Below, piece after piece: positions 1 through 64,000 of a DNA stretch of 64,000 nt. Where the stretch lies: assembly GCA_965215505.1 (NCBI GenBank), contig OZ244065.1, positions 4,000,001 through 4,064,000 on the forward strand, written 5' to 3'. The DNA is from Capsulimonadaceae bacterium (GTDB taxonomy: Bacteria; Armatimonadota; Armatimonadia; Armatimonadales; Capsulimonadaceae). Within the stretch, counting starts at the first letter, position 1. Each line of letters opens with the position of its first letter. The notes under the pieces were generated by a model. It was not told the DNA's origin and ran no database searches. It worked only from the letters and a program-made list of their open reading frames with translations. Made by a program: the position numbers and the translations under genes.

Positions 1-88
1 CAGGATTTTCGCCCCCGCCGCCGAACTCTAGGCCCACACCACTTCCCGCGACGAAAAGAACGTGGAAGCACGAAAGAGGACTAACGCC

Positions 89-1039
89 GTGAACTACCGC
101 ACCGTGGGCCGCTCGGGCCTGAAAGTCTCCGAAATCTGTCTGGGGGCCTGGATCAACTTCGGGGGCCGCATCGCCGACGAAGAGACCTTCGCCGTACTCG
201 ACGCCGCCGTGGAGGAGGGCATCAACTTCCTGGACACCGCCGACGTCTACGCCGGCGGCAAGGCGGAGGAGGTCATGGGGCGCTGGATGAAAGACAAGGA
301 CCGCCGCACCCTGGTCATCGCCACCAAATGCCGGGGGCGCATGTGGGACGGGCCGAACGGCGACGCCGGCAGCCGCAAGCACATCTTCAATGCCGTCGAG
401 GACAGCCTGCGCCGGCTGCAAACGGATTACATTGACCTCTACCAGCTCCACTGGCCCGACGCCGACACGCCCGCCGAGGAGACGGTCCGCGCCATGGACG
501 ACCTGGTCCGGTCGGGCAAGATCCTCTACTACGGCTGGTCCAACCACGACGCCGCCCAGATTGAAGAGCGCGCAAAGATTGCCAAGGAGATGAACGCCAG
601 CCGGGCCATCTCGCTCCAGAACTACTACAACATGCTCGGGCGCGGCATCGAGGAGACCATCATCCCGCGCTGCCAGGAGGAAGGCATCGGCCAGATTCCC
701 TACTCGCCGCTCGCACAGGGCCTGCTGTCCGACAAGTACCTCAGCGGCGCGGCCCCCGAAGGCAGCCGGGGGTCGGGCAACGCCGACTTCGAAAAGCGCC
801 TGACCGAATCCCTGCCCATCATGAAGGCGCTGGCCGCCTTCGCCGCCGAGCGCGATGCCACCCTCTCGCAGCTCGCCCTGGCCTGGCTGCTGCACCAGCC
901 GACCATGACCGCGCCGATCATCGGGGCCACCCGACCCGAGCAGGTGCGCGAGAACGCCAAGGCCTCCGACATCAAGCTGACGCCCGAGGACCTGGCGCAG
1001 ATTGACACCATCCTGGCTGCCAAGGGCGAGGCCGTCTGA
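89..1039 (+). CDS. aldo/keto reductase
   Basis: GLKVSEICLG, DTADVY, DYIDLYQLHWPD, YSPLAQGLL motifs; GTG at 89 follows GAGGA. Confidence 0.93.
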   Translation: MNYRTVGRSGLKVSEICLGAWINFGGRIADEETFAVLDAAVEEGINFLDTADVYAGGKAEEVMGRWMKDKDRRTLVIATKCRGRMWDGPNGDAGSRKHIFNAVEDSLRRLQTDYIDLYQLHWPDADTPAEETVRAMDDLVRSGKILYYGWSNHDAAQIEERAKIAKEMNASRAISLQNYYNMLGRGIEETIIPRCQEEGIGQIPYSPLAQGLLSDKYLSGAAPEGSRGSGNADFEKRLTESLPIMKALAAFAAERDATLSQLALAWLLHQPTMTAPIIGATRPEQVRENAKASDIKLTPEDLAQIDTILAAKGEAV

Positions 1040-1049
1040 GGGCCGCTCC

Positions 1050-1523
1050 GTGGCGTTCGAGCTTGACGACCTGGTGGACGACATGCACGGCGCGCTGCGG
1101 TTCTTCCTGGCTCATCTGGACGGTCTGAGAGACGACCAGTGGGACTGGAAACCCGCGCCCGCCTGCCGCTCGATCCGCGAGACGCTGCTGCACCTCTCGG
1201 AAACTTACGAGGACAAGGCCGCGCTGGAGGAAGCTCTGGCGCGGCCCGTCCCCGACGTTTCCGAGGTGCAGCGTCTGTTCGAGGCCGCCGCCAAGCGGGA
1301 CTATGCCCGCCTGCGCCGGAAGTACGCCGACACGCCCCTGGACGCCGAGATCGTCATCCCCGGCGGCGACTGGTTCCTGGGCCGGGCGTCCGTCAAGGCC
1401 GGCACCCTGCTCGCGCGCCGCGCCTGGGAGGAGTGCTACCACACCGGCCAAGTCGTCTTCATCCGGCTGGCGACCGACTCCGACTGGAACCCTGCCTCCA
1501 TCTACATGGTCGCCGGACCCTGA
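1050..1523 (+). CDS. DinB-family protein
   Basis: W-x-P...SIRETLLHL and C-terminal YHTGQ pattern. Confidence 0.7.
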   Translation: MAFELDDLVDDMHGALRFFLAHLDGLRDDQWDWKPAPACRSIRETLLHLSETYEDKAALEEALARPVPDVSEVQRLFEAAAKRDYARLRRKYADTPLDAEIVIPGGDWFLGRASVKAGTLLARRAWEECYHTGQVVFIRLATDSDWNPASIYMVAGP

Positions 1524-2488
1524 AGGCCCAGTAGGCGTTCGGCGTTGCCGTGGGTGATCTTCGCCTTGTCCTCGTCCCCAAGCGGCAGCGAGTCCAGGAA
1601 CTGCCTGCCCTCGCTGTTCTTGCTGTAGGGAAAGTCCACGGCGAACAGCACGCGGTCCACGCCCACCATCTCCAGGGCGCACCGGAGCGGCGGCAGGGTG
1701 AAGTAGCCGCTCACCGTCAGGTGGAAGTTCGACCGCAGAATCTCGGAGGGACGCCGGGCCAGTGGCTCGGGGGCGCGCTCGAAGAGGTAGTCGGCGCGGG
1801 CGACCGAGAACGGCAGGTCCTCCCCCATGTGGCCCAAAATGATCTGGACATCGGGGAATCGGTCGAAGACGCCCCCCGCCATCAGGCGCAGCGCGTGCAG
1901 GCCCGTTTCGGCGTGCCATCCCCAGGCCGCCGTGGAAAGCATCTGCCCGAACGGAGAGGGAAGCCCACCGAAGTACGCCTCTTGCACAGGCTCTGGTGGC
2001 GGGGCCGGGTGCAGATAGATCGGCACGCCCAGGGCCTGAGCCGCCGCGAACACGGGCGCGAACCGGGGGTGGTCCAGGAACAGGCCGCCCGTGGTGCCGT
2101 GGACCATCGCGCCCTTGAAGCCCATCTCGCCGATGCACCGGCGCATCTCGATGGCGGCGGCCTCCGGGTCTTGGAGGTCGAGCGAGGCGAACGCCGCGAA
2201 GCGGTTCGGGTATTCCCGCACAGTGGCCGCCGCCCGGTCGTTCGCGCCGCGCGCCAGAGCAGTCGCCGTGTCCGGGTCCAGCTTGTCCAGGCCGCTGCCG
2301 GGCAGCGACAGTACCTTGAGGTCAATGCCCGCCGCGTCCATGTCGGCGAGCCGGGCCGCGCCCAGATCCAGGAGCTGGTCGCGGAACGGCGGCTTGAAAT
2401 TCCCCGAAGGGTCGTCCTTCTCGTGCCGGGCGGCGGCCCCGACGATCTCCGGGGTGGTGAAGTGTTCTTCGAGCGCGATGGTTTTCAT
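1502..2488 (-). CDS. amidohydrolase_2 family protein (aromatic-acid decarboxylase-like)
   Basis: IALEEH, IYLHP, ILGHMGE, LFAVDFPY motifs. Confidence 0.88.
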   Translation of the reverse strand: MKTIALEEHFTTPEIVGAAARHEKDDPSGNFKPPFRDQLLDLGAARLADMDAAGIDLKVLSLPGSGLDKLDPDTATALARGANDRAAATVREYPNRFAAFASLDLQDPEAAAIEMRRCIGEMGFKGAMVHGTTGGLFLDHPRFAPVFAAAQALGVPIYLHPAPPPEPVQEAYFGGLPSPFGQMLSTAAWGWHAETGLHALRLMAGGVFDRFPDVQIILGHMGEDLPFSVARADYLFERAPEPLARRPSEILRSNFHLTVSGYFTLPPLRCALEMVGVDRVLFAVDFPYSKNSEGRQFLDSLPLGDEDKAKITHGNAERLLGLQGPATM

Positions 2489-2598
2489 GCCGGGCTCATA
2501 CCCACAATCGCCGCCCGCCGGCGGAACTCACCGCCCTCGGCCACGGTTCGGAACGGCAGCATACCAATCACGAAATACCCAGTACGAAAGAAGCACCC

Positions 2599-2883
2599 AT
2601 GAAAGCAATCTGGAACAACACGGTCCTCGCCGAGAGCGAACAGACCGTCGTCGTGGAAGGCAACCACTACTTCCCCGCCGAGAGCGTCAAGCAAGAGTTG
2701 ATGAAGCCGAGCGCCACCCACACCACCTGCGGGTGGAAGGGCGTCGCCAGCTACTACACCGTCGAGGCGGACGGCAAGACCAACCCCGACGCCGCCTGGT
2801 ATTATCCAGACCCCAAGCCAGGTGCCGAGCAGGTGAAGGGCCGCGTCGCCTTCTGGAAGGGCGTCCAGATCGTGTCCGGCTGA
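2599..2883 (+). CDS. DUF427 family protein
   Basis: VEGNHYFP, TCGWKGVASYY, AAWYYPDP. Confidence 0.9.
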   Translation: MKAIWNNTVLAESEQTVVVEGNHYFPAESVKQELMKPSATHTTCGWKGVASYYTVEADGKTNPDAAWYYPDPKPGAEQVKGRVAFWKGVQIVSG

Positions 2884-2901
2884 TCGTATCCGGCTAAGAA
2901 T

Positions 2902-3423
2902 TCACCCGCGCCACAGCACGCCTGCCAGCCCCGCCAGGCCGACGATCCCCACGACGGGCACGCGGCGCGTCAGGGCCAGGCCGACGGCGGCCAGCAGGAT
3001 CAGAACGCTGCGGAGGCTGACGCCTGCGCTCTGAAGTATGCCGTGCAGGGCGACGGCGAAGACGCCCACGACAGCTAATCCGAGTGCCTGCACGAAGCCC
3101 TCGACGGCGGGGTGGTCCTGCACGCGCCGGTACAGCCGCTCCACGGCGAGGATCAGCAGGGGCGGCAGCAGGACGGCGAGGAGCGCGAGCAGGCTGCCGC
3201 GCACCCCGCCCGTCAAGTACCCCAGGCTGATCACCCACAGCCCGGTCGGGCCGGGCGAAACCTGGCCGATGGTCAGGGCCTCGCCGAACTGCCGGTCGGA
3301 GGCCCAGCCGTGCGCGGGCAGGTCGGCGTGGAGGGAGGGCAGGTTGCCCGTGCCGCCCGTGGAAAAGAGGGAGGCTTTCAGGAAGAGCCAGAAGTAGAGG
3401 GGCCAGGAGATCGGGTCGGTCAT
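2902..3423 (-). CDS. short-chain chromate transporter subunit
   Basis: STGG...IGQVSPGP motif; 4-bp overlap with the upstream paralogue. Confidence 0.85.
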   Translation of the reverse strand: MTDPISWPLYFWLFLKASLFSTGGTGNLPSLHADLPAHGWASDRQFGEALTIGQVSPGPTGLWVISLGYLTGGVRGSLLALLAVLLPPLLILAVERLYRRVQDHPAVEGFVQALGLAVVGVFAVALHGILQSAGVSLRSVLILLAAVGLALTRRVPVVGIVGLAGLAGVLWRG

Positions 3424-4016
3424 CGGGACGTACCCCGGACCCGGCGGCGTCCCCACTCCCAGGCCGCGCCCAAGACGCCCGCGCCGAGCAGGATGACCAG
3501 CACCGGCGGGTGTGCCCACAGCATGACGGCGGCGCTTGCGAGCAGCAGGGCGAGGCTGACCGCGAGGTTCCCCCGGCCTTCGCGGCGGCTCTGGACGAGG
3601 GCCGGGCGGGCGATCTGCCAGGCCGTCAGCAGCCCCAGGCCGACGGTGGCGGGGATGATGCCGTGCAGGGCGTCCCGCACTAGGGGCGCGTCCTGGACGC
3701 TCTGGTAGGAGGCCGTCAGCGCCACGGTCACGGCGGCGCTCGGCAGGAGCAGGCCGGCCACCGCCAAGATTATGCCTCTGGTCCCGCCGGTCCGCCGCCC
3801 GAGGAGGACCGTCAGCGCCACCAGGTTGATGCCGGGCGCGATCTGGACCAGGGACCAGAAGCGGGCGAACTCGGCCTCCGTCACCCACCCGTGCGTCTCC
3901 ACGGCGGCCCGGCGGATCAGGGCCAGCGTCGCCGCCCCGCCGCCGAACGATTGCAGGCCGAGCGACAGCCAGATGCGGAAGAGGCTGAAGGAGGGAGGCG
4001 GCGTTTCGGGTGTCAC
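3420..4016 (-). CDS. short-chain chromate transporter subunit
   Basis: SFGGG...VQIAPG CHR motif, hydrophobic helices. Confidence 0.87.
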   Translation of the reverse strand: MTPETPPPSFSLFRIWLSLGLQSFGGGAATLALIRRAAVETHGWVTEAEFARFWSLVQIAPGINLVALTVLLGRRTGGTRGIILAVAGLLLPSAAVTVALTASYQSVQDAPLVRDALHGIIPATVGLGLLTAWQIARPALVQSRREGRGNLAVSLALLLASAAVMLWAHPPVLVILLGAGVLGAAWEWGRRRVRGTSR

Positions 4017-4057
4017 CGCCTATTGTAGCACAGGGCGTGCCGTATCAAGGGGAGAGG

Positions 4058-4080
4058 GTAGGGACAAGCCCTGCCCCTAC
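4058..4080. repeat. GTAG-type REP palindrome (GTAGGGACAAGCCCTGCCCCTAC)
   Basis: related copies form a doublet at 43088-43155 and a single copy at 61282-61305. Confidence 0.7.
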
Positions 4081-4628
4081 TGCGCGACCACGGGCAGCGG
4101 CCCCACCGTCGTGGTCGTCTGCGAGGAACTGTCCGTCCCCGTCTGGACGGTGAAGAGCGCGCTGGCCGAATACTGCCCGGCGGCGGAGTACCGGCCCGCG
4201 TCATTGCCGCCGACGGCCAGTGTGCCCGACACCGACTGGCCCGGCGCGAGCGTGGTGTTCGGGCCGATGAAGATGACCGCAGGCATCGCCCCGACCGGGA
4301 ACGCCGTGCTGCCCCCGGCGTCCTTGACGACGAGCGAGGCGGGGACGCCGCCGGAGGGCGTGGCACCCCCGATGACCGGGTGGTAGCTGATCGGCTGGGC
4401 GGTGGCGTTGGCGAGCGTCAGCGTGTAGGTGACCACGCCGCCCACGGAAACGGTAGACCTGTCCTCCGCCAGCGTCGCTGTCAGGCCGTCCGGCAGAGTC
4501 GCCGACACCGCGCGCGGCGACAGGGGCAGGGGCGTGATACTGGAACCCCCGCCTCCGCCGCACCCGGCCAGGCCCAGCACGGCCAGGGCGCTCGCGATGC
4601 CGAGCCACGCCACTGCTGTTCTCTTCAT
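4077..4628 (-). CDS. hypothetical lipoprotein, beta-rich domain
   Basis: signal peptide with lipobox LAGC followed by poly-Gly; GGGGAA upstream of ATG. Confidence 0.75.
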   Translation of the reverse strand: MKRTAVAWLGIASALAVLGLAGCGGGGGSSITPLPLSPRAVSATLPDGLTATLAEDRSTVSVGGVVTYTLTLANATAQPISYHPVIGGATPSGGVPASLVVKDAGGSTAFPVGAMPAVIFIGPNTTLAPGQSVSGTLAVGGNDAGRYSAAGQYSASALFTVQTGTDSSSQTTTTVGPLPVVAQ

Positions 4629-4740
4629 GGTTCCCCCTGCGAAAGACTTTGCGCCTAATGTTCCCTTCGCGCGTGTCCCTTTCCTCCCTCCTGACGCCCC
4701 TCCCCGTGAAAAGAATCGTGCAACAAACAATAGTTTGTGC

Positions 4741-4769
4741 TTGACAAACAAAAGACTGTGCCTTATACT
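4741..4769 (+). promoter_or_regulatory. sigma70 promoter
   Basis: TTGACA-N17-TATACT. Confidence 0.8.
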
Positions 4770-4961
4770 GGTGTAAATCAGGTTTGGCTCCCGCCCGTGC
4801 CGGGAAGACCACGCCGCCGAAAAGCCGCCCCCGTAATCCCACTGAGGATTCCGGCGGCTCCCACCGATACTCATCCCGTAGACCTTTCCCATGTGTCCCC
4901 GCGCATCTTCCGTATGTGATGCCCGGACCGTGAGTACGATACCCGTGAGGAGGATTGTCAT

Positions 4962-5987
4962 TTGATCCGACGCCGACCTGCCCTGCTGGCGACCGCCCTG
5001 GCCTGCACCGTCTTCTCCGCGCCCCTCTGCCGCGCCTCCCAGGCTCCTTCCGCCCCGACCGCCTATACCGACAGCGAGGCCTCCCAGGCCGCGCCCGCCG
5101 ATGCTGATGTTTCTTCCGCCGCCATCCCCTCCGAGGGAGCGCTGCCGGTCTCCCATTCTACCCGCCACTATCATCGCCGCAAGGCCACCCGGCACTCCGC
5201 CGCCCGCAGCCTGCCCTCGCGCGGCGGGGGTTCCGCCGACGCCTCACAGGGCAGCGCGGTCGGGCGGCTCGGCGTGGTCATCAGCGACAAGGCCGTCATC
5301 AGCGCGGGGCGCGAGGCGGCGGGGCGCGTCCTCTCCGTCTGCCCCAAGGGCCAGCCCCTCGCGCTGTGCGGCCAGACGCCGACGCAGTACGCCGTGCTGA
5401 TGGTGGACCACTCGCTCGGCTTCGTGGCGAAGTCCGACGTCCAGCTCCTCGACTCCCAGGTCGTCGCCAACACCCCGGACGGGAACGCCGACCCGGTGAA
5501 CGGGGCCGACCCGGCGACCGGCGGCCCCCTGGGGCTGTCCCTCGTCCAGACCGCCTTCGGCTACCTCGGCGTCCCCTACGTCTGGGGCGGCAACACCGCC
5601 TCGGGCATTGACTGCTCCGGCTTCGTCAAGGCCGTCTACGCCGCCCACGGGATCACCCTGCCGCGCCACTCCGGTGACCAAGCCCAGGTCGGCTACGATG
5701 TCCCCAAGGCCGACTGGTCGCGCTGGGTGCCCGGCGACCGGATGTATTTCGCCTGCCACCACGCCGAGATCGACCACACCGGCATGTACATCGGCGAGGG
5801 CCGCTTCATCCACTCCTCCATGGGCCACGGCCAGTCCGTCGCCATCGACCGCGTGGACGGTGCCTACTACGCCGAGCATCTGGTCTGCGTCCGCCGCTCC
5901 CGCGAGCTGGAAAGCGACCTGTCCGCCCAGACGGCCTCCGCGCCCTCGACGGTCGCCGCCGATGACAGCGAGAACAGCCAGCGCTGA
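4962..5987 (+). CDS. NlpC/P60 (C40) peptidoglycan endopeptidase with SH3-like domain
   Basis: LGVPYVWGG..GIDCSGF, HTGMY, FIHS; signal peptide; GAGGAGG RBS before TTG. Confidence 0.92.
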   Translation: MIRRRPALLATALACTVFSAPLCRASQAPSAPTAYTDSEASQAAPADADVSSAAIPSEGALPVSHSTRHYHRRKATRHSAARSLPSRGGGSADASQGSAVGRLGVVISDKAVISAGREAAGRVLSVCPKGQPLALCGQTPTQYAVLMVDHSLGFVAKSDVQLLDSQVVANTPDGNADPVNGADPATGGPLGLSLVQTAFGYLGVPYVWGGNTASGIDCSGFVKAVYAAHGITLPRHSGDQAQVGYDVPKADWSRWVPGDRMYFACHHAEIDHTGMYIGEGRFIHSSMGHGQSVAIDRVDGAYYAEHLVCVRRSRELESDLSAQTASAPSTVAADDSENSQR

Positions 5988-6012
5988 CCGTCAGCCTTCT
6001 GCCTGATGACCG

Positions 6013-6040
6013 GAAAGCCGCCCTCACGGGCGGCTTTCTT
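6013..6040 (+). terminator. intrinsic terminator
   Basis: GAAAGCCGCCC-TCAC-GGGCGGCTTTC followed by T-rich bases. Confidence 0.85.
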
Positions 6041-6058
6041 CACGTTCAGATAGTCCCA

Positions 6059-7357
6059 ATGTCCTTACAAAAGCCAACCGACCGTTGGGAACTCGCGTGG
6101 CTGCTGCTGGGCGTCTTCTCCCTCTTCTTCGGGTTCCTCTACAGCGTCATCCAGCCGCCGACCGCCCTGCCGGACGAGGGCGCGAACATGCAGTACGTCC
6201 AGTTCCTCGGCACGCAGGGGCACTTGCCGGTTTGGGAGCCGTCCGGACAGGGCGCGGGCGGCTACGAGACCCAGCACCCGGCCCTGGCCTACACGCTCCA
6301 GGCCCTCGTCTGGCGTGGCGCGGGCGGCCTGCCGGACGCCATCCGGTGGCACGTCGTCCGCTGGTTCATGGTCCTGCTGGGCCTGTGCCTCCTGCCGATC
6401 ACCGCCCGCCTGGGCCGACGCCTCTTCCCGGACAGCCCTTTAACGCGCTTCACCCTGGCGGCGACGGTCCAGCTCATGCCGCTCTCCCTGCTGTACCTGT
6501 GCCACGCGAACCCCGACGGCATCGGCCTGATTCTGAGTGCCCTGGGCCTGCTGCTGGCCGTGCAGATTTATAGCGACCCCGGCGAGCCGCCCCGGCTGCC
6601 GTACTTCGCCGGAATTGTCGCCGCCCTGGCTGCGCTGACCAAGCTGTCCGTCCTACCCGTCGCCGCCGTCCTGCTGGCGGCCCAGGCCGCGCGCCCGAAC
6701 GAGACGGCCCCGGCGCGCGTCCGTCGTGCCGCCGTCATCCTGGGCCTGACGCTGCTGGGGGGCGGGTGGTGGTACGTCCGCAACCGGCTCCTGTATGGCC
6801 AGTTCTTCATCCACACTGCCGGGCGACTCGGCACCGGCCTCGACCTCGGCGCGCGCTCCGGCTACGCCTACGCAGCCAAGCTGACCCTGACCGAGACGTT
6901 TTTCAGCACCTGGGCGCAGCGCGGCTGGTTCCCCGACACCCTGGAGCCACTGCTGAACGCGGGCGTGGTCCTGATGGTCCTGCTCGCCCTCGCCGGCTTC
7001 CTCCTCCGGCGCGCGCCCCTGCCAAACGCAGAAGTAGGCCCCCCCCCTTTTATCCTCCGGCTCTGCCTGGTCTGGGTGCTGTTCGTGTTCCTGTCCCAGC
7101 AGATCGCGTTCTGGACCGTGGACGTGGAGCTGAACGCCGGGGGCCGCTACATGCTCGCCGTCCTGCCCGCCATCGCCGTCCTGCTGCTCTCCGGCGTTGC
7201 CAGGTTCGGGCCGCGCGTCTCGCGGGCCGTCTTCCCCGCCTGGCTCGTGCTGCTGCTGGCGATGAACGTCGCTTCCGCTTACAACATCGTCAATGTCCTG
7301 GTGCCGCACTACTTCCCCGGCTGGAAGATGTTCGAGTTTCCGGGGGGGCATGCCTGA
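6059..7357 (+). CDS. GT-C (GT39/ArnT/PMT-like) membrane glycosyltransferase
   Basis: PDE and QHP loop motifs, ALTKLS, WWYVRN, GRY; polytopic membrane protein. Confidence 0.75.
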   Translation: MSLQKPTDRWELAWLLLGVFSLFFGFLYSVIQPPTALPDEGANMQYVQFLGTQGHLPVWEPSGQGAGGYETQHPALAYTLQALVWRGAGGLPDAIRWHVVRWFMVLLGLCLLPITARLGRRLFPDSPLTRFTLAATVQLMPLSLLYLCHANPDGIGLILSALGLLLAVQIYSDPGEPPRLPYFAGIVAALAALTKLSVLPVAAVLLAAQAARPNETAPARVRRAAVILGLTLLGGGWWYVRNRLLYGQFFIHTAGRLGTGLDLGARSGYAYAAKLTLTETFFSTWAQRGWFPDTLEPLLNAGVVLMVLLALAGFLLRRAPLPNAEVGPPPFILRLCLVWVLFVFLSQQIAFWTVDVELNAGGRYMLAVLPAIAVLLLSGVARFGPRVSRAVFPAWLVLLLAMNVASAYNIVNVLVPHYFPGWKMFEFPGGHA

Positions 7358-7387
7358 GCAGGGCTGGAGACAGGCGGTAGAATGATG

Positions 7388-7547
7388 CCCCCACCCCCGG
7401 CGCAGACGCCGACCCCTGCCCCCGCAAGCGGGAGAGGGGTAGAAGATGGAGATCAGGACTCAGGCCCTCGCTTTCCTCGTGTCTTCACTCCTGCACCCCT
7501 CTCCCGCTTGCGGGGGCAGGGGTCGGCGTCTGCGCCGGGGGTGGGGG
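7388..7547. repeat. long palindromic (MITE-like) element, family A
   Basis: perfect 53-bp inverted repeat 7388-7440 / 7495-7547. Confidence 0.9.
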
Positions 7548-7575
7548 TCTTCCCCCTCTGGCGGCCAGAAAAGGC

Positions 7576-7605
7576 TTGACAAGCCCGCCGCGTACCCGGT
7601 ATACT
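7576..7605 (+). promoter_or_regulatory. sigma70 promoter of the arg cluster
   Basis: TTGACA-N18-TATACT. Confidence 0.75.
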
Positions 7606-7615
7606 GCCCGCAACA

Positions 7616-7714
7616 ATGTTCACCGCACTGACAACTCCGTCGCTGCGTCGCCGCGTGCGTGCTTTGGGAAGTGCGCCCGCGACACGCAAAAGCGTGACGC
7701 AGCCTCGTTTGTAA
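7616..7714 (+). CDS. putative Arg-rich leader peptide (MFTALTTPSLRRRVRALGSAPATRKSVTQPRL)
   Basis: ATG 10 nt after the -10 box; CGT-CGC-CGC-GTG-CGT at 7646-7660; lies upstream of a terminator and the arg genes. Confidence 0.55.
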   Translation: MFTALTTPSLRRRVRALGSAPATRKSVTQPRL

Positions 7715-7808
7715 TCGCTTACCGACGAGCCGTGGCCCACTTCCCTCCCCGGACCGGGGACAGGAAGCGATGGTGCGCGGCTCGTGTTGTTTCTGGAACA
7801 CCCTTTGG

Positions 7809-7862
7809 AGAAACGCCGCCCGCCCATCTTGACTTAAGAGGACGCGCGGCGTTTTTCTATTT
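7809..7862 (+). terminator. leader (attenuator-type) intrinsic terminator
   Basis: AAACGCCGC...GCGGCGTTT stem followed by TTCTATTT, just before the first gene's RBS. Confidence 0.75.
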
Positions 7863-7879
7863 ACGGGGGAGGCAGAAGC

Positions 7880-8626
7880 GTGGAAGCGGACGGTCTTGCA
7901 CTGCGGGAATGGCTGTACGGGCGGACGGAATGGCACTGGGCGAGCGCCATTTTAGACATTGGCTGCGGGGACGGCGGCGACCTGCGGCGCATCGCCGCCC
8001 TTGCGCCCGGTGCCGCCCGGCTCGCCGGCATAGACTCGTCGGCCAGGGCCATTGACACCGCCCGCGCCGCGACGGCGGGCGATGCGCGTTTCGCCTGGCA
8101 CGAGGCCGACGTCTCATCCGGCCTGCCGTTCGCGGACGGCGCGTTTGACGCCGTGTTCTCGCTGAACCTGCTGGAATGCGTCCCCGACAGAGACGCCCTG
8201 GTGCGCGAGATGGCACGCGTCCTGCGCCCCGGTGGTCAGATCGTCTGCGCGCATTGGGACTGGGACACGCAGACTTTAGACGGCGCGGATAAGACACTGG
8301 TCCGCCGCATCGTCTCGGCATTCAGCGACTGGCAGCAGGAGTGGATGGCCGCCTGTGACGGCTGGATGGGCCGCCGTCTGTGGCCGGCGTTCCAGCAGTC
8401 CGGCCTGTTCGAAGGCCGCGTGGGGACCTACACGCTGACCAACACCGTGTATGCGCCGGGCTGGGTCGGCTACGAGCAGGTGCAGGCTTTCGGCGCACTG
8501 GCCCGGCGGGGCCTCGTCCTGGCGGACGATTACGCGCGGTTCCGGGCCGACATCGCGGCCCAGGCCGCCCGAAACGAATACTTCTACAGCATCACGCTGT
8601 ACGTCTATGTGGGGCATAAGAAATGA
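7880..8626 (+). CDS. class I SAM-dependent methyltransferase (UbiE-like)
   Basis: ILDIGCGDG, LPFADGAFD, RVLRPGG. Confidence 0.88.
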   Translation: MEADGLALREWLYGRTEWHWASAILDIGCGDGGDLRRIAALAPGAARLAGIDSSARAIDTARAATAGDARFAWHEADVSSGLPFADGAFDAVFSLNLLECVPDRDALVREMARVLRPGGQIVCAHWDWDTQTLDGADKTLVRRIVSAFSDWQQEWMAACDGWMGRRLWPAFQQSGLFEGRVGTYTLTNTVYAPGWVGYEQVQAFGALARRGLVLADDYARFRADIAAQAARNEYFYSITLYVYVGHKK

Positions 8627-9720
8627 CAGACAACGCGCAAAAAGTGAGAGTCGGCATCGTCGGCGTGTCCGGCTACGGCGGCGGCGAGCTGGCCCGCCTG
8701 CTCCTCGCCCACCCGCAGGTCGCCCTGACCTATGTGACCTCCGGCACCTACGCCGGGAAGCCGTTGCGCGCCGCCCTGCCCGGCATCGCCCCCACAGACC
8801 TGACCTGCGAGGTCTTCGACCCCGCCGCGTGTGCCGACAAGTGCGACCTGGTGTTCCTGGCCGGCGAGGCAGGCCTCGCCATGAAAGTCGCGCCCGGCCT
8901 GCTGGAAGCGGGGAAGAAGATCATTGACCTGAGCGCGGACTTCCGCCTGAAAGACCCCGCCGTCTACAAGGAGTGGTACAAGGCCGAGCATACCGCGCCG
9001 TACCTGCTGGCAGAAGCGGTCTACGGGATGCCGGGAATCACAGGAAAGGACGCGATTGAAAAAGCGCGGCTTGTCGCGAACCCCGGCTGCCATGTGACGG
9101 CGGCAGTTCTGGGACTTGCGCCCCTCCTCGCATCAAATGCCGTTCACTACAACTCTCTTATTGCTGATAGCTATTCCGGTGTTTCGGGTGCAGGCCGCTC
9201 AAAGTTTGGCTTGGACTACCATTTCAGCGAGGTCAACGAGAGTATGCGGCCCTACGGCGTAGGGGGCATTCATCGCCACACTCCCGAAATCGAACAAACG
9301 CTGTCAGATGTGGGCGATTTGAGAGGCGGCCCAATCACGCTGACGTTTACACCACACCTTGCCCCCATCACGCGCGGCATTCTGACGACATCGTATGCAA
9401 CTCTGGCTTCCTCTACTCTGGCTCCCCCAGAATTGGGGGCGGGGGGGGCGGGTCTACAGGCGCTTTATCGCGACTTTTATCAGCACGCACCGTTCGTCAC
9501 CATCCTGGAACCCGGCCAGTTCCCGGCCACCAAGCACGTCTACGGGACCAACTTCTGCCACATCGGCCTGGCCGTGGACAAGCGGACGAACCGGGTCATC
9601 GTCGTGTCGGCGATTGACAATCTGGTCAAAGGCGCGGCAGGGCAGGCGGTCCAGAACATGAACCTGATGTGCGGCTTCGACGAGACAGCGGGGCTGACGA
9701 TGAGCGCGGTGTGGCCGTGA
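8623..9720 (+). CDS. argC: N-acetyl-gamma-glutamyl-phosphate reductase
   Basis: GVSGYGGGEL, IDLSADFRL, ANPGC, SGVSGAGR, DNLVKGAAGQAVQNMN. Confidence 0.97.
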   Translation: MTDNAQKVRVGIVGVSGYGGGELARLLLAHPQVALTYVTSGTYAGKPLRAALPGIAPTDLTCEVFDPAACADKCDLVFLAGEAGLAMKVAPGLLEAGKKIIDLSADFRLKDPAVYKEWYKAEHTAPYLLAEAVYGMPGITGKDAIEKARLVANPGCHVTAAVLGLAPLLASNAVHYNSLIADSYSGVSGAGRSKFGLDYHFSEVNESMRPYGVGGIHRHTPEIEQTLSDVGDLRGGPITLTFTPHLAPITRGILTTSYATLASSTLAPPELGAGGAGLQALYRDFYQHAPFVTILEPGQFPATKHVYGTNFCHIGLAVDKRTNRVIVVSAIDNLVKGAAGQAVQNMNLMCGFDETAGLTMSAVWP

Positions 9721-9721
9721 T

Positions 9722-9898
9722 CCTACCCCCGCCGCAAGCGGCGACCCCTCCCTCAAAGGGAAGGGTGGGTAAATAGAAGCCAGGGCACCACTTTCATAAG
9801 GCAGTACGGTCACGGCAGGCCCAAAGCAAAACCAGCTAAACCCCCTTTCACACCCCCTTCCCTTTGAGGGGAGGGTCGGCGCTTGCGCCGGGGAGAGG
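9722..9898. repeat. long palindromic element, family A variant
   Basis: CCCTCCCTCAAAGGGAAGGG / CCCTTCCCTTTGAGGGGAGGG arms right after the argC stop. Confidence 0.75.
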
Positions 9899-9933
9899 AT
9901 CGGGAAGACATCCCGAGGACAAGAACAGCATTT

Positions 9934-11235
9934 ATGGACACTATCGGCGCAAAAACCATCGGCGGCATGGAAATCATCGGCGGGGGCATCGTCGCCCCCC
10001 AGGGCTTCAGGACGGCGGGCGTCTACTGCGGCGTCAAGCGCAAGCGCAACGACCTTGCCCTCATCGTCTCGGATGTGGACGCCGTGGCGGCGGGCGTCTT
10101 CACCACCAACATCGTCCAGGCCCCCTGCATCGTCAGCAACCAGACGCATTTGCAGGACGGGGTGGCCCGTGCCATCGTCGTCAATTCGGGCAACGCCAAC
10201 GCCTGCAACGGCGAGCAGGGCTGGGCCGATGCTGTGGCGATGGTCAACCATGCCGCCCAGGCACTCGGCCTGCCGCCCCGGCGCGTCCTGTCCGCCAGCA
10301 CCGGCGTCATCGGGACCAAGATGCCCATCGAGAAGATCGCGGCGGGCATCCCCGAGGCGGTCGCGAAGCTGCACGGCGACACTTGTGATGACGCCGCCCA
10401 GGCCATCACGACCACCGACACGTTTCTGAAACAGGTCGCGGTCGAGTTTGAATTGGAAGGCGGCAAGACCGCCCGGCTCGGGGCCATCGCCAAAGGGTCG
10501 GGCATGATCGCCCCCAACATGGCGACCATGCTCGGCTTCCTGACCACTGACGCTGCCATCGAGCAGCCCGTCCTCCAGGAGATGCTGCGCCGGGTCTGCT
10601 GGTACACCTTCAACTCAATCACCGTGGACGGTGACACGAGTACAAACGACATGGTGCTGGCGCTCGCGAACGGCCTGGCCGGCAATGCCCCCATCAATAG
10701 CCTCGAAAGCCCCGACGCCCGCGCGTTTGAAAAGGCCCTGTACAGCGTCTGCCTTTACCTCGCCAAAGAGATCGCCCGCGACGGCGAGGGGGCCACGAAG
10801 CTCGTCGAGGTCATCGTGCAGGGCGTCGCCGTCCCCGACCGGCTGGCCCAGACTTATGCCGCGAACGGCCTGGAACTGACCCCGGAGCAGCGGGCGGGCT
10901 TCCCCCGCGCGGTTGCCAAGACCATCGCGAACTCCCCGCTCGTCAAGACCGCCCTGTTCGGCAACGACCCCAACTGGGGCCGCATCCTCGCCGCCACCGG
11001 CCGGGCGGGCGTCGCCTTCGACCCCGAGCGCGTCGAGATCGCCCTGGCCGGCACGACAGTCTACCGGAACGGGATGCCCACCGACTTCAACGGCTACGTC
11101 GTTTCCGAAGCCATGAAGGCCAAAGAGTTACAGATCCTGGTAGACTTCCACCAGCCCGACGGCGAGACGGCGACCGTCTGGACCTGCGACTTCAGCTACG
11201 ATTATGTCAAGATCAACGCCGAGTACCACACATGA
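9934..11235 (+). CDS. argJ: glutamate N-acetyltransferase / amino-acid acetyltransferase
   Basis: NSGNANAC, STGVIG, KGSGMIAPNMATML autocleavage site, DGDTSTND, DGEGATK. Confidence 0.97.
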   Translation: MDTIGAKTIGGMEIIGGGIVAPQGFRTAGVYCGVKRKRNDLALIVSDVDAVAAGVFTTNIVQAPCIVSNQTHLQDGVARAIVVNSGNANACNGEQGWADAVAMVNHAAQALGLPPRRVLSASTGVIGTKMPIEKIAAGIPEAVAKLHGDTCDDAAQAITTTDTFLKQVAVEFELEGGKTARLGAIAKGSGMIAPNMATMLGFLTTDAAIEQPVLQEMLRRVCWYTFNSITVDGDTSTNDMVLALANGLAGNAPINSLESPDARAFEKALYSVCLYLAKEIARDGEGATKLVEVIVQGVAVPDRLAQTYAANGLELTPEQRAGFPRAVAKTIANSPLVKTALFGNDPNWGRILAATGRAGVAFDPERVEIALAGTTVYRNGMPTDFNGYVVSEAMKAKELQILVDFHQPDGETATVWTCDFSYDYVKINAEYHT

Positions 11236-11456
11236 ATTACCAAGACTACATCACGATCGAACCCGGCAAGCGCGGCGGCAAGCCCTGCCTCCGTGGCCTG
11301 CGGATCACCGTCTATGACGTGCTGGAATACCTCGCGTCCGGCATGACCCAGGCGGAAATTCTGCAAGACTTCCCGGACCTGACGGCGGAAGACATCCGCG
11401 CCTGCCTGGCCTTCGCGGCTGACCGTGAGCGCAAGCTTGTCGCCACAACCTTATGA
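11232..11456 (+). CDS. DUF433 antitoxin
   Basis: GGKPCLRGLRITVYDVLEYLASGMT..EIL.DFPDL. Confidence 0.9.
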   Translation: MNYQDYITIEPGKRGGKPCLRGLRITVYDVLEYLASGMTQAEILQDFPDLTAEDIRACLAFAADRERKLVATTL

Positions 11457-11785
11457 CGCTGCTCTTTGACGAGAACCTGCCGCCGCGCCTTGTCCCGCTG
11501 TTGGCGGACATCTACCCCGGCTCGGTCCATGTCAGGGACGTCGGCTTGCGGAGCGCCGACGATGGCCTCGTCTGGCAGTATGCACAGGACAACGGGCTGG
11601 TCATCGTCTCAAAGGACGCAGACTTTCACCACCGCAGCCTGCTGTTTGGCTTTCCCCCGAAAGTCATCTGGCTGAGGCGCGGCAACTGTTCGACGCGAGA
11701 CATAGAAGAGATGCTCCGCTTCTACCAAACGCAAATCGGGCAGTTCAACGATGATCCGCTGGGGGCATTTCTGGTGCTATCGTAA
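11453..11785 (+). CDS. DUF5615 PIN-like toxin
   Basis: LLFDENLP, VIVSKDADF; paired with DUF433. Confidence 0.88.
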   Translation: MTLLFDENLPPRLVPLLADIYPGSVHVRDVGLRSADDGLVWQYAQDNGLVIVSKDADFHHRSLLFGFPPKVIWLRRGNCSTRDIEEMLRFYQTQIGQFNDDPLGAFLVLS

Positions 11786-11828
11786 TGGGCTGTCTCTGGT
11801 ACAGTTTTGGGCCGAATGGAGTGCGTTG

Positions 11829-12629
11829 ATGTTCGAGAACACCTACCTCGTGACCGAGAAGCTAGCAACCTATTCGGAAGCAGAAGTGGACGCCGCTGAA
11901 GCGCAGCTTGGGACACGGTTTCCAGAGGATTACCGGGACTACATGACGAGGCTTGGCGTGGGCGAATACTGCGGCTATATCAACGTGTTTCCGCCGCAGA
12001 CCCTTGTCAATAATCAACTTGGGGGAAAGCCGCCGCTGGCAGAATTCTGCCAGTCGTGGGACGGCACGGAGTTTGGCCTAAACGCAGAGAGGCTTGCCAA
12101 AGCGAATCTGGTTGCCACCTCCATTGACGGGGATTGGGTTATCTTCGAGACTGGAACCCCGGATGCGGTTTATGTGCTGCCGCGTGATGGACGGGTTGTC
12201 GTTAAAGCCGGTATGACTCTGATGGACGCACTCACATGGCTGTACGAGCCGGAAGGCCGCCCGCGCTTCCGGTACTTTAACTCGGAGATAGACCAGGAGC
12301 ATATGCCGGTTCCGCGCAATCTGGCGCTTTCCTATGAAGATTTGCGTGATTGGGTGTTGGGGTTGCATCGGCATGACCATGTGGAGGAAACCAGCAAACC
12401 CAATGATGCTTCCGGCAGCATGACCCATGTTTTGCTAGCCGGCAGCAAGGTGCAGATTGCCCAACCTAACGAAGAGAAGCATTTGATGGCTTTCTTCGAA
12501 TGCTTCTCCGGCTATGTGATGTGCTACACAGACCTATTCGGGCGGCTCAATCTTATCGCGCACGATCCGACTACGGATGATGGCACACTGCGATGCATCA
12601 GCGAGTTTTTGCGGAGCAAGTCGGCGTAG
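11829..12629 (+). CDS. SMI1/KNR4 (SUKH) domain protein
   Basis: EVDAAEAQLGTRFPEDYRDYM N-terminal motif; lower GC than neighbours. Confidence 0.75.
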   Translation: MFENTYLVTEKLATYSEAEVDAAEAQLGTRFPEDYRDYMTRLGVGEYCGYINVFPPQTLVNNQLGGKPPLAEFCQSWDGTEFGLNAERLAKANLVATSIDGDWVIFETGTPDAVYVLPRDGRVVVKAGMTLMDALTWLYEPEGRPRFRYFNSEIDQEHMPVPRNLALSYEDLRDWVLGLHRHDHVEETSKPNDASGSMTHVLLAGSKVQIAQPNEEKHLMAFFECFSGYVMCYTDLFGRLNLIAHDPTTDDGTLRCISEFLRSKSA

Positions 12630-12651
12630 GCTGCGGGAAGAGTGAATAGCA

Positions 12652-13290
12652 ATGGCGATCCTGGTTGAAGACTCCTATGCCCTCGCGAAGCCGCCGCCAG
12701 GGGAGAAGGTGACGTATGAGCAGTTCTTGGAATGGCTGGACGAGAACACGTTCGGCGAATGGGTGGACGGGGAGGTCGTGCCGATGAGCGCACCGAGCGC
12801 GCAGCATCAAGACATCGTCGGCTTCCTGGGCGCACTGCTGCGCCTGTATGCCGAGCAGCACACGAGCGGAATGGTGCTGGCCGCGCCGTTCCAGATGCGG
12901 CTGTCCCGCATCCGGCGCGGGCGGACGCCGGACCTGATGTTCATCGCCAAGGCGCACCTGACGCAGCTCAAGCCGTCCTTCCTGGATGGCCCCGCCGACT
13001 GCGTGATCGAGGTCGCCTCGCCCGAAAGCGCCCTGGGCGACCGGGGAACGAAGTACGCCGAGTACGAGGCCAGTGGCGTCCGCGAATACTGGGTGCTGGA
13101 CCCCGAGGCGAAGCGGGCCGACTTCTTCGTGCTGGACGCCGAGAAGCGCTACCAGCGGGCCGCGCCGGACGCCGAGGGCCGCTACGAGAGCGCCGCCTTG
13201 CCGGGCTTCTGGATTAACGTCGGCTGGCTCTGGCGTCCCTTCCTGCCGCCGCTGCGGGAGGTGCTGAAGGAGTGGGAGGCGGCGGCGTGA
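12652..13290 (+). CDS. Uma2 family endonuclease
   Basis: EWVDGEV, PDLMF, IEVASP, YEASGVREYWVLDP. Confidence 0.92.
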   Translation: MAILVEDSYALAKPPPGEKVTYEQFLEWLDENTFGEWVDGEVVPMSAPSAQHQDIVGFLGALLRLYAEQHTSGMVLAAPFQMRLSRIRRGRTPDLMFIAKAHLTQLKPSFLDGPADCVIEVASPESALGDRGTKYAEYEASGVREYWVLDPEAKRADFFVLDAEKRYQRAAPDAEGRYESAALPGFWINVGWLWRPFLPPLREVLKEWEAAA

Positions 13291-13904
13291 GCCGGACGAT
13301 AGAACTGCACACGCTCGCGCCACTGGCGGACTACCTTACCTCGTCACCCTGGATAGACTTCGGGCACCCGGATGTTCAAGTGCATCTGGCGGCACATCCG
13401 CGCGGCGACCGGCCTGAGGAGGAAATCATCCGCGATGACTTCGAGTTTGTCCGGGACCAGGTGGCGCACTCCTGGGACATCCAGAGCCGCCGGGTGACGG
13501 GCCGTGCCTCCGAGGTCCTGCGGCACCGGGAAGGCATCTGCTACGCCAAGTCGCACCTGCTGACCGCCCTGCTGCGGGGCCGGGGCGTCCCGGCGGGGCT
13601 GTGCTACCAGCGCTTGACGCTGGGGGACACGCCCGAAAGCGGCCACTGCGTCCATTCCCTCAACACGGTCTGGGTGGCGTCGCGGCGGAGGTGGATTCGG
13701 CTGGACGCGCGTGGCAACAAGGCGGGCGTGGACGCGCAGTTCTCGCTGGATGAAGAGAGGCTGGCGTTCGCCGTGCGCCCCGACTGCGGCGAGGTGGATT
13801 ACGGCACAAACCATGCCGTCCCGCACCCGGCGATCACGCAGGTCTTGGGGGCGCATGAAGACTGCCTGGTGCTGTACGCGCGGGGGCTGCCGACGGGGCT
13901 GTAG
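13287..13904 (+). CDS. transglutaminase-like protein
   Basis: [19 protein letters not shown] (Cys-His-Asp). Confidence 0.88.
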
Positions 13905-13907
13905 GAA

Positions 13908-14043
13908 GCCCCCACCCCCGGCCCCTCCCCCGCAAGCGGGAGAGGGGGGTCAGATTCGGATTCAGGGCGAAGCGGGGATCGTTCGGCTTCCCTCCTTCAT
14001 GCTCCCCTCTCCCGCTTGCGGGGGAGGGGCCGGGGGTGGGGGC
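13908..14043. repeat. long palindromic element, family A
   Basis: perfect 40-bp inverted repeat 13908-13947 / 14004-14043. Confidence 0.9.
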
Positions 14044-14996
14044 GACTGCTCCTCTCGAACAGAAACAAAGGCAGCATCATCGCACTGACGGCGACAACGG
14101 AGCAAAGAGGCGGCGCGGACCGGCTGGGGATCGGGCTGGCCCTGTTGGGGGTGTACCTCGTCTGGGGGTCCACTTATCTCGGCATGAAGATCGGGCTGGA
14201 GGGATTTCCGCCGTTCCTGATGGGTGGTCTTCGCTTTATCCTGGCGGGCGGCGGGCTGATGCTGGCCCTGCGCGGGCGCGGCGAGCCGGCCCCGACGGCG
14301 GCGCAGTGGCGCGGGGCGGCGCTGGTGGGCTGCCTGCTGCTGGGGCTGGGCAATGGCGGGATCATGCTGGCCGAGTACAATGGTGTCACGTCCGGCCTTG
14401 CCGCTCTGGGCGTCGCGACCGTGCCGCTGTGGGCGGCCCTGTTCGCCGGGCTGTGGGGAGAATGGCCTTACAAGCGCGAGTGGCTGGGGATCGCGGTCGG
14501 GTTCGTCGGCATCGTCTGCCTGAATTTGGAAGGCGGCCTGCGGGCCAGCCCATGGGGCGCGCTCGCGCTCATCGTCTCCGCATTAGGCTGGTCCTTCGGG
14601 TCGGTCTGGAGCCGACGGCTGCCCCTGCCTTCGGGCGCGATGGCCCCGGCCGTGCAGATGCTCTGCGGCGGCGTCCTGCTGCTGGGCATCGGGGCGGCGA
14701 CCGGGGAACACCTGCACGGCCTGCCGCCGACACGGCCCCTGCTGGCCTTCGCGTACTTGGTCTTCGGGGCCGTGGCGGGCTACAGTGCTTATGCCTACCT
14801 GCTGGCACACGTCCGGCCCGCCCTGGCGACGAGCTATGCCTATGTGAACCCGATCGTCGCAGTCTTGTTAGGGTCGCTGCTGGCGGGCGAACGGCTCGGC
14901 CTGATGGGGATGGCCGCGCTGCTGTTAATCGTCCTGGGCGTCGGTCTGACCGCCTTCGCCAAGGCGCCGGAGCGCGGGAAGGGGCCACGGACATGA
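14016..14996 (+). CDS. EamA/DMT transporter (YedA-like); start uncertain
   Basis: [21 protein letters not shown]; about 10 TM helices. Confidence 0.88.
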
Positions 14997-15406
14997 CTCG
15001 TCGGAACGTCAGCACGGGGACGCCCTGGGAGCCGGTCGTCGGCTACTCCCGCGCGGTGCGCGTCGGCAGCGTCGTCCATGTTTCGGGCACGACGGCGACG
15101 GACGCCGGCGGGAATCTTGTTGGCATCGGCGATGCCTACGCCCAGGCGCGGCAGGCACTAGAAAACATCGAGGCCGCCCTGCACGCGGCGGGCGCACGGC
15201 TGGAAGACGTGGTCCGCACACGGGTGTATGTCACGGACATCAGCCGCTGGGAAGAGGTCGGCCGAGCGCACGGCGAGGTCTTCGGGTCCATCCGGCCCGC
15301 CACCAGCATGGTCGAGGTCCGCGCACTGATCGCCCCCGAGATGCTGGTGGAGATCGAGGCCGAGGCGATCGTCATGGACAACGGGGGCGAGCAAGAATTA
15401 GCCTAG
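14993..15406 (+). CDS. RidA family protein
   Basis: [33 protein letters not shown]. Confidence 0.92.
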
Positions 15407-15482
15407 ACGGCGGGGCGCACGCGAGTAGCCCGGTAACGGGGTGCGAGCGCGGGCGCGTACTCTAAAGAGGACTCGGAAGGAT

Positions 15483-15646
15483 GCCACGGGTTGAAACCCG
15501 AGGCACCGAAGTTCCCACTGTCCAGGGGACAGAAGAGTGACACGGTAGTCTTGTCCTTATCTTCGTCCTATCTCGGCTTTATCTCGGCTTTATCTTGCGT
15601 CCCTTGGACGCTGGGCATTTCGGTGCCTCGGGTTTCAACCCGTGGC
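15483..15646. repeat. REP doublet (REPIN-like), TGAA-loop family
   Basis: GCCACGGGTTGAAACCCGAGGCACCGAA and its reverse complement as the arms. Confidence 0.8.
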
Positions 15647-15654
15647 GGAGTCAA

Positions 15655-16299
15655 ATGAAGGACACTGTCTTATTCGACCTGGGCAACACCCTGGTCAGCT
15701 ATTACGACCTGCCGGACTACCCGCCGATCCTGCGGGCCGCTATCGGCGGCGTCGAGGATTATTTCGGAACGGAAGCAGATTGGGCGCGGGTGGCGGCGGA
15801 GGACTTTGAGGCGAAAGACTTCCAGGTTCGGCCCTTGGAAGGCCGTCTGAGACGCATCTTCCCGGACGCCGCCTGGTCCGAGGGGATGGCTGACGAGGCT
15901 TGCCGCCGGTTTATGAGACCGATCTTTGCCCTCGCGCGTCGTTATGACGACGTGCTGCCGACACTAGCCGCATTGCGGGCGCGCGATGTCAAAACGGCCA
16001 TCATTTCCAACACGCCCTGGGGCAGCCCCGCCGCGCTGTGGCGCGAGGAACTGGCGCGGCTGGGTATGGCGGATGTCGTAGACGTCCTCGTGTTCTGCCC
16101 GGACTGCGGCTGGCGCAAGCCCGCCCGACAGATCTTCGACCACACCCTGGCGCGGCTGGGGGCGATGCCGGAGCAGTGCATGTTCGTCGGCGATGACCCG
16201 CGCTGGGACATCGTGGGGCCGCAGGCCGTCGGCATGGAGGCCGTTCTGATTGACCGCCGGACGCAGACGCTGCCGGACGTACTGAAAGGGGTCCTCTGA
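15655..16299 (+). CDS. HAD family hydrolase
   Basis: LFDLGNTL, ISN, KP, FVGD..WD. Confidence 0.9.
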   Translation: MKDTVLFDLGNTLVSYYDLPDYPPILRAAIGGVEDYFGTEADWARVAAEDFEAKDFQVRPLEGRLRRIFPDAAWSEGMADEACRRFMRPIFALARRYDDVLPTLAALRARDVKTAIISNTPWGSPAALWREELARLGMADVVDVLVFCPDCGWRKPARQIFDHTLARLGAMPEQCMFVGDDPRWDIVGPQAVGMEAVLIDRRTQTLPDVLKGVL

Positions 16300-16301
16300 C
16301 C

Positions 16302-17144
16302 ATGACACAAGCGGAAGTTCTCATCCAGGCCCTGCCCTACATCAAGCAGTACGCGGGCAAGACGGTCGTCGTCAAGTACGGCGGCGCGGCGATGCTCGAC
16401 GAGTCGCTCAAGGCCGCCGTCATGCAGGACATCGTCCTGATGCGCTACGTCGGCATCAACCCCATCCTCGTCCACGGCGGTGGGCCGGAGATCAGCGACG
16501 CCATGCACCGCATGGGCAAGGAGCCGCACTTCGTCGGCGGCCTGCGCGTCACCGACGCCGAGACGATGGAGATCGTCGAGATGGTGCTGGCCGGCAAGAC
16601 CAACAAGGGCATCGTCGCGCTGCTGAACCAGCAGGGGGCGCTGGCCGTCGGCGTCTCCGGCAAGGACGCCAACCTGATCGTCGCCGAGCGCGAGACCACC
16701 AAGGGCGACATCGGGTTCGTCGGGCGTGTGACTCAGATCAACCCGGCTTTGCTGCACACCCTGGTCGCGGCGGGCTACATCCCCGTCATCTCCACGGTCG
16801 CCATCGGCAAGGGGGGGGAGAGCTACAACATCAACGCCGACACGGTCGCGGGGGAGCTTGCCGCCGCTTTAGGCGCGGTCAAGCTGGTGATGATGACGGA
16901 TGTCGAGGGCATTTACCAGGACTTCGCCGACAAGGACAGCCTGATCCGCGAGATGTCCGCCAAGGACGCCCGCCAGCTCATCACCGACGGCCATGTGGAT
17001 CGGGGCATGATCCCCAAAGTGGAAGCCTGCGTCATCGCCGCCCAGGGCGGCGTCGAACGCACCACGATCATTGACGGCCGGCTGCCGCATTCGCTGCTGA
17101 TCGAGATGTTCACGCACGAGGGCATCGGGACGATGATTCGGTAG
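16302..17144 (+). CDS. argB: acetylglutamate kinase
   Basis: VVKYGGAAM, VHGGGPEI, GLRVTD, NINAD, GMIPKV. Confidence 0.97.
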   Translation: MTQAEVLIQALPYIKQYAGKTVVVKYGGAAMLDESLKAAVMQDIVLMRYVGINPILVHGGGPEISDAMHRMGKEPHFVGGLRVTDAETMEIVEMVLAGKTNKGIVALLNQQGALAVGVSGKDANLIVAERETTKGDIGFVGRVTQINPALLHTLVAAGYIPVISTVAIGKGGESYNINADTVAGELAAALGAVKLVMMTDVEGIYQDFADKDSLIREMSAKDARQLITDGHVDRGMIPKVEACVIAAQGGVERTTIIDGRLPHSLLIEMFTHEGIGTMIR

Positions 17145-17153
17145 GGAGCGGAA

Positions 17154-17264
17154 CCCCCACCCCCCGCCCCTGCCCCCGCAAGCGGGAGAGGGGAGTCAGA
17201 AAGAGATAGTCCTGACCCTCTCCCGCTTGCGGGGGAGGGTGGCGAGGAACGAGCCGGGTGGGGG
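17154..17264. repeat. long palindromic element, family A
   Basis: CCCCCGCAAGCGGGAGAGGG / CCCTCTCCCGCTTGCGGGGG arms after the argB stop. Confidence 0.85.
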
Positions 17265-17292
17265 CTATCCCCTCCGCCCTGAGAGTGACACC

Positions 17293-18561
17293 ATGACCAC
17301 CACCTACGCGCCCGAAACCACTCACGCGCCTGAAGCATCGTATACCTTGGACCGCGCCACCGGCCACATCTCGCCCGCCGTGGACGACGCCGAGATCAAG
17401 CGCCTGGACGACGGCTACCTGCTCCCCGTCTACGCCCGCCTGCCCGTCACCCTCGTGCGCGGTCAAGGAGTCCACGTCTGGGATGCCGACGGCAAGAAAT
17501 ACTTGGACTTCCTCGCCGGCATCGCCGTCAACGCCCTAGGACATTGCCACCCTAAGATGGTCCGGGCCATCACCGAGCAGGCCCAAACCCTGATCCACAC
17601 GTCGGGGTACTATTACACCGCCCCGGTCGCCAGACTGGCCGAGAAGCTGGTCGGCATCAGCGGCATGGACCGCGTCTTCTTCAGCAATTCGGGGGCGGAG
17701 GCCAATGAGTGCGCCATCAAGATCGCCCGCAAGTACGCCAAGGCCCACGGTGGGCCGGACAAGTACGGCATCGTCACCGCGAAGAAGTCCTTCCACGGGC
17801 GGACCATGGCGACCGTCACGGCGACCGGCCAGCCCAAATACCAGGAGCCGTTTGCGCCGGTCGTGCAGGGATTCACCCATGTCCCCTACAACGACATCGC
17901 CGCGCTTGAAGCCGCCGTGACTGATGACACCTGCGCCGTCCTGCTGGAGCCGATCCAGGGCGAGGGCGGCGTCTACCCGGCCTACAAGACTTACCTTGAA
18001 GCCGCCCGCGCTTTGTGCGACAAGCACCAGGCCTTGCTCATCTTTGATGAGGTCCAGACGGGGGTGGGGCGCACCGGCAAATGGTTTGCCTATGAGCATT
18101 ACGGTGTCGTCCCCGACGTCCTGACCTCCGCCAAGGCTCTAGGAGGCGGCTTCCCCATCGGGGCCTGCCTTGCGCGCGGCGAGGCTGCCTTGACCCTCGT
18201 CCCCGGCGACCACGGCAGCACTTATGGCGGCAACCCGCTGGCCTGCGCCACGGCCCTGGCGGTCTTGGAGACGATTGAGGAGGAGCATCTGCTCGCCAAC
18301 GCTCACGCGATGGGGGCGTACTTCGTCCACCGCCTGAACGAGAAGCGTTTCGCGGGCAAGATCGCCGACATCCGCGCCGTCGGCCTGATGGTCGGCGTCG
18401 AGCTTGCCGCCCCCGACGCCAAGCGCGTCATGACCGAGGCGATGGGGCGGGGCCTGCTGATGAGTGCCATCGGCGACCACGTCCTGCGGTTCGTCCCGCC
18501 GCTCATCATCACGCAGTCCGACGTGGACGAGGCCATAGACGTGCTGGCGGCGGTGGTGTGA
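17293..18561 (+). CDS. argD: acetylornithine aminotransferase
   Basis: YLDFLAGIAVNALGH, NSGAEANE, FHGRT, DEVQTG, AKALGGG. Confidence 0.96.
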   Translation: MTTTYAPETTHAPEASYTLDRATGHISPAVDDAEIKRLDDGYLLPVYARLPVTLVRGQGVHVWDADGKKYLDFLAGIAVNALGHCHPKMVRAITEQAQTLIHTSGYYYTAPVARLAEKLVGISGMDRVFFSNSGAEANECAIKIARKYAKAHGGPDKYGIVTAKKSFHGRTMATVTATGQPKYQEPFAPVVQGFTHVPYNDIAALEAAVTDDTCAVLLEPIQGEGGVYPAYKTYLEAARALCDKHQALLIFDEVQTGVGRTGKWFAYEHYGVVPDVLTSAKALGGGFPIGACLARGEAALTLVPGDHGSTYGGNPLACATALAVLETIEEEHLLANAHAMGAYFVHRLNEKRFAGKIADIRAVGLMVGVELAAPDAKRVMTEAMGRGLLMSAIGDHVLRFVPPLIITQSDVDEAIDVLAAVV

Positions 18562-18673
18562 CCTACCCCCGGCATAAGTGCCGACCCCCCCTGTTAGGGA
18601 AGGGTGAAGAGCAGACAGTACAGAGCATACCCCCACGCTCTTCCTCTTCACCCTCCGTTAACAGGGGAGGGGT
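18562..18673. repeat. long palindromic element, family A variant
   Basis: CCCCTGTTA..GAAGGGTGA / TCACCCTC..TAACAGGGG arms after the argD stop. Confidence 0.65.
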
Positions 18674-18691
18674 CTGAAGGAGCAATCCGTC

Positions 18692-20881
18692 ATGTGGCAG
18701 CGTTTCAACGCGCAGGCGCGCAGGGTCGTTTCTAACGCCCAACAGGAGGCCGCGCGATCCGGTGTCGCCGTCACCGCCGAACACCTGCTGATGGCCTTGC
18801 TTCGGGAGAACGGTTCGCTAGCCGCCCGCATTCTTGACCGGCTCGCCGTGGACCGGGCGGCGCTGCAAGCCGAGGTAGACCGGCAGTTTCGTGCGCCCGC
18901 GCCCGAGGCGCTTGTCGCCCCGGCATCGCCCGAGTCCTTCTCGCCGGGTGCGAAGAAGGCCATTGACCTCTGCTATGAAGAGGCACACGGCCTGCGCGAC
19001 AACTCCATCGGAACGGAACACCTCCTGCTCGGCCTCCTCCGGGATCAGGAGGGGCCGGCCGGACGCACCCTGACACAGTTCGGCGTCACGAACAAGCGGG
19101 TGCGCGCCGAGATCGCCGGGCTGCGGGGCGATGGTCTACAAGCCGGCCCGAGGGGGCTGTGGGACCGCGTCCCCGAATCGAAACCCTGGTTTTGGGGAGC
19201 CGGGGGAGCGCCCGAACAGACACTGTCCGCTCGAAAGGAGCAACCCGCCATGTGGCAGCGATTCACCGAACGCGCGCGAAAAGTCGTCTTTTACGCCCAG
19301 GAAGAAGCCGGGCGGCTGGGCGAAAACTACGTCTCCACCGAACACCTGCTGCTCGGCCTGGTCCGGGAGAATGACACCGTGGCCGCCCGCATCCTGGACC
19401 GGCTCGGCATCAGCCTGGGCCGCGTCCGGTCCGAGATCGAGCGGCAGGTGGCGCACGGCCAGGGACGGCTGGGCCAGGACATGCAGCTCACGCCGCGCGC
19501 AAAGCGCGTGATAGACCTCGCCTATGATGAGGCGCGGAACCTCGACAACAACTACATCGGGACCGAACACCTCCTGCTGGGATTAATCCGTGAGGGCGAG
19601 GGCCTGGCGGGCAAGGTGCTGGCGATGCTTGGCGTTGACCTCGACCGCACCCGGCACGAGGTCGCCGAGTTGCAGCAGGGAAAAGCTAAGGATAAGGCCG
19701 GCGATGATTCTGCCCCCGCTGCGGTGCCGGAAACCGCGCTGGGCGAGTTCAAGGCCCTGCGCGAGTTCAAGAAGGCCATGATCTCGTTCGTCGCCGACTA
19801 CAACCCCCGGCCTCCGAGGGAGACCGGGCCGCAGGCCGGCGAAACCGGTACATCGGCGGAACCGGCGGCGAAACAGCCGCCCGCGCCCGGCAGCCCGTCC
19901 CAGCGCATGGCCCCGCCCCGAGGCCGGTCGGCCCTTGCCGACGTTCTGGAAGAGCCGCGCCTGCGTCGCCGGGACATCTTGGGCATTGAGACACTGACCC
20001 AGGAGGAGATCCTGCTGATCCTGGATGTCGCCGCGCGCCTCAAAGCCAACAAGTTTGACGCGACCCAGACGCAGTTCGCCAAGGGGCAGACGTTGGCGAT
20101 GCTTTTCGAAAAGCCGTCGCTGCGGACCCGCGTCACCTTTGAGGCGGGTATGACCCAGCTCGGCGGTCACGCCATCTATCTGGAGGGCAAGCTGGGCGTC
20201 CGCGAAACCGTTCCGGACGTCGCCCGCAACCTGGACCGCTGGATAGACGGCATCATGGCCCGGACCTTTGACCATCAGGCCGTGCTGGACCTGGCCGAAT
20301 ATGCCGGCATCCCGGTCATCAACGGCCTGTCCGACCGCGAACACCCCTGCCAGGCGTTCGCCGATTTCCAGACGCTGGCCGAGCGCGGGGGCGGGCTGCA
20401 CAGCCTGGCCGGGCAGACCCTCGCCTACGTCGGGGACGGCAACAATGTCGCCCACTCCTTGATGCTGCTGGCCGCCAAGGTCGGCACCGATTTCCGCCTG
20501 ACCTGCCCCGAGGGCTATGACCCCAACCCCGAGCTGTGGCAGGCGGCGCTCGGGTTCGCCGCCGAAACCGGGGCCGTCCTCACCCTGACCCACGACCCCG
20601 TCGAGGCCGTCCGGGACGCCGACGCCGTCTACACCGACGTCTGGGCCTCAATGGGCCAGGAGGAGGAGGCCGCCGCCCGCGCCCTCATCTTCGCCCCGTT
20701 CCAGGTCAACGCCGCCCTGATGGCGCACGCCAAGCCCGGCGCTCTGGTGATGCACTGCCTGCCCGCCCACCGGGGCGAGGAGATCAGCGCCGAGGTCCTG
20801 GACGGCCCGCAGTCGGTCGTGTTCGACCAGGCCGAGAACCGCCTGCACGCGCAGAAGGCGATATTGAGCCTGGTGCTGTGA
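18692..20881 (+). CDS. argF: ornithine carbamoyltransferase with two N-terminal Clp-repeat (ClpC NTD-like) domains
   Basis: two MWQRF...EHLL...GTEHLLLG domains, a Pro/Ala linker, then OTCase motifs KPSLRTR, HPCQ, GDGNNV, WASMG, HCLP, AENRLH in one frame. Confidence 0.93.
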   Translation: MWQRFNAQARRVVSNAQQEAARSGVAVTAEHLLMALLRENGSLAARILDRLAVDRAALQAEVDRQFRAPAPEALVAPASPESFSPGAKKAIDLCYEEAHGLRDNSIGTEHLLLGLLRDQEGPAGRTLTQFGVTNKRVRAEIAGLRGDGLQAGPRGLWDRVPESKPWFWGAGGAPEQTLSARKEQPAMWQRFTERARKVVFYAQEEAGRLGENYVSTEHLLLGLVRENDTVAARILDRLGISLGRVRSEIERQVAHGQGRLGQDMQLTPRAKRVIDLAYDEARNLDNNYIGTEHLLLGLIREGEGLAGKVLAMLGVDLDRTRHEVAELQQGKAKDKAGDDSAPAAVPETALGEFKALREFKKAMISFVADYNPRPPRETGPQAGETGTSAEPAAKQPPAPGSPSQRMAPPRGRSALADVLEEPRLRRRDILGIETLTQEEILLILDVAARLKANKFDATQTQFAKGQTLAMLFEKPSLRTRVTFEAGMTQLGGHAIYLEGKLGVRETVPDVARNLDRWIDGIMARTFDHQAVLDLAEYAGIPVINGLSDREHPCQAFADFQTLAERGGGLHSLAGQTLAYVGDGNNVAHSLMLLAAKVGTDFRLTCPEGYDPNPELWQAALGFAAETGAVLTLTHDPVEAVRDADAVYTDVWASMGQEEEAAARALIFAPFQVNAALMAHAKPGALVMHCLPAHRGEEISAEVLDGPQSVVFDQAENRLHAQKAILSLVL

Positions 20882-20916
20882 GGCTGGAAGGGCATGAGGG
20901 CGTTCTCCGTGTGCGT

Positions 20917-21030
20917 GTGGTGTCGGGGGCGCGGCGTGGTGTCGGGGGCGCGGCGTGGTGTCGGGGGCGCGGCGTGGTGTCGGGGGCGCGGCGTGGTGTC
21001 GGGGGCGCGGCGTGGTGTCGGGGGCGCGGT
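20917..21030. repeat. 19-bp tandem repeat x6 (GTGGTGTCGGGGGCGCGGC)
   Basis: direct head-to-tail copies with no spacers. Confidence 0.95.
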
Positions 21031-21760
21031 CAGGCCCAGCGGGTCGTCCCCCGGATTGAAATCCGGGTCTTCGGTAAAGCGGTTGTCCACCTGCGTGGAC
21101 ATAAGATTAGCTCAGGGGACTGTTCCTCTGTCCGCGTAGGCGGACATTCGCACTACTAAAGACCCGGATTTCAATCCGGGGGACGATGCGCCGGGCCTGA
21201 CCGCCGGGCCTGACCGCGCCGCCAAGAACAACTCGCCACGGAGGGCGCTGGACGGACTACTAAGGAGGGTGCGATGGCACACAACTACACTCGGCTGTTC
21301 TATCACTTCGTCTGGGCCACCTGGGACCGGACGCCGCTGCTGACCGGGGAGGTCGAGGCGAGGGCTTATGCGCTGATCCGCCATCAATGCGCGGAGCAGG
21401 TCTGCAAGGTCCATGCGCTCGGCGGCGTCGAGGACCATGTGCATCTGTTGGTGAGTCTGCCGACGACGCTCAATGTCGCCGACTTTATCAAGTCCGTCAA
21501 AGGTCCCTCGTCGCGGGCGCTCAATGAGAGCTTCGGGCGGCCCACATGGAGCTTCAAGTGGCAAGGCCGCTACGGTGTTATCACCGTCTGCCCGTCGCAT
21601 GTCGGCCTGATCCGTGGCTATGTCGAGGGCCAGAAACAGCACCACTCCGAGGGCGGCCTTTGGGCCTCCTGCGAGAAAACGGAAACCGAGGAGGGATAAA
21701 CTCCCTTGTCCGCGCAGGCGGACACTCGCTTTACTAAAGACCCGGATTTCAATCCGGGGT
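21024..21760. mobile_element. IS200/REP-associated HUH transposase locus with three REP-like units
   Basis: CCCGGATTGAAATCCGGG hairpin plus GTCC-N-GGAC hairpin units at ~21049-21100, 21130-21182 (inverted pair) and 21708-21760. Confidence 0.8.
21274..21699 (+). CDS. tnpA: Y1 HUH transposase (IS200/IS605 TnpA or RAYT-like)
   Basis: LFYHFVWAT, EDHVHLLV (HuH), WQGRYG, YVEGQKQHH; AAGGAGG RBS. Confidence 0.92.
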   Translation: MAHNYTRLFYHFVWATWDRTPLLTGEVEARAYALIRHQCAEQVCKVHALGGVEDHVHLLVSLPTTLNVADFIKSVKGPSSRALNESFGRPTWSFKWQGRYGVITVCPSHVGLIRGYVEGQKQHHSEGGLWASCEKTETEEG

Positions 21761-21785
21761 AATCTGACAAAGGAACCAACCCATC

Positions 21786-22985
21786 ATGCCTAAAACAGTC
21801 GTCCTCGTCTACTCCGGCGGCCTCGACACCTCCGTCGCCATCCCCATGATGCGCGAAGACTACGGCTTCGAGCGCATCGTCACCGTCACCGTGGACGTCG
21901 GCCAGCCCGCCGAAGACGTCAGGAGCGCCGAGGACCGTGCCCGCGCCATGGGGACCGAACACTACACCGCCGATGCCAAGAAAGAGTTCGTCGAGGAATA
22001 CTGCTGGCCCGCCGTCCGCGCCAACGGCGACTACCAGGGCTACCCGCTGTCCACCGCCATCGCCCGGCCCCTGATAGGGCTGAAGGCCGTCGAGGTCGCT
22101 CGGCAGGTCGGCGCGGACGCCTTCTGCCACGGCTGCACCGGCAAGGGCAACGACCAGTTCCGCATCGAGTACGTCATGCGCGCCTTGATGCCCGACACGC
22201 CCATCATCGCCCCGATGCGTGAACACAACTACACGCGGACCGAGGAGATCGAGTACGCCCACCGGAAGGGCATCCCCATCTCGGTGAGCGCCGACAAGAT
22301 CTGGTCCATTGACGAGAACCTGTGGGGCCGCTCCATCGAGGGCGGGCACCTGGAAGAGCCGAACTACGCCCCGCCGGAGGAGATCTTCCAGTGGACCAAG
22401 GGCATCGAGGCCGCGAACCCCGGCCCGCAGATGCTCACCATCGGCTTTGAAAACGGCATCCCCGTCTCGCTCGACGGTGAGGCGATGGACGGGCTTTCCC
22501 TCGTGACTCGCTTGAACAAGATCGCCGGCGACAACGGGGTGGGGCGCGTGGACATCATGGAGGATCGCCTGCTGGGCCTCAAAGTCCGCGAGAACTACGA
22601 GTGCCCCGCCTCCACCGTCCTGATTAAAGCGCATAACGCTTTGGAGTCCCTGGTCGCGACGGCCGCCGAGCGCAAGTTCAAGCTAATGGTGGACCAGCAG
22701 TGGGGCGAACTGGCCTACTACGGCCTGTGGTTCGACCCGCTGAAAGAGGACCTGGAAGCCTTCATCGGCAAGGTCCAGGAGCGGGTGACGGGGACAGTCA
22801 CCCTGCGCCTGTTCAAGAGCAGCCTGACCGTCGTGGGCCGCGCGTCGGAGTGGGCCTTGTACAACGAGGACCTGGCCTCCTTCGACTCCAAGACCTTCGA
22901 CCAAAGCCTCTCGGTCGGCAACGTCCAGACCCACGGGATGCAGTCGCGGATGTACTGGGCCTTGAAGGAGAAGCACGGCAAGTAG
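21786..22985 (+). CDS. argG: argininosuccinate synthase
   Basis: YSGGLDTS, ARPLI, HGCTGKGNDQ, SIDENLWGRSIEGG. Confidence 0.97.
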   Translation: MPKTVVLVYSGGLDTSVAIPMMREDYGFERIVTVTVDVGQPAEDVRSAEDRARAMGTEHYTADAKKEFVEEYCWPAVRANGDYQGYPLSTAIARPLIGLKAVEVARQVGADAFCHGCTGKGNDQFRIEYVMRALMPDTPIIAPMREHNYTRTEEIEYAHRKGIPISVSADKIWSIDENLWGRSIEGGHLEEPNYAPPEEIFQWTKGIEAANPGPQMLTIGFENGIPVSLDGEAMDGLSLVTRLNKIAGDNGVGRVDIMEDRLLGLKVRENYECPASTVLIKAHNALESLVATAAERKFKLMVDQQWGELAYYGLWFDPLKEDLEAFIGKVQERVTGTVTLRLFKSSLTVVGRASEWALYNEDLASFDSKTFDQSLSVGNVQTHGMQSRMYWALKEKHGK

Positions 22986-23003
22986 GCGGCGCGGCACAAA
23001 CCC

Positions 23004-23390
23004 ATGACCATCCCGTGGCTCGTTCACTCCCTGTTCCAGAACGTGTTCCAGAACGTGTTCCAGCTCGTGCTGCTGGCGCTGGGCGTTGCCATCTCCCTGA
23101 GCGGCCTGCTGTTCCTGCTGAGTGCCCTGGGCGGGGGAAAGCGGGTGTCGGTTGGGGGAAGCGTCCTGGGGATCGTGAGTGGCGCGCTGTGGGCGGCCAC
23201 GGCATTGCTGGAGAGTGACCCCCGGCGGCATCATCTGGGGGCCGTCCTGCTGGACGCCGGGATGCTGCCCCTCATGCTCTACGCCGCACAGCTTACGCGG
23301 CGGCGCAAGGCAGACGTGCCGGGGCAGATGCCCTCTCCCGACACGGTCTGGCCCCCGCCGCCGACCCCGCGCGGGGACACAGCCCCATGA
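23004..23390 (+). CDS. small membrane protein with C-terminal VWPPPP motif
   Basis: three hydrophobic segments, basic stretch, DTVWPPPPTP. Confidence 0.7.
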   Translation: MTIPWLVHSLFQNVFQNVFQLVLLALGVAISLSGLLFLLSALGGGKRVSVGGSVLGIVSGALWAATALLESDPRRHHLGAVLLDAGMLPLMLYAAQLTRRRKADVPGQMPSPDTVWPPPPTPRGDTAP

Positions 23391-23782
23391 CACTGCACTG
23401 GCTGACTCAGGTGTTCCAATGGCTGAGACAGTACCCGCCCTCGTCCCTGCTCTGCATCATAGGCGGCTGTCTTAGCCTCATAGGCAGCGGCGCTCGGGTG
23501 CTGTCAACCCTGGACAAACAGACCACCGCCGAGGCGTCGGCCCATGCCGCCGGGATGGTATTTGGTGCCGGCCTTGCTGGGAGTCATGCCTTGCGGGTGA
23601 TACCCCAATGTAAGCCTTTGGCTGATGTCCTGGGGGACCTCGGCGCGATCTCGGGGATCATCTATCCGTTCCTGCTGCTGAACAACAGGAAAAAGAAACT
23701 CGCCGATCCGCAGGCACAGGCTCAACCCGCCGCGCTCTCGGCTGAGATCTGGCCCCCGCCGCCGACTGCGCCGGGCGGCTAA
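23387..23782 (+). CDS. small membrane protein with C-terminal IWPPPP motif
   Basis: same architecture as the upstream gene; ATGA overlap. Confidence 0.7.
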   Translation: MTLHWLTQVFQWLRQYPPSSLLCIIGGCLSLIGSGARVLSTLDKQTTAEASAHAAGMVFGAGLAGSHALRVIPQCKPLADVLGDLGAISGIIYPFLLLNNRKKKLADPQAQAQPAALSAEIWPPPPTAPGG

Positions 23783-24177
23783 CGCTGGTAGGGCTGCTCT
23801 ATGATGAGGCCAGGGACGGCGCGGAAGTGTTTGACGTTGAAGGTGCAGAGTGGGGCATTAAGGCTGAGGGCGGTGGCAGCAATGAGGGCGTCAACCAAGC
23901 CCAAATTGTGCGAGAGGTGCAGGAGCCGAAAGTTTTTGACCGCCTGCAAGCACTCGGCATCTGTGGGCCAGATGAGGGGGAGAAACCTGGTGAGCCTATC
24001 AACAGCGATTATGTGCTGTCGGTTCTGCGCGCTCTGGTAGAGTTCCATGAGGACATGGCCGGGTAGGGCGATACTGCCCGTTGACAGCGAGGCATACCAG
24101 GCGACGGCGGCAGGGTGTCGGCGCTGAACGTCTATCATCACGTCGGCGTCCAGAAGGCGTACCGTTTGCGGTTTCAT
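23779..24177 (-). CDS. vapC: VapC-type PIN toxin
   Basis: LLDADVMID, EL, DALIAATA, TFNVKHF. Confidence 0.88.
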   Translation of the reverse strand: MKPQTVRLLDADVMIDVQRRHPAAVAWYASLSTGSIALPGHVLMELYQSAQNRQHIIAVDRLTRFLPLIWPTDAECLQAVKNFRLLHLSHNLGLVDALIAATALSLNAPLCTFNVKHFRAVPGLIIEQPYQR

Positions 24178-24410
24178 TCCTGGAGGCGTTTCTCAGTCTG
24201 TTCGCGCACCGCGTTGACGTATTCGGTGCTGTCGGCATACTTCTTGCCGGGGCCGATGTCTTTGTATTGCTCGGCCCAAACGTCGAAGCACCCATTCTCT
24301 TCCCAATCGGCCAGCATCTCCGCGCCGCTCATCGTCCCAGGCACGATGCCTTTGACAAACGGGTACTGATCGGCTTCTGAGATTTCAGCCTCTTTGATTT
24401 CTGTATCCAT
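24174..24410 (-). CDS. putative antitoxin
   Basis: small acidic protein, 4-bp overlap upstream of the PIN gene; DSTEYVNAVR tail. Confidence 0.65.
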   Translation of the reverse strand: MDTEIKEAEISEADQYPFVKGIVPGTMSGAEMLADWEENGCFDVWAEQYKDIGPGKKYADSTEYVNAVREQTEKRLQE

Positions 24411-24478
24411 GCGTTGATTATGGCACATCGCCGACGCTTTCACCCATCTTCGTTTTGTTCTCATCTAAGGCGGTCATC

Positions 24479-25903
24479 ATGTCCTCATCCATGTCCTCAT
24501 CAGCACCCAAACTCTGGGCCGGGCGGTTTGCCCAGGAAACCGACGCGCTCGTGCATCAGTTCAACGGCTCCCTGCGCTTCGACCGGCGGCTGTGGCCGTA
24601 TGACATCCAGGGCAGCATCGCGCATGTGAAAATGCTCGGGGAGTGCGGAATAATCGCAGGAGAGGACGCACAGGCGATCGCGGACGGGCTGGAGGCGCTA
24701 GCCGCCGACCTGCACTCTGGGACCGCCGCCCTGGACCCGGACGCCGAGGACGTACACATGGCGGTCGAGACGCTGCTGACGGCCCGGCTGGGGCCGGCGG
24801 CGGGGAAGCTGCACACGGCCAGGTCGCGCAACGACCAGGTGGCGACCGACCTGCGGCTGTATGTCCGGGAGGCGATCAACGGGCTGAGGGGGCGCATCGC
24901 GGGCGTGCAGACTACTCTTGTAGGGCAAGCGGGAAAGCATTTAGACACATTGCTGCCGGGCATGACGCACTTGCAGCACGCGCAGCCGGTCCGGCTGGCC
25001 CACCACCTGCTGGCCTACTTCTGGATGCTGGCGCGCGACGACGAACGATTGGCCGAGGCGCGGGTCCGGGTGAACATCCTGCCGCTGGGGGCGGGCGCGC
25101 TGGCGGGGACGACGTTCCCGATCAACCGGCAGCGGGTCGCGGACCTGTTGGGCTTCGGGGGAGTGGCCGATAACAGCCTGGACGCCGTTTCGGACCGGGA
25201 CTTTGCCATCGAGACGGTTTCGGCGCTGGCGCTCGTGATGATGCACCTGTCGCGACTGTGCGAGGAATTGATCCTGTGGAACTCGCCCGAGTTCGGCTGG
25301 GTCGAGATGGGCGACAACGTCACCACGGGCAGCTCGATCATGCCGCAGAAGAAGAATCCGGACGTGGCGGAACTCGTGCGCGGCAAGGCCGGGCGCGTCT
25401 ACGGGGATCTGTTGAGCCTGCTGACGGTGATGAAAGGCCTGCCGCTCGCGTATAACAAGGACATGCAGGAGGACAAGGAGGCCCTGTTCGACGCCCTGGA
25501 CACCGCCCACGTCTGCCTGACGGTGATGGACACGCTGCTGGTCAACACGACGTTCCGGGCGGAGCGCATGGCCGCCGCCCTGCGCGGCGACTTTTCGACG
25601 GCGACGGACCTCGCCGACCATCTGGTCCGGCAGGGCCTGCCCTTCCGGCAGGCGCATGAGGTGATCGGGAAGATCGTCGGCGACTGCGTCCGGACCGGGC
25701 GCGTCCTGGAAGATTTGACGAGGGACGACCTCCTCGCCGCCTCCGCGCTGTTCGCGGGCGCGGACCCGGCCGCGCTGGTCAGCCCGCGCGGCAGCGCCGA
25801 CGCTCGCGATGCTTACGGCGGGACCGGGCGCGGGGCGGTCGAGGCGCAGCTCGAGCGCGCCCGGCGGCATCTGGCCGCGAAAGGCGGCACAGGGGCCGCC
25901 TAG
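24479..25903 (+). CDS. argH: argininosuccinate lyase
   Basis: LWAGRF, HTARSRNDQ, THLQHAQP, GSSIMPQKKNPD, YNKDMQEDKE. Confidence 0.97.
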   Translation: MSSSMSSSAPKLWAGRFAQETDALVHQFNGSLRFDRRLWPYDIQGSIAHVKMLGECGIIAGEDAQAIADGLEALAADLHSGTAALDPDAEDVHMAVETLLTARLGPAAGKLHTARSRNDQVATDLRLYVREAINGLRGRIAGVQTTLVGQAGKHLDTLLPGMTHLQHAQPVRLAHHLLAYFWMLARDDERLAEARVRVNILPLGAGALAGTTFPINRQRVADLLGFGGVADNSLDAVSDRDFAIETVSALALVMMHLSRLCEELILWNSPEFGWVEMGDNVTTGSSIMPQKKNPDVAELVRGKAGRVYGDLLSLLTVMKGLPLAYNKDMQEDKEALFDALDTAHVCLTVMDTLLVNTTFRAERMAAALRGDFSTATDLADHLVRQGLPFRQAHEVIGKIVGDCVRTGRVLEDLTRDDLLAASALFAGADPAALVSPRGSADARDAYGGTGRGAVEAQLERARRHLAAKGGTGAA

Positions 25904-25919
25904 AAGATCAGAGAGGCTT

Positions 25920-27566
25920 TTGCAAAAACAGGCAAAAAATCAGGGGCCACAGGGGCGGCAGGGGCCACAAACGCAGGGGCGGCAGAACCGGCGTTATGCC
26001 GTCGCCTTCGGGCTTCTGGCCGCCGCCGTCGGCGTCCTGGCCGGCGGGCCTGCCCTGCCCATGGTGGCCCTGGGCGCGACCTTCGCCGCCCTCTACCTGA
26101 CCGCCGAGCGCTGGGGCTGGCTGCTGGCCTCGCCGGACGGCGGGCGGGGGCGCGACTGCGCCGTCACGGCTGTCTTCGCCGCGCTCGCCGTGCTGTTCGT
26201 CACCCTCACCGGCGGCCTGCGCTCGCCGATGCCCTGCACGCTGTACCTGCCGGTCCTGCTGGCCTCGCTCTGCTACGGCATGCGCCTGGGCCTTGCGACG
26301 AGCGCGTTCATGGTGGGCGTCGCCGCCGTGCTGGCGATGAACGGCTCCCCGCCCCACGCCGCCCCGTCCCTCCGGGCGATCGCCATCGGGCTGAGTTTCC
26401 CGGTCGTCGCCGTGTTCGGCGGCGCGCTGCGGGTGCAGATGGAGGACCGCCTGCGCGCGCTGGACAGCGAGAAAAAGGACCTGTCCGCCCAGCTCGACAT
26501 GTCCCGGATGATGGAGGCCGCCCTGGACCCGGACATGGCCCTGAACCTGCTCCTGCTGAACATCTATGACCACAGCAAGTGCCAGGTCTGCGCGGTCTAC
26601 CTCACCGGGCCGGACCAGAAGACTCTGGACCTGCGCTCGGCCAGCGGCCCGCGCGACCAGGCCCCGCTGCTGCCCACCCTCGCCGTCGAGGACGCCCGCG
26701 CCGAGGGCTGGGCGGTCACCGATGCCGCCTACTTCAATCAGGACGTCCGCGCCTTTTACGCCCCGAACAGATGGGCCTCCTGCGCCCCGGACGACCGGGC
26801 CAGCCCCTCGCGTCTGTTCGAGATAGACCCCGCCGCCGGCTCGTTCGCCTGCCTCCCGCTCGCCGGCCTCGAGGGCCTGCTGGGCATGCTGTATGTCGGC
26901 TACTCGCAGCCGGACGGGCTGACCCCGGAGGGGGTGCAGCGGCTGGAACTGCTCGCTGTCCAGGCCACCTCCCCCCTCCAGCGTGTCCTGGTCCAGTACG
27001 ACTTCCGCTCACTCGCCTACAGCGACCCGATGACCGGCCTGGACAACTTCCGGCGGTTCGAGGCGACGCTGGCCGACGAGTTGACGCGCGCCGAGCGCTA
27101 TGACCGGCCCCTGTCGGTCATCCTGCTCGACATTGACCACTTCAAGTCCTTCAATGACACCCTGGGACACCAGGCCGGGGACGCCCTGCTCGGGCAGCTC
27201 GGCGTGGTCCTGCGGAATTCCTTGCGGAACGTGGACCGGCCCGCCCGCTACGGCGGCGAAGAGTTCGTCATCATCTGCCCCGAGACCGGGCCGGAGAAGG
27301 CCCGCCTGATCGCCGAGCGCATCCGCCGCAACGTCGCCGACACGCCGTTCGTCCTGCCCACCAACGCCGAAGGGCCGGAGGGCCGGCGCGGGGCGGAAAC
27401 GGCACACGTCACGGTCAGCCTCGGCTGCGTCACCTTCCCCGGCGATGCCAAGACCGCCCGTGACCTGGTGAAGAGGGCCGACATCGCCCTCTACGCCGCC
27501 AAAGCGGCCGGCCGCAACGCCGTCCGCGTGTACGCGGAGGGCATGGCGCAGGCGTCGGCGGCTTAG
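25920..27566 (+). CDS. membrane GAF-GGDEF diguanylate cyclase; start uncertain
   Basis: N-terminal TM helices, GAF-like region, DIDHFK, RxxD I-site, YGGEEF. Confidence 0.9.
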   Translation: MQKQAKNQGPQGRQGPQTQGRQNRRYAVAFGLLAAAVGVLAGGPALPMVALGATFAALYLTAERWGWLLASPDGGRGRDCAVTAVFAALAVLFVTLTGGLRSPMPCTLYLPVLLASLCYGMRLGLATSAFMVGVAAVLAMNGSPPHAAPSLRAIAIGLSFPVVAVFGGALRVQMEDRLRALDSEKKDLSAQLDMSRMMEAALDPDMALNLLLLNIYDHSKCQVCAVYLTGPDQKTLDLRSASGPRDQAPLLPTLAVEDARAEGWAVTDAAYFNQDVRAFYAPNRWASCAPDDRASPSRLFEIDPAAGSFACLPLAGLEGLLGMLYVGYSQPDGLTPEGVQRLELLAVQATSPLQRVLVQYDFRSLAYSDPMTGLDNFRRFEATLADELTRAERYDRPLSVILLDIDHFKSFNDTLGHQAGDALLGQLGVVLRNSLRNVDRPARYGGEEFVIICPETGPEKARLIAERIRRNVADTPFVLPTNAEGPEGRRGAETAHVTVSLGCVTFPGDAKTARDLVKRADIALYAAKAAGRNAVRVYAEGMAQASAA

Positions 27567-27632
27567 GAAAGCCGGGCATCTCGGCGAGCGTCTCAGGAGG
27601 AAAACCGGGCGGCGGCGGCGAACCGGCAAGTC

Positions 27633-29105
27633 ATGTCCCTGCCCGCCGCCCCCGCACTGACCGCGCCGGTCGCCTCAGGAGGCGTCCCCCTGCCCCGGCG
27701 TCTCCTGCTGGCCGCCGTCCTCGTGGTCTACGCCTGCGTGCAGTTCTTCACCATCACGGCCACCCCGCTCCGGCGAGTCACCCTGCCCGACAATCTGCCG
27801 CAGGGCCGGTCGCAGACCATCCTCGTCGGGCTTGGCCCGGACGAGGGCGAACACTTTTTGTACATCCTGTCGCTGGCTGAGGGCGGGGCGCTGCCGATGC
27901 CCGACCCGGCGCACCGGACTTCGCCCCGGCAGTACGTCACCTACCAGGCGCAGCACCCGCCGCTGTTCTACGCGCTGGCCGCTTTAGTCTACAAGGCCGT
28001 GTCCGGCCTGCCGCCCCCCGCCGTGTGGTATCTGCTGCGCGCACTGTGCGCGGTCTGCGGCGCGGTCGTCATCCTGCTGGCGGCGGAAGCGGCCCGCCTC
28101 TCCTTCCCGCAGCGCCCGTTCTTCGCGCTGGCCGCCGCTCCTTGCCTCGCCTTCCTCCCGATGTTCGTGTACATGAACGCGAACCTTTCCAATGAGCCAT
28201 TGGGCATGGTCTTCGGGGCGTCCGTCTGGCTCCAGCTCGTCCGCCTGGCGCGGGGACACGCCCCCTACACGGTCGCCTCCGGCACGCTCCTGGGAGTCAC
28301 GCTCGGCCTGGCCGCGCTGACGCGCCTCACGTCGCTCCTCTGGCTCCCCGCCCTGGCGCTCGTCCTGTGGCACTGCGCCCGGCGCGCGCCCGCGCCGGGC
28401 CGGGCCAGGCCCCTGCTGGCTGCCGCGGCCCCCGTGCTGGCTGCGGCGGCCTGCTTCCTGCTGCTGCTGGTTCCGTGGCTCGTCCACAACCAGGCGACGT
28501 TCGGCAGCGCGCTGATCCGCTCCTACCACCGGCCCCTGCTCGGGGGCGACACGTTCGCACAGTTCGTGTCCGGCCACTTCTTCGTCCCGTACCTGATGCT
28601 GACGGCGCTCTGGGACTCCTCGACCGCCTGGTGCCCCTTCTGGCTGGTGCAGTTCTGCCTGCCGGGGGGGCCGAACGCGGCCCCACTCTGGCAGGCGCCG
28701 TTCCTGCTCCTGAACCTCCTGCTCCTGCTGGCCCTGGCCCGGAACGGCTGGTCGGCGCGGCGCCGGGCGGCGTCCGGCGAGCCGTCCGACCCGGAGGGCC
28801 GCCTGCTGCTCTGGGCGGCCTTCTCGTCCGTCGCCTTCTGCGTCCTGGTCCTGTTCCAGCAGTGCGTCTTCGTTGACTGGCAGGTGATGAACTACGCCGG
28901 CCGCTATCTGGCGGCGGCGATGCCCGCCAGCGTCCTCCTGCTCCTGACCGCCTGTGCGGGCCTGATCCGCCCCTCCGTCCGGGCCGCGCGGGTCGCCGCC
29001 TTCCTGCTCGCCGCCGTCCTGCTGGGCTTCGACGCCTCCACGGTGGCCTGCGTCCGGCAGTTCTACCGGACGCACCACAGCCCGCCTGGAGTGCAGCGGC
29101 TATGA
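27633..29105 (+). CDS. GT-C (GT39/ArnT/PMT-like) membrane glycosyltransferase
   Basis: [23 protein letters not shown]; same family as 6059..7357. Confidence 0.75.
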
Positions 29106-29121
29106 CGCCGAGGCGAAAGCC

Positions 29122-29862
29122 ATGATTAACGGCCGCCGCGTCGTCGTCGTGCTGCCCGCTTATAACGCCGCCAAGACGCTGGAACGGACCCTGCGGGACG
29201 TGCCGCCGGGCGTCGTGGACGAGTTCCTGCTGGTGGACGACGCCTCCTCGGATGACACCGTGGCTGAGGCGCGTCGCCTCCAAATCCCCTGCCTGATCCA
29301 CCCCCGGAACCGGGGCTACGGCGGCAACCAGAAGAGCTGCTACGCCGAGGCCCTGCGCCTGGGCGCGGACATCGTGATCATGCTCCACCCGGACTACCAG
29401 TACAGCCCGAAGCTGATCGGGGCGATGGCCTGGCTGGTGGCCTCGGACGAATTCGACCTGGTGCTGGGGTCGCGCATCCTGGGGACGGGCGCGCTGAAGG
29501 GGGGGATGCCGTACTACAAGTACGTCGCCAACCGCGCCCTCACGGCGGTCGAGAACGTGCTGCTCGGCATCAAGCTGTCCGAGTACCACACCGGCTACCG
29601 GGCCTTCTCGCGCCGGGTCCTGGAGACGCTGCCCTACGAGCGCAACTCGGACGACTTCGTCTTTGATAACGAGATGCTGGTGCAGGCCGTCGCCTTCGGG
29701 TTCCGCATCGGCGAGATCTCCTGCCCCACCCGCTACTTCCCCGAAGCCTCCTCCATCGGGCTGCGCCGCTCCATCACCTACGGCCTGGGCGTGCTGGGGA
29801 CGGCGGCGAAGTACCGCCTGCACAAGTGGCGCTGGCGGCGCGACCGGCTGTTTGAGGAGTGA
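29122..29862 (+). CDS. GT2 polyprenol-phosphate glycosyltransferase (DPM1-like)
   Basis: VLPAYN, VDDASSD, NRGYG, LVLGSR, TGYRAF. Confidence 0.9.
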
Positions 29863-29867
29863 GGGGC

Positions 29868-30362
29868 CTAACCGGGCGCTTCCATGACGGACACTGGAGG
29901 CAGGCCGGGGATGTCCGACCCGCACAATCCGGCCAGCCGCGCCGCTAGCTCCTCCCGCGTCCGCGTCTCGGCGAGGGCCGCGTCAATGTCCGCCAGCGCG
30001 ACCATCGGGTGGCTGTCGTGGTCGCAAAGAAATATGCGATCGATCTCTGCCCATAATACGCCGCCACCGCCGTCAATGACACGCGGGCGAAATTTGCGTA
30101 ACTCGGGGCCGTGTTCGTACCCACCGTCCGACGCGCGATCAAAAGGAACGGCCTGCTCCGTCAGATAGGTTTCCAACTCCGCGAACATCCCGTCAGAGGC
30201 TTGGTCGTCTTCCAGCACGAGGTAAGTGGATGCCCCGGGTGATGCGGCCCCGCCCCCCTCCGAGAAAGGCGGAGCGACAGCGAACTTCTCCACCAAGTTC
30301 ACCAAAACCGGGCGGCTAATCGCGCCTCCGATCTCGATCTTCGCCCATATGTACTCTGACAC
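29868..30362 (-). CDS. hypothetical protein
   Basis: natural-looking acidic ORF from GTG 30362; the upstream in-frame part is repeat DNA. Confidence 0.55.
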   Translation of the reverse strand: MSEYIWAKIEIGGAISRPVLVNLVEKFAVAPPFSEGGGAASPGASTYLVLEDDQASDGMFAELETYLTEQAVPFDRASDGGYEHGPELRKFRPRVIDGGGGVLWAEIDRIFLCDHDSHPMVALADIDAALAETRTREELAARLAGLCGSDIPGLPPVSVMEAPG

Positions 30363-30383
30363 GTCTTTATCCTGCACCCGCCC

Positions 30384-30510
30384 GCCACGGGGCTGAACCC
30401 CCGTGCTTCGACCAAGCAACTCCCCGCCTGCGCGGGCATCGGATATCCGGAACTCTTCGCCCTTACCCTCGGGGGCTTGCACTTCTACAGCACGGGGGTT
30501 CAGCCCCGTG
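30384..30510. repeat. REPIN/MITE, TGAA-loop family (copy 1)
   Basis: CACGGGGCTGAACCCCCGTG / CACGGGGGTTCAGCCCCGTG ends; interior shared with 42172-42314. Confidence 0.85.
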
Positions 30511-32139
30511 CTATCCTTGCGCGCTTGCCACTTCCCCGCACAGCGACACGTCCAGCCCCAGCGCGGACATGGCGGCGGCTTTGACGTACAGGGCGTGGCG
30601 GGCGGCGGCCTCGTCGGGGGCGTAGGCGACCTGGATGTGGTTTGCCTTGTGGCGGGCCATCATCTGGTCGCGCGTGATACCCTTCAACACGGCGTGCATG
30701 ACCGGCCACTGCGGCGTGGTCAGCTCCCACCGCTCCTGGGTTTCGGCCTCGGGCAGCGCGACGGCTTCAGCGAGGCCCGTGTCGAACTTCAAGACGCCGC
30801 CCTCGACGAAGACGCGGCTCCAGACGACCCAGCCGGGCTTGCTGACGCCCTTGATCGTGCTGCCGCCCTGGGCGAAGTACATGGGGGGCTGGCGCTCGCC
30901 GGTCGCGCCCCGGTAGCCGCCCGCGAAGTGGGCGGGCGGGACGGCCCCCGAGATCTCGAAGAGCCAGACGTACTCGTCCAGGGCCGCGCCGCCCGCGTCG
31001 TCGCCCGTATACTGCCGGCCCCAGCGCAGGTCGTGCAGGGTGGTCTCGGGGGCGAGGCCGAGCTGCTTCCACAGGCGGTTCGTGACCAGGGCGTCCAGCC
31101 CGGCGCACTCGTCCACCTCGTTAAAGTGCGGTAGGGCACTCCCGGCGTACAGCTCTTTGCCGGTCGTTTCGTGCCCGACGGGGGGCCGCTCGACGTTGTT
31201 CAGCAGGCCTTCCACCAGGTCCGAGGCGGGCGCGAGGTCTTTCAGCCCTTGCTGGTACTGGATGCCGATGGCCGCACACCCGAACTCGTCGGCGATGCGG
31301 ACGGCGGCGATGTACATCTTGCACTGCCCAAGCACCTGCGCTTCGGTCAGGTCGGTGTCATGGTCGGGGCCGAGCTGGAACGTCATGCCCTTGGCAAGTA
31401 TCCACTCATAGACCACCCGCGCCTCGTCGTCCGAGACGGTCTGCATCTTGGCGTACAAGCCGGACTGGCTCAGGCGCTCTTTGAAGACGCCCGTTCTATG
31501 GAGCAGGTCGTCGGGGATGATGGCGTTGAACATGCCCATGCAGCCCTCGTCGAAGATGCCGATGATCGCCTTGTCGCGCCGCAAAGCCTGGGCGAACTGC
31601 GTCCCCATCTTGACCGCCTCGGCGGGGGCGGCTTCCTCGTCGTAGGCGTGGACGTGGCCGGTGTTGTGCCGCACCCTCCCGTCCCGCAGCCAGCAGCGCA
31701 GGCCGCGCGTAAAGAACCCGTCTTCAAAGTCCTCGCTCCAGAGCGTGCTGTAGGGGACGCCCGCCTTGGTGAGCGAGCCGTTGAGGTTCAGCAGCCCGAC
31801 CAGCCCCGGCCACGTCCCGCTCCAGTTGGCGAGCGTCAGGATCGGCCCCTTGTGCGTGGTCAGGCCGGGCAGGACGTGGTGGGAATACTGCCAGACGGCC
31901 TCGGCGACGACGAGCGGGGCGTCGGGGTCTATCTTGCGGAAGACCTCCATGCCATGTTTCTGGCTGTCAATGAACCCGTGCTTCTTGACCGGGTCATAGG
32001 GGTGGCCGCGCTTGACGGAGGCCCCTTCTCTCTGGAAGGCGGCGACGACCTGCTTCTCCATCGCCGCCTGCGCCTCCTGGCACATCTGGTTCGCGGACAG
32101 GCGCAGGTCGCCGCTGGCAATGAGCGTGATTTCTTTCAT
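30511..32139 (-). CDS. L-fucose/L-arabinose isomerase-like protein
   Basis: [38 protein letters not shown]. Confidence 0.75.
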
Positions 32140-32232
32140 CGGGGAATTCCTTTGCCGGCATGAATGCTTGGCAAAGTATAAGGCACGGGCGGGGGAATGT
32201 CAAGAACCCACCCCGCGACAAGCCGGGCGGGT

Positions 32233-33396
32233 TCATCGCGGCGTCAGCAGGAACGCCCGACGCTTCCCGTCGTGCAGGCCCTCGCCGACGATCTGCCCCC
32301 GGTCGTTGATCCCCTGCGCCGACTCAAGCACCCAGCTGGAGCGGGCGGGGATGAGCGCATTCAGGTCCGTCAAGCGGCCTGCGCGGTAGACCCAGGCGCG
32401 CTGCGTCTCGTTCTGCCGGAACAGCGAGATCAGCGGCCTCAAGCGGATCGGGTGGTCGTTGACGAAGCGCGACAGCGGCCCCGGCCCGGACCAGGCCGTC
32501 CCGACCGCCTCGCCGCGGTCGTTGATGGCTGTGCCGTCGCCGCTCTCCATGCCGGGGAGCGTTCCCAGGACCGTGACCCGGCTGCCGACCCAGAGCGCGG
32601 CCCGTGCATACCGGTCGGACAGCATGGCGGTGCCGATGATCTGGCCCCGGCGGTTGACTCCGAGCGCGAGGGTGTCCAGGGAGCCAGGCGGCGCTGCCAG
32701 GGCCGTCGTTCTTCGTGTCCGGCTGTCATAGAGGAAGGCCTGCATGCCCGCCCCGATCTGCCGCTCATCGTAGCCGACGACCTGCCCCGCCGCGTTGATG
32801 CCAGTGGGGAGGGCACCCAGGAACCCCGGCAGAACGCCGATGTCCACCATTTTGCCGCCGCCGGTGAGGAAGGCGTGATATGTGTTCGGCCCTCTGGTCC
32901 CCCATGCTTCAAAGACGACCTGACCCTGGGTGTTGATACCCTGCCCCATGCTCATGGAGTAGCCCGGCGGCGTGCCTAGGTCGCGCATCCTGCCCGCGCC
33001 GTAGAGGAACGCATGGAACTGCCGCCCGGATGCGCGGACGTTCCTGGGCGTGGCCACCCACAGGCTGCCCGTCACCTGGCCGCCGTCGCTGATTGCCGGC
33101 CCATCGTGGCTGGTGATCAGCCCGGCCGGCCCCAGGTCCGTCATCACGCCGCCGTGCCACAGGAAGATGTGCCGCGCGCCCAGCCTCTGCCCCCCGCTGA
33201 GGCCGACGATGTCGCCCCGGTTGTTAATCGCGGACGCCCCGCTGACGGCCGCGCCGGGCAGGACGCCGAGGTCGGTAACGGTGTAGCGCGGCGGGCCAGG
33301 CCGGTACAGCCAGACGACGAGGACAAGGGCGAGTGCGGCGAGGAGGCCGAGGGACATGGCGGTGAAGCGGCGCTTGTGGGGCGACATGGGCGGCAT
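32233..33396 (-). CDS. membrane-anchored HAF-repeat extracellular protein
   Basis: repeated DLG.LPG...A.AIN.RGQ.VG...HAF units. Confidence 0.87.
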   Translation of the reverse strand: MPPMSPHKRRFTAMSLGLLAALALVLVVWLYRPGPPRYTVTDLGVLPGAAVSGASAINNRGDIVGLSGGQRLGARHIFLWHGGVMTDLGPAGLITSHDGPAISDGGQVTGSLWVATPRNVRASGRQFHAFLYGAGRMRDLGTPPGYSMSMGQGINTQGQVVFEAWGTRGPNTYHAFLTGGGKMVDIGVLPGFLGALPTGINAAGQVVGYDERQIGAGMQAFLYDSRTRRTTALAAPPGSLDTLALGVNRRGQIIGTAMLSDRYARAALWVGSRVTVLGTLPGMESGDGTAINDRGEAVGTAWSGPGPLSRFVNDHPIRLRPLISLFRQNETQRAWVYRAGRLTDLNALIPARSSWVLESAQGINDRGQIVGEGLHDGKRRAFLLTPR

Positions 33397-33411
33397 CCTA
33401 TTCCGGGGGAA

Positions 33412-33441
33412 CCGGCATTGGAAATGCCGGCCTACTCTTGA
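33412..33441. repeat. short REP-like palindrome CCGGCATTGGAAATGCCGGCCTACTCTTGA
   Basis: near-identical copy at 51615-51644; CCTAC is the reverse of a GTAG(G) end. Confidence 0.7.
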
Positions 33442-33496
33442 GTGAAAACCCCTCTGGGGTTGAGGAACGCCCTACTCGCGCCCTCTTCCTGCTCGC

Positions 33497-34636
33497 TTAC
33501 TTTGGCGTCAGCACAAATCCCCGTTCTTGCCCGTGGTGCAGGCCGTTGCCCACGATCTGGCCCCGGTCGTTGATGCCCCGCGCGCTTTCCAGTATCCAGT
33601 CCTCATCCTTCGGGATCAGGCCGTTCAAATCCTGCATCCTGCCGCCTCGGTACACGAAGGCGTGTTCGGAAGAGCGGTCCAGATACCGCCGCCACGGGTT
33701 GTCGCCGCCCGCGTGCATCGACAAAAACCCCTTGATGGAATTGGCATCAATGAAGCAGTTGCCCACCGCCTCGCCCCGGCTGTTCAGGTCCTCGCCGATG
33801 CTGATGGGGTAGCCCGGCGGTGCCCCCAGGTCGGTCATCCGGTTCCCACGCCAGATGGTGGCATGACAGTAGCCGCCGGGCAGCGAGGCATCGCCGATGA
33901 CCTCCCCGGCGTCGTTGATACGGCGCACGAAGCCCCGCAGGTAGGGTGGCAGCACGGGCAGAATCCTCATTGTACCCGCTCGGCTGTCGTAGACGAACGG
34001 GCCAATCGGGCCGACATGGCGCGTGTTCCAGTGGCATTCGCCGACGATCTGCCCGGCGTTGTTGATGCCCAGCGCGTGCATCTCGGAGCAGCCGGCGGGC
34101 AGCCTGATCTGCGTCATCCGGCCCGCGCTGTAGAGGAAGACGCGGCCCTGGGGCGGCCCCGGCTGCATGGGGCCGCTCGTGGCGTTGATGGCGACCTCGC
34201 CCCGGCCGTTGATGCCCACGCCGGCACTGTCGTGGAAGCCGGGCAGGGTGCCGAGGTCCCGCATCCTGCCGCCGCTGTAAAGGAAGGCGCGCTTCCCCCC
34301 ATTTGGCAGGAAAACGACCCCCGTGACGTCCCCCACCGAGTTCATGCCGCCCGCCCCGCTGTAGCTGCCGCCTGGAAGGACGCCGAGGTCTGTCAGCCGG
34401 CCGTCCCGGAAGATCACTGCCCGCGTACTCGTCCCGCTCACGGACCCCGCCACCTCGCCCCGGCTGTTGACGGCATCCGCGCCGCTTTCCTTATAGCCCG
34501 GCAGGACCCCAAGGTCGGTGACGGTGTAGCGCGGGGCGGGGCGCGGCGAGAGCAGGCCGGACAGGAAGAGCGTCAGGACCACGGCGAGGCCGAGGGCCGC
34601 CGCTTGGAGGGGGCGGCGGTATCTGAGTGGGGGCAT
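33497..34636 (-). CDS. membrane-anchored HAF-repeat extracellular protein (tandem paralogue)
   Basis: same repeats; shares RYTVTDLGVLPG and GINDRGQIVG..LTP termini with the neighbour. Confidence 0.87.
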   Translation of the reverse strand: MPPLRYRRPLQAAALGLAVVLTLFLSGLLSPRPAPRYTVTDLGVLPGYKESGADAVNSRGEVAGSVSGTSTRAVIFRDGRLTDLGVLPGGSYSGAGGMNSVGDVTGVVFLPNGGKRAFLYSGGRMRDLGTLPGFHDSAGVGINGRGEVAINATSGPMQPGPPQGRVFLYSAGRMTQIRLPAGCSEMHALGINNAGQIVGECHWNTRHVGPIGPFVYDSRAGTMRILPVLPPYLRGFVRRINDAGEVIGDASLPGGYCHATIWRGNRMTDLGAPPGYPISIGEDLNSRGEAVGNCFIDANSIKGFLSMHAGGDNPWRRYLDRSSEHAFVYRGGRMQDLNGLIPKDEDWILESARGINDRGQIVGNGLHHGQERGFVLTPK

Positions 34637-34716
34637 GAAAAAGCTCCTTCCGTTTGGCCTCATAAGGGCCTAAACGCAAGGAGCGGCGGAAACGGTTCGC
34701 TCTATAGTCGGGGAGT

Positions 34717-35757
34717 TTAGTAGGTGAACGTCGCCAGGCCGACCGAGACACCCGCGCTGCCGACGACGATGAGCGTCTTGTCGCCCCGGTTCAGGCGGCC
34801 CTCCTGGGCGGCGAGGCTCATGCCCAGCGGGACCGAGGCCGAGACGCAGTTGCCGTAGCGGGGGTGGACGCTGTAGTAAACGCCCTTGGGGATGTCCAGG
34901 TGCTTGACCAGGACCTCGGAGGCCTTCTGGCTGGCCTCGTGGCCGAAGGCGATGTCGTAGTCGCGGTTCTTGAAGTGGCAGTCGGCGTTGTAGACCTCGA
35001 CGATCTTCTTGACCGTCGTGACCACAAGCTCGCGCGAGAGGGAGAAGAACTGCATGGCCGCGTAGCGCGGGTCGGGGGCGGAGGGCAGGAAGTCACCGAG
35101 GTTTTCCAGCGGGATCATGCACAGCTTGTAGTGTTCGCCGAAGTTCTTGAAGTTGAAGTAGAAGTCGTCGTCCGGATTCTCGTCCGTCACGATGGTCGCC
35201 GTCGCCGCCTCGCCGATGGTGAACTGGGCGACCCGGTGCTTGAGGTCGTTGGCGTCTTTGATCTCCGAACACCAGAAGGAGCGGACCAGGCTGCTCTCGC
35301 AGTTGACGATCATGCCGCACTTGTAGGTCCCCCCCTGGATCAAGGAGCGCGCCACCTGCATGGCCCGCAGCCAGGAGGCGCAGGCGTCCAGGATGTCGAA
35401 ACAGGTGGCATTCGGCATGTTCAGCTCGGACTGGACGACGTTCGCCATCGCCGGCTCCACCCACCCGCGCCCGACGCCGGTGTAAATGAGGAAGTCCACG
35501 TCTTTGGCCGTGATGCCCGCCTGGGCGATGGCCGAGCGGCCCGCCGCCAGCACGAAGTCAATGGCCTTCTCGCCCGTGTTCAGCTTGTAGCGGACCTGTG
35601 TCCCCGCCGTGAACAGCGTTTCGCGGACCTGTTTCTCCAGCCTGTCGATCTCCGCCTTGGGGAGACGTCCCTCGCTTTCCCGCCGAAAAGTCTCCAGGAT
35701 GTCGTCATTGGTGACTTTTTTGGTGGGAACGGCGTGCTGAATCGTGCGGATGTGCAT
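34717..35757 (-). CDS. KAS III / OleA-like condensing enzyme
   Basis: GRGWVEPAMA, DACASW (Cys), GHEAS (His), YGNCVSAS (Asn). Confidence 0.82.
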   Translation of the reverse strand: MHIRTIQHAVPTKKVTNDDILETFRRESEGRLPKAEIDRLEKQVRETLFTAGTQVRYKLNTGEKAIDFVLAAGRSAIAQAGITAKDVDFLIYTGVGRGWVEPAMANVVQSELNMPNATCFDILDACASWLRAMQVARSLIQGGTYKCGMIVNCESSLVRSFWCSEIKDANDLKHRVAQFTIGEAATATIVTDENPDDDFYFNFKNFGEHYKLCMIPLENLGDFLPSAPDPRYAAMQFFSLSRELVVTTVKKIVEVYNADCHFKNRDYDIAFGHEASQKASEVLVKHLDIPKGVYYSVHPRYGNCVSASVPLGMSLAAQEGRLNRGDKTLIVVGSAGVSVGLATFTY

Positions 35758-35894
35758 GCGGAAGGCTTTCTTTGCGGCTTGTTAAGTCTTGGGGAATCTT
35801 AGGTGGGCCTGGTGTATACCTTAGCATACCACAGGACGGGAAGAAAATGTGCCCGAGGCCGGCGCGGGCGGCCGGGAATTTTCGCGAGGCGTTT

Positions 35895-36095
35895 TCAGCG
35901 GCGGGCCTTCCGCGCCACGAAAACGAGCGTCAGAACCGCCAGTCCCAGGAAGAGGGCGGGGCCGGCGAGGGCGGCGTGGGCGCGGACGCCGGGCAGGGCG
36001 AACAGGGCGACCCAGGCCAAAGCCAGCCCGGCGAAGGCCCAGTCGTCCACGAACAGGCCGACGATCTCGGCCAGGGCGCCTCGGAGGAAGTTCAT
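35895..36095 (-). CDS. small membrane protein
   Basis: MNFLRGALAEIVGLFVDD plus two TM helices; 4-bp overlap with the upstream gene. Confidence 0.65.
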   Translation of the reverse strand: MNFLRGALAEIVGLFVDDWAFAGLALAWVALFALPGVRAHAALAGPALFLGLAVLTLVFVARKARR

Positions 36096-36847
36096 GCCGT
36101 TAGCCCCCCTTCCGCCTTTTTCTGCCTCATGCCCCGCGCCAGCGCGACGCCGAGGCCGGCGACCAGGAGCCAGCCCGCCGAAAGGACGAGCGGAGTCCAG
36201 GCGTCCCCGAAGGTCCACTCGATCTGCAAACCCTCACCGACCAGCAATGTCCCGAAGGCGGAAACCAGGGTGCCGACGACCAGCTTGAGCGCGTTCTCCG
36301 GGATCTGCGATAGTGGACGCCGCGCGGCCAGGCCCAGGAGGATGACCAGGACAGCCGCCGCCGCCGCGCCCGCCGAGGCCGCCGCCAGGTGGTGGGAGGC
36401 CGCGCCCATGGAGATGACCAGGAAAATGACTTCGATGCCCTCGATGAAGACGCCGTTAAAGGAGGTCAGCGCCGCGCCGGTGTCGAAGCCCGCCCCCGCG
36501 CTGCTCCCGCGCAGGGCGGTCTCCGTCTCGGCATACTCCTTCTCCTCGTTGTGCAGCGCGATGACGCCCGCCGCCCGCAGGATGGCCTTCCGCAGCCAGC
36601 GCAGGCCGAACAGCAGCAGCAGTAGGCCGACGATGAGCTGGAACAGGTGCGCGTCCAGGCTCGCCAGGCGCGGCCCGAAGGCCAGCACCAGCACGGCCAG
36701 CAGGCCCGCCGCCCCCGCCGCCCCGACGAGGGCGGGCCGCCACCCCCGCACCGCCCCGACGGCCAGCACGATGGTCAGCGCCTCGACGAATTCTACGAGC
36801 GAGGCCAGGAAGGCCGCGATGATGGTGGGCCACGGGATTGTCAGCAT
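36092..36847 (-). CDS. COG4280-type membrane protein (putative cation transporter)
   Basis: FLASLVEFVEALTIVLAVG, RWLRKAILR, EGIEV, PENALK. Confidence 0.8.
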   Translation of the reverse strand: MLTIPWPTIIAAFLASLVEFVEALTIVLAVGAVRGWRPALVGAAGAAGLLAVLVLAFGPRLASLDAHLFQLIVGLLLLLFGLRWLRKAILRAAGVIALHNEEKEYAETETALRGSSAGAGFDTGAALTSFNGVFIEGIEVIFLVISMGAASHHLAAASAGAAAAAVLVILLGLAARRPLSQIPENALKLVVGTLVSAFGTLLVGEGLQIEWTFGDAWTPLVLSAGWLLVAGLGVALARGMRQKKAEGGLTA

Positions 36848-37010
36848 GGGAGTATTGTACCCGAGCATCAACGGGAAGAACGCCGAGGGGTGATGATGCA
36901 GTGACAGTGAGGGATGGAAACCTTCTGCCGGCAAAGGGGGACCTTTGCCGACAGGCAGGGAATGAAAAAGCGATGTTGGCCTTCGGATCGGCTCAAGTCG
37001 GCGGCATTTT

Positions 37011-39278
37011 CTACGGTGCAGGCGGCGTCACAACCTTCAGGTCCATCGGCGGCGTTGCTCCGAAGGAGACACGGGCGGAAGGTGTCCAGCGGCCAACCAA
37101 GCCCAGCAGCACCGACGCTGCCGGTGAGTTTTGGAGGGCCTGGGGCAGAGTGGGCGTCAGGGAGGCTGCTCCCGCCAACTGCGCTTCGTTGAGCGCATCG
37201 GCAGGAAGACGTCCCCCCAGCAGCGCCGTCCGCCCCGCATCGTCCAAACTCCCGTACAGGTGAACCGTGTGTGAAAAACCTTTCAACAGATCGGTCGCCA
37301 GCCCAAAAGGGGCCTGCCGCGTCGCCGCCGTAAAGGGGTTAAATCCGGGGGGCATCGCCTCCCCCAGCGGTAGGGGACGGTGCTTCAACGGCTCAAACAG
37401 CCTGGATGCCGAAGCGTCATTCTGGGCCATGAGGTCTTTCTCCTCCGGCTGGAACAGCGTCAGACCGTTGTATATCTGCCAGGGCGTCAGCGTAGAGGAC
37501 ACCTCCGCCGCCCAGTCCCATGTCTGCTTGATTGCCCCTGCCCGCTCCTCCGGCGTCTGCACCACAAGAGGAGTGGCCGCCTGCGCTGCCGCCTCCTGCT
37601 GCCGGGACTGGAGCAGCATCGCGAACCAGCGGCGCAGCAAGGGCTGCGGCGCTTCCAGATCGTCGTCCCGATACCAGCGGTTGCTGCGGATCAAGACCAG
37701 GCCGTCGGCATTGCGCCTCCAGCTGATGTCACGTTTAGCGGCCATCTCGTCCAGCTCAGTCGCCAGGGGACGGCGCAGCGGCTGCTTTCTTTGCTCCGGG
37801 GGCATGGAGTAGCCGCCCTTCGAGTAGTAGTCACAGACATATTCTATGCCGCTGCGCTCTCCCAACCAGTCGGTCTGCGCCGCGCGGCTGACGACGATCA
37901 GCGGCATTTCGCCGTTATCGCGCGGCAGCTTAGGCAGCGTGTTGGGCCAGATACGCCCGCGCTGGTAGTCGGCCAGCTGCTTCCAGGCCGGGGGCGCGGC
38001 GTCCCCCATGCCGTACACCTGATAAACCTGCATCTGCAAGAAAGGCGGCAGAGAGGTGCCTGTCTGACGCAATTCGGCGATCTGGCGCTTCCAGGAAGGC
38101 GGCATGTCAGCCCCGCCGTAGACGACTTGCGCCAGCCCCTTTTGGTCCGCCAGCAGGGGCATCGTGTTCACGGTGGGAGGAATACTTAGGTCTAACGTAC
38201 TGCTGGAGGGCGGCCCGTTGAAGGGCGTGGCCGCCACCCAAACTCCCCAATTCTGGAACAGGAAGTAGACCTTGCTGGAATCCAGCGCCGTCAGGCCGCT
38301 TTGCGCCTGTTGAGCATACTTCTGGAAGGCAGGAGGTGCCCCGGCCAGATGGTTGGTGATGTTGTCCTGCATCGCCGCCTTGAACTTTTCCTGCGTCTCC
38401 GGCGGCATCTGTGACAACCAGCCGATTGTGCCGAAGCGCTCCCCAGTGTTACTGAATCTCACATTTTCGATCTCATAAAAGGCGCTGTCGTCCAGGGTAG
38501 CGACGATCTGCTCTTTGAGCGCCTGGGGCAGCGTGGTAAAGAAGTCGTGCTGGTTCGCCTCCTCCTCTTCAATGGCATGGTCGGATGGCTCCGGCTCCGG
38601 GTCGTTTGCCTGGCGTCGTCGGGCTTTGGTCTGCATGGCCGAAAGCATCGCCTGACGCTGCAAGGCCAGCGCCTTGTCGCGCTCGCCCAGGAATAGCCGC
38701 CACCACTCGGCGCGGGCAACGGCGGCTTTGTCCGTCAAGGACAGGTTGTAGCCGTCGTCCGTCTTGGTCCACTTGCCCGGCAGCAGGTCGGACAAGGCTT
38801 GCATCAGCACCCGCAGAGGACGCTGGTTCAGGCGGATTTGCAGCTTCAGGTCAGCCGTGTTGTGGGAGGCAGTCAGAAGAATCTTGTCCGAGTTTGTCTT
38901 TTCGGCGGCACTGGGCTTGGTGTCTGCGCTTGGCTTGGCATCAGTAGTGGGCTTGGTGTCTGCACTTGGCTTGGCGTCTTTGCTTTTCTCTGTGGCCGGT
39001 TTGATGCTGACCTGTTGCAGCACTTCGTCCAGGGGGACACTGATCACGTCTAGAGAGATGAAGCGGTCTAGACGCTTGTCGTCAGCGAGCATCTGTTTCT
39101 GGCGGAGGGCTTCTTGGGGACTAAGGCCAAGTGATGCTGCGGAAGCCGGAGGCGAGGCGGCAGGCTTGGGAGCGGCGGATTTCTGGGCGAGGCTGGGGGC
39201 GGGCAAAGCGGCCGGCAGGAGAAACAAGGCCGCCGTCAAGCAGCGGCGAACAGCGCTGGGAAGCGACGCATTGTTCAT
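37011..39278 (-). CDS. large secreted hypothetical protein with STN-like N-terminal domain
   Basis: signal peptide, GGAGG RBS, ISLD..VPLDEVLQQVS..PLRVLMQALSDL; KPSADT repeats. Confidence 0.65.
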   Translation of the reverse strand: MNNASLPSAVRRCLTAALFLLPAALPAPSLAQKSAAPKPAASPPASAASLGLSPQEALRQKQMLADDKRLDRFISLDVISVPLDEVLQQVSIKPATEKSKDAKPSADTKPTTDAKPSADTKPSAAEKTNSDKILLTASHNTADLKLQIRLNQRPLRVLMQALSDLLPGKWTKTDDGYNLSLTDKAAVARAEWWRLFLGERDKALALQRQAMLSAMQTKARRRQANDPEPEPSDHAIEEEEANQHDFFTTLPQALKEQIVATLDDSAFYEIENVRFSNTGERFGTIGWLSQMPPETQEKFKAAMQDNITNHLAGAPPAFQKYAQQAQSGLTALDSSKVYFLFQNWGVWVAATPFNGPPSSSTLDLSIPPTVNTMPLLADQKGLAQVVYGGADMPPSWKRQIAELRQTGTSLPPFLQMQVYQVYGMGDAAPPAWKQLADYQRGRIWPNTLPKLPRDNGEMPLIVVSRAAQTDWLGERSGIEYVCDYYSKGGYSMPPEQRKQPLRRPLATELDEMAAKRDISWRRNADGLVLIRSNRWYRDDDLEAPQPLLRRWFAMLLQSRQQEAAAQAATPLVVQTPEERAGAIKQTWDWAAEVSSTLTPWQIYNGLTLFQPEEKDLMAQNDASASRLFEPLKHRPLPLGEAMPPGFNPFTAATRQAPFGLATDLLKGFSHTVHLYGSLDDAGRTALLGGRLPADALNEAQLAGAASLTPTLPQALQNSPAASVLLGLVGRWTPSARVSFGATPPMDLKVVTPPAP

Positions 39279-39376
39279 TGGAAACCTCCTGATAGGGGGA
39301 AGCAGAACCGGAAGCAAGAAATTACCGCCGCACAAGAAATACCTGTGCGGCGTCACCATGGCCCGACACATCTTGC

Positions 39377-39796
39377 CTATTGCAAGTTTATAAAAGGGCC
39401 GCCCCCGCCAGTAGACACACTCCAGGGTCTATAGTTAGGGCCATAGCCGCTGCAAATGCACCAGCAGTTGTATGTGCCGGAAGGAAGGTAGGTGATGTAC
39501 CCATAGGCGCTGGAGGTGCCCGGCCCCGCATAGTTGACGTATATGGTTGGCGAATAGCCATTGACGCCATTGTCAGCAAGCTGCTGCGCGTGGAACACTG
39601 CTTGATACCATGTGCTGCCAGCAGACTCTACGGTACACTGAACCGTCTCATTGATGCGGCCACTGCCAGGGCCGGCGCTTCCGTAGGAAGTCAAAATAGC
39701 CGAAGCGGCGTGCGTGGGAGCGCAGAAGGGGATCGCGGCGATAGCCGCAAGGAGCGGAACAAGGGTCCGCTTGAACAGAGAACACCGAAGTTTCAT
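39377..39796 (-). CDS. small secreted hypothetical protein
   Basis: AAGGAG RBS, signal peptide ending THA; Gly/Tyr-rich with several Cys. Confidence 0.7.
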   Translation of the reverse strand: MKLRCSLFKRTLVPLLAAIAAIPFCAPTHAASAILTSYGSAGPGSGRINETVQCTVESAGSTWYQAVFHAQQLADNGVNGYSPTIYVNYAGPGTSSAYGYITYLPSGTYNCWCICSGYGPNYRPWSVSTGGGGPFINLQ

Positions 39797-39825
39797 GTGA
39801 ACGTCTCCTTTGCATCAGAAATGCA

Positions 39826-39884
39826 TCAGGAGTGGAAACGTCTCCGGTGTCAGGAGTGGAAACGTCTCCGGTGTCAGGAGTGGA
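39826..39884. repeat. 24-bp tandem repeat x2.5 (TCAGGAGTGGAAACGTCTCCGGTG)
   Basis: direct copies upstream of the 39796 gene. Confidence 0.85.
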
Positions 39885-39964
39885 GCGGGGTCTCAGCCGC
39901 TCCGGGGCAGGAATGTGGCTCTTGCGGCCTGTCTCTCAGGCTGCGCCTGTGCGGGCAATCCTAA

Positions 39965-40925
39965 GAGTATGTTGAAAAAGTCTTGGTCGTTCAAGTACAC
40001 TGTAGTTATGGAACGCCGAGCCTATTCTACCGACCTGACCGACGACCAGTGGCAGAAGCTACAAGAGTGCCTGCCCAAAGCCCGCAACGGGCGCACGGGC
40101 CGACGCCGCAAGCACCCGCTGCGCGAAGTCGTCAACGGCCTGTTCTACCAACTGCGGACGGGCTGCCCCTGGCGCGATCTGCCCCACGATCTGCCGCCCT
40201 GGGCCACGGTCTATGACCAGTTCCGCAGATGGCGCGACGACGGCACCATCGAGTGCCTGCACGACAACCTGCGCGACCAGGCCCGCAAGCAGCAGGGCCG
40301 CGAGGCCAGCCCGTCCGCCGCCGTCCTGGACAGCCAGACGGTCAAGGCGGGCGAAAAAGGGGGCCGCCTGGCACCCTCGGCTATGATGCCAACAAGAAGA
40401 TCAAGGGCCGCAGGCGGCACCTGATGGTGGACACGCAGGGCTTCCTGCTGGCCGTCTCCGTCCAGGCGGGCGATGTGCAGGACCGTGACGGGGCCAAAGA
40501 AGTGCTCTCCTACTGCAAGGGCACCTACCCGCGCCTGTCTGTGGTGTGGGCGGACGCCGCCTACGGGGGCGAGTTGGTGGACTGGGTCGCCTCCTGCTAC
40601 GGCTGGACGCTGGAGATCGTCCTACGGCTGGACGCTGGAGATCGTCCTACGGCTGGACGCTGGAGATCGTCCTACGGCTGGACGCTGGAGATCGTCAGGA
40701 AGTCCGAAGACCAAAAGGACGTCAAGGGCTTCGCGGTTCAGCCGCACCGCTGGATCGTGGAGCGCACGTTCGCGTGGCTGTGCAAGTACCGCCGCCTGGT
40801 GCGCGACTACGAGTTCCTGACCGAGAGCAGCGAGGCGATGATCCGCCTGGCGATGTGTCACCTGATGGTCCGTAGGCTCAAACCCAAGCCCAGAAAGGCA
40901 TGACGCAGACTTTCTCAACGTACTC
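39965..40925 (+). mobile_element. IS5-family element (IS1031/IS427-like)
   Basis: 18-bp TIRs GAGTATGTTGAAAAAGTC / GACTTTCTCAACGTACTC (16/18), TAA target duplication. Confidence 0.92.
40008..40903 (+). CDS. IS5 transposase, two ORFs joined by probable -1 frameshift at AAAAAGGGGG (~40354-40363)
   Basis: YSTDLTDDQW, TGCPWRDLP, DSQTVK, GYDANKKIKGRRRH, RWIVERTFAWL. Confidence 0.88.
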
Positions 40926-41086
40926 TAAGAATGCCGCTTCGCCTCTGGTCTGCTGAAGCCATTATACAGCAATGTTGCAAAAATACAATAGGGCGCAAAA
41001 ATTTTTGACGTTTATTTTTCGTGTTGCGCTGTCGGAAGGATAGGAAGCGGCAGGAAGCCTCAGCAAGACAGGGAGGACGATTAATG

Positions 41087-41189
41087 CCCGCACCGCCCCG
41101 ACGGCCAGCACGCTGGTCAGGGCCTCCACGAATTCGACGAGGGAGGCCAGGAAGGCCGCGATGATGGTCGGCCATTGCACAGTCAGCAT
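41087..41189 (-). pseudogene. 5' fragment (34 codons) of the COG4280-type gene
   Basis: colinear with 36745-36847; MLTVQWPTIIAAFLASLVEFVEALTSVLAVGAVR. Confidence 0.85.
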
Positions 41190-41198
41190 GGGATCATT

Positions 41199-42154
41199 AG
41201 ACCTCTTGCGTAAGTCGGGTATCCTGCGTGTATGTTTTACGCCGATGCCCGTTTGTTGAAGCCGCCCGTGTTCAAGCGACTGACCGGCGTCCCGCCGGAC
41301 ACGTTCCAAGCCATGAGGGCGGCCCTCGCTGAGCATCTGCCCACCGGCGGACGCCGGGCCAGGCACTGCCGGGCCAGGCACTGCCGGGCCAGGCACTGCC
41401 GGGCCAGGCACTGCCGGGCCAGGCACTGCCGGGCCAGGCACTGCCGGGCCAGGCACTGCCGGGAAGACCGGCTCCTGATGACCTTGATGTACTGGCGCGA
41501 GTACCGCACTTACGCCCATATCGCCCACACCTACGGCCTGAGCGAGTCCGCCGTCTGCCGCACCGTCCACGCCGTCGAGAACGCCCTGCTCCGCTCCGGC
41601 GCGTTCACCCTGCCCGGCAGGAAAGCCCTGACCCGGAGCGACATCCAGTTCGAGGTCGTCGTCGTGGATGCCACCGAGTGCCCGGTGGAGCGTCCGAAAA
41701 AAAGCAGAGACGCTCCTACAGCGGCAAGAAGGAGCGGCACACTCAGAAAGCGCAGGTCGTCGCGGACCCGAGGACCGGGCGCATCCTAGCCACGGCGTTC
41801 AGCGCGGGCAGGCTGCACGACTTCAAGCTGTTCCCGCGCAGCCGCGTGGCGCTCCACCGGAAGACCGCGTGCCTGGCAGACAGCGGCTATCTGGGGCTGA
41901 AGAAGCGCCACGCCAACAGCCGCCTGCCGGCCAAGAAGAGCAAACTGCACCCGCTGACGCGGGAGCAGAAGCGAGACAACCGGCAACTCTCGCGGGAACG
42001 GTTCGTGATCGAGCATATCATCCGCAGCGTCAAGATCTTCCGCATCCTGGCGGAGCGCTACCGTAACCGGCGCAAGCGCTTTGGCCTGCGCTTCAACCTG
42101 ATTGCCGCCCTCTACAACCTGGGGCGGCCGACCTGAGACTTACGCAGGAGGTCT
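41199..42154 (+). mobile_element. IS5-family element (ISL2/IS702-like)
   Basis: 18-bp TIRs AGACCTCTTGCGTAAGTC / GACTTACGCAGGAGGTCT (17/18), ATT target duplication. Confidence 0.92.
41232..42136 (+). CDS. IS5/ISL2 transposase, probable -1 frameshift at A7 (41697-41703)
   Basis: FKRLTGV, LMYWREYRTY, DATECPVERPKK, YSGKKERHT.K, ADSGYLG, RFVIEH. Confidence 0.88.
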
Positions 42155-42171
42155 ATTGTACCCCGATGGAT

Positions 42172-42314
42172 GCCACGGGGCTGAACCCCCGTACTTCGGG
42201 AGAGCAAATCCCCGCCTGCGCGGGCATGGGAGAGAACGGAATCGGAAAATCTGGAAATCTTCGCCCTTACCCTCGGGGGCTTGCACTTCTAAAGCACGGG
42301 GGTTCAGCCCCGTG
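42172..42314. repeat. REPIN/MITE, TGAA-loop family (copy 2)
   Basis: same ends and interior (TCTTCGCCCTTACCCTCGGGGGCTTGCACTTCTA) as 30384-30510. Confidence 0.85.
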
Positions 42315-42322
42315 AAGGCCAT

Positions 42323-42754
42323 TCAGGCGGGGCTGAAGTCGTAGCGGTACTCCGACACGCGCCAGCCGCCTGGCGTCCTTGCCATGACGACCCGGATAGG
42401 CCCGCCGCCTCTCTGATAGGCATTGTCACAGGAAAGGCTAACGCGCGTCAAATCTTGGCTGGGGTGATACTCGTCCACGGCGGGCTTTCCGACCGCCCTG
42501 CCGTGCTTCTTCTCGATCTCTTCCTCGGCCTTCCGCATGGCGCTGAGAGTGACGGCCTCCTGCTGCGAGGCGTCCAGCAGCGCGTGTGCGCCCGCGTAGT
42601 CGTGCCCGTCCAGAGCGGACAAAAAGCGGGTGGCAGTCGCCGCCGCCTCGTCTCTGGCGTGAAACCGCAGTTGTAGAGGGATGGCTGTAGAGGCCATTAC
42701 TAACACGACCAGCAGGGCCGACCCGGCGATGACCCACCTCCACGGCTTTTTCAT
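42323..42754 (-). CDS. membrane-anchored NTF2-like hypothetical protein
   Basis: N-terminal TM, FLSAL..DYAGAHALL, C-terminal GWRV. Confidence 0.6.
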   Translation of the reverse strand: MKKPWRWVIAGSALLVVLVMASTAIPLQLRFHARDEAAATATRFLSALDGHDYAGAHALLDASQQEAVTLSAMRKAEEEIEKKHGRAVGKPAVDEYHPSQDLTRVSLSCDNAYQRGGGPIRVVMARTPGGWRVSEYRYDFSPA

Positions 42755-42770
42755 GGTGACAGGGGAGGGC

Positions 42771-43001
42771 TTACGCGGCCTGCCTTTGCATGGCTTCCCG
42801 ACTCTCGGCAAGGGAGCGCGACATGGCTAGGTGGTCGAAACCGTCCGTGATGCCTGAGTCATCGGGATGTGCCGCCAGCCACTCTTGGAGCATCTGCCTC
42901 GTTTGGGTGACCTCCGCCAGCGTCTTCGCTGACAGTATCATGCTGATGAGCCGTTCTCTCCGTTGCTCATCGGTTTCACCTTCCCCGCCACCTGATTGCA
43001 T
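42771..43001 (-). CDS. small hypothetical protein
   Basis: helical charged ORF containing WLAAHPDD. Confidence 0.5.
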   Translation of the reverse strand: MQSGGGEGETDEQRRERLISMILSAKTLAEVTQTRQMLQEWLAAHPDDSGITDGFDHLAMSRSLAESREAMQRQAA

Positions 43002-43087
43002 GACGACACTATACCAGATGTCGGGATGAGCGTCAACTTCCTTCGGCGTGGGCAAGGGCAGATACGGAAGATCAAGATGGGGAAGGA

Positions 43088-43155
43088 GGGCGGGGACAAG
43101 CCCCGCCCCTACGCGGATGGCCCTCGGAACGTAGGGGTAGGGCTTGTCCCTACCC
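43088..43155. repeat. GTAG-type REP doublet
   Basis: GGGACAAGCCCCGCCCCTAC...GTAGGGGTAGGGCTTGTCCC. Confidence 0.8.
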
Positions 43156-43196
43156 TCCTTCCCAAGTTTCCTTTCGCGTCCCCTTCTCCCTGCCCC

Positions 43197-43973
43197 CTAG
43201 ATCGTCGGCATGACGTTGCCGCCGCAGACGGGGACGTAGACGCCGGTGACGTAACTCGCGAGGTCCGAGGCCAGGAAGGCGACGACGTTTGCGATCTCCT
43301 GGTCGGTCCCGCGCCGCCCCAGGGGCACGGATTTGGAGTAGCCCTCGTTTACTTCCGTGCCCGCCGCCCGGTCCCGGTCGCTGATGGTCCAGCCGGGCGC
43401 GACCTGGTTGACCGTGATGCCGTGCGCGCCGACCTCCTTGGCGAGCACGCGCAGGACGCCGTCCATGCCGCGCTTGCCGGAGACGTAGGCGGACTGCGAG
43501 GCGAAGACCTGCATGGCGCATTCGGTGTTGATGCCGATGACGCGCCCGCCCTTCCCGCCCGCAATCATGCCCGGCACGAAGGCCTGGGCCATCAGGACGT
43601 TGTGCAGGACGCAGGACCGGAACTGGCCTTCATAGTCCTCCGGGGCCTGCTCCAGAACCGAGGTCCAGCCGTACTGGATGACGGCATTGTTGACGATGAT
43701 GTCCGCCGCGCCCAGTCCCGCCGTCACGGCGTCGCGCATCGCCAAAACGGCGTCTTTGTCGGTGACGTCCGCCTGGACGGCGAGGGCGCGGCGGCCCATC
43801 GCCTCGATCTCGGCGCAGAGCTGCGCGGCCATGTCCGCGCTCTTCAGATAGTTGACCGCGACGTCCGCGCCGCACTGGGCGAGCGTCCGCGCCATGACGC
43901 GGCCGAGCTGGCCGGTCGCCCCGGTCACGACGGCGACGTGACCGGTTAGGTCTAAGGTGAGGGGGGGTGTCAT
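43197..43973 (-). CDS. SDR family oxidoreductase
   Basis: TGATGQLG, VNNA, YVSGK, VAPGW. Confidence 0.92.
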   Translation of the reverse strand: MTPPLTLDLTGHVAVVTGATGQLGRVMARTLAQCGADVAVNYLKSADMAAQLCAEIEAMGRRALAVQADVTDKDAVLAMRDAVTAGLGAADIIVNNAVIQYGWTSVLEQAPEDYEGQFRSCVLHNVLMAQAFVPGMIAGGKGGRVIGINTECAMQVFASQSAYVSGKRGMDGVLRVLAKEVGAHGITVNQVAPGWTISDRDRAAGTEVNEGYSKSVPLGRRGTDQEIANVVAFLASDLASYVTGVYVPVCGGNVMPTI

Positions 43974-45463
43974 CGGGCGGAGTCCTTTCGTATCGGGAGT
44001 GAGCGCAGTGTCACCAGGTCAAGCGGCCCGATGGCGGGGACGAGGACGACGCCGTCATGCATGACGACGGCTCCTGCTGGCGCGTCGTTCACGCCACTGC
44101 CGCTGCGTCGGACGGCGAACTTTAACACTTCCACGCGGGCGAGTTCCGGGACGCGCACCGCTACGGCGAACGTCCGGGCGGCGTGGCCGCCGTTGTGGAC
44201 GGCGAAGTCCTTCTCGTCGCCTACGTCCGTGAAAGTGGAGGCGGTGAAATTAGACAGTCCGATGCCCCAGGTCCCGTCCGGGTTGCGGGCCGCCGCCGCC
44301 GTCAGCCTGGGCTTCTTGCCGTAGGTGTAGGTCATGTCGCCGTCCACGTCGCTCCGGCTGGCCCGAAAGACCGCGCCCACGTCGAACGCCTCCGACAACT
44401 GCTTGTAGTAGTAATACTTCTGGAATGTGGTGATCACGAACGGCGCGGGCGTATAGGCCAAAATGCGGGTCGCGTTGTCGTGCGGGTCGGGGACTTCGAA
44501 GCCGACGAAGTGTATCCAGTCCGTGACCCGGTGGTTCATGTCGCTGAGGAAGCGCGAGGCGAGCGAGGCCGCCCGCAGGCCGTCGCCCGGTGCTTCGGGG
44601 CCGTTGTCGCTGGCTTCGGTCATCCAGTACGATTTGCCGGTGCCTTCGACCCGCCGCGCCGCCTCCTCGGTCGCCGCCATGTTGTAGGAGTGCGAGGCGA
44701 TGCCGGCAAGGCCCGCCCAGGCCGACGGGTCGGCGCGCAGGGCGTCGAGCTGCGCGTACAGCGAGCCGTCGGCGCTGGCGTTCTCGGGCGCGATGATCTT
44801 CACCCGCGCCATGCCCTGCGCGTCCAGGTCCGCGCGTAGGCGCTTGACGACGCGGGCGATCTCGGCGGGGGTGAACCGCTCCCGGTCGTTCGGCTCGTTC
44901 TGCACGCCGGTGACGTCCGGCACGACGCCGGTTTCGCGCTTCAAGCGCATGAGGAAGTCCGCCAGGAGGTCGGCGTAAGGCTCCGCGTCGGCTTCCTTCA
45001 GCGCCATGCCGGTATCGGAACTGCCTTCTTTGCTCTTCTCCGCCATAAACGGTGGCAGGCCGTCGGGGGCCAGCAGGAGGGTGTTTACGCCGTTTCTGCG
45101 CGCGTCGGCGATCATCCCCGAGTCCACATAGCAGCCCCGGAACTGCGACAGGTCGTGCGCGCCCGGTGTCGGTGCATACTGGTCCGTGTTGAACCAGAGC
45201 CGCAGAGTCTTGAAGTTCAGGCCGCGCCAGAGCCGCCCCGAGAGCGTCTGCCGCTGCGCGGGCGTCAACTTCTGGTACTCATGCCCGAAGTTCAGGCCGC
45301 TCGCGCCGAAGCCCGCGAACGTCTGCCGCGCGCCGGGCTGGACGGTGATGGTGACCGGGGTGGGGACGAGCATGGGAGGCGGTGCGGCCTGCGCCCGGAC
45401 GGCGGCGAGGCAGGCGGCGAGGGCGAGCGGGCAGAAGCGGCGGCATGAGAGAGCGGGTCGCAT
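43970..45463 (-). CDS. secreted clan GH-A glycoside hydrolase (GH30-like)
   Basis: signal peptide, QTFAGFGAS, QNEP (acid/base), HSY, WMTE (nucleophile). Confidence 0.72.
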   Translation of the reverse strand: MRPALSCRRFCPLALAACLAAVRAQAAPPPMLVPTPVTITVQPGARQTFAGFGASGLNFGHEYQKLTPAQRQTLSGRLWRGLNFKTLRLWFNTDQYAPTPGAHDLSQFRGCYVDSGMIADARRNGVNTLLLAPDGLPPFMAEKSKEGSSDTGMALKEADAEPYADLLADFLMRLKRETGVVPDVTGVQNEPNDRERFTPAEIARVVKRLRADLDAQGMARVKIIAPENASADGSLYAQLDALRADPSAWAGLAGIASHSYNMAATEEAARRVEGTGKSYWMTEASDNGPEAPGDGLRAASLASRFLSDMNHRVTDWIHFVGFEVPDPHDNATRILAYTPAPFVITTFQKYYYYKQLSEAFDVGAVFRASRSDVDGDMTYTYGKKPRLTAAAARNPDGTWGIGLSNFTASTFTDVGDEKDFAVHNGGHAARTFAVAVRVPELARVEVLKFAVRRSGSGVNDAPAGAVVMHDGVVLVPAIGPLDLVTLRSLPIRKDSAR

Positions 45464-45579
45464 GGCGGGATTGTACCCGAAGCGCGGCGTGGTGGGTTCC
45501 GTGTTTCGGAAACCAGCCGTTCGGATAAAGTAAAGAGAACGCCACTTGTGCCTCACGCCAAAGGAGCGTCACCCTTCCA

Positions 45580-47787
45580 ATGCAAATACGAACGACTCTT
45601 ACCCTCCTCGCCGCCACCGCCGCCCTCTCCATCGCCGGGACTGGCGCGCGGGCGGCAGGCCCCATCCGCGTGGTCCTCAACGGGACGCCGCTGGCCTTCG
45701 CGCATACGCCGGCGATGCAGATCAAAGGCTCGACCCTGGTGCCAATGCGCGACATCTTCGAGGCCCTGGGCGCGACCGTCAAGTTCGACAAGGCTTCGCA
45801 GACCGTCTACGGCCAGAAGGGCGCGACGGCGATCATCCTGCCGCTGGGGGCTTTGACGGCGACCGTCAACGGCCAGCCGCAGACACTGCCGGAGCCTGCC
45901 CAGCTTGTCGCCGGGACGACGCTGGTTCCCCTGCGCTTCATCTCGGAGTCGCTCGGCGCGTCGGTCGGCTGGGACCCGTCCACCAGCACGGTGACGATCC
46001 AGACGATTGACCCGCACCTCGCCACCCTGCCCGCGCCGTCCCAGGCGGGCGTCGTGACAGGGCAGGTGACGGGCATCTACACGAACACGACGCCCAGCCA
46101 GCTTACCTTGCGGGTCGGCGGCAAAAACACAGTCGTACCGCTGGCCCCCAGCACGATCATCCTGCGTTCCACGACGGACCGGCCCGCCGTCGAGTCCCCC
46201 CTGAGCGCGATCAAGGCGGGCGACCAGGTGACGGTGCAGCGCGGCGACGACGGCGTGGCGACCATCGTGACGGCGACGTTCGGCGAGGTGGGGGGGACGA
46301 TCGTCAGCATCGGCAAGCTCGCGAGCGGCAGTGCGGCCATCACCCTGGACAGCGGGCGCGTCGTGGAACTGACCCCGGACGCGCCCGTCACGTTCGACGG
46401 CCTGCCGGTCGCCTTGGGCGACCTGAAGCGGGCGGAGAAGGTCGTCATCCGCACCAACCCCCAGAACAGCCTGGGCTACGGCGTGGCCGTGGCGACCGAC
46501 CCGACGCCCAACCCGACGCCGCCCGGCGAACCCCCCGCCCCGGCGAACCCGTTCCCCCTGGCGGCACCCTCGGTCGAGGTGACCTCGTTCACGACGGACG
46601 CTTCCCGGCCCCTACGGGCGGGTGGGACGCTGACGGCGACCCTGGCCGGGACTCCGGGCGGCAAGGCGACCTTCTCGATCCCCGGCGTGGCCGAGGACAT
46701 CCCCATGCGCGAAACCTCGCCCGGCGTCTACTCGGGGAGCTACACGGTCACGCGGGGCACGAATGCCCCCCGCGCCTCGGTCCTGGGCAAGCTGGTGGCG
46801 CGGGGCGTGACGAGCGCGCTGATCCAGGCGCCGGGGACCGTGACGCTGGCCACCCAGCCGCCCCGAGTCACCGACTTCGGGCCGGCCCGTGATGCCACCG
46901 TCGAAAGCGACCACCCGCTGATCTACGCCACCTTCTCGCACCCCGCCGGCGCTGAGGTGGACACCGGCGCGACCAGCATCCTCCTGGACGGTCGGAACGT
47001 GACCGGCGAGGCCGCCGTGACGGCCTCGCTGTTCACCTTCCGGCCCGCCGCCGCACTGGCGGGCGGCGGGCATACCGTTTCGGTCACGGTGGCCGACCGG
47101 GCGGGCAACGTCGCCACCCAGAGCTGGGGCTTCAAAGTCTCCACCAGCCGCGTCATCCAGTCGTTCACCACCAACGAGCCGTCGGGCCGCGCCATCGGGG
47201 CGGGTGCGACCATCGTGTTCACCTTGCGGGCTTTGCCGGGCGGCAAGGCGACCGCCACCGTGGGCGGCCTGGCGAAGACGATCCCGCTGGGCGAAACCGA
47301 TCCGGGCGTCTACGTCGGCGAGTACACCATCAAGGCCGGGGACAGCGTCTCGAACTCGCCCGTGACGGCGCGCTACGAGGCGCGGGACGGCACCGTCGTA
47401 AATGCAAGCCTCGCGACCGGCCTGACGGTCACGGCGGGTCCGCCGCCCGCGCCGCGAATCCTCAGCCCGATAGACGCGGAGTATGTGGACGCGAACCTGC
47501 CGCTGACCGTCCGGGGCCGCGCCGCGCCGGGCAGCACGGTCCGCCTGGTCGTGTCCTATGAGAGCAAGGTGCTGGGCGGCATCCTGCCGGTGAGCGGCCA
47601 GAGCGCCACCAAGGACGTGACCGCGAACAAGGGTGGGGAGTGGACGGCGGAGGCCCTGTCGCTCCGAGTCCGCAGCCTGCTGTTTGGGGGCACGCGCGAC
47701 ACGGTCTTCACCATCACCGCCACCGAGCTGGATGCGGCCGGCAACCCCGTCTCGGAGAGCGCCAAGGTCACGGTCCGGCCCGGTTAA
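45580..47787 (+). CDS. secreted copper-amine-oxidase N-terminal (stalk) domain protein with Ig-like repeats
   Basis: TLVPMRDIFEALGATV, TLVPLRFISESLGASVGWD; repeated PGVY.G.YT beta domains. Confidence 0.85.
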   Translation: MQIRTTLTLLAATAALSIAGTGARAAGPIRVVLNGTPLAFAHTPAMQIKGSTLVPMRDIFEALGATVKFDKASQTVYGQKGATAIILPLGALTATVNGQPQTLPEPAQLVAGTTLVPLRFISESLGASVGWDPSTSTVTIQTIDPHLATLPAPSQAGVVTGQVTGIYTNTTPSQLTLRVGGKNTVVPLAPSTIILRSTTDRPAVESPLSAIKAGDQVTVQRGDDGVATIVTATFGEVGGTIVSIGKLASGSAAITLDSGRVVELTPDAPVTFDGLPVALGDLKRAEKVVIRTNPQNSLGYGVAVATDPTPNPTPPGEPPAPANPFPLAAPSVEVTSFTTDASRPLRAGGTLTATLAGTPGGKATFSIPGVAEDIPMRETSPGVYSGSYTVTRGTNAPRASVLGKLVARGVTSALIQAPGTVTLATQPPRVTDFGPARDATVESDHPLIYATFSHPAGAEVDTGATSILLDGRNVTGEAAVTASLFTFRPAAALAGGGHTVSVTVADRAGNVATQSWGFKVSTSRVIQSFTTNEPSGRAIGAGATIVFTLRALPGGKATATVGGLAKTIPLGETDPGVYVGEYTIKAGDSVSNSPVTARYEARDGTVVNASLATGLTVTAGPPPAPRILSPIDAEYVDANLPLTVRGRAAPGSTVRLVVSYESKVLGGILPVSGQSATKDVTANKGGEWTAEALSLRVRSLLFGGTRDTVFTITATELDAAGNPVSESAKVTVRPG

Positions 47788-47796
47788 GGATTCCCC

Positions 47797-48852
47797 ATGA
47801 ACGCACTACTGATGCGCCTGAAGCGCATCTTCCTGATCAAGTTCGTCTTCGACGTTTTCGAGCGATTCGGTAAGGACAACGGCGGCCTGCTAGCCGCCGG
47901 CCTGTCCTTCTTCCTGGTTCTCGCCTTCGTGCCCCTGCTGCTGGTCGGCCTGTGGGCCTTGGGGCTGGTCTATGCGGACAAGCCCAACGAGGCGGTGGCG
48001 CAGATCCAGCACTTGCTGTCCACCCAGATATTGCCGGGAGCGGCGGGCGACGAGGTGAAGCACCTGATGGAGCGGGCGAACATCGCCGACGCTCAGGGGA
48101 ATGCCGGCCCCACTCTCCTGCACATCCTCCAGGGCCACGGGGTTGCGGGCATCGTTGGCTTGCTTGGCATCGTCTGGGCGGCGATCCAGATCTTCATCAA
48201 CGGCTCGACGGCGATGAACGCGGCCTGGCAGACGCAGGAGAAGCGCAACTGGTTCGCCCTGCGCGGGGTCGCGCTGGCCCTGCTGGTGGGGGTCGGCGTC
48301 CTGCTGGTGCTGTCCCTGGTCGTGACCGCCTTCTCCACCTACGTCTCCGACAGCCCCTTCGCGCACGACGTCCCATTCGCGGGGGCCATCGAGGCCGGTG
48401 CGCTCGAACTCGGCGCGGTCATCGTCAGCGGCCTGATGTACGCCGTCACCTACAAGTTCCTGCCGTCGCCCTCGGCCAAGGTCTCATGGCGCTCCGCCCT
48501 CGTCGGTGGTGCGGTGGCCGCCATCGCTTTTGAGGTGGTCAAGAAGGGCCTGTCCGTCTACCTGCTCAAGCCGAACAAGTCTTTGTACGGCGAGCTGGGC
48601 AACCTCATCGCCTTCGTCCTGTGGGTCTACTACTCGATGATGATCCTGCTGCTTGGGGCGGAGGTTTCGGCGGTCTACGCGGATGACGTCGAGGGGAGCG
48701 CCGCCACGCGGCTGAAGCGGGTGTCCCGCGCCACCGCCGTCGCCATCCCCGATGCCCCCTCCAACTCGCCCCTGGCGCGGGCGAAGGAGAAGAACCGCGC
48801 GCAGCGGGTGCGGAAGACGGGGCAGAAGGACGGCGAGCAGGCACGGCGGTGA
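47797..48852 (+). CDS. YihY/BrkB family membrane protein
   Basis: AAGLSFF, AMNAAW, YG.LG..LWVYYS..ILLLGAE. Confidence 0.9.
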   Translation: MNALLMRLKRIFLIKFVFDVFERFGKDNGGLLAAGLSFFLVLAFVPLLLVGLWALGLVYADKPNEAVAQIQHLLSTQILPGAAGDEVKHLMERANIADAQGNAGPTLLHILQGHGVAGIVGLLGIVWAAIQIFINGSTAMNAAWQTQEKRNWFALRGVALALLVGVGVLLVLSLVVTAFSTYVSDSPFAHDVPFAGAIEAGALELGAVIVSGLMYAVTYKFLPSPSAKVSWRSALVGGAVAAIAFEVVKKGLSVYLLKPNKSLYGELGNLIAFVLWVYYSMMILLLGAEVSAVYADDVEGSAATRLKRVSRATAVAIPDAPSNSPLARAKEKNRAQRVRKTGQKDGEQARR

Positions 48853-49039
48853 ACCCACCCCGCTGCAAGCAGCGACCCTCCCGGAGCGGGAGGGTGGACT
48901 GGGAAGGTTGTTGAGAGGTTTAGCGGGATGATTGGGTGGCTGGGCGGTTAAAGAGGCCGCGTCAAGAAGACAAAACCCGACGACCACCCTCCCGCCCTTC
49001 CCGCTCCGGGAGGGGCAGCGACTTGTCGCGGGGTGGGTT
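48852..49039. repeat. long palindromic element, family A variant
   Basis: AACCCACCCCGC..CCCTCCCGGAGCGGGA / TCCCGCTCCGGGAGGG..GCGGGGTGGGTT; one end also at ~32205-32233. Confidence 0.8.
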
Positions 49040-50322
49040 CAGAAAAGCCCCCACCGCTTCTTCTTCGGGCCATCCTGGCTGGCGTCCGACCCGCCCGGCT
49101 CCGGCCCCATCTTCGCCAACTCCTGCGCGGCATATAGCCCCGGCTCCCCCGCCGCGTCCAGCGCCACCGCCCTCTGGAATTCCGCCCGCGCCTCTTCCGT
49201 CCGCCCGTCCGCGAGGTAGCAGCCGCCCAGCACCGACCGGCGCAGGGCGTCGTCCGGCTGGAGGGCCAGCGCGCGCTCGTAAAGCGGAATGGCCTGGTCC
49301 AAGCGCCCGAACATGGCGTGGAGGCGGCCCAGGCTGACGACCGCCTTGTGGTAGTCCGGGGCTTTTTGCAGGGCGATCTCGTTCAGCCGGATCGCCTCGT
49401 TCCAGTTCTCCTCCTGCTCGTAAGTCCCCGCCATATTGACGTAGAGGGCGGGGTTGTCCGGCGCATAGTCCTGCGCCTTCTCCCAGAAGTTGCGGGCGGT
49501 CTTGGGGTCCCCGAGGTAGATGGAGGCCAGGCCCAGTTCAAAGTAAACGTCGCCCAGGTCCGCGGGGTCAGTGGTGACGGATGCCGCGCGGGATAGGCGC
49601 TTGCGCGTCATCGCGTAGTCGGTCTGCGTCTTGTAGAGCATGGCGCTGTTGTAGAGCGCGAGGAAAAAGTCGGGGTCCTGCCCGATGGCCTGCTCGTAAT
49701 AGCCGAGTTTCGTCTCCGGCGTCCGCGCCAGCCGCTTGCCCTTCAGGAAGGCCACATAGGCGGGCCAGGAGGCCGTCGGCTGCAAGACGTCCGTCGTGAA
49801 GCCCCAGGGTACGTTCGCGCCCAATGTGTCCAGCAGCGCCACGCCCAGCCGGTATTGCAGGGCAATCCACAGGTCATAATCTAAGGCCAGCACTTCCGGC
49901 CTGGCGTTCGGGTCGAAGGCCGACAGGGTCAGGCTGTCCGGCGCGAAGAACTCGCCGGTCGCGGGCAGGAAGACGCGCAGCGAGACGGTGATCCGGGCCA
50001 AGGCCCCCGTTTCGGGGTGTCGCTCGCAGGAGAGCATCCCGTCCACCAGCGCGTCACACTGCGCTTTTGCGGCCAGCGCGAAGACCTCGCCCTCGGTCAG
50101 CGGCGGGGAGGGCCGGTCTTTCTTGTCCGTTCCCCCCAAGGCGTCGTGGACATCGGCATAGGCAAAGCCGCCCGCCGCCTCGACAGCGGTTTCGAGCGCG
50201 AACAGGATGCCGTGTTCGAAGAGCAGGATGTCGTCGCCGAACATGTCCGCGCCCAGCGGCGCGAAGACGAGTTTCTGCTGGGCTGACTGAGACGGCGGCG
50301 TGTCGGGTTGCTGCAAATTCAT
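49039..50322 (-). CDS. tetratricopeptide repeat protein
   Basis: multiple TPR helices (YEQAIGQDPDFFLALYN, YERALALQPDD). Confidence 0.85.
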   Translation of the reverse strand: MNLQQPDTPPSQSAQQKLVFAPLGADMFGDDILLFEHGILFALETAVEAAGGFAYADVHDALGGTDKKDRPSPPLTEGEVFALAAKAQCDALVDGMLSCERHPETGALARITVSLRVFLPATGEFFAPDSLTLSAFDPNARPEVLALDYDLWIALQYRLGVALLDTLGANVPWGFTTDVLQPTASWPAYVAFLKGKRLARTPETKLGYYEQAIGQDPDFFLALYNSAMLYKTQTDYAMTRKRLSRAASVTTDPADLGDVYFELGLASIYLGDPKTARNFWEKAQDYAPDNPALYVNMAGTYEQEENWNEAIRLNEIALQKAPDYHKAVVSLGRLHAMFGRLDQAIPLYERALALQPDDALRRSVLGGCYLADGRTEEARAEFQRAVALDAAGEPGLYAAQELAKMGPEPGGSDASQDGPKKKRWGLF

Positions 50323-50397
50323 GGTATCATTGTACCCGACGCTCTGCCAGGCCTGGGACTGGAAACGCGGACAGCAGGAGCGAAGACAGGTGCCGCC

Positions 50398-50979
50398 ATG
50401 ATCTCCGACATCATCCTGATCGGCCCGATCGGCGCGGGCAAGAGTACCCTAGCCGCCCTGCTGGCCGGACGGCTGGGCGTGCCGCGCTGTTGCATGGACG
50501 AGGAGCGCTGGCCCTATATGCAGGAGGTGGGGTATGACCCAGCTGTCGCGGACGGGATCAGGAAGCGGGACCGGCACTGGGGGAACGTGTTCGCCTACTG
50601 GAAACAGTTCGAGGCGCACATGGTCGAGCGGCTGCTGGAGGAACACCGGGGCTGCGTCATTGACTTCGGGGCGAGCCAGTCTGTCTACGAGGACGAGGCC
50701 GACTTCGTCCGCGTCCAGGCGGCGCTGGCTGACTACGCGAATGTCGTACTCGTCCTGCCCTCCCAGGACCCCGCCGAGTCGCTGCGCGTCCTGAAAGAGC
50801 GGGTTTGGGACGGTGTGGCGGGCGGCTTCGACTTTCAGGAGCACTTCGTCAACCACCCGTCCAACCGTCGTTTGGCGACGCTGACCGTCTACACCGAGGG
50901 CAAGACGCCCGCCGAGACGTGCGACGAAATCTTGCGCCGCCTGCCGCTTCCGTTCGGCACCGAGGAAACAATCCCATGA
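50398..50979 (+). CDS. shikimate-kinase-like P-loop kinase
   Basis: IILIGPIGAGKST, VIDFGA. Confidence 0.75.
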   Translation: MISDIILIGPIGAGKSTLAALLAGRLGVPRCCMDEERWPYMQEVGYDPAVADGIRKRDRHWGNVFAYWKQFEAHMVERLLEEHRGCVIDFGASQSVYEDEADFVRVQAALADYANVVLVLPSQDPAESLRVLKERVWDGVAGGFDFQEHFVNHPSNRRLATLTVYTEGKTPAETCDEILRRLPLPFGTEETIP

Positions 50980-51221
50980 CCATCCCCATCGAGTTTGACG
51001 ACCGCTTGACCGAGCTGGCGGGCGGCGCGGGCGGCCTCTCCGTCAGCGCGACGAGCGTTCACGGCGCGCTCATCCAGGTCGCCAAGGCGCACCCCAAGTT
51101 CCGGATGTTCAACTGCGACGGCGAGCTGCGCTCCATCCTGCGCGTCCACCGCAACGGGACCCCGGCCGCCATCGGCGATGCGCTGGCCGAGGGCGATGCG
51201 CTGCGGCTGTCGCTGGGATGA
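50976..51221 (+). CDS. MoaD/ThiS-like beta-grasp protein
   Basis: 81 aa; L.ELAGG, DGELR..LRVHRNG, LAEGD pattern; ends SLG. Confidence 0.65.
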   Translation: MTIPIEFDDRLTELAGGAGGLSVSATSVHGALIQVAKAHPKFRMFNCDGELRSILRVHRNGTPAAIGDALAEGDALRLSLG

Positions 51222-51592
51222 ACGAGTTTGGGACAGACGAAGGCAGGGTTTGGCCCCCGCCGCCGGCGCGGGAAGAGCCGGGGACCTGGGAAGAGCCGAC
51301 CGCGCCGCGTCTCACCGACCGCGCCCTCGGGCGGGCGGCACTCGGGCTGTCCGGCCTCGGGTCACTCTGCGCGCTGGCCTGCGCGCTGTCCGGCATGATC
51401 GACCCGCGCGGCCACTGGTTCAGCCTGTGGGAAACGCTCCAGTCCGGTGCCGTGGATGGCGCCTTCGCCGGCCTCTTCACCGGCTTTTTCGGCTGGAACT
51501 CGTGGGAGGGGAAGGTCGGCGTGTGGCTCGCCGTCGCCAGCCCGCTCTGGGTGGTGGCGGCTCTCCTGGTGGCTGCGGCCCACAGGCATTGA
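51218..51592 (+). CDS. small membrane protein with N-terminal VWPPPP motif
   Basis: EGRVWPPPP then three hydrophobic segments; ATGA overlap. Confidence 0.7.
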   Translation: MNEFGTDEGRVWPPPPAREEPGTWEEPTAPRLTDRALGRAALGLSGLGSLCALACALSGMIDPRGHWFSLWETLQSGAVDGAFAGLFTGFFGWNSWEGKVGVWLAVASPLWVVAALLVAAAHRH

Positions 51593-51657
51593 CGGCTCCC
51601 TGGCGAGAAGCGCCACCGGCACTGGAAGTGCCGGCCTACTCTTGACCGGTCCCGACT

Positions 51658-54018
51658 CTACGCCGCTAGGCGCAGGGCCGGGTCCTTCTCTTCGTCCCCA
51701 GCCTCAGAATTCTTCCCGCCCTCCGCTTCCTCTCGCAGCGTTCGCGCCAAGGCATCCACGACGGCGGCGTCGAATTGGGTGCCGGCGCACCGGTGCATCT
51801 CCTCCAATGCCTGGGCGATGGGTCTCCCCCGGCGGTAGGGGCGGTCGGTGGTCATCGCTCCGTAGGCGTCCGCGACGGCCACGATGCGGGCGGCCAGGGG
51901 AATCGCCTCGCCGGCCAGGCCGTCCGGGTAGCCGCCGCCGTCCCATCGCTCGTGGTGGGCGCGGACGGACGGCGCGATGACGCGCAGGGAGGGCATCCGG
52001 CTGACCACGTCCGCGCCGACGACCGGGTGCCGGCGCATCAGCACCCACTCTTCCTCGGTCAGACGGCCCGGCTTTTGCAGCACGGCGTCGGGGACCGCCA
52101 CCTTGCCCACATCGTGGAGCTGCCCGACCAGGCCGACGATCCGCGCCTCCTGCGTGTCCATGCCCAGGGCCAGGGCCAGGCGGATCGAGAGGGCGGCCAC
52201 CTCGTCCGTGTGCCGGCCCGTGTAGTTGTCGCGGGCCGCCACCAGGGCGGCCAGGCCCGCCACCTCGCCGCGCAGGGCGTTCTCCTCGCGCGAGCCGACC
52301 TGGTCGCCCGCGCCCAGGGCCGACACGGCGGGGTCGGTGATGGAGCGCGCCTGGTTGCGCCCCAGGCGCTTGGCGGCGTACATCGCCCGGTCCGCAGCCT
52401 CCACCATCTCGGAGCGGTCCTCGGCGTCGTCGGGGAAAACGGCCACCCCCAGGGAGCAGGTCAGCCGGCCTCCCCCGCCCGCCCGGAAGCCGTAGGAGGC
52501 GACGGCGGTCCGCACGGTTTCGGCCAGGGCCAAAGCCGATGCGCGGTCCGTCTCCGGCAGCAGGGCGACGAACTCCTCGCCGCCCCAGCGCCCCACGGTG
52601 TCCATCCCGCGCAGGCAGCCCGACACGACCGCCCCGAACTCGGCCAGCGCGGCGTCCCCGGCGACATGGCCGCAGCCGTCGTTGAGCGCCTTGAAGTGGT
52701 CAATGTCCAGGAACAGCAGCGCGCAGGGGCGGCCGAAGCGGGCGGACCGCTCCAGCTCACGGTCCACGGCGCTGACGACCGCCCGGTGGTTGGGCAGGCC
52801 GGTGATCGGGTCGGCGGTCGCCAGGGCGGCCAGCTTGTCCGCCGCGCCGGCGATCTGGCGCGTCTCCCGGTAGAGGACCACGCCGACGCCCCCCGCGATG
52901 ACGAAGCCGAGGAGCAGGAGCGTAAAGATCATGCGCGTCTGGCCCTCGTTCAGCCGCGTCTGGAAGCCCCTGAAGTCGGCGGCGTCCGTGTCGGCGACGA
53001 TCACCCAGTCCCAGGGGGCGTAGTAGGCCGCCTGCGCGACCCGCGCGGAGGAAGGCCCGCCGGGCCGCCCCAGGCGGTAGCGGACCGTCGCCGACCCGCC
53101 GGGCACTGCTCCACGCGCCGCCGCCACGATCCGCTGGACGTACAGGCCGCCGTTGGCGTCCTGTTCGTCCCACAAGTCCTGCCCGTCCAGACCGCCGCCG
53201 GGCGAGATGCGGCAGCGCCCGCGCTCCGCCCCCTCACCGCCGAGGATGGTGATCGCCCCGGTCTTGCCGACGCGCGTGTGCTGGATGGCTCGGCGCAGGG
53301 CCGGGGCGCTCTCCTGCCGCCGCCCGGTGAAAAGCGCTCCGATTACCCGGCCGCCTTCGCCCAGGAGCGGCTGATAGTCGGAGACGTACCAGGCGTTGAC
53401 GACGTAAGCGTTACCGTGGTAGGTGCGGCCCGCCAGCACGGTCGCCGCGACCGGGTTCGGCCGGCCGTCGGGGTTGACGGCGGGGATGAAGGTGCCGATC
53501 GCGCGCCGGCCCGCCCGCGTGCGGACGTTCGTGCCGACGCGCAGCAGGTCCCCGCGCGCGTCCATCCGCTGGAAGATCGTGACCGTCGCCCCGCCCATCG
53601 CGCTGACCTCGTCCACGATGGGCGTCGCCCGAGTGAACGTGGCGTTCTGCCCGAGCCAGGTCTTGCCGATCAGCATCTTCGGCAGGACGACGCCCCGCTT
53701 CGCCTGCGTGAACTGGTTGGTCGCCGTCCATGACACGCGCGCGGGCGCGAGGCGCACCGCCCCGTGCTGCGCCAGGACGTGCCGGGCCGTGCGGAGGTCG
53801 TCGTCCACCTGGCGGCTGATGGACTGGTCCTGGGACTGGATCAGGTCGTAGGTGCCGCGCGTGGTCTGGGTCAGGTCTGCCGAAACCAGGCGGTCCACTT
53901 CCTCCCGCGCCCGCGCGTGGAAGACGTTGGTCTGCCAGACGCCCACGGCGGTCAGGGCGGCGGTCGTCAGGAGGGTGCTGCCGAAGCCCATCAGCATCAG
54001 ACGGGTTCGGATCAGCAT
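51658..54018 (-). CDS. Cache sensor - GGDEF - HD-GYP c-di-GMP enzyme
   Basis: two TM helices, GATVTIFQR Cache motif, WGGEEF, LHDVGK, HHERWDGGGYPDG. Confidence 0.92.
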   Translation of the reverse strand: MLIRTRLMLMGFGSTLLTTAALTAVGVWQTNVFHARAREEVDRLVSADLTQTTRGTYDLIQSQDQSISRQVDDDLRTARHVLAQHGAVRLAPARVSWTATNQFTQAKRGVVLPKMLIGKTWLGQNATFTRATPIVDEVSAMGGATVTIFQRMDARGDLLRVGTNVRTRAGRRAIGTFIPAVNPDGRPNPVAATVLAGRTYHGNAYVVNAWYVSDYQPLLGEGGRVIGALFTGRRQESAPALRRAIQHTRVGKTGAITILGGEGAERGRCRISPGGGLDGQDLWDEQDANGGLYVQRIVAAARGAVPGGSATVRYRLGRPGGPSSARVAQAAYYAPWDWVIVADTDAADFRGFQTRLNEGQTRMIFTLLLLGFVIAGGVGVVLYRETRQIAGAADKLAALATADPITGLPNHRAVVSAVDRELERSARFGRPCALLFLDIDHFKALNDGCGHVAGDAALAEFGAVVSGCLRGMDTVGRWGGEEFVALLPETDRASALALAETVRTAVASYGFRAGGGGRLTCSLGVAVFPDDAEDRSEMVEAADRAMYAAKRLGRNQARSITDPAVSALGAGDQVGSREENALRGEVAGLAALVAARDNYTGRHTDEVAALSIRLALALGMDTQEARIVGLVGQLHDVGKVAVPDAVLQKPGRLTEEEWVLMRRHPVVGADVVSRMPSLRVIAPSVRAHHERWDGGGYPDGLAGEAIPLAARIVAVADAYGAMTTDRPYRRGRPIAQALEEMHRCAGTQFDAAVVDALARTLREEAEGGKNSEAGDEEKDPALRLAA

Positions 54019-54114
54019 GACGGCTTCCGGGTCATAAAGGGACGGGCACGGGTGGGACGGGTGGGGGCGGGCATCGGCGTAGCACTTTCTTTAGCCGGAC
54101 GACTCTCCTTCTGA

Positions 54115-54142
54115 GTATCGGCCTTTCCACCGGTCATCTTCA
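54115..54142 (-). promoter_or_regulatory. putative sigma28 (FliA/SigD) promoter
   Basis: minus strand TGAAG-N15-GCCGATAC. Confidence 0.55.
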
Positions 54143-54251
54143 GGGCCTATGGAACTGCTCCTGTAAGCGTATGACAAGAGGAGGACGCCGACACCCGATT
54201 ATTCCACACCAGGCCAGCAATTCCATGGGCGGGGACGCTTGATCGCTCCGC

Positions 54252-57005
54252 TCAATCTTTCCCCCCGCTCTGCTGCAAGATCTTCGCGATCAGCCCCGTC
54301 CACCCCGTCTGGTGGGTGGCCCCCAGGCCCGCGCCGGTGTCGCCGTGGAAGTATTCGTAGAACAGGATCAAGTCGCGCCAGTGCGGGTCGTCCGCGAAGA
54401 CGTCCGCCCCGCCGTGGGCCGGGCGGTGTCCGGACTCGCCGGGCACGAACAGCCGCCCGAGCCGGGCGGACAGGTCGGCGGCCACCTCCCACAAGGTCAT
54501 CCAGACCCCGCTGCCGGTCGGGCACTCCACCTTGTAGTCGTCGCCCAAATAGTGGTGGAACTTCTGGAGCGATTCGATGAGCAGATAGTTGACCGGGAAC
54601 CAGACCGGGCCGCGCCAGTTGGAGTTGCCGCCGAAGACCTCCGTCTGCGACTCGGCCGGCTCGTACCCCACCGTGTAGTCGCGGCCCTCGACGGACAGCA
54701 CATAGGGATGGTCCCGGTGCCGGGCGGACAGGGCGCGGATGCCGTAGGGGGACAGGAACTCGGCCTCGTCCAGCATGATCCGCAGGACGCGGCGCAGGCG
54801 GTCGGGGCTGACGATCGCCAGCAGGCGGCGCTGGCCCTTGCCCGGCACAGTCATGGAGGGCAGGTCGGCGGTCAGGTCAGGGCGGTAGTCCACGAACCAG
54901 TCCAGACGCCGCGTGAAGTGGGCCAGCTTGTTCAGGATCTTCGGCTCCAAAGTCTCCACGGCGAACAGGGGGATCAGTCCGACCATCGAGCGGACCTTTA
55001 AAGGCTCCGAGGTGCCGTCGGGCCGCTGCAAGACGTCGTAGTAGAAGCCGTCTTCCTCGTCCCAGAGGTGCGTCCCGCCGTACCCCGTGCTTTGCCCGGT
55101 ATCGTTCATGGCGTAGGCGATGCGGACGAAATGCTCGAAGAACTTGGAGGCGACGTCCTCATAGGCCGGGTTGTCGCGGGCTAACTCTAAGGCGATGGTC
55201 ATCAGGTTCAGGCAGTACATCCCCATCCAGCTCGTCCCGTCTGCCTGCTGGATGTGGCCGCCGGTCGGCAGCGGCGCGCTGCGGTCAAAGACGCCGATGT
55301 TGTCCAGGCCCAGGAAGCCGCCCTGGAAGACGTTCCGCCCCTCGGCGTCCTTGCGGTTGACCCACCAGGTGAAGTTCATCAGCAGCTTGTGGAAGACGCG
55401 CTCCAGAAACGCCCGGTCCGGCCCGGCCCGCTTTTTCTCGATCTTGTAGACCCGCCAGGCCGCCCAGGCGTGGACGGGCGGGTTGACGTCGCTGAACTCC
55501 CACTCGTAGGCCGGGAGCTGTCCGTTCGGGTGCATGTACCACTCGCGCAGCATCAGGACGAGCTGGTCTTTGGCGAAGTCCGAGTCAACCAGCGCGAGCG
55601 GCAGGCAGTGGAAGGCGAGGTCCCAGGCCGCATACCAGGGGTACTCCCATTTGTCCGGCATGGAAAGCACATCCGCGTTGAACAGGTGCGCCCACTCGCC
55701 GTTGCGCCCCTGCCTCCGGTCGGGAGGCGGCGGCTGGGCTGGGTCGCCGGTCAGCCACTGCTCCTGGACGTAGTGGTAGAACTGCTTGGACCAGAGCAGG
55801 CCCGCGAACGCCTGCCGCATGACGGCCTTGTCGTCGGCGGAAAGATGGGCGGGAATGATTGGGGCGTAGAACTCGTCCGCCTCGGCCCGGCGCTTGGCGA
55901 GGACGGCGTCGAAGTCGGCGAAGGCGACGGCGTTCAGCGGCAGGGGTTCCGAATCGGAGAGCCGCAGGCGGACCGTGGCCGTCTCGCCGGGACCCAGGAC
56001 GAAGGCGTAGTGGGCGGCCACTTTGGTGCCGTCCTCCTCGGGATTGACCGCCTCGCGGCGTCCCCGCACGACGCACTCGCCGATGCCGTCTTTCACATGG
56101 GGCGTGGGGTTCGGGCTGCCGTAGAGCCGCTCGGCATTCGTCTCGTTCTCGGTGAACAGGAGGGGCGGCAGGCCCTCGCAGGTCAGCCAGCGCGGCCCGT
56201 AGTAGGGGTGGACGGCCTCCACCTGGGCGGCATAGTGCCCGTCCGCGACCCAATCTGCCGGGTCGGCCAGGGGGTCCGTCTGCATCCGCTGGCGGGTGGC
56301 GCGGGCCAGCCGGGGGCGCGGGCTCTCGTACCCCCAGGCCCAGGTGTTGCGGAACCAGAGCGTCGGCAGGATGTGCAGCGGGGCCGCCTCGGGCCCACGG
56401 TTGACGGCGGTGATCTGGATGCAGACGTCGTCCTGCCCGGCCTTGGCGTACTCGACGAACACGTCGAAGTACCGCCCTCCGTCGAAGACGCCGGTGTCCA
56501 GGATCTCGAACTCGCCCGCCGCCCGCCCGCGCTCCTTGTTCTCCCGGACGAGCTGCTCATAGGGGAAGGCCGCCTGCGGGTACTTGTACAGGAACTTCAT
56601 GTAGGAGTGCGTCGGGGTGCTGTCCAGGTAGAAATACTGCTCCTTGACGTCCTCGCCGTGGTTGCCCTCGGACCCGGACAGCCCGAACAGCCGCTCCTTC
56701 AGGATCGCGTCCTGGCCGTTCCACAGGGCGAGGGCGAAGCAGACCAGTTGGTGCCGGTCGGAGATTCCGGCCAGCCCGTCCTCGTCCCATCGGTAGGCCT
56801 TGGACCGGGCGGCGTCGTGGGGCAGATAGTCCCAGGCGGACCCGTCCGGCGAGTAGTCCTCGCGGACGGTCCCCCACGACCTCTCGCTGAGGTAGGGACC
56901 CCACCGCTTCCAGTGGGCCGTCCGCCGGCGCGACTCGTCCAGCCGCTTCTGCTCCTCCGTCCTCTCCTCGGCCCTCTTGTCTTCGCCCTTTTTTTCTTCC
57001 GCCAA
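54252..57005 (-). CDS. MGH1-like (GH63) glucosidase
   Basis: [53 protein letters not shown]; start approximate. Confidence 0.9.
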
Positions 57006-57240
57006 GCGCCCGCCGCCTTTCCGCTCCCGCCAACCCCCCGCAGGCACGTCCTCGTCCGCGCGGCACACTAGGAAGAGTATAGCACAGGGGACGGCGTTGT
57101 GGGTGGGGAAGGGCACCCGCACTGGAAGGCAGACGGCAGAACAAAGGCAGACGGCAGAACGGCCCGCCGCCTCTCACGATAGAGGCAGCGGGCCGATGTT
57201 CCGCCCCCGGACGTGCGCCGGGGCGGTGCCCGTGTGCGGC

Positions 57241-57855
57241 TCAGACGGCGCGCTTTGCCTTGCGGGCGCGCAGCAGCAGGCCGAGCAGGCCGACGCCGCC
57301 CAGGCCCATGCTGGCGACGGAGGACGGCTCGGGCACGGCGGCGGGGGCGGCCGGGACGCCGTTGAACCGGAGGGTGCCGGGTGCGCCGTTGGACTCCGAA
57401 TACTGGACCTCGTAGCTGTAGGTGCCCGCCCCCAGGTTCAGGGTCTTGGGTCCGTTCCCCGACGAGAGGACGGTCGGGCCTTGGACGCTGATCAGGGGCG
57501 TGTTGCTGTAGCCGGGGCCGGTCAGGAAGGAGTAGCTGCCGTCGTCCGAGGCCTGCGTGAACGTGTAACTCCCCGCCTTGTTGAGCGTGAAGCCCCCCTT
57601 GATTTCCAGGCTGAAGGCGTTGCCCGAAAAGTTCGTGCCCGAGTTGAAGTCGGCGATCGTGTCCTGCGTCGTTTTGAAGAAGCCGTCCGCTTCGGTGAAC
57701 GTGGCGAGGGCCTTGCCGGTGAAGGTGATGCTGGAGCCGGTGTCGGTTCCAGGGCCGTACTTGGTGATGGTCATCTGGGCGGAGGCGGCACCGGCCAGCA
57801 GCGCCATCCCTGTCGCGGCGGCGAGGCCGGTCAGGGATTTGAGAGTCAGGGTCAT
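57241..57855 (-). CDS. PEP-CTERM protein with PA14-like domain
   Basis: signal peptide, AGSYTFTQASDDGS, VPEPSS + TM + RARKAKR. Confidence 0.88.
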   Translation of the reverse strand: MTLTLKSLTGLAAATGMALLAGAASAQMTITKYGPGTDTGSSITFTGKALATFTEADGFFKTTQDTIADFNSGTNFSGNAFSLEIKGGFTLNKAGSYTFTQASDDGSYSFLTGPGYSNTPLISVQGPTVLSSGNGPKTLNLGAGTYSYEVQYSESNGAPGTLRFNGVPAAPAAVPEPSSVASMGLGGVGLLGLLLRARKAKRAV

Positions 57856-58075
57856 GGTTGTCTTCTTTCTGTCTGTAAAGATTGCGGGTCGCACAACAAA
57901 GTAATGCAACATCCGTGCCAGACGGGCGTCGGGCCATCAGCATAATTACTTGTTTTATGAATATATTTAGGCCGACACCGGGAAGCCGAAGAGGGAGGAA
58001 TGCACGCACATCGCGCCGAACAAGCCCCGCAGCGCCCGCCCGTCACAGGAAAGAGTCACAGGAGACACCCACGCC

Positions 58076-59347
58076 ATGACCTTGCAGCCGGACCCGACGC
58101 CGGGGGACACGTCCTGGTTCACCCAGGCCCGCTTCGGGCTTTTCATCCACTGGGGGCTGTACGCCCTGCCCGCCCGCCACGAGTGGGTCAAGAACCGGGA
58201 GAAGGTCTCGGACGCCGACTACGAGAAGTATTTCAAGCACTTCGACCCCGACCTGTATGACCCGGCCGTGTGGGCGGACGCAGCGGCGAACGCGGGCATG
58301 GGGTACTTCGTGGTCACCACCAAGCACCACGAGGGCTTCTGCCTGTGGGACTCGGCCCTCACCGACTACAAGGCCACGAACACCCCTTACGGTAGGGACC
58401 TCCTGCACCCGATGGTGGATGCGTTCAGGGCGAAGGGGCTGCGCGTCGGCTTTTACCACTCGCTGCTTGACTGGCACCACCCCGACTACCCTATAGACGA
58501 CCTGCACCCGATGCGCGACGACGCCCCCTCCCGCGCCTCAAACGCGGGCCGTGACCTGGCCCGCTATGTGGACTATCTGCACGGGCAGTCGCGCGAGCTG
58601 CTGACGCAGTTCGGCAAAGTGGATATCCTGTGGTATGATTTCTCCTACGGAGGCATGGGGAAGGAGCAGTGGCGGAGCGAGGAGCTGATCGCGGAGATAC
58701 GGCGGATGCAGCCGGACGTCGTCCTGAACGACCGCCTGCAAGTGGGCTGGGACATCAAGACCCCCGAGCAGTACCAGCCGCGCGAATGGGTGCGGGTGGA
58801 CGACAAGCCGGTGGTCTGGGAGGCCTGCCAGACCTTCAGCGGGTCCTGGGGCTATGCGCGCGATGAGGAGTCGTGGAAGAGCGTGGACACCCTCGTCCAG
58901 ATGCTCATTGACAGCGTTTCCAAGGGCGGAAACCTGCTCCTGAACGTCGGCCCGACGGGCCGGGGCGAGTTCGACGCCCGCGCCCTGGACCGGCTGGCGG
59001 GCATGGGCGAGTGGATGAAGCGCCATTCCCGGTCCATCAAGGGCTGCACGCAGGCCCCGGACGAGTTCAAGACGCCCCAGGACTGCCGCCTGACCTACAA
59101 CCCGCAGACGAACCGCCTGTACGTCCACCTGTTCGCCTGGCCCTTCGGCGAAATCCAGGTAGAAGGTCTGGCGGGCCGGGTCGCCTACGCCCAGCTATTA
59201 AACGACGCCTCCGAAATCCTGATGGGCCAGGACGAGTGGGGGGCGGGCCAGCCCGGCGGCGGGGCGGGGGCGGGCGCGCTGGTCCTGCGCCTGCCGGTCA
59301 AGAAGCCGCCCGTGACGGTGCCGGTGATCGAGCTGTTCCTGAAGTGA
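58076..59347 (+). CDS. alpha-L-fucosidase (GH29)
   Basis: FGLFIHWGLY, TTKHHEGFCLW, LWYD, GNLLLNVGP. Confidence 0.93.
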   Translation: MTLQPDPTPGDTSWFTQARFGLFIHWGLYALPARHEWVKNREKVSDADYEKYFKHFDPDLYDPAVWADAAANAGMGYFVVTTKHHEGFCLWDSALTDYKATNTPYGRDLLHPMVDAFRAKGLRVGFYHSLLDWHHPDYPIDDLHPMRDDAPSRASNAGRDLARYVDYLHGQSRELLTQFGKVDILWYDFSYGGMGKEQWRSEELIAEIRRMQPDVVLNDRLQVGWDIKTPEQYQPREWVRVDDKPVVWEACQTFSGSWGYARDEESWKSVDTLVQMLIDSVSKGGNLLLNVGPTGRGEFDARALDRLAGMGEWMKRHSRSIKGCTQAPDEFKTPQDCRLTYNPQTNRLYVHLFAWPFGEIQVEGLAGRVAYAQLLNDASEILMGQDEWGAGQPGGGAGAGALVLRLPVKKPPVTVPVIELFLK

Positions 59348-60642
59348 ATGTCGCCGCCGCCCTTGCTTCCGCCATTCCCGCCCTTGCCGCGGCGGGCGTA
59401 GACACACCGCGCCTGGACGCGCAGTTGCTGCTGGCCTGGACACTCAAGGCCAGCCGTGAGGACCTGGCACGGGACCCGGACCGCCTGCTGACGGGCCGCG
59501 AGCGGGTGATCTACGAAAAGGCCGTCTCCCTGCGAACGCTGCGCCGGCCCCTGCCGTATATCACCGGGGAGGCCTGGTTTTACGGGCGTCCCTTCAAGAT
59601 CAACCGGGCCGTCCTGATCCCGCGCCCGGAGACGGAAGACCTGGCGCTCGCGGCGCTGGAAATCTGCCGGAACGAACCCGCGCCCTTATTAGCAGACATC
59701 GGCACCGGCAGCGGGTGCTTGGCCGTGACTTTGGCCCTGGAACACCCCGGCGCGTCGGGCTGGGCCACCGACCTGTCCGCCGACGCCCTGAAGCTGGCCC
59801 GCAAGAACGTCGCCCGCTATGACCTGCAAGGGCGCGTGACCCTGCTCCACGGCGACCTGCTCGGCCCGTTGCCAACGGGCCTGCGCTTTGATGTCATCGT
59901 CAGCAACCCGCCGTATGTGCTTGAAGCCGACCTGCCGGGCCTCCAGCCCGAGGTGCGGGACTACGAGCCGGTCGTCGCCCTCTCCGGCGAGCCGGGCGCG
60001 GCGGGGTCGGACGGGACCGCCCTGCACCGCCGCCTGCTGGCCGAGGCTCCGCCGCATCTGAAACCGGGGGGCCGGCTCCTGATGGAAGTAGGGCAGGGGC
60101 AGTTCGAATCGGTGGCGCAGGCCGCCCGTGATTCTGGGTATGAAGACGTGATGATCCGAAAAGACATGGCGGGCATCGGGCGGATCGTGGGGGGGCGGTG
60201 GCCCCTCGCCCTCGTCGCCGCCATGCTCGCCGCCGGATGCTCGGGCTTGTTGGCCGGATGCTCGGCCCGAGACCCCGTCACCGAGACGCCGGTCTATCAC
60301 ATCGGCACGCCCACCAACCGGTCGTCGGTCAACTCCTGGGAGCTGGACACCGCCCCGCTCAACACCCAGCCGGGCGTCTACGGCGGCAAGCCCGTTCACC
60401 TGAAGGCCATCGCCTCCCAGCGCCGCTTTGAAGTGGATGACCCGGCTGCCAAAGCCGTCCTGAGCGCCCTGAGCGCGGACGGCTCGGTCCCGACACAGTA
60501 CCTCTCGGCCAGCGGCGAGGGCGGCGTGGTGATCCTCATCGGCAGCGTCCCCGACGCGGGGCGCAAGGCGCGCGCCGAGCAGATCGCCCGCGCCGTGCCC
60601 GGCGTGAAGCGGCTGGACAGCCGGCTGATGGTGGTGCCATAA
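59344..60642 (+). CDS. prmC: release-factor glutamine methyltransferase, read through in frame into a lipoprotein-signal + BON domain
   Basis: PLPYITG, VLIPRPETE, DIGTGSG, SNPPY, DMAG..R; then LAAGC/LLAGC and GVVILIGSV..AE.IAR.VPGV. Confidence 0.88.
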   Translation: MNVAAALASAIPALAAAGVDTPRLDAQLLLAWTLKASREDLARDPDRLLTGRERVIYEKAVSLRTLRRPLPYITGEAWFYGRPFKINRAVLIPRPETEDLALAALEICRNEPAPLLADIGTGSGCLAVTLALEHPGASGWATDLSADALKLARKNVARYDLQGRVTLLHGDLLGPLPTGLRFDVIVSNPPYVLEADLPGLQPEVRDYEPVVALSGEPGAAGSDGTALHRRLLAEAPPHLKPGGRLLMEVGQGQFESVAQAARDSGYEDVMIRKDMAGIGRIVGGRWPLALVAAMLAAGCSGLLAGCSARDPVTETPVYHIGTPTNRSSVNSWELDTAPLNTQPGVYGGKPVHLKAIASQRRFEVDDPAAKAVLSALSADGSVPTQYLSASGEGGVVILIGSVPDAGRKARAEQIARAVPGVKRLDSRLMVVP

Positions 60643-60646
60643 GACT

Positions 60647-61285
60647 ATGACCGAACTCCTCCAAATCAACCCCGCCGACCCCGATCCGGCCATCCTGGCC
60701 CACGCCGGGGACGTCCTGCGAATGGGCGGGCTGGTCGCCTATCCGACCGAAACCGTCTACGGCCTGGCCGCAAGCGCCTTCGTCGTGGACAGCGTCGCGC
60801 GCGTCTTTGATGCCAAGCAGCGGCCGTTCGGCCAGGCCCTGCCGGTGCAGATCGCCGCGCCGGAAGAGGTCGAGACGCTGGCGCGTGACGTGTCCGCCGA
60901 GGCCAAGCGGCTGGTCGTCGACTTTTTCCCCGGACCGCTGACTTTGGTGCTGTGGCGGCTGCCCTCCGTCTCGCTCACCGTGACCGGCGGCGGCAACACC
61001 ATCGGGCTGCGGATGCCCGACCACCCGATCGCCCTGGGCGTCCTGCGCGCCTTCGGTGCCCCGGTCGTCTGCCCCTCGGCAAACCTCACGGGCCGCCGCG
61101 CCCCCATGTCCGCCCGTGACGTGCTGGACGACCTGGACGGCCGGATAGACCTCGTTCTGGACGGCGGCGAGACGGCGGACCGGACCCCCAGCAGCGTCCT
61201 GGACCTGACGACGCGGCCCGCCCGCCTGCTCCGCGAGGGCAAGATCGGGCGGGCCGTCTTGGAGGGCTATGTGGAGATCGCGTAG
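60647..61285 (+). CDS. tsaC: L-threonylcarbamoyladenylate synthase (Sua5/YrdC)
   Basis: AYPTETVYGL, KQRP, PGPLT, RMPDH, SAN, LREG. Confidence 0.93.
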   Translation: MTELLQINPADPDPAILAHAGDVLRMGGLVAYPTETVYGLAASAFVVDSVARVFDAKQRPFGQALPVQIAAPEEVETLARDVSAEAKRLVVDFFPGPLTLVLWRLPSVSLTVTGGGNTIGLRMPDHPIALGVLRAFGAPVVCPSANLTGRRAPMSARDVLDDLDGRIDLVLDGGETADRTPSSVLDLTTRPARLLREGKIGRAVLEGYVEIA

Positions 61286-61325
61286 GGGCGGGGTCCCCCT
61301 GCCCTCTTCTATCCTGGCCCACTTC

Positions 61326-62072
61326 TCAGGCATTCTCGTACACGTTCCCCGCCACATCCACGCCGCGCGCCAGCCAGATCGGGTGGCCGACGTTCCTCTC
61401 CGGATAGACCATCGTGGTCGTCGGGAAGTAGCGCATGGTATAGCCCGCCCGGCGCTTGTCCGAGGTGTTCGCCCGCGCACCGTGCATGATCCGCGCTTCG
61501 TGCAGGCTGCACTCGTCCGGCTTCAGCTCGAAATAGACCGCCTGAGACTCGTCTATCAGGTCCGCCTTGATCTGCGACTGGAAGATGTTGGCCGACTCGT
61601 CCGCCACGGCCTCATACTCCGAGAAGCCGCCGTGCTGGCTGCCGGGGATGACCGCCATGCAGCCGTTCTCCTTCGTCGCCTCGTCAATCGCCAGCCAGAC
61701 CGTGCAGATGCCCGCCATCGTGGAGGTCCGCCCGTTCCAGTAGGACGAGTCCTCGTGCCACGGTGTGGCCTTACCCATCTTGGGGTCCTTGGAGATGAAG
61801 TGGCTGGCCCACAGCCCGATGTTCGGCCCGACCAGCGGCTCGATCAGGTCCAGGACCTCGGCGGACAGCAGGAACTCCAACAGACGTGCGTCGCGCGTGT
61901 GAATCATGTCCATGCCGCCGGACCCCTCGCGGGCCAGGTTCTCTTCAAAGATCGCCCGCAGCTTGGCGAACTTGTCCGGCGCGAACAGCGGCTGCTTGAC
62001 CAGCGTGTAGCCGTCTCGCTGGTACTGCGCGGCCTGTTCGGGCGTCAGGCGGGGGGAAGTGAGTGTCGTCAT
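61326..62072 (-). CDS. phytanoyl-CoA dioxygenase family Fe(II)/2OG oxygenase
   Basis: WHED, WLAID, NGCM..IPGS, HGARAN..RR. Confidence 0.9.
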   Translation of the reverse strand: MTTLTSPRLTPEQAAQYQRDGYTLVKQPLFAPDKFAKLRAIFEENLAREGSGGMDMIHTRDARLLEFLLSAEVLDLIEPLVGPNIGLWASHFISKDPKMGKATPWHEDSSYWNGRTSTMAGICTVWLAIDEATKENGCMAVIPGSQHGGFSEYEAVADESANIFQSQIKADLIDESQAVYFELKPDECSLHEARIMHGARANTSDKRRAGYTMRYFPTTTMVYPERNVGHPIWLARGVDVAGNVYENA

Positions 62073-62167
62073 CGGCGTGGCCTCCGGTGGTGTGTGATGC
62101 GACCATTATACGGCAACGGCCATGAAAGGTCTTGCGCTGGGACAACCATTTATTGTATCCTAGCGAC

Positions 62168-63034
62168 ATGGCACCCCAGCACCTGCATTTCGACCGGGTC
62201 GCGCCTGGCCGCGACTTCCATGCCGCCCTCGCCCCCGACTTCCCCCGCCGGGCGGACCTCGTGCTGCACACCCACGACTTTTCCGAGGCGATGTATGTCC
62301 TGGATGGGGCCGGGACGCACGCCCTGAACGGCGCGGATCACGTCCTGCGCGCGGGTGACCTGCTGTGGATACGCCCCCAGGACCGTCACGGCTTTTATGT
62401 GCGTCCCGGTCAAAAGATGCACTTCATCAACATCGCGTTCCGGCAGGGACTGTGGGCCGACTTCCGCCGCCTGGCCCTGGATGCGCCCGGCCCAACCGAC
62501 TGGGAGGCCGCGCCCGCCCCGCCCGCCGTCCACGTCCCGCCCGCGCGCCGGTCTGAAAGCGCCCGGCTCTTCCAGGACATGCTGCTGCTGTTCCATGCCC
62601 GCCCCACGCGCCTGGCCTTGTGCCGTTTCTGGGGAGAACTCCTGTCGCTGCTCGCGCCGCCGCCCGCCCTGCCGTCGCCCGACGCGCCCCCGCCGGTCGG
62701 CCCCGCCTGGCTGGCCCGCGCCTGCCTCTCTCTGCACTCCGAGGACGCCCTGCGGGCGGGCGTCCCGCGCCTGGTCGAACTGTGCGGGGTCAGCCCCGCC
62801 CACCTCGCCCGGACGCTGAAGGCGAGCCAGGGCCGGACGCCGACCGAGTTTGTCAACGCCCTGCGACTGGAACACGCCGCCGTACTGCTGGCGACGACGA
62901 CGCAGGAGATCAGCGAAGTCGCCGCCGACTGTGGCTTTGAGAACCTGTCCTACTTCTACCGCCTGTTCCGCGCCCGCTTCGGCCAGTCCCCGCGCCGCTA
63001 CCGGCTGGGCGCGCGCCTGGCGGTGCTGCCATAG
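62168..63034 (+). CDS. AraC family regulator
   Basis: cupin HTHDFSE, C-terminal CGFENLSYFYRLF..SPRRYR. Confidence 0.93.
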   Translation: MAPQHLHFDRVAPGRDFHAALAPDFPRRADLVLHTHDFSEAMYVLDGAGTHALNGADHVLRAGDLLWIRPQDRHGFYVRPGQKMHFINIAFRQGLWADFRRLALDAPGPTDWEAAPAPPAVHVPPARRSESARLFQDMLLLFHARPTRLALCRFWGELLSLLAPPPALPSPDAPPPVGPAWLARACLSLHSEDALRAGVPRLVELCGVSPAHLARTLKASQGRTPTEFVNALRLEHAAVLLATTTQEISEVAADCGFENLSYFYRLFRARFGQSPRRYRLGARLAVLP

Positions 63035-63078
63035 GGGTGCCCGCCGCCTGCGCCGCTTTCGGGTACAATGTCCCCATC

Positions 63079-64000
63079 GTGCCTACCTTCCTCCGCATCC
63101 TTTCCCTGCTGCGCCCTTATACCCCCCCACTCGTTTTCGGCTTCCTCTGCCTCATCGGGTCGGTTGCCCTCGAACTCGCCCCGCCGCTGGTCTGGGGCGT
63201 CGTCGTGGATGACGTGGTCGTCCGCCGCCACGTCCAGAAACTCTGGCCCGCCGTGGTGGCCCTGACCCTGATCGCCGGCGGCAGCGCCGTCCTGTCCGCC
63301 GTCCGCACCCGGATTCTGGAATCGGTCGGCCAGCGATTCGTCTATGACCTGCGGAACACGCTTTATGACAAGCTCTCCCATCAGTCGCTGGCCTACTTCA
63401 ATGAGGCCCGGACGGGCGACCTGATGAGCCGGGCATCGTCCGACGTGGACGCCGTGCAGGAGGTGGTCATCCGTGGCACCGACTCGATCATCGCGAACTT
63501 CCTGCGGCTGGCCGGGGTCGCGGTCATCTTCTGTGCCCTGAACCTGAAACTCGGGCTTGCCACCCTTCTGCCCATCCTGCTGGTCGGCGTCTTCCTGAAA
63601 CTGTTCAACAAGCGCGTCAAAGGCGTTTACAAAGCCGCCCGCGAGAAGCTGGGCCTGGTCAATGCCAAGCTGCAAGACAACCTCTCAGGCATCCGGGTCA
63701 TCAAGGCGTTCGCCCGCGAGCGGGCCGAGGCGGAGGCGTTCGAGCGCGTCAACCATCGCTATCTGAAGGACAACATCGAGGCAATCAAGCTGCGTGCGAC
63801 GTTCTTCCCGTTCGTCCGCTGGATCGCCTCCTTCGGCAACACCATCACCATCGGCTACGGCGCGTGGCTGATTTTGCACGGGCAGTTCACCGTCGGCGGC
63901 CTGGTGGCCTACCGGGGTTACGGGCGGTACTTCTTCGGGCCGATTGACGACCTGACCCAGATCAACGACACCATCCAGCGGGCCGTCGCGGCGGGCAACC
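63079..64000 (+). CDS. ABC exporter, transmembrane domain (runs off the window)
   Basis: my translation from GTG 63079: LLRPY, YDLRNTLYDKL, RTGDLMSR, GIRVIKAFARE; no stop before 64000. Confidence 0.9.
   Translation, partial: MPTFLRILSLLRPYTPPLVFGFLCLIGSVALELAPPLVWGVVVDDVVVRRHVQKLWPAVVALTLIAGGSAVLSAVRTRILESVGQRFVYDLRNTLYDKLSHQSLAYFNEARTGDLMSRASSDVDAVQEVVIRGTDSIIANFLRLAGVAVIFCALNLKLGLATLLPILLVGVFLKLFNKRVKGVYKAAREKLGLVNAKLQDNLSGIRVIKAFARERAEAEAFERVNHRYLKDNIEAIKLRATFFPFVRWIASFGNTITIGYGAWLILHGQFTVGGLVAYRGYGRYFFGPIDDLTQINDTIQRAVAAGN

Follow-up and report, generated by a model that had tools for sequence, protein, structure and literature searches.

A ClpC-type N-terminal domain, present in two copies, fused to the ornithine carbamoyltransferase of a Capsulimonadaceae bacterium

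Results

The window analyzed here is a stretch of 64,000 nucleotides from a Capsulimonadaceae bacterium (contig OZ244065.1, positions 4,000,001 to 4,064,000 of the forward strand). It carries an arginine cluster in the order argB-argD-[gene]-Y1 transposase-argG-argH, and the gene at the argF position, as the initial annotation had placed it, is a single ATG-started open reading frame (18692-20881, forward strand) of 729 aa without internal stops. From the N- to the C-terminus the product consists of ClpN domain 1, a disordered linker, ClpN domain 2, a second linker and an intact ornithine carbamoyltransferase (OTCase) (Table 1). Translation, Pfam and NCBIfam confirmed the earlier description as one frame with two Clp-repeat domains and an OTCase, and all motifs named at that time, in both ClpN domains and in the enzyme, were found at the expected positions. 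The inverted repeat between argD and argF has arms that are 85% complementary and 32 nt apart, and the Y1 transposase ORF is flanked by identical hairpins (21163-21180 and 21741-21758).

Table 1. Features of the ClpN-ArgF gene and the surrounding arginine cluster
Feature	Position	Strand	Remarks
argB	16302-17144	+	arginine cluster, upstream of the ClpN-ArgF gene
argD	17227-18561	+	arginine cluster, upstream of the ClpN-ArgF gene
27-nt inverted repeat	18585-18670		argD-argF intergenic, directly upstream of the RBS
AAGGAG, Shine-Dalgarno-like hexamer	18677-18682	+	9 nt before ATG 18692
ClpN-ClpN-OTCase (ArgF) gene	18692-20881	+	729 aa, stop codon included; ORF list, Pfam, NCBIfam
ClpN domain 1	18692-19129	+	aa 1-146; Pfam, model, pocket comparison
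Inter-domain linker	19130-19249	+	aa 147-186; LWDRV motif, putative in-frame fossil RBS
LWDRV motif	19157-19171	+	in the inter-domain linker
AAGGAG, putative fossil ribosome-binding site	19235-19240	+	9 nt before in-frame ATG 19250
ClpN domain 2	19250-19711	+	aa 187-340; ClpC-type N-domain; Pfam, PDB alignment
Second linker	19712-19969	+	aa 341-426; low model confidence, one helix
Linker helix	19742-19795	+	aa 351-368; structure model
Pre-OTCase motif PSQRMAPPRGRSALADVLEEPRLRRRD	19895-19975	+	aa 402-428; family-conserved
OTCase catalytic region	19970-20872	+	aa 427-727; SLRTR, HPCQ, SMG, HCLP; Pfam
IS200-type Y1 transposase ORF	21274-21699	+	between argF and argG
argG	21786-22985	+	arginine cluster, downstream of the ClpN-ArgF gene
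argH	24455-25903	+	arginine cluster, downstream of the ClpN-ArgF gene

All 30 depth bins of the gene are covered by contigs from four runs of four studies, which span 19336-20330, 19331-20265 and 19471-20086 without gaps and also bridge 18600-19360, the junction of domains 1 and 2. A stop or frameshift in the linker had been named as an outcome that would break the fusion; contigs of the four runs cross the region 19700-19960 without gaps. The sole indel listed in the contigs is an additional T behind 19248, in one contig (depth 4 of 20.2) of run X1. This run may be the source sample. The 22 runs listed include no RNA run that holds the sequence. A false joining of two or three neighboring genes by assembly or annotation, to which frameshifted pieces in some related assemblies (G015, G009) might point, is rejected as practically excluded because the junctions are bridged and because in-frame fusion is seen, in spite of indels in the linker, in 119 of the 120 best database homologues, which come from many assemblies. 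ClpN-ClpN-OTCase is one real gene and a real fusion.

The enzyme part matches Pfam OTCace_N (aa 427-564, E 1.4e-43) and OTCace (aa 574-727, E 2.1e-59), along with the NCBIfam ArgF equivalog TIGR00658 (382.2 bits, cut-off 280.85) and NF001986 (410.3 bits, cut-off 306). SLRTR (aa 476-480), HPCQ (551-554), SMG (653-655) and HCLP (688-691) correspond to S-x-R-T-R, H-P-x-Q, D-x-x-x-S-M-G and H-C-L-P, which we take to be the carbamoyl-phosphate and ornithine motifs; in an alignment of 90 homologues (A1) their columns show either no variation or a conservation of 90% or more. Genome-wide profile search revealed no other OTCase, the second OTCace_N match being PyrB (395 bits, cut-off 263). Profile scores, motifs, the arginine context and the single copy agree with membership in the anabolic ArgF group, and ClpN-ArgF appears to be the organism's sole anabolic ornithine carbamoyltransferase, with predicted activity and a predicted trimeric state. 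The pre-OTCase motif PSQRMAPPRGRSALADVLEEPRLRRRD also heads unfused ArgF proteins of close relatives.

Four Clp_N repeats (Pfam, E 5.4e-58; 193.4 bits, gathering score 20.7) make up the two ClpN domains. In the structure model both are folded with pLDDT above 90, the pTM is only 0.53, and pLDDT falls below 50 at aa 148-185, 336-351 and 370-407. The second linker, previously described as rich in proline and alanine, indeed consists of 35% Pro and Ala by count. Among homologues the linker is between 13 and 190 aa long, always in frame, with whole domains (the N-terminal part of T2SSE, or MshEN) inserted in some, and a hydrophobic-W-x-R motif recurs after the ClpN domain. As modelled, the ClpN domains are tethered flexibly by disordered linkers in a beads-on-a-string manner. 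A complex prediction for OTCase (aa 395-729) with ClpN domain 2 and the linker helix (aa 187-390) (A1) gave a score of 0.00 and counts neither way; an ESM Atlas search for look-alikes of aa 187-729 returned no usable match.

ClpN domain 2 contains FTERA (aa 191-195), STEH (215-218), LTPRA (266-270) and GTEH (290-293), and it is identical to the N-terminal domain (NTD) of the genome's own ClpC at 126 of 140 positions. Its positions 1-144 align without gaps to 1-144 of solved ClpC1 and ClpC N-domains, and these structures include 5hbn, the B. subtilis NTD with bound phosphoarginine (pArg) (E 1e-43). The pockets of ClpC NTDs bind pArg, and the residues given in the excerpt of PMC12583610 are T7, R9 and E32, and E106 with K85, in B. 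subtilis/S. aureus numbering. In ClpC1 numbering, domain 2 has the full set of pocket residues (T6, R8, T30 and E31; T81, R83, K85, T105 and E106), and its 11-position pocket signature equals that of the own ClpC. The pair T81/R83 is the putative symmetric counterpart, assigned by repeat symmetry. The same codon is used at only 87 of 130 identical-residue positions of domain 2 and the own ClpC NTD; therefore the likeness is attributed to selection and not to recent gene conversion.

Across homologues, an intact pocket signature was found in the OTCase-proximal domain of 61 of 93 one-domain, 17 of 22 two-domain and 3 of 4 three-domain proteins, and in only 3 of the 22 distal domains of the two-domain group. 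In alignment A1 (90 sequences) conservation reaches 90% or more at T6, R8, T30, T81, R83, K85 and T105, and E31 and E106 show no variation at all. Outside the family of the window, degeneration of the second pocket is frequent: R83 is replaced in families f9, f19, f27 and f33 and also in genomes G085 (f7) and G111 (f8). For 11 loci, ten of genus g1 and one of a sister genus (g2), median pairwise dN/dS was 0.097 for ClpN (40 pairs), 0.080 for OTCase (55 pairs) and 0.444 for the linker (51 pairs). These sequence comparisons indicate that domain 2 is a conserved functional module and that purifying selection acts on it about as strongly as on the OTCase.

According to the initial annotation, the pocket residues persist in domain 2 and the Thr/Arg residues are lost from domain 1; the PDB alignment, the signature table and the motif positions bear this out, with domain 1 lacking most pocket residues. 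Its motifs are FNAQA (aa 5-9), TAEH (28-31), FSPGA (83-87) and GTEH (107-110), and the pockets are degenerate (N6, Q8, A30, S81, G83) with E31, K85, T105 and E106 kept. It is 49% identical to domain 2 and 87% identical to domain 1 of the homologue P0003, a protein that is 89% identical overall and keeps the junction, with the frame open through it. Based on these comparisons domain 1 seems to be a later, degenerate extra copy, which may have arisen in one of two ways: as a tandem copy that took the 5' leader along, or from a clpN-like gene upstream whose stop codon was lost. Under both origins the fossil RBS and ATG are still present in frame. Orthology of domain 1 to the separate clpN-like genes of relatives was considered and rejected, as domain 1 (29-33% BLASTP identity) is no closer to their products than domain 2 is (32-38%). 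The evidence for a stop-loss fusion is therefore the layout, comprising the fossil RBS and the tail motif as well as the gene arrangements seen in G024 and G174.

The spacing of AAGGAG and ATG at 19250 equals that at the annotated start (9 nt), and translation from this internal site could yield a 543-aa product. It is conceivable, although we consider it unlikely, that translation also or mostly begins there and gives the usual one-domain ClpN-ArgF, domain 1 then being a dispensable leader or a separately acting piece. Besides the spacing, this would agree with the single ClpN domain of 93 of the 119 fused homologues (from the best 120), with the extra T behind 19248, which would split the parts, and with G024, where a separate clpN-like ORF directly precedes the ClpN-ArgF gene. 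However, the frame is open across the junction in contigs of four runs and in P0003, the identity to P0003 together with pLDDT above 90 argues that domain 1 is not decaying, and two- and three-domain forms recur in other families.

The architecture is not rare. Many Armatimonadota have it as their common form of the enzyme, in most cases with a single ClpN domain (93 of the fused homologues; 22 have two and four have three). All named homologue records belong to this phylum, and public records label the fused proteins simply as 'ornithine carbamoyltransferase'. ClpN-ArgF was found in about 35 of the 130 sampled phylum genomes having an OTCase; 86 of the 131 OTCase frames in the sample are shorter than 450 aa. 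Long OTCase frames were rejected as ClpN fusions in f25 (617 and 846 aa; GC-rich read-through before the true start) and in f11 and G029/G032 (ArgD-ArgF fusions). The statement that no ClpN-ArgF architecture had been described agrees with our literature search, which found no Clp-OTCase fusion.

In four relatives the clpN-like ORF is separate, and its stop codon overlaps with the start codon of argF (ATGA). These split genes, together with the order argD-[ClpN]-argF kept among relatives, provide Rosetta-stone evidence of a functional link. No ClpN was detectable beside ArgF in four close relatives (L023, L024, L029, L036), so the module is dispensable in some lineages. The separate clpN-like proteins lack most pocket residues yet are retained; retention of degenerate pockets, there and in domain 1, indicates that pArg binding is not the whole story. 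In family f2 the fused domain has drifted far from ClpC. A tree of 119 ClpN domains (144 columns) had good support for only 9 of 105 inner branches and thus does not decide between one and several ClpC origins; ArgF domains of genus g1 grouped weakly with g1 ClpC (SH-aLRT 90).

One operon of the genome contains an mcsA-like ORF, a McsB candidate and ClpC (854 aa). The presence of mcsB, proposed earlier as a point to check, stands in part: the candidate lies directly upstream of clpC and exceeds the PF00217 cut-off (178.9 bits, E 2.4e-52), but its best NCBIfam match, 'protein arginine kinase' NF002194 (295.9 bits, E 3.7e-88), is below the equivalog cut-off of 385. The mcsA-like ORF (63 aa, Cys-rich) has an McsA match (E 2.1e-11) that stays under the curated cut-off; among the McsA, ClpC and ClpP assignments this one is the weakest. 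ClpP (254 bits), ClpS and an LMW phosphatase are also encoded. PF00217 occurs in 27 of 35 candidate ClpN-ArgF genomes and in 50 of 116 others, an enrichment that is not strict and is confounded by relatedness (7/10 families). It is absent in 8 of the 35 (families f7, f8 and f33); all five ClpC NTDs checked from f7 and f8 have the full pocket signature.

Further ClpN proteins of the lineage include a ClpN-HTH-T2SSE/PilB-like ATPase (655 aa; pocket changes R8A, T30P, R83S and T105A), a TM-ClpN protein (281 aa), ClpN with a small C-terminal domain (314-356 aa) and stand-alone ClpN (170 aa).

Discussion

Among the functions suggested initially, we favour a tie of ArgF to ClpCP/McsB and a trimer-displayed decoy. 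Based on ClpC, whose NTD pockets bind pArg, and on mycobacterial ClpC2, a non-AAA+ homologue of the ClpC NTD described as a pArg-responsive sensor (PMC13345244, excerpt), we propose with a probability of roughly 0.5 that ClpN, on its flexible tether, reads phosphoarginine or ClpC adaptors and so couples trimeric ArgF to McsB-ClpCP. Domain 2 would bind the ligands of the ClpC N-domain, McsB-written phosphoarginine marks and/or ClpC adaptors, and the OTCase trimer would display three or more readers, which may couple it physically to McsB-ClpCP stress proteolysis. ArgF might in this way undergo regulated turnover or be sequestered; another possible outcome is buffering of pArg-tagged proteins, as proposed for ClpC2. 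Such binding, and any consequence for ArgF or ClpC, is inferred.

A wider and more tentative view, which we hold to be possible but doubtful, is that the Armatimonadota ClpC N-domain serves as a portable phosphoarginine-reader module, comparable to SH2 for phosphotyrosine, through which arginine phosphorylation of the McsB type, as a signalling mark, would recruit, assemble or switch non-proteolytic targets. Its own start region might allow splicing before an OTCase, a PilB-like ATPase, a membrane protein or small proteins, and arginine synthesis could then be controlled directly by arginine phosphorylation of the proteome, beyond degradation. As to the choice of partner, the reader model gives no reason for ArgF in particular as the carrier.

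It is also imaginable that ClpN docks on the OTCase and modulates its activity upon sensing a small ligand, for example free phosphoarginine, arginine or carbamoyl phosphate. ClpN is conserved together with the enzyme across the phylum, the split forms are translationally coupled to argF by the ATGA overlap, as for subunits of one complex, and the short helix at aa 351-368 and the recurring hydrophobic-W-x-R motif are possible docking elements. Such allostery nevertheless appears quite improbable. Linkers of 13-190 aa, some holding the T2SSE part or MshEN, and modelled as disordered with segments of pLDDT below 50 and a pTM of only 0.53, fit poorly with the rigid allosteric domain considered initially, and we know of no free phosphoarginine pool as a metabolite in bacteria. 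The free-arginine sensor of the initial annotation is likewise unlikely, as the pockets are those of the own ClpC and, in the excerpt of PMC12583610, pArg had an effect on S. aureus ClpC and non-phosphorylated arginine had none.

Similarly improbable is a decoy or sponge for attackers of the ClpC N-domain, such as cyclic-peptide antibiotics or effectors of phages or competitors. A decoy has to retain the exact sequence of the ClpC NTD that it imitates, and the 126/140 match of domain 2 to the own ClpC under strong purifying selection is what a target mimic needs; the parallel would be mycobacterial ClpC2, which binds and sequesters cyclomarin A and rufomycin (excerpts of PMC13345244 and PMC10030653). 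ClpC-like N-domains on several other proteins in the order would add sponge capacity. Against this, a decoy offers no reason for the conserved link to ArgF or the fixed argD-ClpN-argF slot, and the drift of the fused domain away from ClpC in other families (f2 forms) would defeat mimicry. Moreover, we know of no natural product targeting ClpC in Armatimonadota.

In ClpN-ArgF an essential enzyme of biosynthesis carries a nearly perfect duplicate of the ClpC reader domain; this arrangement, which annotation as plain 'ornithine carbamoyltransferase' hides, is conserved across a phylum that has received little study. The natural variants, with one to three domains, split genes or loss, form a ready-made experimental series. 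To our knowledge, phosphoarginine is almost solely known as a degradation tag read by ClpC, and mycobacterial ClpC2 is the sole other reader described so far. If domain 2 binds pArg, ClpN-ArgF would be the first metabolic enzyme wired to arginine phosphorylation and a natural counterpart of the pArg-based degraders made by engineering; binding of something else would reveal a further role of the highly conserved ClpC N-domain surface.

Comparison with known systems

Canonical anabolic ArgF has about 305-340 aa. ClpN-ArgF has the catalytic region, the motifs and the arginine cluster in common with it and differs by the N-terminal extension, with about 425 extra residues before the catalytic region. 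With other ClpN fusions of the lineage it shares the N-terminal MWQRFTE... ClpC-like module, often with its own RBS; their partners are different, and the copies within the own genome have partly degenerate pockets.

Domain 2 and the NTDs of ClpC/ClpC1 from B. subtilis, S. aureus and M. tuberculosis (5hbn, 3wdc, 6cn8) have fold family, length, both pArg pockets, K85 and the double Clp_N repeat in common, with 90% identity to the own ClpC. In ClpC the NTD is followed by AAA+ modules, an M-domain and a ClpP-binding loop, whereas in ClpN-ArgF the NTD occurs twice and is followed by a disordered linker and an enzyme. No AAA+ domain was found in ClpN-ArgF, where ClpB, ClpA and ClpK profiles match about 150-265 N-terminal positions only and far below cut-offs, and the protein is no Clp ATPase.

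Mycobacterial/actinobacterial ClpC2 and domain 2 are both ClpC-NTD homologues outside an unfoldase. According to the excerpt of PMC13345244, ClpC2 binds pArg as a sensor or sponge, is about 40% identical to the ClpC1 NTD and has one pocket and a fused repressor module. In contrast, domain 2 has 90% identity to ClpC, both pockets and an enzyme partner, and the PDB chains of ClpC2 match it with E values of just 4e-18 to 2e-14. In ClpC2 the order of the domains is reversed, with a DNA-binding N-terminal part and a C-terminal ClpC-NTD-like domain; in ClpN-ArgF no DNA-binding domain exceeded the Pfam threshold (Sigma70_r4, 16.7 bits, cut-off 24.1). ClpN-ArgF is therefore not a member of the ClpC2 type, but by analogy it may work alike.

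Architecture and integrity of the ClpN-ClpN-OTCase fusion

The 729-aa protein contains two ClpN domains (aa 1-146 and aa 187-340, making four Clp_N repeats), followed by OTCace_N (aa 427-564) and OTCace (aa 574-727), all far over the Pfam thresholds. Its C-terminal 305 residues match the NCBIfam ArgF equivalog TIGR00658 with 382 bits (cut-off 280.85), and all the sequence motifs quoted in the initial annotation were located where it had placed them. Because the only further carbamoyltransferase in the genome, a single 6.18-Mb contig, is a clear PyrB, the fusion protein is the only OTCase of the cell. Within the cluster, identical hairpins (CCCGGATTGAAATCCGGG) flank the Y1 transposase ORF, and the segment 21163-21758 therefore resembles a REP-associated transposase unit.

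Logan contigs from 4 runs of 4 studies cover the whole stretch. The junction between domain 1 (distal) and domain 2 (OTCase-proximal), 18600-19360, was bridged by contigs with 0 differences in the public sequencing runs X1, possibly the source sample, and X4. The ClpN-OTCase linker, described initially as part of one frame, is likewise spanned by gap-free contigs (19336-20330, 19331-20265 and 19471-20086). The sole indel listed, an extra T behind 19248 in a single X1 contig (depth 4 of 20.2), lies just before the internal ATG. Perhaps an error, perhaps a minor variant, it would break the link between domain 1 and the ClpN-ArgF portion. Homologues provide independent and stronger evidence: in a collection of 5.8 billion proteins, ClpN and OTCase share a single chain in 119 of the 120 best matches (one being a copy identical to the query), the exception, P0094, having four ClpN domains and no OTCase. 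Linkers of the fused homologues measure 13-190 aa (median 84), with the frame kept in every case. The fusion architecture is real and widespread.

Features of the fusion gene, its surroundings and related loci
Feature	Position	Strand	Remarks
ClpN-ClpN-OTCase ORF	18692-20881	+	729 codons, start ATG, free of internal stops
Shine-Dalgarno-like AAGGAG	9 nt before ATG of 18692 ORF	+	from sequence
Arginine cluster			order: argB, argD, ClpN-ClpN-argF, IS200-type transposase, argG, two small ORFs, argH
27-nt inverted repeat	18585-18670		85% complementary, 32-nt spacer; immediately precedes the ribosome-binding site of the fusion
Weaker copies of one repeat arm	12635; 30453		two
W/F-x-R motif, LWDRV	19157-19171		after domain 1
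W/F-x-R motif, other loci			split tails L034, L035, L028, L032; L177
W/F-x-R motif, linkers			homologues P0026, P0043, P0051, P0063, P0068
6-residue repeat EFKALR / EFKKAM	19748-19783		in linker; absent from close relative P0003
IS200-type Y1 transposase ORF	21274-21699		separates argF from argG
Hairpins	21163-21180; 21741-21758		identical
Two ORFs between argG and argH	23004-23782		128 and 131 aa, without family match
456-aa ORF upstream of cluster	14036-15406		RidA/L-PSP domain confined to last 115 residues
McsA-like ORF, probable McsB, ClpC	1.727-1.731 Mb of genome		head to tail; McsA-like 63 aa, Cys-rich; ClpC 854 aa
ClpN-HTH_17-T2SSE (PilB/GspE-like) ATPase	G000:C1:3791962-3793929 (L168)		655 aa, own genome
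Membrane protein with C-terminal ClpN	G000:C1:93176-94021 (L169)		281 aa, N-terminal hydrophobic segments

Distribution in the phylum

The 119 fused proteins, query included, have one (93), two (22) or three (4) ClpN domains. Loci of the window's genus and of its sister genus are commonly arranged as argD-ClpN-argF. Our phylum sample comprised 151 genomes, with an OTCase match in 130; open frames of 450 aa or longer contain 45 of the 131 matches, seven frames of 395-435 aa falling short of this limit. Candidate ClpN fusions make up 35 of these long frames, in ten families (24 verified with the ClpN profile, 11 inferred from frame length alone). Two others, in family f25, are GC-rich read-through ahead of the true start, and eight are of the ArgD-ArgF type: two of them (G168 and G029) were checked, and six more f11 frames (704-748 aa) were assigned by length and probably have the same form. 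These in-frame fusions of acetylornithine aminotransferase and OTCase (~720-740 aa; L043 in G029, L044 in G032, L166 in G168) belong to one genus of the sister family and to family f11. When one genome per species was scanned, the full 543-aa query was covered by 5 of the best 80 loci, with titles of Capsulimonadaceae, Armatimonadales, Chthonomonadaceae and Chthonomonadales. Plain OTCases from other phyla made up the remaining 75. The ClpN-ArgF architecture is old.

Origin of the two-domain form

The 15 bases ahead of the domain 2 ATG, AAGGAGCAACCCGCC, are almost the same as those preceding the annotated start, AAGGAGCAATCCGTC, and are translated within the inter-domain linker; the close two-domain relative P0003 retains the same fossil leader. 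Likely intermediates are found in G024, where a separate clpN-like ORF directly precedes a ClpN-ArgF gene, in G174, with two separate clpN-like ORFs, and in four split-gene relatives (G016, G014, G018 and G001), where a ClpN-free ArgF follows a diverged clpN-like ORF with the stop/start overlap ATGA. A hydrophobic-W-x-R-hydrophobic motif occurs in the tails of the split proteins, in several one-domain linkers and, as LWDRV, past domain 1. Since sequence identity did not single out domain 1 as an orthologue of the separate clpN-like proteins, both a tandem duplication including the leader and a stop loss between two genes are possible origins. With the ribosome-binding site and ATG before domain 2 retained, a one-domain 543-aa product could therefore also be made.

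What lies between argD and argF differs among close relatives (L023, L029, L036, L033, L034, L035, L028, L032). In some this slot contains fused ClpN, in others a clpN-like ORF, either separate with an ATGA overlap or together with ClpN-ArgF; its other occupants are a Y1 transposase, a GNAT-like ORF and a small T2SSE-N-like ORF.

Phosphoarginine pockets and selection

Residues 1-144 of domain 2 align one-to-one with solved ClpC1/ClpC N-domains (E ~1e-43), and 126 of 140 residues are identical to the cell's own ClpC N-domain. The phosphoarginine (pArg) pocket set was assembled from the ClpC residues named in PMC12583610 (T7, R9, E32, E106, K85), the conserved Thr of ClpC2 (PMC13345244), and symmetric partners. 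In domain 2 this set is complete and identical to that of the cell's own ClpC, while domain 1 shows N6, Q8, A30, S81 and G83, with E31, K85, T105 and E106 as the only residues retained, in agreement with the initial annotation that domain 2 had retained, and domain 1 lost, pocket residues. The full signature (11 pocket positions, ClpC1 numbering) occurs in the OTCase-proximal domain of 61/93 one-domain, 17/22 two-domain and 3/4 three-domain proteins, and in the distal domain of only 3/22 two-domain proteins. Recent gene conversion from ClpC as the source of this likeness was ruled out, because one in three identical residues is encoded by a different codon (the codon is the same in 87/130).

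Median pairwise dN/dS across 11 related loci was 0.097 for ClpN, 0.080 for OTCase and 0.444 for the linker, figures that are rough because dS often exceeds 1; the proximal domain is under purifying selection. Domain 1 of the window and that of P0003 are ~87% identical (counted on the alignment); domain 1 is modelled with pLDDT >90 and is not in decay.

Structural model and linkers

The AlphaFold2 model of the 729-aa protein, built with 90 homologues (mean pLDDT 85.4, pTM 0.53), has three well-folded bodies with low-confidence joins at aa 148-185, 336-351 and 370-407 and a single linker helix at aa 351-368. The predicted arrangement is flexibly tethered beads on a string, not a compact regulatory domain. 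A hydrophobic-W/F-x-R-hydrophobic motif, which may be a docking peptide, recurs 10-30 residues past ClpN domains and at the C-terminus of stand-alone ClpN proteins.

Linker inserts in seven homologues (P0056, P0060, P0074, P0075, P0078, P0116, P0107) match the first ~120 positions of the T2SSE ATPase profile, or MshEN; in P0107 the MshEN domain sits between two ClpN domains. The presence of such segments in ArgF linkers suggests that ArgF and T2SSE ATPase genes exchange through a shared 5' module. The T2SSE ATPase of the own genome is itself headed by a ClpC-like module, and this fusion recurs in many relatives (frames 627-695 aa). Related families carry the module on 314-356-aa proteins and stand-alone. 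Four of these proteins in family f2 (L172, L173, L174, L175; 314-356 aa) have a very ClpC-like N-domain followed by a conserved C-terminal domain of ~100 aa, for which no family was detected (motifs ARDxxGY and GWI...GPD..FPP).

Proposed function

A probable McsB gene, whose presence the initial annotation had left to be looked up, lies beside ClpC. Its product scores 178.9 bits on PF00217, and the NCBIfam family that it matches best is 'protein arginine kinase' (E 3.7e-88, under the equivalog cut-off). The genome further encodes ClpP, ClpS, ClpB and an LMW phosphatase. The cell probably has an McsB-ClpC system. Domain 2 would bind the same ligands as the ClpC N-domain, namely pArg marks. Its ligands might also include ClpC adaptors, or even the M-domain/AAA1 surfaces of ClpC itself, with which the pockets and K85 are in contact in resting ClpC (PMC12583610). 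Such binding would link the trimeric OTCase to stress proteolysis, with the trimer acting as a regulated client, an adaptor-like partner or, as PMC13345244 proposes for ClpC2, a buffer for pArg-proteins. We infer this role as a ClpC-type ligand reader with a probability of about one half.

Three observations count against a simple dependence on McsB. A PF00217 match is absent in 8/35 candidate ClpN-ArgF genomes (families f7, f8 and f33), families other than the window's often lack an intact pocket 2, and degenerate copies (domain 1, split clpN-like proteins) are retained. The ClpC N-domains checked in f7 and f8 carry the full signature in 5/5 cases; intact pockets with a missing kinase match mirror the mycobacteria, in which conserved pockets without a known kinase are a puzzle (PMC13345244). 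The free-arginine sensor raised in the initial annotation is unlikely, since ClpC responded to pArg but not to plain arginine (PMC12583610).

Comparison with known systems

Public records label ClpN-ArgF proteins as plain OTCase. The initial annotation knew of no described ClpN-ArgF protein, and full-text literature searches, over main texts, gave no account of a Clp-OTCase fusion; the architecture has apparently never been studied before, and it makes a clear biochemical hypothesis testable. Both parts, ArgF and the ClpC-type N-domain, are already known. Functionally, the closest precedent is ClpC2, a pArg-sensing, non-AAA+ homologue of the ClpC N-terminal domain. The fusion protein is not ClpC, because it lacks the AAA+ modules, and it is not ClpC2, because it lacks the DNA-binding part and its domain order is the opposite.
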